Positions 1-64,000 of a DNA stretch of 64,000 bases are shown here, piece by piece; the stretch's first letter is position 1, and each line of letters starts with the position of its first letter. The translations under genes and the position numbers were made by a program. This DNA is from Promethearchaeia archaeon (GTDB lineage: Archaea > Asgardarchaeota > Lokiarchaeia > Sigyniarchaeales > SOKP01). Where the stretch lies: positions 1 to 64,000 of the forward strand of contig JAHQWK010000023.1 in NCBI GenBank assembly GCA_029856145.1. The letters are read 5' to 3'. The notes under the pieces were generated by a model that worked only from the letters and a program-made list of their open reading frames with translations, made no database searches and had not been told where the DNA came from.

Positions 1-1
1 T

Positions 2-331
2 CTCACTTCTAGACATCAAGATCTAAAGGTCCGTATATACTTACATAAATTACACCGATTAGCTCCTGTCTTTGACTATAAGAGAGCGAGAGAAAATGCG
101 AATAGATTACAGATGAAAATAAAGCAATTATACTTCTGTCCGCAGATTATGACTCAAATTGCGGTGGTGATTTTTATAACCGATCTCTTAGATACTAGAC
201 CTTCTCGTCTTCTTTGCAAAATCATTCAAGCTAATTTAAGGGTTTTATGTAGTTGTTCTGCCTATGCATTTCACAGAACTCGAAATAAAATCGGATTAAC
301 GACAGAATATTTTAAAAGTATAAAAACTTAA
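2..331 (+). CDS. 3' part of a divergent TFB/TFIIB-like (cyclin-fold, C-terminal HTH) protein, truncated by the window start
   Basis: The frame of ORF 113..331 is open back to nt 2 (LTSRHQDLKVRIYLHKL...). PQIMTQIAVVIFITD...IIQANLRVLCSCSAYAFHRTRNKIG resembles the TFB C-terminal pattern P..AAA.LYIA...TQ..VA...GV...TIR.RYKEL. Confidence 0.45.
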   Translation, partial: LTSRHQDLKVRIYLHKLHRLAPVFDYKRARENANRLQMKIKQLYFCPQIMTQIAVVIFITDLLDTRPSRLLCKIIQANLRVLCSCSAYAFHRTRNKIGLTTEYFKSIKT

Positions 332-684
332 GATTAAATGTTTGGTTGTTGCCAGTAAAGGAGAAAAACAGTCTGACAACAACTGTTATATGAATATTGG
401 GGATAATTATACCTATTAGTATAAAAAGAAAATCAATCTAAATATAATTAAGAAGGGAATTCATAGACAATCTGAATAAATTGGATTTCGCCCTCTATTA
501 AACTCAAATGGTTTAATTCTCTCCCTGATTTTAAAAAATTGGTTTAGATTTCTTTTCCCTTCCTTCTCTTTAATTTATCATAATCCCCCCACTATTTTTT
601 CTTTATATATATTCGTTATAATTTACTTTTTAAACATACATTACAAAAAAGAAGTGAATTAAAATTTCATTTGAACATGAAAAA

Positions 685-900
685 ATGGAAGAATTTGCTT
701 CATTTGGCAGAAGAGGGTTTAATGTCTGCCTACATCATTCAAATAAATATGGTTTAGTTCTTACTAGCGATAGAACCCTCTATAATTGGAATTGTAGCAG
801 AGGTTCAAATGACCCCAACACAAGAATTCCAAGACAAGATTTTAATTCTCTATTTGAAGTAAATAATAGGCAGAGAAGTTATCCATATAATTATGAATAA
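685..900 (+). CDS. Small hypothetical protein, apparent paralog of 36952..37263 (EEF.S[FY]GR...C...[YF]G...WNC)
   Basis: Manual alignment to the 36952..37263 product. It lies 21 nt upstream of the RPA gene. Confidence 0.55.
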   Translation: MEEFASFGRRGFNVCLHHSNKYGLVLTSDRTLYNWNCSRGSNDPNTRIPRQDFNSLFEVNNRQRSYPYNYE

Positions 901-921
901 TACAAAGCTGTTTGAAAAAAT

Positions 922-1869
922 ATGGTAGAACGAGCTGAAGAGATTTATCAAGCCCTGTTGGATGCGGGAATAAGTGAGAAAGAAATTGACCAACAAATTA
1001 ATGAAAAAGAAACTGAGTTCCAAGGTTTTATGACCAAACCGGCAATCTTATATCTCATCGCAAAGGAACATGGGGTAGATGTCGATTCCTCTGAAAATAA
1101 GGAGATATTAAATCATATTTCTGAAGATATTATAGATTATAATGATTTTGCTATCCCAATCTCATCTGTTGAAGAGAACATGAGTAATATTGTTATTACA
1201 GGAAGAGTGGAGAGAATTTTTACAATTAGAGATTTTGTACGGAAAGACGGTTCTCCTGGACGTGTAGGGTCATTTCAGATCTGCGATAAGTCTAAATGTA
1301 TTAAGATTGTCTTGTGGAGCGAGAATGTTACGATTATGGAAAATGACTATTTTAAGAAGGGTGAAATTATTCAAGTTGTTGGGGGATATTCTAAGAAAGG
1401 CAGAGATGAGAAGTTAGAAGTTCATTTAGGCAGACAAGGTAATATTATTTTAGCTCCAGAAGATGTTGTTCTCACCGATATCGTAAAACCTGGTATTGCA
1501 GAAAGTGAGTTTTCCGAGACCCTCAGCAAACCTAAGAATGAAAGTTCTAATAAAAAATCTACGTGGACGATTCAAAGTCTTCATAATAAGGAAGGATTTA
1601 TTAGATTTATTTCAGGCATAGTGAAGGTAGAATTTTTTAAGGAGTTAACATTAAAAAGTGGCGAGAAATCATTTCTGTTAAAGCTGATATTGTCTGAAGA
1701 GTCATCTTCGATTAAAGTTAATATTTGGGGTCTCAAGGCGGTAGAGTGTGTAAAGTTGATTACCGATGGAGATAATATTAAGTTATCTAATGTGGTCATT
1801 AAGGAAAACTCATATACAAATGAAAAGGAGCTTAGTTTTACGAAAAAATCTAACCTTGAAGTTCTTTAA
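922..1869 (+). CDS. rpa: Replication protein A / OB-fold ssDNA-binding protein
   Basis: Archaeal RPA-type N-terminus (FQGFMTKPAILYLIAKEHGV) and two OB folds (ITGRVERIFTIRDFVRKDGSPGRVGSFQICD...IKIVLW; second OB with IKVNIWG). Confidence 0.85.
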   Translation: MVERAEEIYQALLDAGISEKEIDQQINEKETEFQGFMTKPAILYLIAKEHGVDVDSSENKEILNHISEDIIDYNDFAIPISSVEENMSNIVITGRVERIFTIRDFVRKDGSPGRVGSFQICDKSKCIKIVLWSENVTIMENDYFKKGEIIQVVGGYSKKGRDEKLEVHLGRQGNIILAPEDVVLTDIVKPGIAESEFSETLSKPKNESSNKKSTWTIQSLHNKEGFIRFISGIVKVEFFKELTLKSGEKSFLLKLILSEESSSIKVNIWGLKAVECVKLITDGDNIKLSNVVIKENSYTNEKELSFTKKSNLEVL

Positions 1870-1943
1870 TTAGAATAATATATAACTATAAAATTTATTA
1901 ATGTAATGTAATATGTTAATCTAAAAATTAAAAGGGTAATTAT

Positions 1944-3212
1944 TTGTTGCAGAGACAAAAATTAATTTTTGGTATAGTCATATTTTTTCTTGCTTTCTCT
2001 TCTATTTATGTGTTAGATATCGTAAATTTTCCCGATCTTTACCCAAACAATACTTTATCCACAAGTTATCCTTTAGAGGATATTTCCCCTACTATTGGGT
2101 ATAATGTTCTTACAGATACAGAAGAAATTGAATATTTTAGCAATACTTTTGAAGATCTGTCTTTTCAAACGATTATCCCGCCATATTTGGGTAATAATGA
2201 TTATAGTAATACCCTTGATATTGGGAATCCTGAGATTTCTTATCCTTTTCTCCCTGATGACAGAGTGAAAATAAATTCTACCTCAAGTTATCCATGGAGT
2301 ACAATCTGCAAGTTGTATATAACCGCAGCAGATGATACACAGTGGATTGGTTCTGGCGCAATGTTAGATGCGTATCATGTTCTAACGTGTGGGCATTGTG
2401 TATACTTCCATGAGAATGGTGGATGGGCGAGTGAAGTGGAGGTTGTTCCGGGGAAGGATGGATCTTATAGACCTTTCGGAGTCGCATATGCTACCTATTT
2501 TCGCACATACACAGAATGGACTCAATTTGAAATGGTACAGCATGATTGGGCAGTAATCACTCTTGACCGAACTATTGGTAATCAAACAGGATGGATGGGA
2601 AGAAAGACTGCTGACCTGTCAGACCCTATTTATACGGGAACACTGCATACTGCTGGATATCCCGGCGATTTGGATCTTGGAGAATATATGTATTACGACT
2701 CAGACGTTGGTCAGGAAGTTGATGAATATAATCATTGGTTCTGGATGGATACTGCTGGAGGGCAGAGTGGAGGTCCTGTATGGGAAGATGATGGGGGTAA
2801 TTATTATATACTAACAGTTAACGCATATGAATATGAATTTGGAACCTATGCTAATTTTGGTACGCGATTAAATCAAGATAAGTATGATCAGATTAATACT
2901 TGGTTGGCAGCAGATACTCCTCCAATTGATGATCCTAATGGATGGGATCCCAATCTTATAGTAATAATTGCTGTTTCTAGCACTATCGGTATTACAGTGG
3001 TAGTTGTAGGATTAGTAATAGCACTGAGAAGAGCAAGAAAACCTGATTTAGCTTTAGTAGAACCATATCAAAATGGTATTACTCGTTATGAGTCAGTAGA
3101 AGAAATACGCGCAAACGCGTTTGGATATTGCCCAATGTGTGGGAGAACAATTTTTCGAGACACTCAGAGGTTTTGCTCCAACTGTGGTCATGATCTCAAT
3201 ATTAAATTTTAA
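1944..3212 (+). CDS. Membrane-anchored trypsin-like (V8/glutamyl endopeptidase-type) serine protease with C-terminal zinc ribbon
   Basis: N-terminal hydrophobic segment; catalytic motifs LTCGHC, HDWAV, GQSGGP; C-terminal TM helix; CPMC...CSNC. Confidence 0.85.
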   Translation: MLQRQKLIFGIVIFFLAFSSIYVLDIVNFPDLYPNNTLSTSYPLEDISPTIGYNVLTDTEEIEYFSNTFEDLSFQTIIPPYLGNNDYSNTLDIGNPEISYPFLPDDRVKINSTSSYPWSTICKLYITAADDTQWIGSGAMLDAYHVLTCGHCVYFHENGGWASEVEVVPGKDGSYRPFGVAYATYFRTYTEWTQFEMVQHDWAVITLDRTIGNQTGWMGRKTADLSDPIYTGTLHTAGYPGDLDLGEYMYYDSDVGQEVDEYNHWFWMDTAGGQSGGPVWEDDGGNYYILTVNAYEYEFGTYANFGTRLNQDKYDQINTWLAADTPPIDDPNGWDPNLIVIIAVSSTIGITVVVVGLVIALRRARKPDLALVEPYQNGITRYESVEEIRANAFGYCPMCGRTIFRDTQRFCSNCGHDLNIKF

Positions 3213-3306
3213 TTCGTGGAGAATTTAATTTTTTAATCTCTAATTTTTTCTTTAAATATATTTCATAATATCTTCTTCTAACAAAATTAAACTATAGGAA
3301 AAAAAA

Positions 3307-3858
3307 ATGACATTAACTCATATACCAAAGGTTTTATACCAAAATAAAATAACCGAAGTGTTAGACGATATTAGATATAACTACGGTAAATTAACTCGAA
3401 GAGGATATATCTATGGACTCATAGCAATCGATCAAGATGCAAAAATTATTGCCATCGATTCTCGATTTGACAGAAAACTCAATTATTGGGATTTAAGCTC
3501 GATTGGAGCAGCATTATACGGAGTCGCACGACAAGGGCAAGATTTTTTTGAAACTGAATCTTTAGAACGTGCCACGATTATTTACAGTGATATGCGTTTG
3601 TTTGTCAAGTCCATTGGAAATATTGAGCTCCAAAAGAAGGGAAAGCGAGACATTCTTATTGTTCTTTTAACTGATAATGAAGTGAATTTAGGCGTAATGA
3701 TCCTTCAGATGAGTAAGTTTGCTCAGAAAATCAAGGAAGAGATCGAGAGAAATGAGCACATGAAGAATGTCCTGAAGATGCCAGAAAGAGAAATTAAAGA
3801 ACATATCAAAGAGCTCAAGAAACAGATATTTAAAGACAAAATCGGAACCATCTCTTAA
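3307..3858 (+). CDS. Roadblock/MglB-like protein
   Basis: Roadblock-like pattern (GLIAIDQDAKIIA...SSIGAALYGVARQ...ILIVLLTDNEVNLGVMIL), directly upstream of an MglA-type GTPase. Confidence 0.65.
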   Translation: MTLTHIPKVLYQNKITEVLDDIRYNYGKLTRRGYIYGLIAIDQDAKIIAIDSRFDRKLNYWDLSSIGAALYGVARQGQDFFETESLERATIIYSDMRLFVKSIGNIELQKKGKRDILIVLLTDNEVNLGVMILQMSKFAQKIKEEIERNEHMKNVLKMPEREIKEHIKELKKQIFKDKIGTIS

Positions 3859-3881
3859 GACTCAAAATTTCAGGTGATTAA

Positions 3882-4544
3882 ATGGAATTAGAGCAGAGGA
3901 ATTTAGATAAGTTTGATAAAGTGAAGGTGGAAGTAAGTGAGGATTTTGATTTCAATGATTCAGAAAATATGATTCAATTTAAAATAGTATACTGGGGTCC
4001 AGGTGAAAGTGGAAAAACTACCAATTTTTTTAGATTACGAGAAAAGTTTGACTTGTTGAAACTTACTCGTGGGTATTCCATAGAAACAACTGAAGGAAGA
4101 ACTCTATGGGAAGATTCTCTGTATCTTCTTTTCAAATTCACACTACATGATGTTAGATTTAATATAATATGCCACGTGGTGACGTGTACTGGACAAGAAA
4201 GATTTCTCTCAACTCGTGAATATGTATTAGATGGGGCAGATGGCATTATGTTTATTGGTGATTCTAATCCTAAAAAAATAGAACAAAATAAAAGGAGTTT
4301 TCGTGAGTTGGTAAGTTTTGCCAAACTCAAAGAAATCCCTTATTTAATTCAGTTGAATAAACGAGATTTAAAGAAAGCCATCCCTATCAAAGACTTTAAA
4401 CTTCATTTAGGCCTTCCACTCCAAGAATCATACCCCGATGGGACCTTAGTAGTGTATCCCGCAGAGGCACTTCAAGGAAAGAACGTGGTACAATCGTTTA
4501 CTGATTTAATACTTCAAGTTATTTTCAACTATTTTAAAGAATAA
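3882..4544 (+). CDS. mglA: MglA-family small GTPase
   Basis: KIVYWGPGESGKTTN (G1), GRTL (MglA Arg finger), TCTGQ (G3), DGADGIMFIGDS, QLNKRD (G4). SD CAGGTGA upstream. Confidence 0.85.
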   Translation: MELEQRNLDKFDKVKVEVSEDFDFNDSENMIQFKIVYWGPGESGKTTNFFRLREKFDLLKLTRGYSIETTEGRTLWEDSLYLLFKFTLHDVRFNIICHVVTCTGQERFLSTREYVLDGADGIMFIGDSNPKKIEQNKRSFRELVSFAKLKEIPYLIQLNKRDLKKAIPIKDFKLHLGLPLQESYPDGTLVVYPAEALQGKNVVQSFTDLILQVIFNYFKE

Positions 4545-4576
4545 TCATAATTTTTTTTGAAAATTAAGGTGATATC

Positions 4577-6217
4577 ATGGATACAGGTTCAGATTTTATA
4601 CAACCAGAATTTCTCAATATAGTTTTTTTTCAGCAGAAGAACTTAGTGGTTTTTCCCTATGTTGATTTGAGACACCTTCATGGCTTAGAGATATTTACTG
4701 CCGGATATAATGTGGTCGACCTTGAGTCCACAGCACTTCATAACCTTAAAGATATATTAGAATTCGAATCGAATAATTCTTATTCTCAGAACCCTACCCT
4801 ATATTTTATATTCAATGTGGATCGGGAAAAAATAAAAGAATTAATGGAGTTGGACGGAATTCGGTGTATCATCAACTCAAATGAAAATATTAGTAATTTA
4901 GCAAATGGAAGTAAATTTATTTTCTTTAATAAGAAGAACAATCAGTTTTTAAACTATAACATTACTGCTCCAGAATTAAAATTCGAAAATTCACTTATTA
5001 CAAGTTCTCAAGATGAAGATATCTTACAGGAAAATATTCAAAAAATTAAGATTGCTGCGACCAGAATTTTTAAAGAGTTAAATCAGTCCGGTACATTGGA
5101 AACTCTTCCTGATATCCTTGGTGAATATGATAGAAAATATTGGAACTCAATTTTAGAATTTACAAGTCGATATTATGATATTAATATTCCTGATATCTCA
5201 GGTATAAAGTTTAAACCTCAAAAGAGGCTAAAGGATTTTTCGGATGAATATGAAGTGCTTATTTCGACAAATCGAGCGCTTGGAAAGGAGTTTATCCAAT
5301 TGCTACATGATTTTAGAAGTACAAGAGTAAATCCTGCCCATTTAGAGTTGGACGAGTTATACAACCCTCAGAAGCTTTTCAGTTATTTACGGAACCATCA
5401 TTGGAAGGAAGGGATTCCGAAAGACTTTGTTGAGGAATGGTATCAGATGAATATTTCAGATTATCAATTAAGTGAATCAGATCAGCTCGACTTTGAGAAA
5501 ATAGTTAAAAAGTTAGGATTAGAAGTTGATTTGCAAAACTCATCTTCAACTCCATCTAAATCGACTTTACCAGAGTTCGAAGTTGATTCTTCAGCGCAGA
5601 TTTTACCTATCATACCTTCACCAAGAACAGATTGGAACAAATATAAAGATTGGATTGAGGATCGTCTAACAGATTTAGAACGATTAAGTTCTGACATTCC
5701 AAGATCTTCTAATACACACTCATATATAGATAAAGAATTTTCTGATATCCATAAATTACTTAATGAGAACGTAATTAAGAATAGAGAAGAATTCCAGGAT
5801 GTTGATCTTAAGGAAAGATCACCTATGAATAATGAATTATTAATTGTTGACATAACCAATATTCTAAATTTAGATAAAACTAAGAACGGATCTTTGAAAA
5901 TTGATAATATTTTAAATGTTAGAAATACTTTAAAATCGCTTGGATACAAGCCTTTAATGATTGCTGATGCTAATATGAGATATTATCCTTTAGATAATCC
6001 TCAGTTATATGAAGAATTACTTCAAAAAGGAACTTTAACTCAAGCACCTGCAGGAAGAAAAGCAGATGAATTTGTATTGGAATTCGCAAAGACAGAAGAC
6101 TGCAAATTTCTTGCTAACGATATGTATAAGGATTTTTATAAGGAATTTGGAAGAGAATGGATTTTCGAACACCGTCTTGCATGTATGCTTGTGAATGGAA
6201 AGCTTATTATGAGGTAG
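4577..6217 (+). CDS. Multidomain protein with C-terminal Zc3h12a/Regnase-like PIN (NYN) ribonuclease domain
   Basis: C-terminal IVDITN, IADAN, PAGRKADEFVL and LANDMYKDF acidic motifs. S/T/P-rich linker. N-terminal ~320 aa not recognised. Confidence 0.7.
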   Translation: MDTGSDFIQPEFLNIVFFQQKNLVVFPYVDLRHLHGLEIFTAGYNVVDLESTALHNLKDILEFESNNSYSQNPTLYFIFNVDREKIKELMELDGIRCIINSNENISNLANGSKFIFFNKKNNQFLNYNITAPELKFENSLITSSQDEDILQENIQKIKIAATRIFKELNQSGTLETLPDILGEYDRKYWNSILEFTSRYYDINIPDISGIKFKPQKRLKDFSDEYEVLISTNRALGKEFIQLLHDFRSTRVNPAHLELDELYNPQKLFSYLRNHHWKEGIPKDFVEEWYQMNISDYQLSESDQLDFEKIVKKLGLEVDLQNSSSTPSKSTLPEFEVDSSAQILPIIPSPRTDWNKYKDWIEDRLTDLERLSSDIPRSSNTHSYIDKEFSDIHKLLNENVIKNREEFQDVDLKERSPMNNELLIVDITNILNLDKTKNGSLKIDNILNVRNTLKSLGYKPLMIADANMRYYPLDNPQLYEELLQKGTLTQAPAGRKADEFVLEFAKTEDCKFLANDMYKDFYKEFGREWIFEHRLACMLVNGKLIMR

Positions 6218-6232
6218 AGGAGTAGTAATAAG

Positions 6233-7543
6233 ATGGAAGTTATTAAATTTAATTTACAGAAGAAAAGAACATTTTTAATCGTACTGTCCCTATATTTTGG
6301 AATTTATTTATATTTAGGAGTTGTACCTGCAAATATCGATAATCTGCTCACAACTCTTCTTGGTACATCAAACTTCGGTGTGAGTTTCATCATAACAGCA
6401 GGGTTAATAGCAAGTACTTTTAGTATGTTATTATTCGGATATTTTGGAAATGACCTTTCAAGAAGGTTTGGAAGGAAAAATGTATTTCTTATCACTAATT
6501 TAGTATGGATTATATCTATTGGGCTAGTATGCATATCCCCTAATTATCCATTTTTCTTGTTGTTTTTTATCATAGGAGCTATCGGTAATGGTGCCTTTTT
6601 GCCCATTGGCTTTTCAATAATAGGAGATTTATTTGGTCCAGAAGAAAGAGGAACTAAGTTTGGGACAATGTATTTTGGGCTCTTTTTAGGAAACGGATTA
6701 GGAATATTATTCGGTGGATTGTTAAGTTGGAGGCTAGGGTTTTTTATCGGTAGTATATTCGGATCTGTTGCGCTTTTTGCCTATTTTAAATTTGGTATTG
6801 ATCCTAAACAAGGATATTCTGATCCTGAATTAAAGACTTTAGATAAGACTATGCTATTCAATTATAGAATAACCCTTTCAGACTTGATTCAATTAGTCAA
6901 AACAAAAACAGTTATAGGTATTTTACTATCTGTGTTTTGCTCTGGAATAGCCACCTCTACACTTTCAAATTGGGGTATCTTTTATTTAGATCTTCAAATA
7001 AACAATAAAATGGTCACGATTGTGCTATATACGGTTGCCGGTTTGGGAGCACTCGGTGGGGCGAGAATAGGAGGCATGCTAGGAGATGAATATTTCAAAA
7101 ATGGAAAGATAAATGGTCGTGTGAAGGTATCTATTGCCGGAATAGTTCTTGGAACCTTACTATTACTAGGATTTTATCATAATACATTCGTTATGCTAGG
7201 GCTTTTCGGTTATTTTTTTGTATTTTTCAGCGCGGGAAATCAATTTGCTATCTATTCGGACGTGTGCATTCCAGAATTAAGAGGGGCTGCAAATTCATTG
7301 AATGGAATTATGATAAATATGGGAGGGATTGTGGGGAGTTTATTTGTCTCATCCATTATCCAATCTGATATCACATTGATATCGGTTTCAATTGTTATTG
7401 TATTAATTATTTGGTTAATCGGTTCTGTTTTTTGGCTAATTTCATATTTTTATTACTCTAAAGATTTTCAGGTACAAAGGATGAGAATGATGTCTCGAAT
7501 TCAAGAATTAGAAATAATACAGTCAAGGGCAAAATTAAAATAG
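6233..7543 (+). CDS. MFS transporter
   Basis: About 12 TM segments; FGYFGNDLSRRFGRK (MFS motif A-like), DLFGPEERG, PELRGAANS. Confidence 0.9.
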   Translation: MEVIKFNLQKKRTFLIVLSLYFGIYLYLGVVPANIDNLLTTLLGTSNFGVSFIITAGLIASTFSMLLFGYFGNDLSRRFGRKNVFLITNLVWIISIGLVCISPNYPFFLLFFIIGAIGNGAFLPIGFSIIGDLFGPEERGTKFGTMYFGLFLGNGLGILFGGLLSWRLGFFIGSIFGSVALFAYFKFGIDPKQGYSDPELKTLDKTMLFNYRITLSDLIQLVKTKTVIGILLSVFCSGIATSTLSNWGIFYLDLQINNKMVTIVLYTVAGLGALGGARIGGMLGDEYFKNGKINGRVKVSIAGIVLGTLLLLGFYHNTFVMLGLFGYFFVFFSAGNQFAIYSDVCIPELRGAANSLNGIMINMGGIVGSLFVSSIIQSDITLISVSIVIVLIIWLIGSVFWLISYFYYSKDFQVQRMRMMSRIQELEIIQSRAKLK

Positions 7544-7669
7544 AATTTTAAGTCAATATTTAAAGGAAAAAATTCTGTATTGAGTATTAATAATTTTCCA
7601 GTCTCCAGAATTTTAAAATCCGGGACTCTGAATTTTTTATTTAAAAAGTACAAGGTAAATTGCATAATA

Positions 7670-7834
7670 ATGACAAGTGAAATTAAGAATTATCCTGAAA
7701 ATGATCTTTTTTCATGCCCTTTTATTCATCTGTGTGTCTTACCAAAGAACGTGCATTGCCATATTTCACGATGTAAAGTCTGCACTGAATATATTCTTAA
7801 ATGCAAGGATTTAAAATCAAAGCACCTCTACTAA
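7670..7834 (+). CDS. Small Cys/His-rich putative metal-binding protein
   Basis: ATG at 7670 inside ORF 7580..7834; CPFIHLC...HCHISRCKVC...C. Confidence 0.5.
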   Translation: MTSEIKNYPENDLFSCPFIHLCVLPKNVHCHISRCKVCTEYILKCKDLKSKHLY

Positions 7835-8002
7835 AAATTATTTTTTTCTTTTTAAACACCCAAAATAATGAAGAATCATGATTAATACAAAGAGAAAAAA
7901 GAATAATTTAATTGATTAAGTTTTAAGTCCACAATATTTTGTGAATTAAGGGGTTAATTAATAACTAAAATTTTTATATTAGTTAACTACTTTATAAGTT
8001 AT

Positions 8003-8163
8003 AGGCAGAAATATTCTTGAAAAGACTTGAACCACAAAATATGGCTCCTGTCAATCCCCTGGATTTTTGTCTTTTGGTTGTGTAATTATTTACACATAGG
8101 AATAACCTACTCTGCCTTTTGAAAATTTTAGGCCTCATTTTGAGGCTTTTTGGCAGGAGCCTC
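8003..8163 (+). ncRNA. Candidate structured, pseudoknotted ncRNA of unknown class
   Basis: GC-enriched island between convergent genes. Helices: 8003-8009/8111-8117, 8043-8054/8150-8161 (crossing), 8130-8148 hairpin and two small hairpins. G-U pairs favour the + strand. TTTTATA box ~25 nt upstream. Confidence 0.55.
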
Positions 8164-8251
8164 CTTTAATTGAATTTTAAGAGAGTTTCATAATCTTTTT
8201 TTTAAAAAAAATTAAACAGAATTAAAAATACAGTAAGGACCAAATTTGAAT

Positions 8252-9097
8252 TTATAATAATAAAAACATTTCTAATAAGAACAAGTCTAATTTTAAATCC
8301 TTTAGTAATTTCATATTATTGAAAATATATGCATAAATATTTTCTTCACTAAAATACTTAAAACACACGTTTTTACCTTTTATTTCCTTAAAAATATTCA
8401 CAATTCCAGAAATAAATGATTTTAAATTTTTAATTACTAAATCCTTATCACTTTTTATTAAATTTATATCTATTAGGTTAAACCAAGACTCCTTGCTAAA
8501 TGTAATATTTTTAAGCCCTGGCGTGTTCTTAAAATCTTTTTGAGTAATAAATGTATTATACATTTCTTCTATTTTATTTAGAATTGAAGTTTTTGATTTA
8601 CTATACATTTTGTTATCTACTACGTTTCTTAACATTATAAGGATTTTTTGAAAGATACCTAATATATCAAAAAAATCAGCCGTTTGTGCTAGATCTTCCA
8701 CTTCTTCCCATTGATCATGATAATCTTCAATTTCATTAAGAAATGGTAGGAAAATATTAATATCTCCATCCCAATTATGCCCTTTTTTTTTCCAGACAGA
8801 ATCAAATTGTTTTATAAAAGCGTTTTTAATAACATTTAGTCTAGCTAGTATAAACTCAGTTTTCGTATGCCTCGTGTCGGCAGCAACAAAAAGTAATTTA
8901 TAATTTTCTTCTAATATATAAACCCACCTTAATCCCCCCATTTCTATAGAATCCAATGACTCTTGAAACTCTATCATAGAAAAATGGTGAAAAGCCGTTA
9001 AGAATCCAGAAACAATATCTTCATCAGCACTAGTTTTCAAAAAGGATTTGTATAGTAATTTAGTTCCTGATTCAGAATCTAATACCCATATATTCAT
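8252..9097 (-). CDS. Longin-domain protein (Asgard type), paralog of 26655..27500
   Basis: MNIWVLDSESG..L.YK...DIVSGFLTAF..F....LDSIEMGGLRWVY longin-like pattern. Full-length similarity to 26655..27500. Confidence 0.7.
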   Translation of the reverse strand: MNIWVLDSESGTKLLYKSFLKTSADEDIVSGFLTAFHHFSMIEFQESLDSIEMGGLRWVYILEENYKLLFVAADTRHTKTEFILARLNVIKNAFIKQFDSVWKKKGHNWDGDINIFLPFLNEIEDYHDQWEEVEDLAQTADFFDILGIFQKILIMLRNVVDNKMYSKSKTSILNKIEEMYNTFITQKDFKNTPGLKNITFSKESWFNLIDINLIKSDKDLVIKNLKSFISGIVNIFKEIKGKNVCFKYFSEENIYAYIFNNMKLLKDLKLDLFLLEMFLLL

Positions 9098-9318
9098 ATT
9101 ATTAAAAAAAAAACGCTTCTTTTAGAGAAAATAAATATGTTACTCTTTTAAATTATTTCCAAATATGAATTAAAGATTTTCTAAGAGTTGTTCAATTCTA
9201 TTTACTTTATTTAAAAGCCAAGATTTATGCTAAGAAAATTTTATTATCACTTGTCTATGAAGTTCGTATGTAAAAGTCAGGTCTTTTTTAATTTTTTGAA
9301 GAGTTTACTATAATTCTA

Positions 9319-10137
9319 TTAGATTTTTTTTTTGTATAAGCCTAAGAATATTATTACAAAAACAAATATGTCTACTGATTCAGCTAATATGATATACATT
9401 GCTACTTCTCCCAAAATGTTCTGAATAAGAGGTCTAAAAATGTTTGAAAGTAAGTATAAAAAAAATCCAAGTGTTAAAATTCCTGGCTTAACGACTGTAA
9501 GACGCTTTAATCTGTAAGCTAAGAAAAAAATATATACAATTCCAATTAATGATGGGATAACAATAGCAGGTAGAATCATACCCATAGTTGTATTATTTGG
9601 AGCTATAATAACTACTATAGATTCAATACCCACAATAATTAGTATTATTATAGCTCGCAATTTATTCATATAATCCTTATTTTTTAATTTTTGATACTTA
9701 TCTTCTAATCTAAAAAAGATAATTTCAAAACCGAGGTAAATTAAAGGTGCTACTTCGAATATAATTATAAAAAATCTGAATTTTAGAAATAATAAAACAA
9801 TATCATTACTAAATGTGAAAAAAGTAAGATCCCAAAGTAAATCAATCACCTTTCCAAAAAGGAGAATAAGGAAGAACAATCCTAATAAAAATGGGATATC
9901 TGATAAATATTGTGCTTCTTGTTTAAACCATTTATTAAATAAATAAAAAACAGTGATAGCTAAGATTATTATTCTAATGGATATTACCAGTAGGACTTCA
10001 AATGCGCCTTCATAGACTTGAAAGGCTTGAATAATAAGTGACCAATTAATAATGTATAAAACAGCAACCCCAATAATAGCTAAAGTAAAACATATGAGTA
10101 TTATTAATTTATAGCGTCCCTTTTTTGATAATTCCAT
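9319..10137 (-). CDS. Polytopic (7-8 TM) membrane protein, unknown function
   Basis: Repeated hydrophobic segments; no enzymatic motif recognised. Confidence 0.7.
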   Translation of the reverse strand: MELSKKGRYKLIILICFTLAIIGVAVLYIINWSLIIQAFQVYEGAFEVLLVISIRIIILAITVFYLFNKWFKQEAQYLSDIPFLLGLFFLILLFGKVIDLLWDLTFFTFSNDIVLLFLKFRFFIIIFEVAPLIYLGFEIIFFRLEDKYQKLKNKDYMNKLRAIIILIIVGIESIVVIIAPNNTTMGMILPAIVIPSLIGIVYIFFLAYRLKRLTVVKPGILTLGFFLYLLSNIFRPLIQNILGEVAMYIILAESVDIFVFVIIFLGLYKKKI

Positions 10138-10321
10138 AATTATTGATATATTTTAATTCTTTTAAATTGAACTAAAAATTTAAATTATTCAAAAGCAATC
10201 TACAACTAAATAAGACCTTAAAATTAAATGATTTCTGTCATCCTCAAAGTAGTTTTTATATAGATATTTTAAATGTCATCCGAAAACGTATATAAATCTT
10301 GTTAAAAACTTGAGAATACTT

Positions 10322-11443
10322 TTAGGTGAAAGGAAATTTATATTTATCAAGTCCAAGTTCTGTTTGCATGATTTTGATATCATTTTGTAGACTTTTATTA
10401 ATAGGAACACCATTAATTTTTATGTTATTCTCAGCAATAGACTCTTTTTCTCCAGCAGTGTAAATACGGTCAATACTCGGAATTTTTCTTGAACCTCTCA
10501 AATCCTTCATTATATTACCAGCAGTTTTCTTAAATGAATTTAAACCTATAAAACTCTCAGTATTAATCGCTAAGAAAAAATGTCCAACTTTTAATCTCTT
10601 TTGATCATTTTCTACTATCCCAAGTGTGTCTCTTAAGTAAATACCCTCTTGTAATGCTGCTGAAAGCAGTTCTACTACTGTTGCATATCCATATCCTTTG
10701 TACCCTGCCGTATCTTCACCTTTTCCTCCTAATGGTAGCAATGCGGCTCTTCTTTCTAACATTTTATCCAAGACTTTATTTGCATCAGTCATGGTTTCGC
10801 CTTTATCATCAATTACAGTATTTTCTGGAAGAGGTTTGTTAATTCGGGCATTAACTTCAACTTTTCCTCGTTGAATTATTGAGGTAGCACAATCTATAAG
10901 GAAAGGAAATTCGTCATCAGTTGGGGCTCCAACTGTTAAAGGATTTGTTCCTAACATCGGCTCACATCCAAAAGTAGGTGGAATAGATGGTCTTGCATTA
11001 GTGACAGTTATCCCAATCATACCCTCTTTTATTGCCATAAGCGAATAATATCCTGCAATGCCAAAATGGGTGGAATTTTTTACTGCTACTGCTCCTAAGC
11101 CAAATTTTTTTGCTTTTTCAATTGCCATTTTCATTGCTTTATAAGCAATAACATGCCCCATACCGCAATTTCCATCCAATAATGCTGTGGTAGGACCCTC
11201 TTTTATGACATTAATTTTCGTTTCTGCTTCATAAATCCCTTTCTTTATCCGATCATAATACATTTTGCATCTCTGAATACCATGCGATTCTATACCTCTC
11301 AAATCTGACGTAATCAATACATCCGCAATAATTTGAGCATCTTTTTTTGGAACACCTAATCCGATGAAAACATCTCTCATAAAATTTTCAAGGGTTTCAG
11401 CATCCATAAACACAATATTATCTGACATTTTTAAATTTCCCAA
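10322..11443 (-). CDS. Ldh_2 family (ComC/AllD/Mdh-type) 2-hydroxyacid dehydrogenase
   Basis: SDLRGIESHG, NSTHFGIAGYY, LGTNPL, GYKGYG motifs. Probable start is ATG 11428. Confidence 0.9.
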   Translation of the reverse strand: MGNLKMSDNIVFMDAETLENFMRDVFIGLGVPKKDAQIIADVLITSDLRGIESHGIQRCKMYYDRIKKGIYEAETKINVIKEGPTTALLDGNCGMGHVIAYKAMKMAIEKAKKFGLGAVAVKNSTHFGIAGYYSLMAIKEGMIGITVTNARPSIPPTFGCEPMLGTNPLTVGAPTDDEFPFLIDCATSIIQRGKVEVNARINKPLPENTVIDDKGETMTDANKVLDKMLERRAALLPLGGKGEDTAGYKGYGYATVVELLSAALQEGIYLRDTLGIVENDQKRLKVGHFFLAINTESFIGLNSFKKTAGNIMKDLRGSRKIPSIDRIYTAGEKESIAENNIKINGVPINKSLQNDIKIMQTELGLDKYKFPFT

Positions 11444-11684
11444 TTTGTATTTCTAATTAACTTAAGAATTTGATTTAACTAATATAGATTAGTTTTTTCA
11501 TTTAATTATAATGCTTATTATGTGTTAAATGTGAATGTTCAATTTTTTTAGTACTTTTAGGTTTAGATTAATTCTAAGGAATATGGTCTAGATATTATTC
11601 TCGTATTTATAGTAAAAATTATACTAACATATGTGATATTGTACAATCAATTATAGGATAATTAAAAATATATTTTATAGTGTC

Positions 11685-12545
11685 ATGAATAAAAAAGAAA
11701 AGCTAAAATGCCCATTATGCAATACTAAATTCATTCCAAGAACTTTTTACCCAGAGGAAGCTACTTTTTCTTCTGATGGAAAATTATTATCAGGATTTAA
11801 TGGGTATATAAGTTCTAGTGGTGTTAAACCATCCGAAGTAATTCTCGGTTCTTGGATTACCTATTGTCCAAATTGTAATTATATTATGAAATTTGTTAAG
11901 GAAATCGTTAAGAAAGAAAAGATTCAATCACCCACCACCATTGCAACTAAAGAGATTAAAGAAAAATATAATAATTACTACTTTGGGTTTCCATTTGAGG
12001 ATTATTCACAATATTTATCTGGAGTTTCTGAAAAAGTTAAAGCTAATATTAAAAAATCTCTCAAAGGTGTAGATCTTAACATTTGGGAAAATATGTATGA
12101 AATTGAAGATACATTTAAACTTTTAGTGCGATTTTACGCAAATTTGGAGTCATATTGCGATGCTCAACTTCCGAATAATGATAATAAAAATTTACCAATA
12201 AAAATAAAAATGTTAAAATTATTACCAGATTTAGAGAATTTATTATTAGATTTAAACGAAATAAGAAAACAAACTATTCAAGGGAACTATGAGTTATCTT
12301 CTGGTGATAAAGAAAAAGTCAATACTGCGGTAGTGAATTTTACATTGAATTTAATTGAAAAACACATTAAACCGGTAGTTGATGGAAAGAAATTAAAAAC
12401 AAAATACAATTACATCGATATTAAAGATCTTAACTCGGAAATCAAAGTTTTTCTAAATGGATATCTAAATGGTTTATTCAATCATGGAAAATCTGCCAAT
12501 AACAAAGTAAGATCATTTTTAGATAATTTACTTATTAATGAATAA
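11685..12545 (+). CDS. Hypothetical protein with N-terminal zinc ribbon and possible degenerate HEPN-like helical domain
   Basis: CPLC...CPNC; LLDLNEIRKQTIQG resembles HEPN Rx4H without the His. Confidence 0.6.
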   Translation: MNKKEKLKCPLCNTKFIPRTFYPEEATFSSDGKLLSGFNGYISSSGVKPSEVILGSWITYCPNCNYIMKFVKEIVKKEKIQSPTTIATKEIKEKYNNYYFGFPFEDYSQYLSGVSEKVKANIKKSLKGVDLNIWENMYEIEDTFKLLVRFYANLESYCDAQLPNNDNKNLPIKIKMLKLLPDLENLLLDLNEIRKQTIQGNYELSSGDKEKVNTAVVNFTLNLIEKHIKPVVDGKKLKTKYNYIDIKDLNSEIKVFLNGYLNGLFNHGKSANNKVRSFLDNLLINE

Positions 12546-12636
12546 TACTGATTTTTTAATTCCTTATTTTATGGTCATCTCCATATTATCACCATGCTAT
12601 ACGTTTTTTTGAATTCTAATAACATACTTTTAATTC

Positions 12637-12801
12637 ATGATTTTAAATGATTTAAATACTAAAGTTAAAGGGAAGTTTTATAAAGAGATTACAATAGAGG
12701 ATGATGGCGAAGACCTTATCTACGTTTTTCCTGATACAAAAGAATTTCTATCAATCATTAGAAGAAAAGAGATTAAAAAGGAATTAATTTCGAAGAAGTA
12801 A
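12637..12801 (+). CDS. Small hypothetical protein (54 aa, MILNDLNTKVKGKFYKEITIEDDGEDLIYVFPDT...)
   Basis: ATG-to-TAA ORF read manually, with typical composition; below the ORF-track cutoff. Confidence 0.4.
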   Translation: MILNDLNTKVKGKFYKEITIEDDGEDLIYVFPDTKEFLSIIRRKEIKKELISKK

Positions 12802-12902
12802 CTCAAGGTTTTGTTAGTTAACTGAGGATTTACAAAACTTCAACTTTTTTTTGAAAATGTAAATTTTAAATTTTAAAATAAATTATTATATTTGGAACAT
12901 TA

Positions 12903-13196
12903 GGCCAGTTCTGCAATCCTAAACTGGATGAACCGTAAAACGGTCTCTAGCGGAAATTGCCTGAATTCAGGTTTCATGAATATATTATCCAATCTTATGT
13001 TCCGTCGAAGCGCTCCCCATAATGGTAGGTATCAGAGCAGTACCTTTTGTAGGAAAGGTATAAGCTCATAATTAGAAAACCGGACAGGTCCGGGAGGAAG
13101 CATCCGTAACTATAGATATTTACGCTTTATGGTAAGGGTGTGGAGGGGCATGAGATCTTATGGTCATAATAGTAGGATTGATATCGAGATTCAGGA
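12903..13196 (+). ncRNA. ffs: Archaeal SRP (7S) RNA
   Basis: Helix 8 CGGA-CAGGTCC-GGGA-GGA-AGCA-TCCG (13081-13106); helix 6 TACCTTTT-GTAG-GAAAGGTA with GNAR loop (13041-13060); 5' Alu-like hairpins; CCTGAAT/ATTCAGG closing helix; ~295 nt ending at a T-tract. Confidence 0.9.
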
Positions 13197-13217
13197 TTTT
13201 TTAACTATTAATCTTGA

Positions 13218-13682
13218 TTATTCCTTACTATTACTTGCATTTTTTGGTTCTTTTACTAATACATATCTACAAAACTTATTATTAGAATTAAGAATACACT
13301 CCTTAATTTCAACAGAATATCTAAATTCAGGATGAGAAGAGTTTAATATTGCTACTGTATATGGAATACAAATTGTATTTTGAATAAGTTCCGATTTATC
13401 AGGATTGTACTTACCACCAATAGGGCAAAATCGTTTTGAATATTTAAGTGAAATTTCTAATGTATTATCATCTATGGCTTTTATGCTTGTTTTAGCATTT
13501 AGAACATTATAAATTCTTTTTAAACTATTTTCTAATCCGGTAACTCCTTTCTTTTGTAATAATTTACCTAGTTTTGCCCCTAAACTGGCAGAAATCGATT
13601 TAGGGAGATTAGCACCGCCCACATCAATCATTTCTTTAATATATGATTGAAAAAATTTTAAAGCATCTCTATTCTTTGACAT
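13218..13682 (-). CDS. V4R/MetOD1-like (methanogen output domain) protein, copy 1
   Basis: RFCPIGG...ICIPYT...IKECI...KFCRY Cys pattern. Start at ATG 13682 (MSKNRDALKFFQ) chosen by alignment to the paralog. Confidence 0.65.
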   Translation of the reverse strand: MSKNRDALKFFQSYIKEMIDVGGANLPKSISASLGAKLGKLLQKKGVTGLENSLKRIYNVLNAKTSIKAIDDNTLEISLKYSKRFCPIGGKYNPDKSELIQNTICIPYTVAILNSSHPEFRYSVEIKECILNSNNKFCRYVLVKEPKNASNSKE

Positions 13683-13804
13683 TTTGATGATGAGAAAGAT
13701 AATTGAAAAATTACGAAAAATATAGTTAATTGTCAATCTTAAAGTATTTAAGAATTATTATTAGAATTATTTATTTGACAATAATTTAGAAAAAAGATAA
13801 ATCA

Positions 13805-14257
13805 TTAACCAGCAGTATTCTTTTTTGAGACTTTTAAAATGTAATGACAAGTTTTATGATTATTAAGGGGAATACAGTTTAAAATCTCTTCTTCAAACAT
13901 ATATTGGGGAAAAATCTCATTTAGGAATCCTTTTGTATATGGAATGCATATATTTTCTTGAAAAATTGATGCTCGATCTGGATTGTGAGACCCTCCAATT
14001 GGGCAAAATCTTTTAGCATGTTTGACAACTACATCATATGTATTTTCATTTAATTGCTTTATCATTGTTTTTGCCTTTAATGCAGAATATAATTGCTTTA
14101 AAGTTATCCCAATATCTGGAGTTAATCCTCTTTTTTTATATAATTTACCTAATTTTGCTCCAGATTTTGAAGATATAGCTTTTGGTAAATTTTTTCCACC
14201 AACATCTATCATTTCTTTTATGTAGGCCTGAAAAAATTTTAAAGCGTCCTTAACGAT
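13805..14257 (-). CDS. V4R/MetOD1-like protein, copy 2 (probable ATC/ATT start)
   Basis: Tandem paralog of copy 1. The homologous DALKFFQAYIKEM lies upstream of the first ATG, after SD GAGGTG, with an in-frame TGA at 14267-14269. Confidence 0.65.
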   Translation of the reverse strand: MVKDALKFFQAYIKEMIDVGGKNLPKAISSKSGAKLGKLYKKRGLTPDIGITLKQLYSALKAKTMIKQLNENTYDVVVKHAKRFCPIGGSHNPDRASIFQENICIPYTKGFLNEIFPQYMFEEEILNCIPLNNHKTCHYILKVSKKNTAG

Positions 14258-14428
14258 AATACCACCTCAACTTAACCTTTAACCCTAATTTACATATAAA
14301 AAGGAAAAATCCAGATATATAAATTTATCCATTAATGTTAAATTTGTAATAGGAAAAAAGGGAAAACTCCTATATTAGATTCAAATTTTTTTTAAAAATA
14401 ATTAAAAGATGGTATTTTAGAGCTTAAT

Positions 14429-15034
14429 TTACGGTCTTTGAGATTTTAATGTAAATCTTAACAACCGATCCTTATCTTCTTCGGCATAGTCAATACCGAT
14501 TCTTTTGCTCGCGATAATATTATCCTTTTTAATAATTTCACCTTTAGTGAAAAATAATTTTGAGTTATGAGAACAAGAATCTATTCCATTAAATTGATTT
14601 TTTGTTATATTTAAAGCCATACATAACTTTCCGGGGCCATCAGTCAAATTTCGAAAATTCTTTCCAATTTTAACATTTCGATTTTCAATCATCAATTCAA
14701 TTCCATCAATAGGAAATAACTGTCGAATTAATACAGCACAAGGCATACCCTCTGACTCAGTTATAACATTCAGACAGAAGTATAATCCATAAATTAGATA
14801 AATATAGAGAGTTCCTGGTTTCATATACATGGTTTTTGTTCTATCAGTTTTTTTATAATTATATGAATGACTTGCTTTATCTTTTGGTCCAAGATAAGCC
14901 TCAACTTCTACAATTTTTCCGATTATTTTACCCTTCGATGTCTCTCTTATTATATATTTTCCTAGTAAATCAGTCGCAACAATCATGGTATCTCTTTCGA
15001 AAAACTCTCTTTTTAACCTTGTAAAATCCATCAA
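14429..15034 (-). CDS. mpg: DNA-3-methyladenine glycosylase (MPG/AAG family)
   Basis: IVEVEAYLGPKDKASHS, YIYLIYGLYFCLNV, AVLIR, TDGPGKLC, RIGI. Confidence 0.95.
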   Translation of the reverse strand: MMDFTRLKREFFERDTMIVATDLLGKYIIRETSKGKIIGKIVEVEAYLGPKDKASHSYNYKKTDRTKTMYMKPGTLYIYLIYGLYFCLNVITESEGMPCAVLIRQLFPIDGIELMIENRNVKIGKNFRNLTDGPGKLCMALNITKNQFNGIDSCSHNSKLFFTKGEIIKKDNIIASKRIGIDYAEEDKDRLLRFTLKSQRP

Positions 15035-15211
15035 ACATCTATTACCCGTATTATAATAAATTATAATTTGAAATATGAATCTTAAAATTAAAATATAGAA
15101 AAAGGAGGAAAAAGTTTAGATAAATGGCTTCTCGAATGACCACACCTAAACCAATATTCCTCCATTCTATATATCTTTTTTTTTTATTTAAACTTAGTTG
15201 AGAAAATAATA

Positions 15212-16045
15212 CTATTGATTCCTTTTTTTGATAAATTCTTCTTTTAGGAAAGGCTCTAACTTAGTATTACAGGCAATAAATGGGAATTTTACTCTTATTG
15301 ATAATTCTTTCTCAATTTCAGTTCCATCTAAAGAAAAAATTTTACCACCAGCTTCTTTTAAAATTAGCATCCCTGCGGCTACATCTACTAGTCTATTGCT
15401 AGGTCTCAAATTGATGAAAGCTTCCATGCTTCCGCGTGCTATTTGGCATAAAGTTAACGCACTACTTCCTAATATTCTAATTCTATAAAATCTTCTTATT
15501 AATGGACTTAATTTTTGTAAATTCTTCATTAAATTTTTCATTGGAAGATTAAGTTCAAAAAAGCATTTTTGAGAAATATCCAAATCAGAAACATGAATTT
15601 TTTTATCGTTAAAATAAGCACCTTTCCCTTTTTCCGCCCAATATATATCTTTTGTATTCAAATTAAGTACCACTGCTTTACTGATGTCTATTATCCTGTT
15701 TCCAATAGCATAAGCTATTGAGACAGAACAATAAGGTATCCCTCTGACAGCATTGTTTGAACCATCTAAAGGATCAACAATTAAAATATTCTGATTATTT
15801 TTAGCTTTTTCTGTATCTCCTATGTATTTTTCTCCTAATTCTTCACTTATTAATAATAAATTAGCATCTGCTTTTTCTAAAGAATCAATTATTACCTTTT
15901 CAGCAATTAAGTCAATTTCCATTGACAAATCTCCCCCCGCGCCTCTTTTAGTCTTTTTAGCGACTTCTTTTGTGCCTAAAAGAGGATTTACAATATCAAA
16001 TACATTAATTGCAATCTGCTTTAAGAAGTTAATATCTAGATCCAT
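15212..16045 (-). CDS. suhB: Inositol monophosphatase / FBPase (archaeal SuhB type)
   Basis: ISEE, IVDPLDGSNN, RILGSSAL, DVAAG. Confidence 0.9.
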   Translation of the reverse strand: MDLDINFLKQIAINVFDIVNPLLGTKEVAKKTKRGAGGDLSMEIDLIAEKVIIDSLEKADANLLLISEELGEKYIGDTEKAKNNQNILIVDPLDGSNNAVRGIPYCSVSIAYAIGNRIIDISKAVVLNLNTKDIYWAEKGKGAYFNDKKIHVSDLDISQKCFFELNLPMKNLMKNLQKLSPLIRRFYRIRILGSSALTLCQIARGSMEAFINLRPSNRLVDVAAGMLILKEAGGKIFSLDGTEIEKELSIRVKFPFIACNTKLEPFLKEEFIKKRNQ

Positions 16046-16099
16046 TGAAATCAGAGTGAAATGTAATTATAAGAAGAAATCTAAATAACTAATTAATTT

Positions 16100-17359
16100 T
16101 TATGGAGATTTTATAATTGTTAGTTCAAGGTTTATAATTTCGTTTAATTTATCTAGTTGTGTTGTTTCCATTAGAATAAGAGCTTTTTCAAAGATCAATT
16201 TAGGTCCTATTTTCAAGTCTTTCTTTAAATAAATTTTATCGATTTTATTTAAAGTTAGCCAATCTGAGATTAAAATTCCCTTTCTCTTTTCTTCTTTAAT
16301 AAATTTGTTAGTAATTATATTATAATTCAATAACGTTCTTTCGTTTTCACCTTCTTCAATTTCAAATAAAGCAAAAAAGGGAGATTCTCCAAAATGATCA
16401 GAAATTTTTGAATTTAGGCCATTATTATCTCTTAACGGGACAGCCACTTTCGTTATAGGTTTCTCTTGAGTTTGAGTTAAAATTATTACTTTGAAGATTT
16501 GAGGGAAATCCTCTTTTATTTTGGTAATTACAAGATTTTTTAAGATTTGAATTTTAGCTAATGAAAGATCTTTATTTAAATCGATAATTACTTCTAAAAA
16601 TACATACCTTCCATAAGATCTTATCTCTAAACTCTCTATTTTTTTAATTTTTGGAAACGATTCTATTAGATTATTAAGTTCAGTCCTTTTATCAAAATCT
16701 ATAACGGCATCTAGCAAGGTCTTCGTTGAGTTCAGAAAAATATCATATCCTCCTTTAATTATAAAAAGAGCAATGAATAATCCAATTATTGAATCTAAAA
16801 GATATAAATTAAAACTGATGCCGATAAATCCCACTAAAACTGATAAAGATATATAGTTATCATATAATTTTTCGCTTGCTTCTGATTCAATGATTGGAGA
16901 TTTCGTTTTCTTTCCTATTATCTTTAAATACAAAGTTAGTAATAAAGATATTAAGAAAGAAATAACTAAAAAGATAAAAATTGAATTAGAAATATTAATA
17001 ATTTTTGTACTGCCTGAAATAAAATCTGAAATATCTTTAATAGATAGCGAAAAAATATTATAGGCCGTATAGAAAATAAAAAATGAAATAATCAAGCTGA
17101 TAATATTTTCAATTTTATAATAACCATAAGGAAATTTTTCATTTGGTTTTTTTCTAGAATAAATGATCCCTATTAAAGCAGCAAATACCATTACTATATC
17201 CGTAAGGTTATCAAAAGCATCTGCTTGAAGTGCTATACTATTTGTTATTATTGAAAAGATTAATTTTAGAATGAATAAAGAAACGTTTATAGCTAACAAA
17301 AAAAGGTTTAAAAATATAGGGCGCTGATAATACTTCAGATTTTCACTAGAATCAGTCAT
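16100..17359 (-). CDS. Cation diffusion facilitator fused to a NifB/NifX-like domain
   Basis: ADAFDNLTD, PNEKFPYGYYKIE; C-terminal VAVP...ISDHFGESPFF. Confidence 0.9.
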   Translation of the reverse strand: MTDSSENLKYYQRPIFLNLFLLAINVSLFILKLIFSIITNSIALQADAFDNLTDIVMVFAALIGIIYSRKKPNEKFPYGYYKIENIISLIISFFIFYTAYNIFSLSIKDISDFISGSTKIINISNSIFIFLVISFLISLLLTLYLKIIGKKTKSPIIESEASEKLYDNYISLSVLVGFIGISFNLYLLDSIIGLFIALFIIKGGYDIFLNSTKTLLDAVIDFDKRTELNNLIESFPKIKKIESLEIRSYGRYVFLEVIIDLNKDLSLAKIQILKNLVITKIKEDFPQIFKVIILTQTQEKPITKVAVPLRDNNGLNSKISDHFGESPFFALFEIEEGENERTLLNYNIITNKFIKEEKRKGILISDWLTLNKIDKIYLKKDLKIGPKLIFEKALILMETTQLDKLNEIINLELTIIKSP

Positions 17360-18081
17360 TTTAGAATTTTATGTTTTTCAATAATCCATTTATCTACAAT
17401 AAATTCCTGAGATTTATCTTTTTCTTTCACACTATATTCACTATGTATAGTACTTTTTGGTATCCAAAATTCCTCTCCAGAATCTAAAGTAATTAACAAA
17501 GCCTTAGGGCTTTCTACTTTAATTTTAGCTTTAATTTCAATATGATCTCTCGAGGCGCTAAATTCTGTAGTTTCAACTATATGCAGCCCATCTCTCGCGG
17601 TTATATGTTCCGAAAAAACACCATATTCAACTTCTTCGTCAACCTCTTCTTTTTCTATAGTTTTGGCTTCAAAGGTGCCACTTGTAGCATGCTCAATTTT
17701 TTCACTTAGGATATGACGCAGTATTAATGTTAAAAAATTTAAATTTGGATATCGAAGTTTTTTTCTATATTCTCCTATTTTCACCTGTAAAACTTGACGA
17801 GATTCATCTTCCCAACCTACGTAAATCTCTGTTTTACGTTCTTTGAAAACATGATAACCTCTCCAGTTCGCACTCCTTCTGTTAAGGACTTCTAAAATAC
17901 ATATAATTTCTTCAATTGATAACCTTACTGTCTTTCCCTCACCTTCCGATGGCTTCTCCCAAGAACCATTGTCTTTTCTATTTATACAACTTAAGAAAAT
18001 GTATGGAACTTGTTTTGAAGGACTTGTCACTCTGAGACTCGTCTTTTGCCCATAAAAGGTTTTTATATGAAAATCCGCCAA
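17356..18081 (-). CDS. Hypothetical protein, possible Whirly/PC4-like ssDNA-binding fold plus small C-terminal beta domain
   Basis: Repeated beta-strand/helix pattern with VRLSIEEII and GYH; C-terminal ESPKALL...WIPKS...VDKWI. Probable TTG start at 18081. Confidence 0.55.
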   Translation of the reverse strand: MADFHIKTFYGQKTSLRVTSPSKQVPYIFLSCINRKDNGSWEKPSEGEGKTVRLSIEEIICILEVLNRRSANWRGYHVFKERKTEIYVGWEDESRQVLQVKIGEYRKKLRYPNLNFLTLILRHILSEKIEHATSGTFEAKTIEKEEVDEEVEYGVFSEHITARDGLHIVETTEFSASRDHIEIKAKIKVESPKALLITLDSGEEFWIPKSTIHSEYSVKEKDKSQEFIVDKWIIEKHKILK

Positions 18082-18273
18082 TTTAATACACTTATGAGTT
18101 ATTTTATTAAGCAATCTTTTGATTGACTAATAAAATTATATTAATTTATTGATTTAAATCTAATTAATTAAACCTCTCATTTATTTTTTTTAAAAAATTT
18201 AGGAAATAAGTAAAAGTTTTATTAAATTTGATTTTATATAACCGTAAATCAATTTTTTTTCTTGTGAATTAAA

Positions 18274-19032
18274 ATGGAAAAGAAAAATAATAAATCCAAT
18301 GAAAAAATTGAGAAGAGAGTTATTATAAGCAGCTCAGGAGATTTACAAGAATTCGACGAACATATAAGTGCTATGGGATCTGCTAAAATTTCTGGTGGAA
18401 AAACAAATAAATCTATACGAATCTCAGGTTCAGGAAAAATAAATGGAGATTTAGAATGTAATGGACTTACATCAACGGGAACTGTAACAGGATCTGGTAA
18501 TTTCACTTCTCATGGGGAAATAAGTAGTTCAGGTTCATTCAACATTGCTGGATTTCTTTATGGTGATGAAAGTGCTGATTTTTCAGGTTCAACTCAAATA
18601 GGTAATCTTGTTAATATCCAAGGTTCTTTAATTGCTTCAGGTTCTTTTAAAGTAGGACATTTTGTAAGAGGTGAACAAGGAATTCAACTTTCTGGCTCTT
18701 CAGATATAAATGGGAACCTTTCTTCTGAGAAGAGCATTAGGATTGATGGATCAACCTATATTGAAGGTAACGTAGTAGGTGAAGAAGTTCTTTTTGGTGT
18801 TTCTGAAAACATACGAAAGAGGCAACATTACAAAATTCATGGAAGTATACTTGCTAAGAATAAGGTAGATGTTATCAGAACGCATGTTAAGGGAGATATT
18901 AAAGGCAAAGATGTAACAATAGGTAAAGGTTCAGAAATTCTCGGAACTATTTATTATGTTGATAAAATTGAAGTTGATAAAAAAGTAAAATTAGCTAATG
19001 AGCCCACTCAGATTAAACTGGATGAATTATAA
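18274..19032 (+). CDS. Polymer-forming cytoskeletal (bactofilin-like beta-helix) protein
   Basis: Many SGS/ISGSGKINGDL-type Gly/Ser/Ile repeats; VKGDIKGKDVTIGKGSEILGTIYY end. Confidence 0.8.
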   Translation: MEKKNNKSNEKIEKRVIISSSGDLQEFDEHISAMGSAKISGGKTNKSIRISGSGKINGDLECNGLTSTGTVTGSGNFTSHGEISSSGSFNIAGFLYGDESADFSGSTQIGNLVNIQGSLIASGSFKVGHFVRGEQGIQLSGSSDINGNLSSEKSIRIDGSTYIEGNVVGEEVLFGVSENIRKRQHYKIHGSILAKNKVDVIRTHVKGDIKGKDVTIGKGSEILGTIYYVDKIEVDKKVKLANEPTQIKLDEL

Positions 19033-19070
19033 TCTTAAAAAAACTGTTTTATAGTAAAAATCAATTCAAA

Positions 19071-19376
19071 TTACATTAATTCAATTTCTACGAGTACTGA
19101 TTCAGGAATCTGAATTTTCATAATGAGATGCATGCTACGTTCATTTGCGATAATTTCAAATAGTCTTTTATGAATACGCATCTCAAATTTGGCCCAGGTG
19201 GAAGTTCCTTGGCCACTAGGCGCTTTCATTACAGGAACCCGTAATCTTTTTGTGGGAAGAGGAATAGGCCCATTCTTTCTGATTCCCTGACTACTGCATA
19301 CTCTTTCGATTTGCTGGCATACGGATTTAAGTGCTTCTAATTGCGTAGATGACAACCGTATGCGTGCTTTTTGTAT
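19071..19376 (-). CDS. rpsJ: 30S ribosomal protein uS10 (ATA start)
   Basis: GPIPLPTKRL, FEMRIHKRL. The conserved N-terminus QKARIRL follows ATA at 19376, with SD GGTGA 7 nt upstream and an in-frame TAA two codons upstream. Confidence 0.95.
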   Translation of the reverse strand: MQKARIRLSSTQLEALKSVCQQIERVCSSQGIRKNGPIPLPTKRLRVPVMKAPSGQGTSTWAKFEMRIHKRLFEIIANERSMHLIMKIQIPESVLVEIELM

Positions 19377-19476
19377 GTTTTATTCACCAATCGAAATTAT
19401 ATTTAAAATTTGTGGTTCTTCCTTCAAATTTATGGTTTTTATAATTATTACTCGTAAATAAATTTTTTTATCTAAT

Positions 19477-27670: not shown

Positions 27671-28969
27671 ATGATAGAAACTGTACTGCTCATTGTCATT
27701 TTCGTTTTGTTTTTTTTTATTATTTTAAGTTATTCAAAGTCTAATTTAGATTTTGTAGCAATTTCTCTATTATGTTGTTTTATTGCTGCTGCAATAACAT
27801 TTATGGTTGTAGGAACAACAATAGATACATTCATTTTATCTATTGAATGGGAAGCAATTATCATTATATTAAGCATGAGTATTATTACAAAAATAGCCCA
27901 AGATTCAAATATTTTAGAATTTGTGGCGGTTAAACTTTTTAAATTATCAAGGGGAGAGCAAAGAATTTTTTTCTGGCTTCTCTGCACAATTACAACTCTT
28001 TTAGCGGCAATAATAAGTGATATAATTGTTGTTTTGATTTTAGCACCAATTGTTATAAGACTTTGCCATTTTCTAAAAATTAGAGCTGGCACATACCTCC
28101 TAGGTATGACTGTGTGTATTAATATAGGAAGCATCATCACTCCGTTCTCGAGTGGAGAAAATATTATAATATCTACAGCATTTAATCTTAATACTATTTA
28201 TTTCATCCAATATTATTGGATTTTTTCTTTCTTTTTATTATTTATGACAATTTTTTTAATAGATAGATTTATTTTAAGAAAAGAACCAAAAATAGAGGAT
28301 CGTCAAAAGAAATTTGTTATCGATTTAATAGACACTGATATTATGGTAAAGAATAAAAAAATGTTTTATTTCAATAGCATTGCCATAATATTAACCATTA
28401 TTTTATTTACTGCTCTTCCCCTGTTATATTTAACAGCGGGAGTTTCCGCCTTAATTCTAGTTTTAGTAAATAGAAATTATACGAAAAAGCCTATGAGTGA
28501 ACTATTAAAAGATATTGAATGGGAGATTATTTTTTTCTTTATCAGCTTATATGTTGTAATAAAGTGTCTTTTAGAAGCTGGTTTTCAAGATTTAATTGCT
28601 TTAATTCCTTTTGGAAGCATAGATCCCTTTCTTTTATCGTTTATTATACTTATCATAATTAGCTTCATCTCAGGAGTAGTCGCCAACACGCCAACTGCAT
28701 TAATTTTTATACCGATAATAACGACTTTAATTGATACTGGTTTCTCATCAGTTCCTTTGTTTTTTTCATTCATAATCGGTATTAATTTAGGTGGGAATTT
28801 TATACCTCAGGGAGCAGCTTGTGATATGATGACTTTAAAAATAGCAAGAGACTCAGGTGTAGAAAACCTAAATTATAAACGTTTATTAAAAATGGGAGCT
28901 ACTTTTGCACTAGTTCATTTAGGAATTTCGATTCTTTTTCTACTGATCTTAGTACCGATTTTTGGATAA
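27671..28969 (+). CDS. ArsB/NhaD/SLC13-type ion transporter
   Basis: NIGSIITPFSSGENII, IEWEIIFFF, SGVVANTP, NLGGNFIPQGAA; many TMs. Confidence 0.85.
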   Translation: MIETVLLIVIFVLFFFIILSYSKSNLDFVAISLLCCFIAAAITFMVVGTTIDTFILSIEWEAIIIILSMSIITKIAQDSNILEFVAVKLFKLSRGEQRIFFWLLCTITTLLAAIISDIIVVLILAPIVIRLCHFLKIRAGTYLLGMTVCINIGSIITPFSSGENIIISTAFNLNTIYFIQYYWIFSFFLLFMTIFLIDRFILRKEPKIEDRQKKFVIDLIDTDIMVKNKKMFYFNSIAIILTIILFTALPLLYLTAGVSALILVLVNRNYTKKPMSELLKDIEWEIIFFFISLYVVIKCLLEAGFQDLIALIPFGSIDPFLLSFIILIIISFISGVVANTPTALIFIPIITTLIDTGFSSVPLFFSFIIGINLGGNFIPQGAACDMMTLKIARDSGVENLNYKRLLKMGATFALVHLGISILFLLILVPIFG

Positions 28970-29019
28970 AATTAATAACAAAAAAAGAAAAAAGAAATTT
29001 TAACTATAAGATTTAAAAT

Positions 29020-30270
29020 TTAAATCCATCCTCTCAAGCGCATTGCTGTCAATACACGCTCCAGAGAAATCATATAGGCACCCATACGATTATGGGTATC
29101 GAATTTCTGAGATTGCTCAATTGTAGAACGATAAGCTCTTGTCATAACCCTATCTAATGCCTCAAAAACCTCTTTCTCTGTCCAGAAATAGCGATAATAT
29201 CCTTGCACCATTTCAAAATAGGATACAGTGACTCCACCTGCATTACATAGAAAATCTGGAATAATAAGTACTCCTTTTTCAAATAGAGTTTGGTCTGCAT
29301 CTGGTGTTGTAGGTCCATTGGCAAGTTCAGCAATTATTTTTGTGTTTATATTGTTAGCATTTTTTCTAGTTATCACATTTTCAAGTGCAGCAGGGACAAG
29401 TATATCACATTCTAATTCTAATAATTCTTCGTTCGATATTTCTTTAGTTCCTTTTAAACCTACAACTGTTCGTGTTTTTTCTTTAAATTCTGCTGCGACG
29501 TGAGGATCTATTCCATCTCTATCATAAATACCTCCTCTAGAATCAGAAACGGCTATTATTTTACAATTATAATCATCCTTAAGTAGTTTTGCTGCCCAAG
29601 ATCCAGCATTTCCATATCCTTGAACTACTGCTGTTGCTCCATTTAAATCTAAACCAATATCTTTTGCTGCCTCTCTGACAGTAAATACGCCTCCTTTGGC
29701 TGTGGCAATTGAACGCCCTGCACTTCCTCCCAATGGTAAAGGTTTTCCTGTAATAACGGAAGGTGCATGATGACGTACTATTTTTTCGTACTCATCCATC
29801 ATCCACGCCATTATTTGAGGATTAGTATAAACGTCTGGGGCAGGAACATCAATAGTTGGTCCGATAATATCAGCGAGTTGTCTAATATAACTTCTTGCGA
29901 GGGTTTCAATCTCCCGATTACTCATTTCTTTAGGATTACATATAATTCCTCCTTTCGCACCACCTAATGGGATATCTACGCATGCTGTTTTCCATGTCAT
30001 CCAAGCTGATAAAGCTTTCACTAATGAAGCACTTTCCTCAGGATGCCATCTTATTCCTCCTTTCATAGGACCTCTCGCAGAGTTGTATTGAGATCGAAAA
30101 CCCTTGAACGTCTTTAAGGAGCCGTCGTCCATTTTCATTGTAAGTTTAATTTCAACAAATCTTTCTGGTTCACTTAGAGCGGTATAAATTTCACTATCAT
30201 AATTAGCTAATTTACAAGCATCAGAAAGTTGTTTCTGAGATATTTTAAAGGGGTCTAGTATTTCACTCAT
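29020..30270 (-). CDS. gdhA: Glutamate dehydrogenase
   Basis: [42 protein letters not shown]. Confidence 0.95.
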
Positions 30271-30487
30271 TTTAATTTCACTTTTTTTATATTGCTCTGG
30301 AATGAATTTTGTTCAATTTTAATATCAACGAATACAAATTTTCTGAAGAAATTTTATATTTCTATTTAATTAAATTGAATAATTAATTAAATAAAGCAAT
30401 AAAAATTAAAGTTTACTTTGAAGGATTTCCCAGATCTTTCCCACACATTAAATTTGTTTTTACGTTAAAGCAACAGATTATATGGTT

Positions 30488-31876
30488 TTAAAGAAATTTC
30501 GATCTTAAATATTCATTCATAGCTTTAGCTGCTTGTCTTCCAGCACCCATAGCACTTATGACAGTTGCTGAACCGGTTACAATATCTCCACCAGCAAAGA
30601 TTCCTTCTAAATTTGTTTTTCCATTTTCATCAGCTTCAATATAACCCCATTTAGTTAATTTTAATTCTGGAATTGACTTTGTTAAAATTGGATTTGCATT
30701 TGCACCAATTGCTATAATAACAGTATCACATTTTATTAAAAACTCTGAGTTTTCGATTGGAATCGGTCTTGGTCTTCCAGAAGCATCAGGTTCCCCTAAT
30801 TTCATCTTAATAACTTCAATTTTATTAACAACTCCATCATGGTCTCCTAAAAATCTTACAGGATTTGATAAAAATTGAAATTCAATTCCTTCCTCTACGG
30901 CATGATGATATTCTTCTTTTCTTGCGGGCATTTCAGCTTCACTTCGCCTATAGACAACAATAACTTTTTCAGCGCCTAGTCTTATTGCAACACGAGCAGA
31001 ATCTAAAGCAACATTACCTCCTCCTATAACAGTAATGAGTTTTCCTATTTTTATAGGTGTATCATATTCAGGAAATTTATATGCTTTCATTAAATTTGCT
31101 CTTGTTAAAAACTCATTCGCTGTCAGAACGCCATTTAGATTAATTCCTGAGATCTTCCTCATAGAGGGTAATCCCGCACCTACACCAATGAAGAATGCTT
31201 TATAGCCCATATCTTTCAATTCATCAATCAATAAAGTCTTTCCAATGATCCTATTATATTCAATTTTAATCCCTAGCATTTTTAAAGTCTCAATTTCATC
31301 CTCAACAATCTCTTTAGGGAGTCTAAATTCTGGTATTCCATAAACTAAAACGCCACCCCCTTTATGAAACGCTTCAAAAATTGTTACATCAAATCCAAAT
31401 CTGGCAAGATCAGCAGCGCAAGTAAGTCCTGCTGGACCTGATCCGATTACGGCTACTTTTATGTTATTTGGAGCCTCACAATCTGGACACTCCTTCAATT
31501 CATTTCTTTTTTCCCAATCTGCGACATATCTCTCAAGTGCTCCAATCGCAACAGGTTCCCACCTTTTACTTAATATACAAGCTTTTTCACACTGGACTTC
31601 TTGAGGGCATACTCTTCCACATATCGCAGGTAAAATGTTATAATCCTTTATACTGCGAATTGCTTCTAATAAATTATCTTCCTTAATTAACCTGATAAAA
31701 TTTGGGATATCAATATTGACAGGGCAACCATTTATACACTTAGGGTCACCACATTGTAGACATCTTTCTACTTCCGTTTTTGCCATTTCTTCAGTAAAAC
31801 CTAAAGCAACTTCTGAAAAATTATGAATTCTTTTGGTAGGATCCTGTTCTCTCATTTTTTGTCTTGGTATTTTCAC
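30488..31876 (-). CDS. nfnB: NADH-dependent reduced ferredoxin:NADP+ oxidoreductase large subunit (NfnB/SudA, GltD-like)
   Basis: RCLQC...CINGCP, CGRVCPQEVQCE, GSGPAG, GGGNVALD; paired with the small subunit. Confidence 0.85.
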   Translation of the reverse strand: MKIPRQKMREQDPTKRIHNFSEVALGFTEEMAKTEVERCLQCGDPKCINGCPVNIDIPNFIRLIKEDNLLEAIRSIKDYNILPAICGRVCPQEVQCEKACILSKRWEPVAIGALERYVADWEKRNELKECPDCEAPNNIKVAVIGSGPAGLTCAADLARFGFDVTIFEAFHKGGGVLVYGIPEFRLPKEIVEDEIETLKMLGIKIEYNRIIGKTLLIDELKDMGYKAFFIGVGAGLPSMRKISGINLNGVLTANEFLTRANLMKAYKFPEYDTPIKIGKLITVIGGGNVALDSARVAIRLGAEKVIVVYRRSEAEMPARKEEYHHAVEEGIEFQFLSNPVRFLGDHDGVVNKIEVIKMKLGEPDASGRPRPIPIENSEFLIKCDTVIIAIGANANPILTKSIPELKLTKWGYIEADENGKTNLEGIFAGGDIVTGSATVISAMGAGRQAAKAMNEYLRSKFL

Positions 31877-31891
31877 TATATAATCCCTCTT

Positions 31892-32761
31892 TTATCCTAT
31901 TTTTAAATTCTTACATTCTTTTTTGTAGAGATCATAGGATTTTTTTTCAAATTCGGCAAATCTTTTTTCTCTATTTAACAAAATATCAAAATCCACAATA
32001 TGACCATCAACATCAGGACCTTCAACACAAGCAAAATGGATTTCACCGTCTTTTGCCGGGAATCTACACCCCCCACACATTCCTGTACCGTCTATCATTA
32101 TAGTATTTAAAGATACAAATGTTTTTACCTTTGGTAAACCTTCAATACCACTTGTTAGTTCTGCAACGTTTTTCATCATTATCATGGGACCGATTGTTAT
32201 TACTAAGCTAATTTTATCTTTATTAATTATCTCTCTTAGAGGTTTAGTAACAAATCCTTCTACGCCTTCACTTCCATCATTGGTACAAATAATTACTCTT
32301 TCACTAACCTCAGCCATTTTTTCTCTCCAAAATACAAGATCTTTAGTTCGAGCCCCTAATATTGAGATGATTCTATTACCCGCTTGCTTTAATTCTTTTG
32401 CTTGAGGATAACAAGGAGCAATTCCCACACCACCACCAATTATAATTATTGGATGTTCATATTTCTCTACGTGTATCTTATTTCCTAAAGGTCCGACTAC
32501 ATCTAAAATTTCATCACCTTCATCTTGATGAGAAAGTAATAATGTAGATTTTCCTACAACTTGAATCACAAGTGTAATAATACCTTTTTCTCTATCATAA
32601 TCAGCGATGGTAAGAGGTATTCTTTCTCCCCTTTCGTTAATTCTAATTAAGACAAAATTCCCTGCAAATGCTTTTTTTGCTATAAGTGGAGCATATATAT
32701 CCATCTCATATAATGTACCACTATTTCCAAGTTGAATTTTTTTCAAAATCTTATAAGGCAA
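31892..32761 (-). CDS. nfnA: NfnA/SudB small subunit
   Basis: GERIPLTIAD, GGGVGIAP, MIDGTGMCGGC...ACVEGP. Confidence 0.9.
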   Translation of the reverse strand: MPYKILKKIQLGNSGTLYEMDIYAPLIAKKAFAGNFVLIRINERGERIPLTIADYDREKGIITLVIQVVGKSTLLLSHQDEGDEILDVVGPLGNKIHVEKYEHPIIIIGGGVGIAPCYPQAKELKQAGNRIISILGARTKDLVFWREKMAEVSERVIICTNDGSEGVEGFVTKPLREIINKDKISLVITIGPMIMMKNVAELTSGIEGLPKVKTFVSLNTIMIDGTGMCGGCRFPAKDGEIHFACVEGPDVDGHIVDFDILLNREKRFAEFEKKSYDLYKKECKNLKIG

Positions 32762-33115
32762 TATTAACCATCTTAATTTTGATTATAAATCACAGATTAA
32801 TTTTAAATAAAAACTCATTTTCTAATTGAAGGTATAATTTAATCTAAAAAAATATTTTCTTATATACAATAGTAACGGGAATTCATTCCCTCATTTCGCT
32901 TGCAATTTGAGTATAGAAAATAAATGAAAGTGATGTAATGTTCTAAGTCCATTTAATAAAAAACTCTAATTAGAAAAAAACTAATTGACTAATTGATAAA
33001 ATTAATTTTCTAAAAAGCTTTTTAAATATTAAGAATAAATTATTTCCAATTTATTAAATATAATTTAATATAGTTTTAGCAACAATTCTCATAATCTCTT
33101 TAATATTTAGTAATT

Positions 33116-34675
33116 ATGGACATTATAGTTGTATTAGATTTTGGTGGACAATACACACATTTAATTAATCGCCGAATACGAGATTTGGGAGTATATTCTG
33201 AAATTTTACCTTATGATGTAGATATTGAAAAATTGAAAAAAAAAAATCCTAAAGCTATTATACTATCTGGTGGTCCAGGAAGTGTTTATGAAAAAAATAG
33301 CCCACAATTAAAGAATGAGTTTTTTGAATTTACTACCAGAAATAAAATTCCAGTTCTAGGGATTTGTTATGGGCATCATTTAATTATGCATCTATTAGGA
33401 GGTAAAATTGAACCTAAAGAAGCTAAAGAATATGGAAGGACTAATCTCATAATTATCGAGCCAGATTTAATATTTGATTCATTAGGAAAAGAAGAAATAG
33501 TGTGGATGTCTCACGGAGACCAGATCACCGAGATTGTTAAAGGATTTAAAGCATATGCTAAAACTGAAACTTGTCCTGTAGCTGCTTATGGGAATCAAGA
33601 AAAGCTATTATATGGGTTTCAATTCCATCCAGAAGTCTCAAATACTCCAAACGGAAATAAAATATTGGAGAATTTCCTATATAAAATTGCTAGTTGTAAA
33701 AAAGAATGGAAATTGGAAGGATGGATTGATAGAACAGTTGAAGAGATAAGAAAAGAAATTGGTCCTAATAATAGGGTTATTTTGGGATTAAGTGGCGGGG
33801 TTGATTCTTCTGTTACTGCTGTTCTTCTTCAAAAAGCAATAGGTGATCGATTGCATTGCATATTTGTCAATAATGGTGTGTTAAGAAAGAATGAAGAAAA
33901 GGAAGTTCAGGAAACGTTTAAAAAGAAATTAAAATTTAAAAATTTTCATTATGTTGATGCAGAAGATCTTTTTCTAAAAAGGCTTGCAGAGGTTGAAGAT
34001 CCTGAAGAAAAACGTCGCATAATTGGGCACACATTTATAGGAGTTTTTGAGAATAAAACTATTGAATTAGAAAAAGCTCATCCAGATATCAAGTATCTCG
34101 CACAAGGTACTATTTATCCTGATCGTGTTGAAACAAGTGCTACAAGTAAAGTTTCAGCCAAAATTAAATCTCACCATAACCTTACCCTCCCAGATGATAT
34201 GAAATTAAAGATAATAGAGCCCTTAAGGGATTTATATAAAGATGAAGTTAGGAAGATTGGTTTAAAATTAGGGTTACCAGAATATATTATAAATCGTCAT
34301 CCATTTCCTGGACCTGGATTAGCAGTAAGAATAGTAGGTCCAATTGATAAAGATAAATTAATGATTTTAAGAAGTGCAGATGAAATTTTAATAGAAGAGA
34401 TTAGAAACGCAGGAATTTATGACCAAATCTGGCAAGCTTTTTGTGTGTTTCTTCCTTTGAAGACTGTTGGAATAATGGGTGATTATCGTACCTATGAATA
34501 CATTTGTTCTATAAGAATAGTTGAATCAACTGATGCGATGACAGCTAATTTTACGAAACTAGATTGGGATCTCCTTGAAAGAATAGGAACTAGAATTGCT
34601 AATGAAGTTAAAGGAATAAATCGTGTTGTGTACGATATTTCAAATAAACCACCCAGTACGATAGAATATGAGTAA
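33116..34675 (+). CDS. guaA: GMP synthase (glutamine-hydrolysing), fused
   Basis: LDFGGQY, GICYG, QFHPE, SGGVDS, HPFPGPGLA, KPPSTIEYE. Confidence 0.97.
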   Translation: MDIIVVLDFGGQYTHLINRRIRDLGVYSEILPYDVDIEKLKKKNPKAIILSGGPGSVYEKNSPQLKNEFFEFTTRNKIPVLGICYGHHLIMHLLGGKIEPKEAKEYGRTNLIIIEPDLIFDSLGKEEIVWMSHGDQITEIVKGFKAYAKTETCPVAAYGNQEKLLYGFQFHPEVSNTPNGNKILENFLYKIASCKKEWKLEGWIDRTVEEIRKEIGPNNRVILGLSGGVDSSVTAVLLQKAIGDRLHCIFVNNGVLRKNEEKEVQETFKKKLKFKNFHYVDAEDLFLKRLAEVEDPEEKRRIIGHTFIGVFENKTIELEKAHPDIKYLAQGTIYPDRVETSATSKVSAKIKSHHNLTLPDDMKLKIIEPLRDLYKDEVRKIGLKLGLPEYIINRHPFPGPGLAVRIVGPIDKDKLMILRSADEILIEEIRNAGIYDQIWQAFCVFLPLKTVGIMGDYRTYEYICSIRIVESTDAMTANFTKLDWDLLERIGTRIANEVKGINRVVYDISNKPPSTIEYE

Positions 34676-34778
34676 ATCATATAATATTGATAATATCTAG
34701 TTTTAAATTTTTTCTAATAGATTTTAATTGGTATGTAAATTAGATCCTATAAAATCATATTTTTATAAATTGATTATA

Positions 34779-36569
34779 ATGACACAAGAAGAAATTGCGT
34801 GGGATTTAACAGAAATATATTCTGGTTATGATGACCCTAAAATCACTGAAAATATGAATAGACTTTCGAAAGAAGCTATTGATTTCATAAAGGATTATAA
34901 AGGGAAAATCAATACCCCTGATTTCACATCTCAAAAATTATTAGAATTATTCCAAAAACAAGAAAAATTTATGGCTAATATTGATGAAATAGAACTTTAT
35001 TCAAATAGATTATATAGTGGGAATATGACTATTCCTGAAAGTGAAACGTTGAAAAATCGAGTTGAAGATTTTACAACCAAGATTGCTAAAGATTTAGCAT
35101 TTCTAGAGTTAGAAGTTGCTAAATATGTATACAAAAATGGTAAGATAATAGATGATCCAATTCTCTCTAATTACAAACACAGATTAGAAAAAATTAAAAG
35201 AGCATATCCTCATTATTTATCGGAAGTGGAAGAGCAATTAATCCTTGAAAAAGATCAATATGGAGTTAGAGCTTGGAGTAATCTACAGTCAAAATGGCTA
35301 AATACAAGAAAAATAGTAGTAAATGTTGAGGGCGAAGAAAAAGAATTATCATATGGAGAAGTTAATGCTTTACTTAGACACCCAGATAGAACAACACGAA
35401 TATCAGCGAATAAATCTATATATGGTTTATTAGGCAAAGAAGAATATGTATTTTCCTCAGCTCTACGAAGTGTTTGTGGAGATTGGCTTAATAATTCAAA
35501 AAGACGGAAATATGACAGCCCAATGCATGATAGTCTTATTGTAAACGATACAACTCAGGAGATTATTGATAATTTAATGAAAGCAATTGAAGAAGGTGTA
35601 GGAGTATATCGTAAATATTTAAATCTCAAGACGAAAATTTTAGGTTTTCCAAAATTAAACTGTGCTGATGTTCGTGCTCCGCTTCCGATTGCTCAACATA
35701 AAAACTATTCATGGGACAAAGCGAAAGAACTTGTAATTCAGGCTTATGAAAAATTTGATCATGGATTTGTAAATTATGTAGAAGATATGTTCAACCGAAA
35801 TCATATCGATGCAAGTCCTAGAAGGGGTAAGAGAAATGGAGCAAATTGTGCCTCATGGTTTAAGGGTACGTCTGCTTTTATTCTTATGACGTATACCGGC
35901 GAAATAAATGAAATTTTTACTCTTATTCATGAACTTGGACATGCTATCCATGATTATTTAGCCATTCAAAAACAAACTTACATTAACATTCATCCTGGTT
36001 ACACAGTTGCAGAAACCGCATCTACTTTTGGGGAATTACTCTTAACAGATCTCCTTCTTGAAACTGCAGAATCAAAAGAAGAAAAGATGGCAATATTGGG
36101 AAATATACTAGATGATGCGGGACAAGCTGCTTTTCAAGTGAGTGCAAGAGTTTGGTTTGAACAAGACTTATATAAAGCTATTGATAAAGGCGAGAATTTA
36201 GATGGAAAAACGATTTCAAAATATTGGTGTGCGGGAAGAGATAAAATATATGGAGACTCTGTAGAATGGTTTGAAGAGATGGACTGGGAATGGACCATGA
36301 AACCACATTATTATATTCCAAATTTTCGATTCTATAATTATCCCTATGTTTATGCCCAATTATTCGTTTATGCTTTATATCAAACCTATAAAAAAGAGGG
36401 CAAAGAATTTGTTCCAAAATTCAAGAAACTTCTCGCTGCAGGAGGGAGTGTTTCGCCTGAGGAGCTTGGTAAAATTGTGGGATTAGATATCACCAAAAAA
36501 GATTTCTGGAAATTAGGAATAAAGCAATATGAAGATTTCGTAAACCAATTGGAAAAACTTATGAAATAG
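34779..36569 (+). CDS. pepF: Oligoendopeptidase F (M3B)
   Basis: WDLTEIY N-terminus, HELGH, AETASTFGE, FYNYPY; start at ATG 34779. Confidence 0.93.
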   Translation: MTQEEIAWDLTEIYSGYDDPKITENMNRLSKEAIDFIKDYKGKINTPDFTSQKLLELFQKQEKFMANIDEIELYSNRLYSGNMTIPESETLKNRVEDFTTKIAKDLAFLELEVAKYVYKNGKIIDDPILSNYKHRLEKIKRAYPHYLSEVEEQLILEKDQYGVRAWSNLQSKWLNTRKIVVNVEGEEKELSYGEVNALLRHPDRTTRISANKSIYGLLGKEEYVFSSALRSVCGDWLNNSKRRKYDSPMHDSLIVNDTTQEIIDNLMKAIEEGVGVYRKYLNLKTKILGFPKLNCADVRAPLPIAQHKNYSWDKAKELVIQAYEKFDHGFVNYVEDMFNRNHIDASPRRGKRNGANCASWFKGTSAFILMTYTGEINEIFTLIHELGHAIHDYLAIQKQTYINIHPGYTVAETASTFGELLLTDLLLETAESKEEKMAILGNILDDAGQAAFQVSARVWFEQDLYKAIDKGENLDGKTISKYWCAGRDKIYGDSVEWFEEMDWEWTMKPHYYIPNFRFYNYPYVYAQLFVYALYQTYKKEGKEFVPKFKKLLAAGGSVSPEELGKIVGLDITKKDFWKLGIKQYEDFVNQLEKLMK

Positions 36570-36688
36570 TACATTCTGCTAATAAAAAAAAATTATTTTT
36601 TTTATAAATTTCTTTCCTTCCTTTTAAAAAACTTTATTTTGAATTTTCTTTACAATTTTGCAGCAGAAGATTTAGTATTGTGAAGTGG

Positions 36689-36731
36689 AGCTCTTGCCAT
36701 GGATTTTTTTTTACTTCCCATGGCAAGAGTT
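36689..36731. terminator. Strong hairpin between convergent genes
   Basis: CTCTTGCCATGG / CCATGGCAAGAG perfect 12-bp inverted repeat with a T-rich loop. Confidence 0.4.
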
Positions 36732-36951
36732 GTGAACAAATGGCTAATTGCTTGCTCTGTCCTGTAAGGGGTGGATGAAGGAAGCTTGGAGGTAATAAAT
36801 TAATAAACAAATTTATCTAAGGTGTAGAGTTTGAACTTTTCTTTATGGAATCATACTTATACTTTTATCAGCACAATTGAATGTCAATCCATCCACCCAA
36901 GTTCTGAATTTTATATCATTACCAGACTTTTTTTAAACACCTCCTTATTGT

Positions 36952-37263
36952 TTATTCATAGAGTATAACATAACCTTTTATTTCCATATTTTTTTGACGC
37001 TTAAATCTTTTAGAAGTTTCGCAATTCCAATCATAATAAATAGGTTCTTCATCATCAACAACAATCATTTCTAAGATTTCTTTTGTGTATAATTCAAAAG
37101 ATTCATAATTTATTATATCGGGATTACAATTCCATTTATGATCTTTTTTACTGGCACTAAATATCATACCAAAATGAATGGAATTACAGCAGCTAATTTT
37201 TCTTCCATAAGAAAATTCTTCTCCACATTCCTCGCATTTTATCATCAATTTTTTACCTCCCAT
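36952..37263 (-). CDS. Small Cys-containing protein with two WNC motifs
   Basis: CEECG...CC...KWNC...DWNC; similar to 685..900. Confidence 0.65.
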   Translation of the reverse strand: MGGKKLMIKCEECGEEFSYGRKISCCNSIHFGMIFSASKKDHKWNCNPDIINYESFELYTKEILEMIVVDDEEPIYYDWNCETSKRFKRQKNMEIKGYVILYE

Positions 37264-37274
37264 TTTATTTTGCT

Positions 37275-37529
37275 TTATAGGGCTTCGTACTTTCTTGGCT
37301 TTTTATCATAGTGGATTATTAGTTTCTCCGGCATTTTTTCTTTAATTCTTTTTATTATTTTTGAAAGTCCATTAGGGCTACTATACCCCATAGCCACTGA
37401 CCACTCTGCTGCTGAAGAAATTCCAATTTCTTTTAACTTTTCTAAACATATTTGCTCATATGTTCTTGGAATATTTTCAATCATCTTTAACTTCTCTTGA
37501 AATCGAGTTCTAAATTGTTTTAAGGTCAT
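37275..37529 (-). CDS. Small winged-HTH-like protein
   Basis: SAAEWSVAMGYSSPNGLSKIIKRI helix-turn-helix followed by a beta-wing (KKPRKYEAL). Confidence 0.55.
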   Translation of the reverse strand: MTLKQFRTRFQEKLKMIENIPRTYEQICLEKLKEIGISSAAEWSVAMGYSSPNGLSKIIKRIKEKMPEKLIIHYDKKPRKYEAL

Positions 37530-37851
37530 TTTTTTTTCAATAAATTATATTATCTGTGGGAAAGATTTCCCACTATTCTTTTATGATTAAATAACTATAC
37601 ATATTTATAAACTTATCGATCAAAATCTAAACATTTTTGTAAATTATGAAATTGAATACTGAATAATCATATAGGTATTGGTTCAAATTTATGAAAATTA
37701 TTACAATAAATTGTTATTTTTGGTTTTCAAGAATAAACATTATTATAAAACACAGTTAAATAACTAAACAAATTCATAAATCTCTTAAAATAACTAAATA
37801 ATGTATTTAAGAAAGATCAAAAAAAGATTTGTTTTCGAGAAATAATACATA

Positions 37852-38349
37852 TTACTTTTTTTTTCCTTCCTTTTCTAATAATTCTATAAATGAACTACTT
37901 TCTTTAATAATATTTAAGACGATATGAGTGTTAGTACGCTCGACATAAGGAGAAGTATGAATTTCCTTTATCATTTTACTTAGATCTTCTCGATTATTAA
38001 ATCTCGTGAGAATTAAAGCATCGTATTCTCCAGTAATATCGTAAACTGCAAAGACATTTGGATTTTTTGCAATACTACGTTCAACTTCTAGCATTTTTCC
38101 TTTTGAAATCGTTAATTCGATAACAGCAATAATATCGTATCCCAGTTTTTCATAATCGATATTCACAGCATAATTTTTAATAATACCTTTATTTTCTAAC
38201 TCTTCTACATGCCTTTTAATCGTTACAGGTGATTTATTATCCAAATCTTTCGCTATTTGGCGAAGTGAGATTCGACTATCTTCACTTAATTTCTTTAGAA
38301 TTTTAATATCTATTTTAGAAAATTCTTTAAAACTTGAATTCACAGTCAT
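37852..38349 (-). CDS. Lrp/AsnC transcriptional regulator, divergent from glnA
   Basis: IDIKILKKLSEDSRISLRQIAK HTH; VYDITGEYD. Confidence 0.95.
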   Translation of the reverse strand: MTVNSSFKEFSKIDIKILKKLSEDSRISLRQIAKDLDNKSPVTIKRHVEELENKGIIKNYAVNIDYEKLGYDIIAVIELTISKGKMLEVERSIAKNPNVFAVYDITGEYDALILTRFNNREDLSKMIKEIHTSPYVERTNTHIVLNIIKESSSFIELLEKEGKKK

Positions 38350-38597
38350 AATGCTACATAATTATATAATTATTATAAAAGTATGCAATCGTTCATAAGA
38401 CACATGCAAAAATAATCAGATGATCATTATTTATTGCGACAAAAATCACCAAATTAAATGAACGATCACTCTATTTAATTATTATTGAACATTTATAAAC
38501 TTTTTCCTCTAGGAAGTGATCAAAAAATCAGATTTAAATATAATTATGTACTATCTGATAATATTGAAATTAAAAAAATATTTGAATTTGATTATTT

Positions 38598-39956
38598 ATG
38601 ATTGAAAGAGACAATCCAAAAAGGAAAGATTTATGTGACAGAGTTATTGAAACTGTGAAGGAAAATGATATTAAATTCATATACCTTCAATTTACGGACA
38701 TCCATGGCATTATCAAAAGTTTTGAAATTAATAGTAAACGGATTGAGGATTTCTTCGATATTGGTGAAAGTTTTGATGGAAGTTCTATCACTGGGTATGG
38801 AGCGATCGAAGAATCTGATAAAGTAGCATTACCTGATCCATCTACATTTTATATAATACCATGGAGGAATGATAATCGGAAGGTTGCGAGAGTTTTTTGT
38901 GATATTTATAACCCAGATGGCACGAGGTATAGCGGAGATCCTCGTTTCATTCTTCAAAAAGCTGTCAAAAAGGCTGAACAACATGGATATACTTTTTATT
39001 GTGCCCCCGAAATGGAATTTTTTATTCTTGAAAAGGGTACTAAAGAAGAAGTATTTAATCCCTCTGATATGAGAGGTTATTTTGATTATGATCCCTATGA
39101 TATTAATGAAAGAATGCGGTATACGATAGCAGAATATTGTGATGTAATGGGAATTGAGATTGAGGCGCTCCATCATGAAGTCGCTTTAGGGCAACATGAG
39201 GTTGATTTTCGTTATGATAAAGCAGTTAACTCTGCGGATAATACTAATACAATTAAAATGATAATTAAAACTGTAGCTGCAAAGAATAATATGACTGCTA
39301 CATTTATGCCTAAACCTTTTCATGGTATAAATGGTTCTGGTATGCATGTTCATCAATCATTGTGGAAAAATGGAAATAACGTTTTTTATGATAAAGCAGA
39401 TAAAGATAATATTTCTATTATAATGAAAAAATGGATTGGTGGGCAATTGAAACATGCTCAAGCAATGTGTGCTGTATTAAGCAGTTGGCCAAATTCTTAT
39501 AAGAGATTAGTTCCTGGATATGAAGCTCCTGTGTATATTGCGTGGGGATTTAGAAATCGTTCACCGCTTATCCGAGTTCCTGATTTTCATGGAAAACCTA
39601 ATGCTGCTCGATGTGAGATTCGATGTCCTGATCCCGCAGGAAACCCTTATCTTCAATTTGCGGTCTTATTATCTACAGGTTTAGATGGAGTTCTATCAGA
39701 AAGTACTGAGATACCTGAACACCGAGATGAAAATGTTTATAAACTCACAACAAAAGATATGGAAAAAGCAGGTATAAAAGCACTGCCAGGAAGTCTAAGT
39801 GAAGCATTAAAAGAATTTAGACAATCAGAATTCATGAAAGAAGTATTTGGAGAACAACCATTCAAGAATTTCTATTATGCTAAATTGGAAGAAAATGATA
39901 AGTATAAAGTAATAGTGAATGAGTGGGAGAGGTCAAGGTATATAACTCGTTTATAA
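38598..39956 (+). CDS. glnA: Glutamine synthetase type I
   Basis: FDGSSI, HHEVALGQHE, FMPKP...GSGMHVHQSL, NSYKRLVPGYEAP. Confidence 0.97.
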   Translation: MIERDNPKRKDLCDRVIETVKENDIKFIYLQFTDIHGIIKSFEINSKRIEDFFDIGESFDGSSITGYGAIEESDKVALPDPSTFYIIPWRNDNRKVARVFCDIYNPDGTRYSGDPRFILQKAVKKAEQHGYTFYCAPEMEFFILEKGTKEEVFNPSDMRGYFDYDPYDINERMRYTIAEYCDVMGIEIEALHHEVALGQHEVDFRYDKAVNSADNTNTIKMIIKTVAAKNNMTATFMPKPFHGINGSGMHVHQSLWKNGNNVFYDKADKDNISIIMKKWIGGQLKHAQAMCAVLSSWPNSYKRLVPGYEAPVYIAWGFRNRSPLIRVPDFHGKPNAARCEIRCPDPAGNPYLQFAVLLSTGLDGVLSESTEIPEHRDENVYKLTTKDMEKAGIKALPGSLSEALKEFRQSEFMKEVFGEQPFKNFYYAKLEENDKYKVIVNEWERSRYITRL

Positions 39957-40003
39957 TATTAAATACTGTCAATTCCTTGATGATCTTAACTTTTAACAAT
40001 CGA

Positions 40004-40255
40004 TTAAAATAATTCAGGGTACATCTTTTCAATATTTTCCATAGCTTCAAAAAGTAAATTGTTCAATATAATATTGTCATACACATATGTATGTTCTAGC
40101 ATATAATCTAAAATAGCGTTGGCAATTTCCTTATCTTTTTTAGTAAAGTTTTCTTTTTTAAATTTAAACAGAATGTTGAATTCTTCTTTTATCCATACCA
40201 ACTCTTCTTTCAAACTCTCTTCTAAAATTTCATGATGTCTAACACTAACTTTCAT
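40004..40255 (-). CDS. Small helical hypothetical protein
   Basis: 83-aa ORF with SD GAGGT upstream. Confidence 0.6.
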   Translation of the reverse strand: MKVSVRHHEILEESLKEELVWIKEEFNILFKFKKENFTKKDKEIANAILDYMLEHTYVYDNIILNNLLFEAMENIEKMYPELF

Positions 40256-40514
40256 TATAATACCTCAATCCTATAAAAATTATATAATCTTACTTGTTCT
40301 TTATGGTAGATGAAATAACATAATTATAAATATTTTTTATAGACCATTTTTTGTATAGTACCCAAGATATCATACAAAAAGATTTATAAAGTGATTTTTT
40401 TCGAATTAGCCGTTAAAGATTTGTATTATTCAAAATATTTATATAAACTCATAACATTATTGCATTTTAACTAATTATTATATACTAAACGTATATTCTA
40501 AGAGGCGATATTTA

Positions 40515-42098
40515 ATTTCTGATTTAAATGAAAATACAAATGTAAAATCAAATGCAATAAAAGAATGGTATCAAAACTTAAAGGAGAGTCATAGAAATAT
40601 TTTTTTAACATTTTTTATAGCGATCTTAATTCTCCTCATTGGATTAATACTAGGTTTTGCTTTTACGATAGGTATACCAGGTGACATAGCAATCGCAATG
40701 ACAAAAGTCCCCAGTATTTTACAATTATGCATATTACCAGTTTTAGTTGGTGTAGGTTTATCGATTTTATTTGGCAGAGTTTCTTCTAAAGTTAAGGGTA
40801 GATGGTTTGATAAACTAATCCAATTATTTTGTATATTGGCAATTTCAGCGCCTGTATTCTATATTGGGATGGCACTTCAATACAATCTGTGTTATGTGGC
40901 GGGACTCTGTAGTTTTGTAGGAAACTATGTATTACCGCATTCTATTTTACTTATTGTAATTCCTGCACTTATTATTTGGCAAACCCACCCTTATTTCATA
41001 AATAGAACACATAAAAAGTCAGTAATTTCGAATACTCTCATAACTGGAATAAGTTTAGGTTTTGTTTTATTTGTTTATACATTATTAGATATAACATTTG
41101 GTCTAAATGGATTTGGGGATCTTTTAGTAAATTCAATAAATTTCGGTAGTTATACTGGAGTTTTATTTGTTCTAATAATAATTTTCTTTATAGTGACGCT
41201 ATTCTCAAACCTGCTTTTCAGTGGCTCTAGATACATACAAAGTGAATATTTTAAGCGAAAAACTGAGTTTATAGATGAAGTAAATACAGAAAAAGAAAGC
41301 GATGAAATTACTATTAGTACGAAAATAAAGACGTATTTATTGAACAGGCTTAAATCACCCTATTTTTACATTGGTGCGGTTTTAGTGTCTATCATTATTG
41401 TTATTGCGATATCCCCGAATTTGTTAACACCATACTCCTTACAAGAAGCTGTGGGTATTTACCCCGGATCTTGGGACCCTCCATCTCCAGACCACCCCTT
41501 AGGACAAGGAGTATTTGGACGAGATATACTAGCGCTAATAGCGTGGGGGATACAAGATTTAATTCTTTTTGGCATTGGAGCAGTTCTTATAGGTTTGATA
41601 GGGGGAGTAATATTAGGAGTAATATTAGGGTATATTGTTGGGAAATTCAATCGATGGGGATATAACGCTGTTATTGGATCTATGATACTTTTTTATATAC
41701 TTCCAATATTTGTTTATGTTATAGTGTCGATGACTATATTTGGATCTTCAAGTCTTATAACCATGTTAACTATTGGTGTTTTATTAATACCTAGTTTTGC
41801 ACGAGGATTTTTACCCGGTGTATCAAGGAAGAGCAATATAGAAAGAGGTGTTAAATCGCTAATCAGCCAAATTCCATTAAATTTTGCAATTTTTGCTATG
41901 ATCTATACCGCAATAGGATTTTTAGGGTTTTCGGGGTTACCATATCAATTGGGAAATATAATTAGTCAAGCGCGTTCACAAATACTTATAGCACCTTGGG
42001 GTTTCAGTTGGGCTGGAGCTATGATTTCAATAATAATCTTAAGTTTTCTCCTTTTCCATATAGGACTCAAGGATTATAAACCAAAACTAAGAAAATAA
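40515..42098 (+). CDS. Fused DppB/DppC-like peptide ABC permease (probable ATT start)
   Basis: OppB-like SAPVFYIG and FGLNGFGDLL; OppC-like PPSPDHPLGQGVFGRDIL and APW. The frame is open 61 codons upstream of ATG 40698, includes a TM helix and follows GAGGCG. Confidence 0.7.
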   Translation: MSDLNENTNVKSNAIKEWYQNLKESHRNIFLTFFIAILILLIGLILGFAFTIGIPGDIAIAMTKVPSILQLCILPVLVGVGLSILFGRVSSKVKGRWFDKLIQLFCILAISAPVFYIGMALQYNLCYVAGLCSFVGNYVLPHSILLIVIPALIIWQTHPYFINRTHKKSVISNTLITGISLGFVLFVYTLLDITFGLNGFGDLLVNSINFGSYTGVLFVLIIIFFIVTLFSNLLFSGSRYIQSEYFKRKTEFIDEVNTEKESDEITISTKIKTYLLNRLKSPYFYIGAVLVSIIIVIAISPNLLTPYSLQEAVGIYPGSWDPPSPDHPLGQGVFGRDILALIAWGIQDLILFGIGAVLIGLIGGVILGVILGYIVGKFNRWGYNAVIGSMILFYILPIFVYVIVSMTIFGSSSLITMLTIGVLLIPSFARGFLPGVSRKSNIERGVKSLISQIPLNFAIFAMIYTAIGFLGFSGLPYQLGNIISQARSQILIAPWGFSWAGAMISIIILSFLLFHIGLKDYKPKLRK

Positions 42099-42237
42099 TT
42101 TCAATAATTTTTTTTATTTCTTTTTGTATTAAAAATACCATTATTTTGTAAATATAATTTTATATAAGTTTTTTAAAAAATTGTATATTATTATGTGTTA
42201 TCTCTAAATTTCGAAAAGAATTAGAGGAAAGAATTTT

Positions 42238-42771
42238 ATGGCAGAAACTAAAGATTTTGTTTTTATATTTCCTATAATCGCTGCAGCAGTGTTATTGATA
42301 TCACTTTTATTCCCAATAATGTCAGTAAGCATATTTTATTCTGGAATTATTGATCCTGCTATAGTTGGAGATTTACTACCATTTGGAGGAGGAATCATGG
42401 ACGAACTTGCTCCATTCCTCTTATTAGTTCCCGAACTATCAAGTCTTCAAAGTGGGTTCTTATTTCTTGGAATTGGTTTTACTGCCTTTTTCATACTTGG
42501 AGCTGTGCTATTAATAGTTTCAGGAATTCGAGTTAAAACCGGCAGAAAAGAACTTAAAAAAGCGAGAAAAAAATGGTTAAGAAATGGATTATCTTATATT
42601 ATATCTGAAATGATATTATTTTTAATTTTGCTATATGGGGTTCCATACGGTTTTCAACAACTTGGGATTGCACTTGAAATAAGCTTTTTTATGGGAATTG
42701 GGATGATTTTAATAATCATTGCAGGGGGAATATTAATTTTAGCATATATCCTCGCAAAAATAAAAGACTAA
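42238..42771 (+). CDS. Four-TM membrane protein
   Basis: Four hydrophobic segments; basic loop. Confidence 0.7.
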   Translation: MAETKDFVFIFPIIAAAVLLISLLFPIMSVSIFYSGIIDPAIVGDLLPFGGGIMDELAPFLLLVPELSSLQSGFLFLGIGFTAFFILGAVLLIVSGIRVKTGRKELKKARKKWLRNGLSYIISEMILFLILLYGVPYGFQQLGIALEISFFMGIGMILIIIAGGILILAYILAKIKD

Positions 42772-42820
42772 TTAAGAATTAAACTTTTTTCTATTTTTTT
42801 AATGATTAACATCAAGCATT

Positions 42821-44629
42821 TTATACTATTTCTTTCATTTTTTCAATATATTCTAAAGTCTGATGTCGAAAATATGTGTTATAAAGCTCTGCATACATCC
42901 CGCCTTTTGTCATCAACTCATCATGATTACCCTCTTCTACAATCTTCCCATGGTCAAGTACAATAATCCTATCTACATGGCGTACTGTCCAGAGGCGATG
43001 AGCAATTATAATTGATGTACGACCTTTTATCGTTTTTTGTAAAGCATCCTGAATTCGAGTTTCGGTGAAAGGGTCAACTGAGGCAGTGGCTTCATCTAAA
43101 ATAAGAATAGTGGGATTTTCTAATAGAACACGAGCAAAAACCACTAATTGACGCTGTCCCATCGAGATTAAACTTCCTCTTTCACCAGTTTTTGTTCCTA
43201 ATCCTCTTGACAAATCCTTTACCCAATCAGAGCCGCTTGTTGATTCCAAAGCATTATATACATCTTTTCTTGTAGCCTTTCTATTACCATATTTTATATT
43301 ATTTTCAATTGTATCTGCCCAGAGGAATGGAGTTTGTGGAATGATCCCTATCTGTTTTCTGTATTCCTTGAGATCAAAATTTCTTATGTTTATTCCATCT
43401 ATTAAAATATCACCCCCTTGAAATTCATAAAATCTCGCTAATAATTTTGCTAAGCTTGATTTTCCAGCACCAGTATGACCAACAATTGCAAGAGATTCTC
43501 CAGAATCAATCTTTAGACTGAAATTCTTGAAAACTTCTTTTGATTCTTCATATTTGAAGGAAAGATTTTTGAATTCAATTTCACCATTAAGTTTGAATGG
43601 TTTTATATTATCTTTTTGAACCACTAAAGGTATTGTATCAATGAGAGCAAATATCCTTTCTGATGCAGCCATACCCGTCTGGAAAGTAGGCCAAAAAGAT
43701 GCTAAAGTTAATAGAGGAAAGAACAGATATGTCAAACCTTGTATAAATAAACTAAACTCTCCCACACTTATACTATTTCCTAAAACACTAGTTCCACCAT
43801 AAAATATTAATAATGTTAATACTATTCCCTGTATGATACCTAATGAAGGAAATATTGCATTTAGTACAAAAGCTCTTCGTAAATTAACTCTATAAGATGT
43901 AGTATTGACTTCATTGAAATTATTATATAATTTATCCTCTTGTCGAAATGTTTTTGCTATTTGAATACCGGAAATACTTTCTTTAACGTATGCATTGACA
44001 GAAGCTAGCGCTCTTTGTCCTAAAAGTGTTTTTAATCGAGCTAATTTTCTAAAGGATAATGCTAAGACAAAAAATAGTGGAAAAGTGATGATAGTGATTA
44101 GTGTTAATATAAGATTGATGAAAGACATAATAATTAGCAAAAATATAATGACCAATATTGAAGAAATTAATTGAAGCGTTAAATCTACAGTTTGTCCGAA
44201 ATCCCGTGAATCAGTATTTGTCCTTGATACTATTTTTCCAATAGGATTTCGATCAAAAAATGAAAGATCGTGATTTAAAACAGCTTGTCCAGCATCTCGT
44301 CTTAGATCTAAAACAACATTTCCGATTACTTGTACAGAATATTTTACAGTAAAATAATTAAAAACCCAAGATAATAGATTTAGTATAAGAATAACACTTA
44401 ATAAGAAAAAGAGATAGGAAATATTTCTAATTGTTTCTAAATTATTAATTGCTAAACTAACAAGAACAGGCACAAAAGCATAAGTAAGTGAAGAAATTGT
44501 TAAGAAAAGAATCACGACTGCCATTGAGCGTTTATATGGGCGGAAATAATGAAAGATCCGTTTTAATAAAACCTTATCTCTATAAACTTTATCATAGCTT
44601 TCTGCTTCCAAGCCAATATACATTCCCAT
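42821..44629 (-). CDS. ABC exporter, heterodimer subunit B
   Basis: TMD plus NBD; GHTGAGKS, ISMGQRQ, ILDEATA. Confidence 0.95.
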   Translation of the reverse strand: MGMYIGLEAESYDKVYRDKVLLKRIFHYFRPYKRSMAVVILFLTISSLTYAFVPVLVSLAINNLETIRNISYLFFLLSVILILNLLSWVFNYFTVKYSVQVIGNVVLDLRRDAGQAVLNHDLSFFDRNPIGKIVSRTNTDSRDFGQTVDLTLQLISSILVIIFLLIIMSFINLILTLITIITFPLFFVLALSFRKLARLKTLLGQRALASVNAYVKESISGIQIAKTFRQEDKLYNNFNEVNTTSYRVNLRRAFVLNAIFPSLGIIQGIVLTLLIFYGGTSVLGNSISVGEFSLFIQGLTYLFFPLLTLASFWPTFQTGMAASERIFALIDTIPLVVQKDNIKPFKLNGEIEFKNLSFKYEESKEVFKNFSLKIDSGESLAIVGHTGAGKSSLAKLLARFYEFQGGDILIDGINIRNFDLKEYRKQIGIIPQTPFLWADTIENNIKYGNRKATRKDVYNALESTSGSDWVKDLSRGLGTKTGERGSLISMGQRQLVVFARVLLENPTILILDEATASVDPFTETRIQDALQKTIKGRTSIIIAHRLWTVRHVDRIIVLDHGKIVEEGNHDELMTKGGMYAELYNTYFRHQTLEYIEKMKEIV

Positions 44630-46468
44630 TTAGGAAACCTCTTTTTGATTAATTAGCTTATTGATATCAATATCAAATTTTTTTATAAATATTTTTTGAT
44701 ATTCTTCTGAAGATTTCAAGAGATCTTCATGAGTACCCATAGCAGAAATTTCACCTTTTTTCAAGACAATTATTAAATCCGCCCATCGAATTTGGGAAAG
44801 TCTATGTGTTATGAGAATTGTAGTTCTATCTTTAAGAATATTTCGAATTGCTCGTTGTATTTTGTCCTCAGTATTTGAATCGATTGCTGAAGTTGAATCA
44901 TCTAAAATGAGAATTTTTGGATCAGAGAGAAAAGCGCGGGCTATTGCTATTCTTTGCCGTTCACCCCCACTTAATTGAACTCCCCTTTCTCCTACATCTG
45001 ATTGATATTGATTTGAAAATTGACTAATAAAATCATTAGCTTGGGCTTCGTTAGCAACTTGAATGATTTCATCCATTGAGGAAGTTCTCCCAAAAGATAT
45101 ATTATTGAATATGGTATCAGAAAATAAGAAAATATCTTGCTCAATAAATGAAATCTGACTTCTTAATGATTCTAATGCATATTCTCGTATATCTAAATTA
45201 TCAATCAAAATTTTCCCTTCATTCACATCATACAAGCGAGAAATCAATTTAGTTAAGGTTGATTTTCCAGACCCAGTAGTTCCCACAAGTGCCACAGTTT
45301 GACCAGGTTGAACTTTAAAAGTAATATTTTTTAATATTGGTTTTTTACTTTCAGGATAGGTAAATGATACGTTTTCAAACTGGATTTCCCCTTTTATTAC
45401 TCTTGTAAAACCTTTTATATTTTCATCAATTTCAGTTTCTCTATTCATTAATTCAAGTAATCTTTCAGAGCTTGTAATGGCTAGTCGAATGATCGCAAAT
45501 ACAAAAATAGAGATAAAAGTTGGAAAACGTAATTGTACTATTAATCCATAATAAGCAATGATTTCTCCTATACTCATTAAATTTAAAAAATTCAAAATGA
45601 TGGCATGAGCAAATCCAAAGGTGATAACTATAGATAATACTAGGATTGGAAGATATTTTGCTTGAACTCTTCCTTGATCGATGTATGCATCTCGATACCA
45701 TTTAGCCTTTGAATAATATTTTTCTATTTCCTTAGCTTCCTGAACGGTAGCTTTAACCACTTCTATTCCAGTGAGAGTTTCATTTAATGTGGCATTCATC
45801 ATTCCAAATGATCCTCTCAATCTTCCTGTGATTGGTCCTAATTTACGAACATATGATCTTAAGAGGAATAAAAAGAGTACAGAAAATAATAAAGGGGCAA
45901 GTATTAATTGAGGCGGATAAAATATGATAATATAAATAAGAGGTACAATTAAAGAGGTAAATGATTCAAAAATCAAAGAAAGTGCGGGACTTATCAAAAA
46001 ATTAAGCATCCTAACATCATCTGTCACTCTTGCCATTAAATCTCCAATTTTTTGTTGCTCATGAAATGATTGACTCTTTCCTAAGAGATTTGTATAAAAT
46101 TCTCTCCTACAATCTCTCTCCATTCTTTGCGCGATGACTTCTCGTAACATGTAATTTGCCAACCTCATTATAGGTGTTCCCACACTTAATAGTAAGATAA
46201 TTGCAGTGTAAAAAGATAACGTAGAATAATTACCGATTAAAAAATCTGATATAGCATTTCCAATTATTACCATTATAATGGAAGATAGATTTGAAGTAAT
46301 TATAGTTGTAAACAAAACAATGATAAATAGGAGTTTATTTGAACCATGAAAAATATGCTTCAATATCCATCTTCGAGAACCTTTTCGACGAGCTTTCTCA
46401 AAAGGATCTTTTCCCGGAGAAAATTCAACATGTCTAGAGGTATTTGCTGGAAAAATTTTAGTAGTCAT
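44630..46468 (-). CDS. ABC exporter, heterodimer subunit A
   Basis: TMD plus NBD; GTTGSGKS, LSGGERQ, degenerate ILDDSTS. Confidence 0.95.
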   Translation of the reverse strand: MTTKIFPANTSRHVEFSPGKDPFEKARRKGSRRWILKHIFHGSNKLLFIIVLFTTIITSNLSSIIMVIIGNAISDFLIGNYSTLSFYTAIILLLSVGTPIMRLANYMLREVIAQRMERDCRREFYTNLLGKSQSFHEQQKIGDLMARVTDDVRMLNFLISPALSLIFESFTSLIVPLIYIIIFYPPQLILAPLLFSVLFLFLLRSYVRKLGPITGRLRGSFGMMNATLNETLTGIEVVKATVQEAKEIEKYYSKAKWYRDAYIDQGRVQAKYLPILVLSIVITFGFAHAIILNFLNLMSIGEIIAYYGLIVQLRFPTFISIFVFAIIRLAITSSERLLELMNRETEIDENIKGFTRVIKGEIQFENVSFTYPESKKPILKNITFKVQPGQTVALVGTTGSGKSTLTKLISRLYDVNEGKILIDNLDIREYALESLRSQISFIEQDIFLFSDTIFNNISFGRTSSMDEIIQVANEAQANDFISQFSNQYQSDVGERGVQLSGGERQRIAIARAFLSDPKILILDDSTSAIDSNTEDKIQRAIRNILKDRTTILITHRLSQIRWADLIIVLKKGEISAMGTHEDLLKSSEEYQKIFIKKFDIDINKLINQKEVS

Positions 46469-46932
46469 TAATTTATTTTATGGTGTTTTGACGCTATAAA
46501 TTGTTTTAAAATTAGAATTAATTAATATTTAAGAGATTTTAGTTTATAATTTATTTCCAAACCACCAAATCCTTTCATAAAATGGTGTGATAATCTAATT
46601 TATATAGAAAAAATTTTTCTCGTAAGACAAAATGAACTTGAAGAGCTTAAAAATTCGATAAATTGGTTAAATTACGAAGGATTAAATATAACAAAAAAAG
46701 GAGAATTAAATAAGTCGCTTGAAAAATTCAAAAAGATAAGAGCCCTGCTAAGGAACTATTTTAAGTAATTTATTGTTTTTTAGTAAAAATCTGAGTAGGA
46801 TGAATAATCCGTCGTGGAATCCTTTCCAAAAATTCATTTTATATTTCAGTATATTAACCCATTAATAATACTCCTTGATACCTATGAAATATTAAAGATA
46901 AATTTTAATATAATTAGTTTTATTAGATAATT

Positions 46933-47079
46933 GTGTCGGATAAAGATATTGCTTATGACGTCAGGTTGGAAGAAAAATTAGAGCTCATAAAATTACAAAT
47001 ATGGATTAACGAAGAGCTACAGCTTCAGCCTCGCCAATTTCATGAACTTATTATCCAAAACTATGTCAAAAAAGGTTAA
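46933..47079 (+). CDS. Small hypothetical protein (48 aa, MSDKDIAYDVRLEEKLELIKLQIWINEEL...)
   Basis: GTG-to-TAA ORF read manually; AT-rich TATA-like box ~25 nt upstream, so possibly leaderless. Confidence 0.35.
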   Translation: MSDKDIAYDVRLEEKLELIKLQIWINEELQLQPRQFHELIIQNYVKKG

Positions 47080-47155
47080 AAAAATTAATTTTAAGAAATT
47101 TTTGATCATAAATTTCCCACTTCTTATAAAAATTTAATAATGGATTCATTTATTG

Positions 47156-47440
47156 TCAAAATGGATAATTCTTCTTAGTACTAATTAGAGTAGTCGTTGC
47201 CTCAATCCATTGAGATAATTCTAATTCAGTTCTACAGAATGAAACAATTTTATCTAAATCCTCAAGATTGTTAAAGAAGCACTCTACTAATAAATCCCAG
47301 CCCCCATATACTGGAGTAACATAATTAATCTGCCAATCTTCATTTGAATTGCTAGATTTTAAATCTTTTAGTTTTTCTGTAACTTTCCATTGCGTACCAA
47401 TGATTTTCAATCGAATTAAAATGTATCCACGATAATAGAT
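47156..47440 (-). CDS. Stand-alone Lrp/AsnC ligand-binding (RAM) domain protein (probable ATC start)
   Basis: VTPVYGGWDLLVE...ATTTLI. The first beta-strand RGYILIRL lies upstream of the TTG; SD AGGTG is 8 nt before ATC 47440. Confidence 0.7.
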   Translation of the reverse strand: MYYRGYILIRLKIIGTQWKVTEKLKDLKSSNSNEDWQINYVTPVYGGWDLLVECFFNNLEDLDKIVSFCRTELELSQWIEATTTLISTKKNYPF

Positions 47441-47594
47441 AAGTATTACACCTAATTTAATAAATGACTCAATAACTAAGAGAATTTCATAATAGAGATG
47501 ATTTGAAATTTAATTTTTAAAATTTTTCAAGATTATTATTAATAATTAATTTAAAGATTCTAAAACTTCATTTTTATTTTCTTTTCAATTTATA

Positions 47595-50500
47595 TTACCA
47601 ATACACTTCTTTTAATGTTTCATGGTACTCATTAAGAGATTTAATCTCAACTTTTTTCTTACGAACATTTTCAATAGCATCAATAATAGCTTTAGCAAGT
47701 TGTAGATTAATTATAACAGGAATATTATAATCTACGGCCATTCTCCTTATTTTATATTCATCTTCTATTATTGTTTTAAATAGTTCTTCTACTTTAGTAG
47801 GCATTGGAATATTAATTACCATATCTATATGGCCTTCTTGTAAGCACGCCATTATATTGGGTTCTTTTCCATACTCATGGACTTTATATAATTTTACTGC
47901 TTCAATTCCATTATTCTTCAAAGTTAAAGCTGTATCTTCTGTAGCAAAAATACTAAATCCAAGAGTTTTTAATTTTTTAGCAAGAGGAATAACTTGTTTC
48001 TTCAATTCATCTCCTCCTACAGAAATCAATACATTCCCTCCTTCGATTGGAATGTCCATTTCTGTAGCTTCTAAAGCTTTTACAAGTGCATCTTGAAAAT
48101 TATCTCCGATGATTCCGATCTCGCCCGTTGATGCCATTTCGACACCAAGCAGAAAATCAGCCTTGTCTAATCTCATAAATGAGAACATAGGGGCTTTTAT
48201 ACCAACAAATTCTCCATAAGGGAGTTTTAGAAGCCTTTCTGGAATTTTATTACCCATAATTACCTCAGCTGCTAATCTCATTAAGTTAATTCCTCTTGTT
48301 TTTGATACATAAGGCATACTACGACTTGAACGCAAATTACATTCAATTACATAAACGTCTCCATTTTTTACTAAATATTGGACATTAAATGGTCCTTGTA
48401 TTTTAAGTGCTAAAGCAATCTGATTTGTATATTTCTCTATTACCTCGATAACCTCTTTAGAAACCGTTTGAGGAGGAATTACCATAGTAGCATCTCCACT
48501 ATGGATACCTGCATTTTCTATATGTTCAACAATAGCACCTATTAATACATTTTCTCCGTCAGAAATACCATCACATTCAATTTCTCTGGCGTTAGTGAAA
48601 AATTTAGTTATAACAACAGGATATTCGCTCGAAACAGAAGCAGCAAGATCAAGCGTATCCCTAAGTGTTTTTTCATCATAAGAAACTCTCATAGCAGCAC
48701 CACTTAACACGTAAGAAGGTCTAACTAATACAGGATAACCTACTTCTGTAGCGAATTGTAAGGCATCATTTTTATCCGTTAATGTCTTCCATTCTGGTTG
48801 TTTTATATTTAATTGATCTAACAATGCACTAAATTTACTTCTATCTTCTGCCATATCAATTCTCGAGCCATGAGTTCCAAGAATTTTGAGATTTGTTTTT
48901 CTAAAAAATTCGGAGTATTTTGAAATTTTAGCTGCTAAATTATTTGCGATTTGGCCACCCGCAGATACGACAATACCAGTTGCTTTTTCAAGTTCACAAA
49001 TGTCAAGTACTCTTTCACCAGAAATTTCTTCAAAATATAATTTATCAGATATATCATAATCGGTAGACACAGTTTCAGGATTATAATTAATCATTATTGC
49101 TTGATCAATACCAAGTTTTTTTAAACCCCATAAACAGTTAACAGATCCCCAATCAAACTCAACTGAAGCTCCGATACGATAAGTTCCTGAACCTAATACA
49201 ATTACTTTACTGAGACTTGAGTCATTTTCTTTTTCGAAATCAATATCATGTTCCGAAGCACCATAAGTTAAGTATAAATAGTTAGTAATAGCAGGCCATT
49301 CAGCAGCTAAAGTATCAATTCGTTTAACATATGGTTTAATCCCCAACCTTCTTCTCATTTGTCTTATGAATATTGTATCAACACTCATAATTTTAGCAAT
49401 TTGACCATCAGAAAATCCATATCGTTTAGCTCTTTCTAACCAGTATCGTTTTTCATCATCCCTAGTCTCTAATAAATCAAGATCTTGAAGTTGACGTTCA
49501 ATGTCAATAATATTTTTCAGTTTATATAAAAACCACTTATCTACTCGTGATAAGCGATATATTTCATCAAGAGAAATACCTCTTTTTATTGCTTCAGTAA
49601 TCCTAAATACTCGTAAATCTGTAGGATTTCTTAAAGCATATTTTAATTCATTTATATCTTCAATTGGATCTAAATCATTTGCTACAAAACCTTTCATACC
49701 GATATCAAGCATTCTAATGGCTTTTTGTAAAACTTCTTCAAAAGTTCTCCCAATTGCCATTACTTCACCTACACTTTTCATCTGAGAACCTATTCTACGA
49801 TCGACTCTTTGAAATTTTGTCAAGTCCCATCTCGGAATTTTAAGTACTAAATAATCTAATGCAGGTTCGAAACAAGCGGTTGTAATTCCAGTAATCTTAT
49901 TTTTTAATTCTGGTAATGTGTATCCAATTGCTAGCTTTGCTGCTATATATGCTAATGGATACCCTGTTGCTTTAGATGCAAGTGCGGAAGATCTTGAAAG
50001 CCGAGCGTTTACTTCTATTGCTCTAAACTCTTTAGAAAAGGGATCTAGCCCGTATTGAATATTGCATTCTCCTATAATACCAAGGTTTCGAATGACTCTT
50101 ATAGAAGCTGAACGGAGCATATGGTACTCCTCATTTGTGAGGGTTTGGCTAGGACTTACAACAAGCGATTCTCCTGTATGAATTCCAACCGGATCGAAGT
50201 TTTCCATATTACAATTAATAAAACAGTTATCTTCAGAGTCTCTTACGACTTCATATTCTATCTCTTTCCAACCCCATATACTTTCTTCTATTAAAATCTG
50301 ATGTATTCTTGATTGAGCTAATCCTTTTTTTGCCATTCTTTCGAATTCTTTTATATTATCAACAATACCAGATCCCCTTCCACCCAATGTATACGCTACT
50401 CGTATCATACATGGAAATCCGATTTTTTTTACTGCTTTTAGTGCTTCACTATAAGAATTTACCGCCTGACTTTTACACACTTTAACATTTGATCCTTCCA

Positions 50501-50906
50501 TTGCTTTTACAAAAAGATCTCTATCTTCAGTAACTTCAATAGCTTCGATTGGTGTTCCAAGTACTCTTACATTATATTTCTCTAAAACTCCTGCTTCATT
50601 TAATTCAACACCTACATTTAAAGCAGTTTGACCTCCAAATGCTAATAAAACACCATCTGGCTTTTCTTTTTTTATTACTTCCTCTACGTATTTAACATTT
50701 ATTGGCAATAGGTAAACTTTATCAGATAATTCTGGATCTGTTTGGATTGTAGCAATATTTGGGTTAATTAGAATAGTCTCAATTCCTTCTTCTTTAAGTG
50801 CTTTTAATACTTGACTTCCAGAATAATCAAATTCCCCGGCTTGACCGATACGGATTCCTCCAGATCCTAAGACCAATGCCTTTTTTATTGTTTTATCTAA
50901 TGGCAT
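47595..50906 (-). CDS. carB: Carbamoyl-phosphate synthase large subunit
   Basis: [48 protein letters not shown]; start MPLDK at 50906. Confidence 0.97.
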   Translation of the reverse strand: [1103 protein letters not shown]

Positions 50907-50910
50907 CAAT

Positions 50911-52044
50911 CTATAACTCCATAAATTCAACAAATTTATCAAATAGATATAAAGAATCTAAAGGTCCAGGGCAAGCCTCAGGATGGAATTGAACCGCAAA
51001 AATGGGTTTGGTTTTATGAATTAATCCTTCATTAGAATTATCATCAATATTTTTAAGGAATTCCTTAAAACCCCCCTTTTCAAAATCCTTAACACAGAAT
51101 CCATGATTCTGAGATGTGATATAACACTGATGAGTTTCTGGGTTTATAACTGTTTTATTTCCTCCCCTATGACCATATTTTAATTTATATGAAGAGCCAC
51201 CTGCTCCTAACCCAATGATTTGATTGCCTAAACAAATTCCCATAGTTGGAATATTATTTTTAATCAAATTTCTAGCAACTTCTATCGCACCTTTATACAT
51301 TGCAGGATCTCCTGGTCCGTTAGAAATGAACACACCATCTGGATTATATTTCATGATTTGATTATAATCATAGTTAAAGGGTACAAGAATGACTTCAATC
51401 CCTCTACCCACAAAATTTCTGAGAATATTGTTTTTAACTCCCAAATCTAACACAACAACTTTCCCTTTTGACTTTGGAGGTATAAATCTCTTAATATTAT
51501 TAGTTGACACCTCGCTTGCTAAATGTCTAAGATTTGGATCTTGAACTTTTTTGACTTCTTCTCTCAATTTATTTATATCAGGCTTTTCCCCTGGATTATA
51601 AACAGCAAGTAACCCTACTTGAACACCCTCTTCCCTTAAAATTTTGGTTAATGCTCTAGTGTCAATCCATTCAATTCCAGGAACATCTTCTTCAAGAAGA
51701 AATTCATTCAGAGTTTTTACACTTTCATAATGGCTTGGATTTTTACAACATTCATTAACTATATACCCACTTATTTTAATTGAATCTGATTCAAAATTTT
51801 TGTGAATTCCAAATTCATCTTTTTCCCAAGCGGGAACTCCATAATTCCCAACAAGAGGGTGAGTCATAACAACAATTTGGCCATGATATGAGGGATCTGT
51901 TAAAGTTTCATTATATCCAGCACCGGTAATTGTGGTGAAAACAATTTCTCCCCCTGCTTTTTTCGTCGCTCCAAAGCCGACGCCTTCAAAATACCTTCCG
52001 TCTTGAAGCATCAAAATAGCTGGTCTTTCTTTCTTATAAAGCAT
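50911..52044 (-). CDS. carA: Carbamoyl-phosphate synthase small subunit
   Basis: LTDPSY, SNGPGDP, GICLG, SQNHG, QFHPEACPGP. Confidence 0.97.
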   Translation of the reverse strand: MLYKKERPAILMLQDGRYFEGVGFGATKKAGGEIVFTTITGAGYNETLTDPSYHGQIVVMTHPLVGNYGVPAWEKDEFGIHKNFESDSIKISGYIVNECCKNPSHYESVKTLNEFLLEEDVPGIEWIDTRALTKILREEGVQVGLLAVYNPGEKPDINKLREEVKKVQDPNLRHLASEVSTNNIKRFIPPKSKGKVVVLDLGVKNNILRNFVGRGIEVILVPFNYDYNQIMKYNPDGVFISNGPGDPAMYKGAIEVARNLIKNNIPTMGICLGNQIIGLGAGGSSYKLKYGHRGGNKTVINPETHQCYITSQNHGFCVKDFEKGGFKEFLKNIDDNSNEGLIHKTKPIFAVQFHPEACPGPLDSLYLFDKFVEFMEL

Positions 52045-52141
52045 TGACTCTTTTGTAATGTTCTTCTTTTAAATCCTTAAAATAAAGATAGCTAATCCTT
52101 TTTTTTAAGATTATTTATTAACTAGTTAAATAAAGTATAGT

Positions 52142-53233
52142 TTAAATAGAGCTACTTGGTGGTGGTGAGTAAGAAGAATATAATTCTTTTTTAATACTCT
52201 CCCCCTTTGCTTTAAGAAATTCTTGTATAGTGGTTTTTATTGATTGAATTATTGATTCCAGATTAATTTCCTCATAAGTATTAAACCATGAATAGTTTTG
52301 AGTTTTGAACTTTTCTAAATCTTTGGATTCTTGTAAAATTATTATATTCTGGTCAATTAAAAATGATGGATCTAATATATTCTCCTCTCCATCCTCTAGT
52401 TTTTTCACATTTAGGAGCATACACTCAAGTAAATCATCATAGAAAAGAAGTGGAATGTACTTTAACAATTTTGGTTTTATATTATCTAAAGATGAGTCTA
52501 GTTTTTCTAAGTTATCTGGTAAGCCAATTTCAGAAAGATCAAACACATCAAGATTTATGAGTTCTGGATGAAATTGTACCTGTTCTATTTTTTTCATTTT
52601 TTTACGGTATGTTGCTATTTTTTTAGTATACAATTTAACATGGATCTGCAAATGTGTTGTTTCAATTAATATTGAGTTTTCTTCTATTCTCTTTTCGCAA
52701 AGATGTTGAATATTTTTGCAATAGTTTGTTGCCGCAGTTATTAGATCTTCATCATTAAGTTTTGCTTTCAATAAATTATCAACATATGACTTTAAAAATG
52801 CTGAGAAATCATTCTCAAGGTCTAATAATTTAGCATACAGAAATTTTGTAGAATCCCACCATTTTTGTGCTTTTTTGGATGTAAGAGAAAGAGCAAATGT
52901 ATCAAAAGCACGAATTTCTGTGAAATTAATCAACTGTTCCACCCCATATTGAAGAAACATAGTAGGATTGATTATAGCATTGAGATCATCCATAAGTGAA
53001 AAAGAAAGGGGTTCTCTGGGACGAATTAAAAGAGATTGTTCACCATTAAATACACGATCCACTCTCATGGGGAGAGGCATAATTGGATTAGTAATGATCT
53101 TCTTTAATAGTGCCACATCGCGTTCCGATTCAAAACCTGTGAGATCAGGAGGAAAAACTTCTAAATAAAAGAAAAAAGGGGCAGCGTCATATTTGAACGT
53201 TTTAAATTTATTAATTGGTTTAAAAGAGATCAC
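52142..53233 (-). CDS. Hypothetical protein
   Basis: 363-aa ORF 5 nt downstream of the TetR gene; no family recognised. Confidence 0.7.
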   Translation of the reverse strand: MISFKPINKFKTFKYDAAPFFFYLEVFPPDLTGFESERDVALLKKIITNPIMPLPMRVDRVFNGEQSLLIRPREPLSFSLMDDLNAIINPTMFLQYGVEQLINFTEIRAFDTFALSLTSKKAQKWWDSTKFLYAKLLDLENDFSAFLKSYVDNLLKAKLNDEDLITAATNYCKNIQHLCEKRIEENSILIETTHLQIHVKLYTKKIATYRKKMKKIEQVQFHPELINLDVFDLSEIGLPDNLEKLDSSLDNIKPKLLKYIPLLFYDDLLECMLLNVKKLEDGEENILDPSFLIDQNIIILQESKDLEKFKTQNYSWFNTYEEINLESIIQSIKTTIQEFLKAKGESIKKELYSSYSPPPSSSI

Positions 53234-53238
53234 CTACG

Positions 53239-53961
53239 TTATTTGGTGCTTAAATCTTTTTGAGCTAAAGATGAATCTGTTAATGATTTTTCCAATTTAC
53301 TTAAAACAAAATTTTGAAAATCTTTTCTAGAAAAGTCTGCTTGATCAAACTGGATTATTTCACTTGCAAGATTACCATTAAAGTTTTCACTTTGCTCGAT
53401 TATTCTCATATGTCTATCTACAATAGCAGCACCCAAAATTAGACTATAAGTATAGAAAGATAGCATTCCTGCATTAGACTCTTTAATTTCGTTATCATTA
53501 ATTCCATTCTGTATAACTTTTGCTGTACCCTTTAAAAAATTGAATTTTCGATATTCCTTTTCAAAAGGACCCATTTTATCAGAAGAAGGAGCCTCAATAA
53601 AATGCATCATACTAAAAGCTCCAAAATCTTTATCAGCAAACTGTAAAAAGTTTTCAAAAATCTTCATTAAAAGATCGATTGTTGATGTTTTATGATTTTT
53701 AATAATTTCGATATTTTCATCTCTATATTGATTAAAAAATTTATTCCGGATCGCAATCCACAATTCTCTCTTACTTTCTACATAATTATATAAATTATTC
53801 TGGTTCATTCCGAGGTTTTTTGCTAATCCTCGTAGACTGAAGCCATCTCTTCCCTTTTCTAAAAATAAGTCCTTTCCTGCTTTCAAAATCCGTTCAAATT
53901 GAGCTGCTTTTTTCTCAGGTGAACGACTTCGAGATTTTTTTTTTTTAGTCTTTACGCTCAT
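53239..53961 (-). CDS. TetR/AcrR family regulator
   Basis: ILKAGKDLFLEKG...SLRGLAKNLGMNQNNLYNYVESKREL. Confidence 0.92.
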   Translation of the reverse strand: MSVKTKKKKSRSRSPEKKAAQFERILKAGKDLFLEKGRDGFSLRGLAKNLGMNQNNLYNYVESKRELWIAIRNKFFNQYRDENIEIIKNHKTSTIDLLMKIFENFLQFADKDFGAFSMMHFIEAPSSDKMGPFEKEYRKFNFLKGTAKVIQNGINDNEIKESNAGMLSFYTYSLILGAAIVDRHMRIIEQSENFNGNLASEIIQFDQADFSRKDFQNFVLSKLEKSLTDSSLAQKDLSTK

Positions 53962-54328
53962 CTTAAACTTCCATAAATTTCATTTAGAAAGATTCAATTA
54001 ATAAAATAATCGAAAATTAGTTTAAATTACATTTTTAATTAATTCATAACAAATTATTAAGATTAGCACATTGAAAAGAATATTTTCAGTATTAAATCAT
54101 CAGAAAAAAAATATTATTTATCAAGATTAAAAATTGTTATTAAGAGAGAAAAGTGAGAAGGGAATCATGAAACAGATAAAAATTAAAAGGTGATCATCTT
54201 CTCTTTTTTCTCTCTACTGAATAGATAAAATAGTGATCAATAAGAAATTTCATAAAAAATATTTAAACTTCGCAGATTTTTTCTAATTAAAATTTAATTT
54301 AAAAATAAAAAAGAGTAGTGGATTAAAA

Positions 54329-56605
54329 ATAGAAATAAAACAAAATGATGTCAAAATAATTAAAACTGGTTGTTGTCATGATTGCGGTGGGCGATGTGTT
54401 TTAAAAGCACATGTAAAAGATGGAAAAATTTTAAGATTTGAAACAGATAATGAGGAACTACCGCAATTAAGAGCCTGTTTGCGAGGAAGGGCATATAGAC
54501 AACGGGTCTACTCAGACGATAGACTTAGATCTCCGTTACGTCGAGTGGGTAATCGAGGTGAAGGTATATTTGAAAGAATATCTTGGGATGAAGCATTAAA
54601 TGAAGTGGCTAATAAGATTAAAGAGATAAAGCAAAAACATGGTAATTCTGCAATTTTACTTGTCCCTGGTGGAGGTAATCAAGGAATGCTACATGGCATT
54701 ATCCCTCATGCCTTAATGCTTCATCAAATCGGTGGGTATACTCGAATGTGGGGTGCTCCTTCTTACGAAGGGGCTCTTTTTGCTTCTATGGCAACCTATG
54801 GAACAATGATGACAGGGAATGCACGTGAAGATTTACTTAATTCTAAACTAATCATAATGTGGGGTTGGAATCCAGCAAATACTATTTGGGATCCTGGAAC
54901 CAGCTTATGGTTGGCTAAAGCCCGAGAACAAGGAATTAAAATTGTGTCAATTGATCCAATTTTTACAGATTCAGCAGCAGTTTTAGCTGATGAATGGATT
55001 CCTATTCGCCCCGGTACCGATACTGCTGCTCTTATTGCTATATCTTATGTTATAATAAGTGAAAACCTTCATGATATGGATTTTATAAAAAATTATACTA
55101 TTGGTTTTGAAAAATTTAGGGATTATGTACTTGGATTGGAAGATGATCAACCCAAAACACCTGAATGGGCAGAAGAAATAACTATGATTTCTGCAGAAAC
55201 TATTAGAAATTTGGCACGAGAGTATGCCATAAACAAACCAGCAGCGCTTATTGCAGGCTGGGGACCTGCTCGGACTGCTTTTGGAGAACAATATTCTCGA
55301 GCAGCAAATGTGTTATGTACAATAACGGGTAATATTGGAATTAATGGAGGATATGCCGCTGGTTTTATGAGATCGTATTATAGCCGTGAGAGAATTTTAA
55401 CGGGAAGTAAAAAAAAATCTGGCCCTTTCAAGCCTGATGATGAAACTCCTAAAAGACCAAGACTTCAAGATAATCCTGTTGATTTTGGAGCAGCTCCCCG
55501 CGAAGAAAGTTTATATAAATTAAAAGGTGGAACCAATCCCGCAAATACTCGTATTCACTATAATGATTATTATAATGCAATATTAAAAGGTTGTAAAGGG
55601 GGTTATCCTACTGATATTAAAATGGCTTATATTGCAGGAACTAATCGATTAAACCAGTTTCCCAATGTAAATAAAGGAGTCAAAGCGTTAAAATCTCTTG
55701 ATTTTATTGTAATTTATGAACAATTTATGACTCCAACAGCTCAATTAGCAGATATTGTTTTACCTGTAAACACTTTCATGGAACGCAATGATGTAGCAGT
55801 TCCTTGGCTAGGAGCACCCTATTATATCTATTTAAATAAAGCTATTGATTCTTTATATGAATCAAAATCTGATTTGGAAATATGTAAGGAATTATCTAAG
55901 AAATTAGATATTGAACAAAGTCTATTAGATTTACCTGAAGAACAAATCTTAAAGCTTTTTACAGCTCCTCGTAAAGATATAAAAAGTTATAATAAAATGA
56001 AAAGAGACGGATATTTTAAAGTTAAAGTAGATGAGCCTTTTATTGCTTTTAAGGATCAAATTGAAGACTTTGAAAAAAATCCTTTTCCTACTCTATCAGG
56101 TAAGATTGAGATTTATTGTGAACATATAGCTGAGAAAAATAATCCATTAATGCCTCCAATTCCTAAATATTTAACCCATGATGAGCATTATGACTCTCCC
56201 ATAGCAAAGAAGTATTCATTACAATTACTCACACCCCATAATAAAAGGAGAACTCATTCTAGTTTACATAATATCCCTTGGTTAGAAGAAATTGAGCCTC
56301 ATGCTGTTTGGATTAATCCAGTTGATGCATCGAAACGAAATATAAATAATGGGGATTTGGTAGATATTTTCAACGATCGAGGTAGAATGAGAATTCCCGC
56401 TAAGGTTACTGAACGTATAATACCGGGAGCAGTTTGTGTGTATCAAGGAGCATGGTATAATCCTGATAAGGACGGTGTGGATCTCGGAGGATGTGCTAAT
56501 ATCTTAACAAAGGATGTCTATTCTCCGGGAGGAGCCTTTCCTTTGAATAGTTCTTTAGTGGAAATAGAATTGTCTCCGAATAATAAATTGGAGGAGATGC
56601 AATGA
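54329..56605 (+). CDS. dmsA: DmsA-like Mo/W-bisPGD oxidoreductase catalytic subunit (probable ATA start)
   Basis: The in-frame FS0 motif CCHDCGGRC...RACLRG lies upstream of the track's TTG; RISWDEA, PGTDTAAL, ADIVLP; no ATG/GTG/TTG in the extension. Confidence 0.85.
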   Translation: MEIKQNDVKIIKTGCCHDCGGRCVLKAHVKDGKILRFETDNEELPQLRACLRGRAYRQRVYSDDRLRSPLRRVGNRGEGIFERISWDEALNEVANKIKEIKQKHGNSAILLVPGGGNQGMLHGIIPHALMLHQIGGYTRMWGAPSYEGALFASMATYGTMMTGNAREDLLNSKLIIMWGWNPANTIWDPGTSLWLAKAREQGIKIVSIDPIFTDSAAVLADEWIPIRPGTDTAALIAISYVIISENLHDMDFIKNYTIGFEKFRDYVLGLEDDQPKTPEWAEEITMISAETIRNLAREYAINKPAALIAGWGPARTAFGEQYSRAANVLCTITGNIGINGGYAAGFMRSYYSRERILTGSKKKSGPFKPDDETPKRPRLQDNPVDFGAAPREESLYKLKGGTNPANTRIHYNDYYNAILKGCKGGYPTDIKMAYIAGTNRLNQFPNVNKGVKALKSLDFIVIYEQFMTPTAQLADIVLPVNTFMERNDVAVPWLGAPYYIYLNKAIDSLYESKSDLEICKELSKKLDIEQSLLDLPEEQILKLFTAPRKDIKSYNKMKRDGYFKVKVDEPFIAFKDQIEDFEKNPFPTLSGKIEIYCEHIAEKNNPLMPPIPKYLTHDEHYDSPIAKKYSLQLLTPHNKRRTHSSLHNIPWLEEIEPHAVWINPVDASKRNINNGDLVDIFNDRGRMRIPAKVTERIIPGAVCVYQGAWYNPDKDGVDLGGCANILTKDVYSPGGAFPLNSSLVEIELSPNNKLEEMQ

Positions 56606-57168
56606 ATCAGATGGGATTTTATTTCGATCAAACACGTTGTATAGGTTGTTATACATGTTCTGTTGCGTGTAAAGACTGGCACAATATTCCAGAGAAAGTA
56701 AATTGGAGACAAATCAAAGTTTTAGAAGATGGAAAATTTCCTAATTTATATCTAGCTTATCTTTCTTCTTCTTGTTATCATTGTAAAGAACCACCTTGTA
56801 TTAAAGTTTGTCCCGTGGGCGCAATAAAGAAGAGAGAAAAAGATGGTATTGTCATTGTTGAATCTAGTAAATGTTTAGGTAATGAAGAATGTGATTCGAA
56901 ATGTCTAAAGGCTTGTCCTTATGATATTCCGCAGTTTGGTCCTGAAAGAGGAGGAAAAATGCAAAAATGTGATTTTTGTTTAGAACGTTTAGAAAAAGGA
57001 CAACAAACTATTTGTGTTGAGGCTTGTCCCATGTTTGCTCTTGATGCGGGCCCTTTAGATGAGTTAAAGGATAAATATGGAGATGTAGTTGAAGCAGAAG
57101 GTTTTAAGTATTTTGAGAAATTTAAACCATCTATATTACATAAACCTAAATTAAAAAACTTAGATTAA
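56602..57168 (+). CDS. dmsB: DmsB-like 4Fe-4S subunit
   Basis: FDQTRCIGCYTCSVACK, CYHCKEPPCIKVCP, KCDFC, CVEACP; ATGA overlap with dmsA. Confidence 0.9.
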   Translation: MNQMGFYFDQTRCIGCYTCSVACKDWHNIPEKVNWRQIKVLEDGKFPNLYLAYLSSSCYHCKEPPCIKVCPVGAIKKREKDGIVIVESSKCLGNEECDSKCLKACPYDIPQFGPERGGKMQKCDFCLERLEKGQQTICVEACPMFALDAGPLDELKDKYGDVVEAEGFKYFEKFKPSILHKPKLKNLD

Positions 57169-57261
57169 TAAATTATTCAAATTTTTAAATAAAATATCTT
57201 AATTTTTTATTTTATTAGATAATTTCATTATATTATAGAATTTTAAAGAAGTGAAAATGAA

Positions 57262-58557
57262 TTGGAACTAAAGGAAGTATGGTTAATTGATTATGCCCGG
57301 ACCGCATTTTCTCGTTCTAGGCCAAATCAACCTGAAAGAGATGTGTTTGGTGAAATTCGTGGAGACGAATTACTTGCTAGACTCATTATGAAATTTTTTG
57401 ATAGAAAGTTAGCTGATAAAGGAATAACAAAGAAAGATATTGAGGAAGTCTCTGTAGGAGTTGCTTCAGGGGTTCTTGAAAACTGGACTTACGGGGCGAA
57501 AATTCCTCTTTACTTATCGGGATTTCCAAATGAAGTTTCTTCCTTCTTTATAGATAAACAATGTGCTTCAGCAGGTGCCGGAATGCATATGTTAACAATG
57601 GAAATCATGACAGGGAATACTAAGTGTGCATTAGCAACTGGTTTTGAACATATGACCCGTATTAGAAGAATTGGTATAGACCCCGCAATAGAGAGATATG
57701 AAGATGAGAATAGCATCTTTTATCATCCAGAATATGATATGGTTAATTCAACTAACATGCTACAAACAGCACAAAGATTATATGAAGAAGAAGTACCTAA
57801 ATTTACAAAAGAAGATATGGATAAATTTGGAGTGAGATCGCATAATTTAACTATTAAAAGCCAAGAAGAAAAATGGTTCACATCTGGTGTGAATGGTGGG
57901 GAAATTATTCCAATTGAAGCTCACTTAGAAGGGAATGTTGAAGAGTCAATAATGGTAGATAGGGATATGGCAGCTAGAAAATCTACTTTGGAAGGAGTTG
58001 CTGGATTACGTAGAATATCTGTTCCTTTTTATTTGGAGAAAAATGGAGGTAAAAAGGGTTATATTAAAAGAGAAGGCACTGAGGAAGGGGTGATAACAGC
58101 CGGAAATTCTTCTCCCTTGAATGCAGGAGCTACAGCTGCAGTCCTTATGGAAGCAGAAGAAGCGAAAAAGAGAGACCTTGAACCCTTGGCCCGCATAGTT
58201 TCAATTGGTTGGGCAGGAGTGGATCCAAGAGTTATGGGACGGGGTCCTGTTCCTGCTACCCGCAAAGCCTTAGAATATGCTAATTTAAGTGCTGAAGATA
58301 TCGATTATTGGGAAATTAACGAAGCTTTTTGTATCGTTGCCTTAAATTGTATGGAAAAATTCAATATTCCAGAAGAAAAAGTTAATATTATGGGAGGATC
58401 AACTGCAATTGGCCATCCATTAGGAGCTACAATGCTTCGCCTTACAGGAACATTAGCAAGAATTTTAAGAGATAAGAAAGCAAAATACGGAGTGGCTAAC
58501 GCTTGTTGTGGCGGCGGACAGGGAGTTGCGACTATTATAGAGAATTTTAATATATAA
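57262..58557 (+). CDS. Acetyl-CoA C-acyltransferase (thiolase)
   Basis: [32 protein letters not shown]. Confidence 0.95.
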
Positions 58558-58747
58558 AATTAACTATTATCTTAAGATCTATCATTAAGATAATTTTAAA
58601 TTAATATTAGAGCTAATTTTTCCTTTTTCTTAAACATAAATTTAAATTGATCTTCTAGGTTATTTAATTATCTGACTGAATTAATGAATTAAATTTAACT
58701 AAATATTAAATTTCTAACATTTTATTTAATTTAAATATGATTTAATT

Positions 58748-64000: not shown

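Follow-up and report, generated by a model that had tools for sequence, protein, structure and literature searches.

The Sm site has the consensus PuAU4-6GPu (PMC3710371) and is expected to have stem-loops on both sides, with the 3′ stem-loop adjacent to it (PMC6954390). According to the literature, U-rich RNA is also bound by archaeal Sm proteins, and the archaeal Sm-like proteins are little characterised (PMC9887622); our literature search turned up no Sm-site RNA described from Asgard archaea. We analysed a 64,000-nt stretch of DNA from a Promethearchaeia archaeon (the window; contig JAHQWK010000023.1, Lokiarchaeia), in which a first-pass annotation had proposed an independently transcribed, structured RNA between two convergent genes. 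Each segment that it listed was found in place, including 8043-54 and 8150-61, which pair over 12 bp with one U-G pair. The interval 8043-8161 on the plus strand belongs to a structured RNA family with four members in the host genome, the other three lying at C4:46419-46552 (−), C11:154047-154180 (+) and C22:109845-109983 (+). On comparative sequence evidence, it is an uncatalogued folded non-coding RNA gene of about 120-160 bases, whose multicopy nature and invariant core the annotation had overlooked. The Rfam comparison that the annotation recommended returned no family, with zero matches at the window locus and at five homologous loci, and a literature search, outside which most subscription papers fell, found no published description of such an RNA. 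The family matches no described RNA family.

To trace its distribution, we used a 20-nt core search pattern with one mismatch tolerated. This pattern was present in 125 of the 134 genomes (about 93%) of the host's Lokiarchaeia family, at 1-14 copies per genome, while a reversed control pattern gave zero hits among the matches listed. Across the 400 genomes searched, the core pattern had no match outside the host's order. A covariance model matched 49/49 host-family genomes and pointed to a version in the sister family, where 11 of 14 genomes carry a variant whose core is displaced by one base and which has an additional hairpin in the P2-P3 interval. Cultured Lokiarchaeia strains probably belong to this RNA-bearing sister family, in which minus-strand copies lie at G044:C1:1198523-1198660 and G055:C1:3151866-3151994. 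In other Asgard lineages the combined model found nothing credible, divergent homologues being conceivable there; matches of model R3 beyond the two families were weak, with the three best-looking ones inside ORFs, and a short-pattern scan of the wider Asgard archaea stayed at background level. A full copy (L136:667-800) was also seen inside a Patescibacteria-labelled bin, on what is probably a misbinned Lokiarchaeia contig.

The plus-strand interval 8000-8170 folded with z = −3.1, none of 200 shuffles being as good, and the P1-closed domain 8043-8161 with z = −5.8. P1, the universal closing helix, has its arms at 8043-8054 and 8150-8161. Inside it lie, in order, the U-rich core (8059-8078), the P2 hairpin (8079-8096, arms 8079-85/8090-96), the pyrimidine-rich linker J2a (8097-8119), the J2b segment or P3 foot (8120-8134) and the P3 hairpin (8130-8148, arms 8130-37/8141-48), which is missing in one genus (L033-L036). 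In the alignments, J2a bears a CCUCCUCCCC run in paralogues; in the window copy it holds the segment 8111-17 and a TAGG/CCTA hairpin (8097-8100/8106-09), which the annotation had counted as part of the structure and which turned out to be non-conserved and broken in many orthologues. A second AUUUUUG word occurs in J2b of many copies. Covariation was assessed mainly in an alignment of 54 diverse copies that was built from sequence only. Two-sided changes were seen in 9/10 pairs of P1, where 91.6% of cells were paired, in 6/6 pairs of P2 and in 5/5 pairs of P3, and helix cells were paired in 90.6% of cases, compared with 39-51% in slid controls of the same alignment. The sister family displayed the same covariation pattern in 24 of 35 predicted pairs. 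Higher covariation counts came from a model-fitted joint alignment that is biased towards structure, and, because kin share ancestry, no such count is to be read as a probability. The search for homologues with compensatory changes, which the annotation had suggested, thus yielded relatives in two families, with such changes in P1, P2 and P3.

Since the minus strand folds too (z = −4.2), we tested the strand separately. Over 55 distinct P1 helices, chosen by Watson-Crick score only, G-U outnumbered A-C by 23 to 11, and the plus strand gave the better fold in 101 of 121 copies, both in agreement with the strand originally proposed. A pyrimidine/U tail directly 3′ of P1 is likewise on the plus strand; a comparison of the P1 duplex only did not favour that strand (74 vs 99). 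The preference for G-U over A-C also bears on a DNA-level reading, in which a MITE or recombination site would mimic an RNA. Such an element would account for the dispersed copies (1-14), for the resemblance of P1 to terminal inverted repeats, and for inserts that split some copies at the core, where some contigs also stop. However, besides the G-U preference, the sequence of P1 varies freely and P1 is nevertheless kept in 98.9% of full-length copies, three or four helices covary independently, two syntenic loci have persisted for long (42 and 26 genomes), the flanks carry no target-site duplication and no transposase is among the recurrent neighbours. We consider a DNA element very unlikely.

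The RNA occupies an ORF-free gap, with an MFS transporter gene (6233-7543, +; Pfam MFS_1) and a Cys-rich ORF on the plus strand and a convergent gene for a 281-aa protein without Pfam match (8252-9097, −). The MFS neighbour, which differs among orthologous loci, does not belong to the RNA system, and the 281-aa gene is fixed beside the window paralogue across the genus (26 loci). In the neighbour survey, the dispersed copies were linked to no gene class, and the orientation classes numbered 55, 34, 23 and 19 of 131 loci (which are not independent), with unrelated neighbours. The presence of all four orientations, together with the lack of any kept reading frame, indicates a free-standing RNA. 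With the fold beating its shuffles, orientations mixed and Rfam empty, the description of a structured, free-standing RNA of no catalogued class holds. A cis-regulatory leader or riboswitch was rejected on the same four orientations and unrelated neighbours, and a type III antitoxin RNA on its single dispersed copies and the lack of a recurrent partner gene. The Cys-rich ORF (7670-7834, +; 54 aa) is one of five members of a small family in the host genome; it was dismissed as a partner of the RNA, being directly upstream of it at only 3 loci. Further upstream in the window, a Roadblock/longin-like gene precedes one for a small Arf-family-like GTPase (3307-4544, +), and 4577-6217 codes for an NYN ribonuclease domain protein.

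A TATA-like box, TTTTTATAT, was recognised in the sequence at 7971-7979 (+), with a BRE-like A-rich stretch 5′ of it (7963-70). The annotation had placed a TATA-like element ~25 nt ahead of 8003, and the other copies agree: TATA-like words peak ~70 nt 5′ of P1 on the plus strand (167 copies; orthologues inflate the peak), and in the window subfamily the box lies 31-36 nt ahead of the leader motif. Transcription would start near 8001-8004, giving an RNA from about 8003 to 8167. The tail (A/U)CC(C/U)UUU (8162-8167, +), conserved by position counts in 167 copies, is likely the 3′ end or a terminator, and a terminator-like match falls at 8142-63. One read set labelled metatranscriptomic, which is probably DNA, contains one contig, of 188 nt and depth 3, that spans 7998-8185 without flanks; coming from one study, as contigs only, it is given no evidential weight here.

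We then considered the 5′ leader, which the annotation had placed in a pseudoknot. The leader motif (8003-8016, +), defined by motif counts and register energies, forms the 5′ arm of P0 and has as possible partners the P3 foot, the core or, in the window copy, 8111-17. It is followed by an A-rich, variable spacer (8017-8042) of which neither length nor sequence is conserved in alignment A4. Leader pairing of −14 kcal/mol or better was found in 35 of 138 dereplicated copies, compared with 1 for a far-upstream and 9 for a downstream control. The leader region that pairs is located 40-70 nt 5′ of the core and the signal is strongest at −55 to −45; these leader-pairing tests identify the P3 foot as the conserved partner and 3′ arm of P0. 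When the leader arms were aligned by a four-letter anchor only, 238 cells were Watson-Crick, against 213±5 with swapped partners. The helix shows T-A/C-G exchange, paralogue subfamilies have complementary leader and P3-foot sequences that are wholly different, and in the L015 variant the pairing to the core is broken and that to the P3 foot intact. The motif GRCARRRRT, derived from the complement of the core with only A or G permitted opposite core U's, is carried between −80 and −40 from the core by 25 of 131 dereplicated copies, against 0-3 occurrences per 20-nt bin elsewhere. The leader helix is missing from most copies, was undetected in the sister family and is absent from the viral copy described below. 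Judged from these alignments, a P1-crossing helix is real in a host-family subset, roughly one quarter to one third of the copies. The pseudoknot topology thus survives for this subset, with a covarying leader helix that crosses P1 and has the P3 foot or the core itself as its conserved partner. The particular register 8003-09/8111-17 is not conserved: among 21 orthologues it outperforms the two other pairings in just one, which is the window copy. The annotation had made that pairing the main helix and had assigned the pseudoknot to 8043-54/8150-61; conservation reverses these roles, P1 being the universal helix. In computed folds of the growing transcript of the window copy, leader-core pairing forms first, and the leader helix may serve in timing or as a folding intermediate, rather than form a stable pseudoknot.

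Alternative folds of this kind would also be expected of a ligand-sensing switch or a ribozyme, with P0 and P1/P3 as the alternatives or with the junction as a catalytic or ligand pocket. Consistent with this idea, the covarying leader helix crosses P1, the two folds of the window copy are nearly equal in energy, and the viral copy is flanked by co-directional genes and shows no evident promoter of its own. However, a same-strand downstream gene is missing at 53 of 131 loci, the window locus included, and where one exists the median distance from core to start is ~400 nt. Conservation is concentrated in one U-rich block, not in scattered junction residues, and there was no match to Rfam riboswitches or ribozymes. 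It is therefore improbable that the RNA acts as a switch or a ribozyme.

The core is a 19-nt U-rich element with 18 columns without change in alignment A1, and across both families invariance is limited to it, a figure that is inflated because most copies were gathered via the core pattern. In copies found by the model, the core is mostly kept, with few variants and a few decayed examples. A candidate 4-bp core hairpin, GGAU/GUCU (8061-64/8069-72), is predicted around a loop of four U's; its pairs are invariant, so that they carry zero covariation signal. In the sister-family core these two 4-mers have exchanged places on either side of the U4 loop, which fits recognition of shape or by a protein. 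All paralogues within a family carry one core variant, suggesting that they track one partner, and the presentation of a single invariant U-rich block by helices free in sequence, as is usual for protein or ligand sites, points to a protein.

The same core could be read as the seed of a trans-acting guide or antisense RNA. Bacterial sibling sRNAs pair with ribosome-binding sites, and here either the core or a CCUCCUCC-type linker would recognise such sites or a conserved RNA. An unbroken stretch of 17-19 invariant nucleotides looks like a seed, the one-base register shift between the families (U5-GUC-U4 vs U4-GUC-U5) could reflect a change of target, and many paralogues carry an anti-Shine-Dalgarno-like run. 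Nonetheless, pairing to 16S, 23S, 5S and SRP RNA was no better than that of shuffles, genomic complements numbered 33 vs 38 for the reversed control, and the C-rich run is not kept by the window copy, so we regard base pairing as a doubtful explanation, loosely paired mRNA targets being conceivable. A small-peptide gene or leader peptide, suggested by an ATG immediately 5′ of P1 in ~70% of copies, is essentially refuted: each of three frames through the core has an in-frame ATG in some copies (41%, 25% and 27% of 170), and synonymous variation is absent from it.

A full copy of the RNA is present in a virus (G400; L061, L386, L402) whose complete genome of 224,826 bp has direct terminal repeats and encodes at least five tRNAs as well as MCM-like and Cdc6-like proteins; it is probably a jumbo virus with a putative Lokiarchaeia host. 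Further viral matches comprised the core only and were set aside as chance. Mobile elements are known to insert at tRNA genes, and some copies of this RNA are similarly interrupted. In G233:C35 (L214:2005-4712), a 2.7-kb insert with a PadR regulator, a membrane protein and short subterminal inverted repeats splits a copy at the core CTG, leaving CTG at both junctions; at L079:1341-3329, a Cdc6 gene adjoins half a copy, behind which comes an island encoding a retron-like reverse transcriptase. We interpret these split copies as conserved RNA genes hit by insertion. Separately, in the host genome ~30-bp near-identical direct repeats containing the 3′ part of the core (G000:C7:4172 and 2414, −) flank one 454-aa ORF and, with it, adjoin an NYN-like gene; the pair is possibly an insertion scar or a cassette junction.

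Taken together, we propose that this stand-alone small RNA gene encodes a protein-binding RNA, serving as a scaffold or decoy, to which we assign a probability of about 45%. In accordance with this proposal, no complementary target was seen among rRNAs, SRP RNA and genome-wide words. The RNA would be transcribed from the TATA box, from about 8003 to 8167. During synthesis, the 5′ leader would pair with the core and later shift to the P3 foot, and the closure of P1 with this shift would liberate the core. A uridine-specific protein might then bind the core, either single-stranded or as a small U4-loop hairpin, and additional copies and the viral copy could add to or titrate the resulting RNP.

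Sm-like proteins are the most likely candidates for the partner, an assignment that is possible and clearly tentative; their binding would produce an Sm-site-like RNP. The host genome has three clear Sm-like genes, with an RG motif, at C7:113985, C1:51129 and C16:2836, and both flanks of the core are helical and covarying, with P1 ahead and P2 directly behind. The strict consensus is departed from in both families, the host-family word being G-A-U5-G-U with a final pyrimidine and the sister-family word U-A-U4-G-U, a near match that is U7-like. Relaxed Sm-like words occur in ~1 in 9 random 120-nt stretches of the AT-rich host genome, and the position of the core within the P1-closed junction, possibly paired, argues against an Sm site. 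Sm genes were found in 33 of 34 Asgard genomes tested, from most of which the RNA is missing; with Sm genes so nearly general, co-occurrence of the two is uninformative. The 225-kb virus carries no Sm gene. A far bolder version, which we offer as a long shot, would be an snRNP-like prokaryotic particle with a dedicated Sm-type site, a heteromeric ring of Asgard Sm paralogues, leader-timed exposure of the site and viruses that supply or subvert it. If true, this would be the first archaeal RNA organised around an Sm site. The RNA, with up to 14 copies and a jumbo-virus copy, offers a concrete candidate ligand for Sm-like proteins; should the partner differ, it would still be an uncatalogued, strongly conserved RNA class within a lineage near the origin of eukaryotes.

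Among known RNAs, the models for 5S, SRP, RNase P, tRNA and tmRNA were unmatched in Rfam and ARAGORN reported nothing at the locus, Rfam gave no match to known self-cleaving ribozyme classes, and no RUGAUGA was found, in line with the earlier exclusion of tRNA, SRP, RNase P and C/D RNAs. Likenesses to a tRNA-like end (A-U before P1, N-C-C after), the histone stem-loop, Y RNA and the ENE triple helix were left unused, being partly unconserved across the families. Known classes of RNA gene were also encountered elsewhere. A divergent SRP RNA gene in the window (12880-13199, +) reaches 83.8 bits where the Rfam gathering score is 96.5, and is thus missed by a standard scan; the host genome has a tRNA-Sec gene (G000:C8:12915-13007, −) and a highly divergent 5S rRNA (G000:C5:30916-31034, −; L404; 28.9 bits), 5S scores being mostly sub-threshold in the host family, with ordinary 5S genes in the sister family. 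RNase P RNA was undetected in the host assembly, which has no bearing on the RNA family.

The window RNA resembles 5S rRNA in its ~120 nt, its terminal helix with a three-way junction and its dispersed copies, but there is no sequence match and the genomes have separate 5S genes. Likeness to box C/D guides is seen in the sister family, whose P2 base is flanked by GAU and (U)UGA in a k-turn-like manner, and in the CUGA 3′ of P2 in many paralogues; unlike these guides, the window RNA has no box C, second motif or rRNA complement, and its subfamily does not have the CUGA. The protein-sequestering or sibling sRNAs of bacteria (CsrB/RsmY-type, LhrC and CCUCCUCCC-motif RNAs; cf. PMC4132741) are similarly free-standing and multicopy, with conserved unpaired motifs on variable helices, and the C-rich run of many Lokiarchaeia paralogues adds to the resemblance. 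However, these bacterial RNAs carry repeated GGA or CU motifs, whereas the window RNA is archaeal and has one long U-rich block. Compared with the Sm-class snRNAs (U1/U2/U4/U5 and U7), the window RNA differs in having its site in a P1-closed junction and possibly in a hairpin, in having no Rfam match and in that no pairing partner was found for it. It shares with these snRNAs and with SmAP-bound archaeal RNAs an A-U(4-5)-G word between helices, a length of 120-160 nt, a multicopy nature and Sm-like proteins encoded in the same genome.
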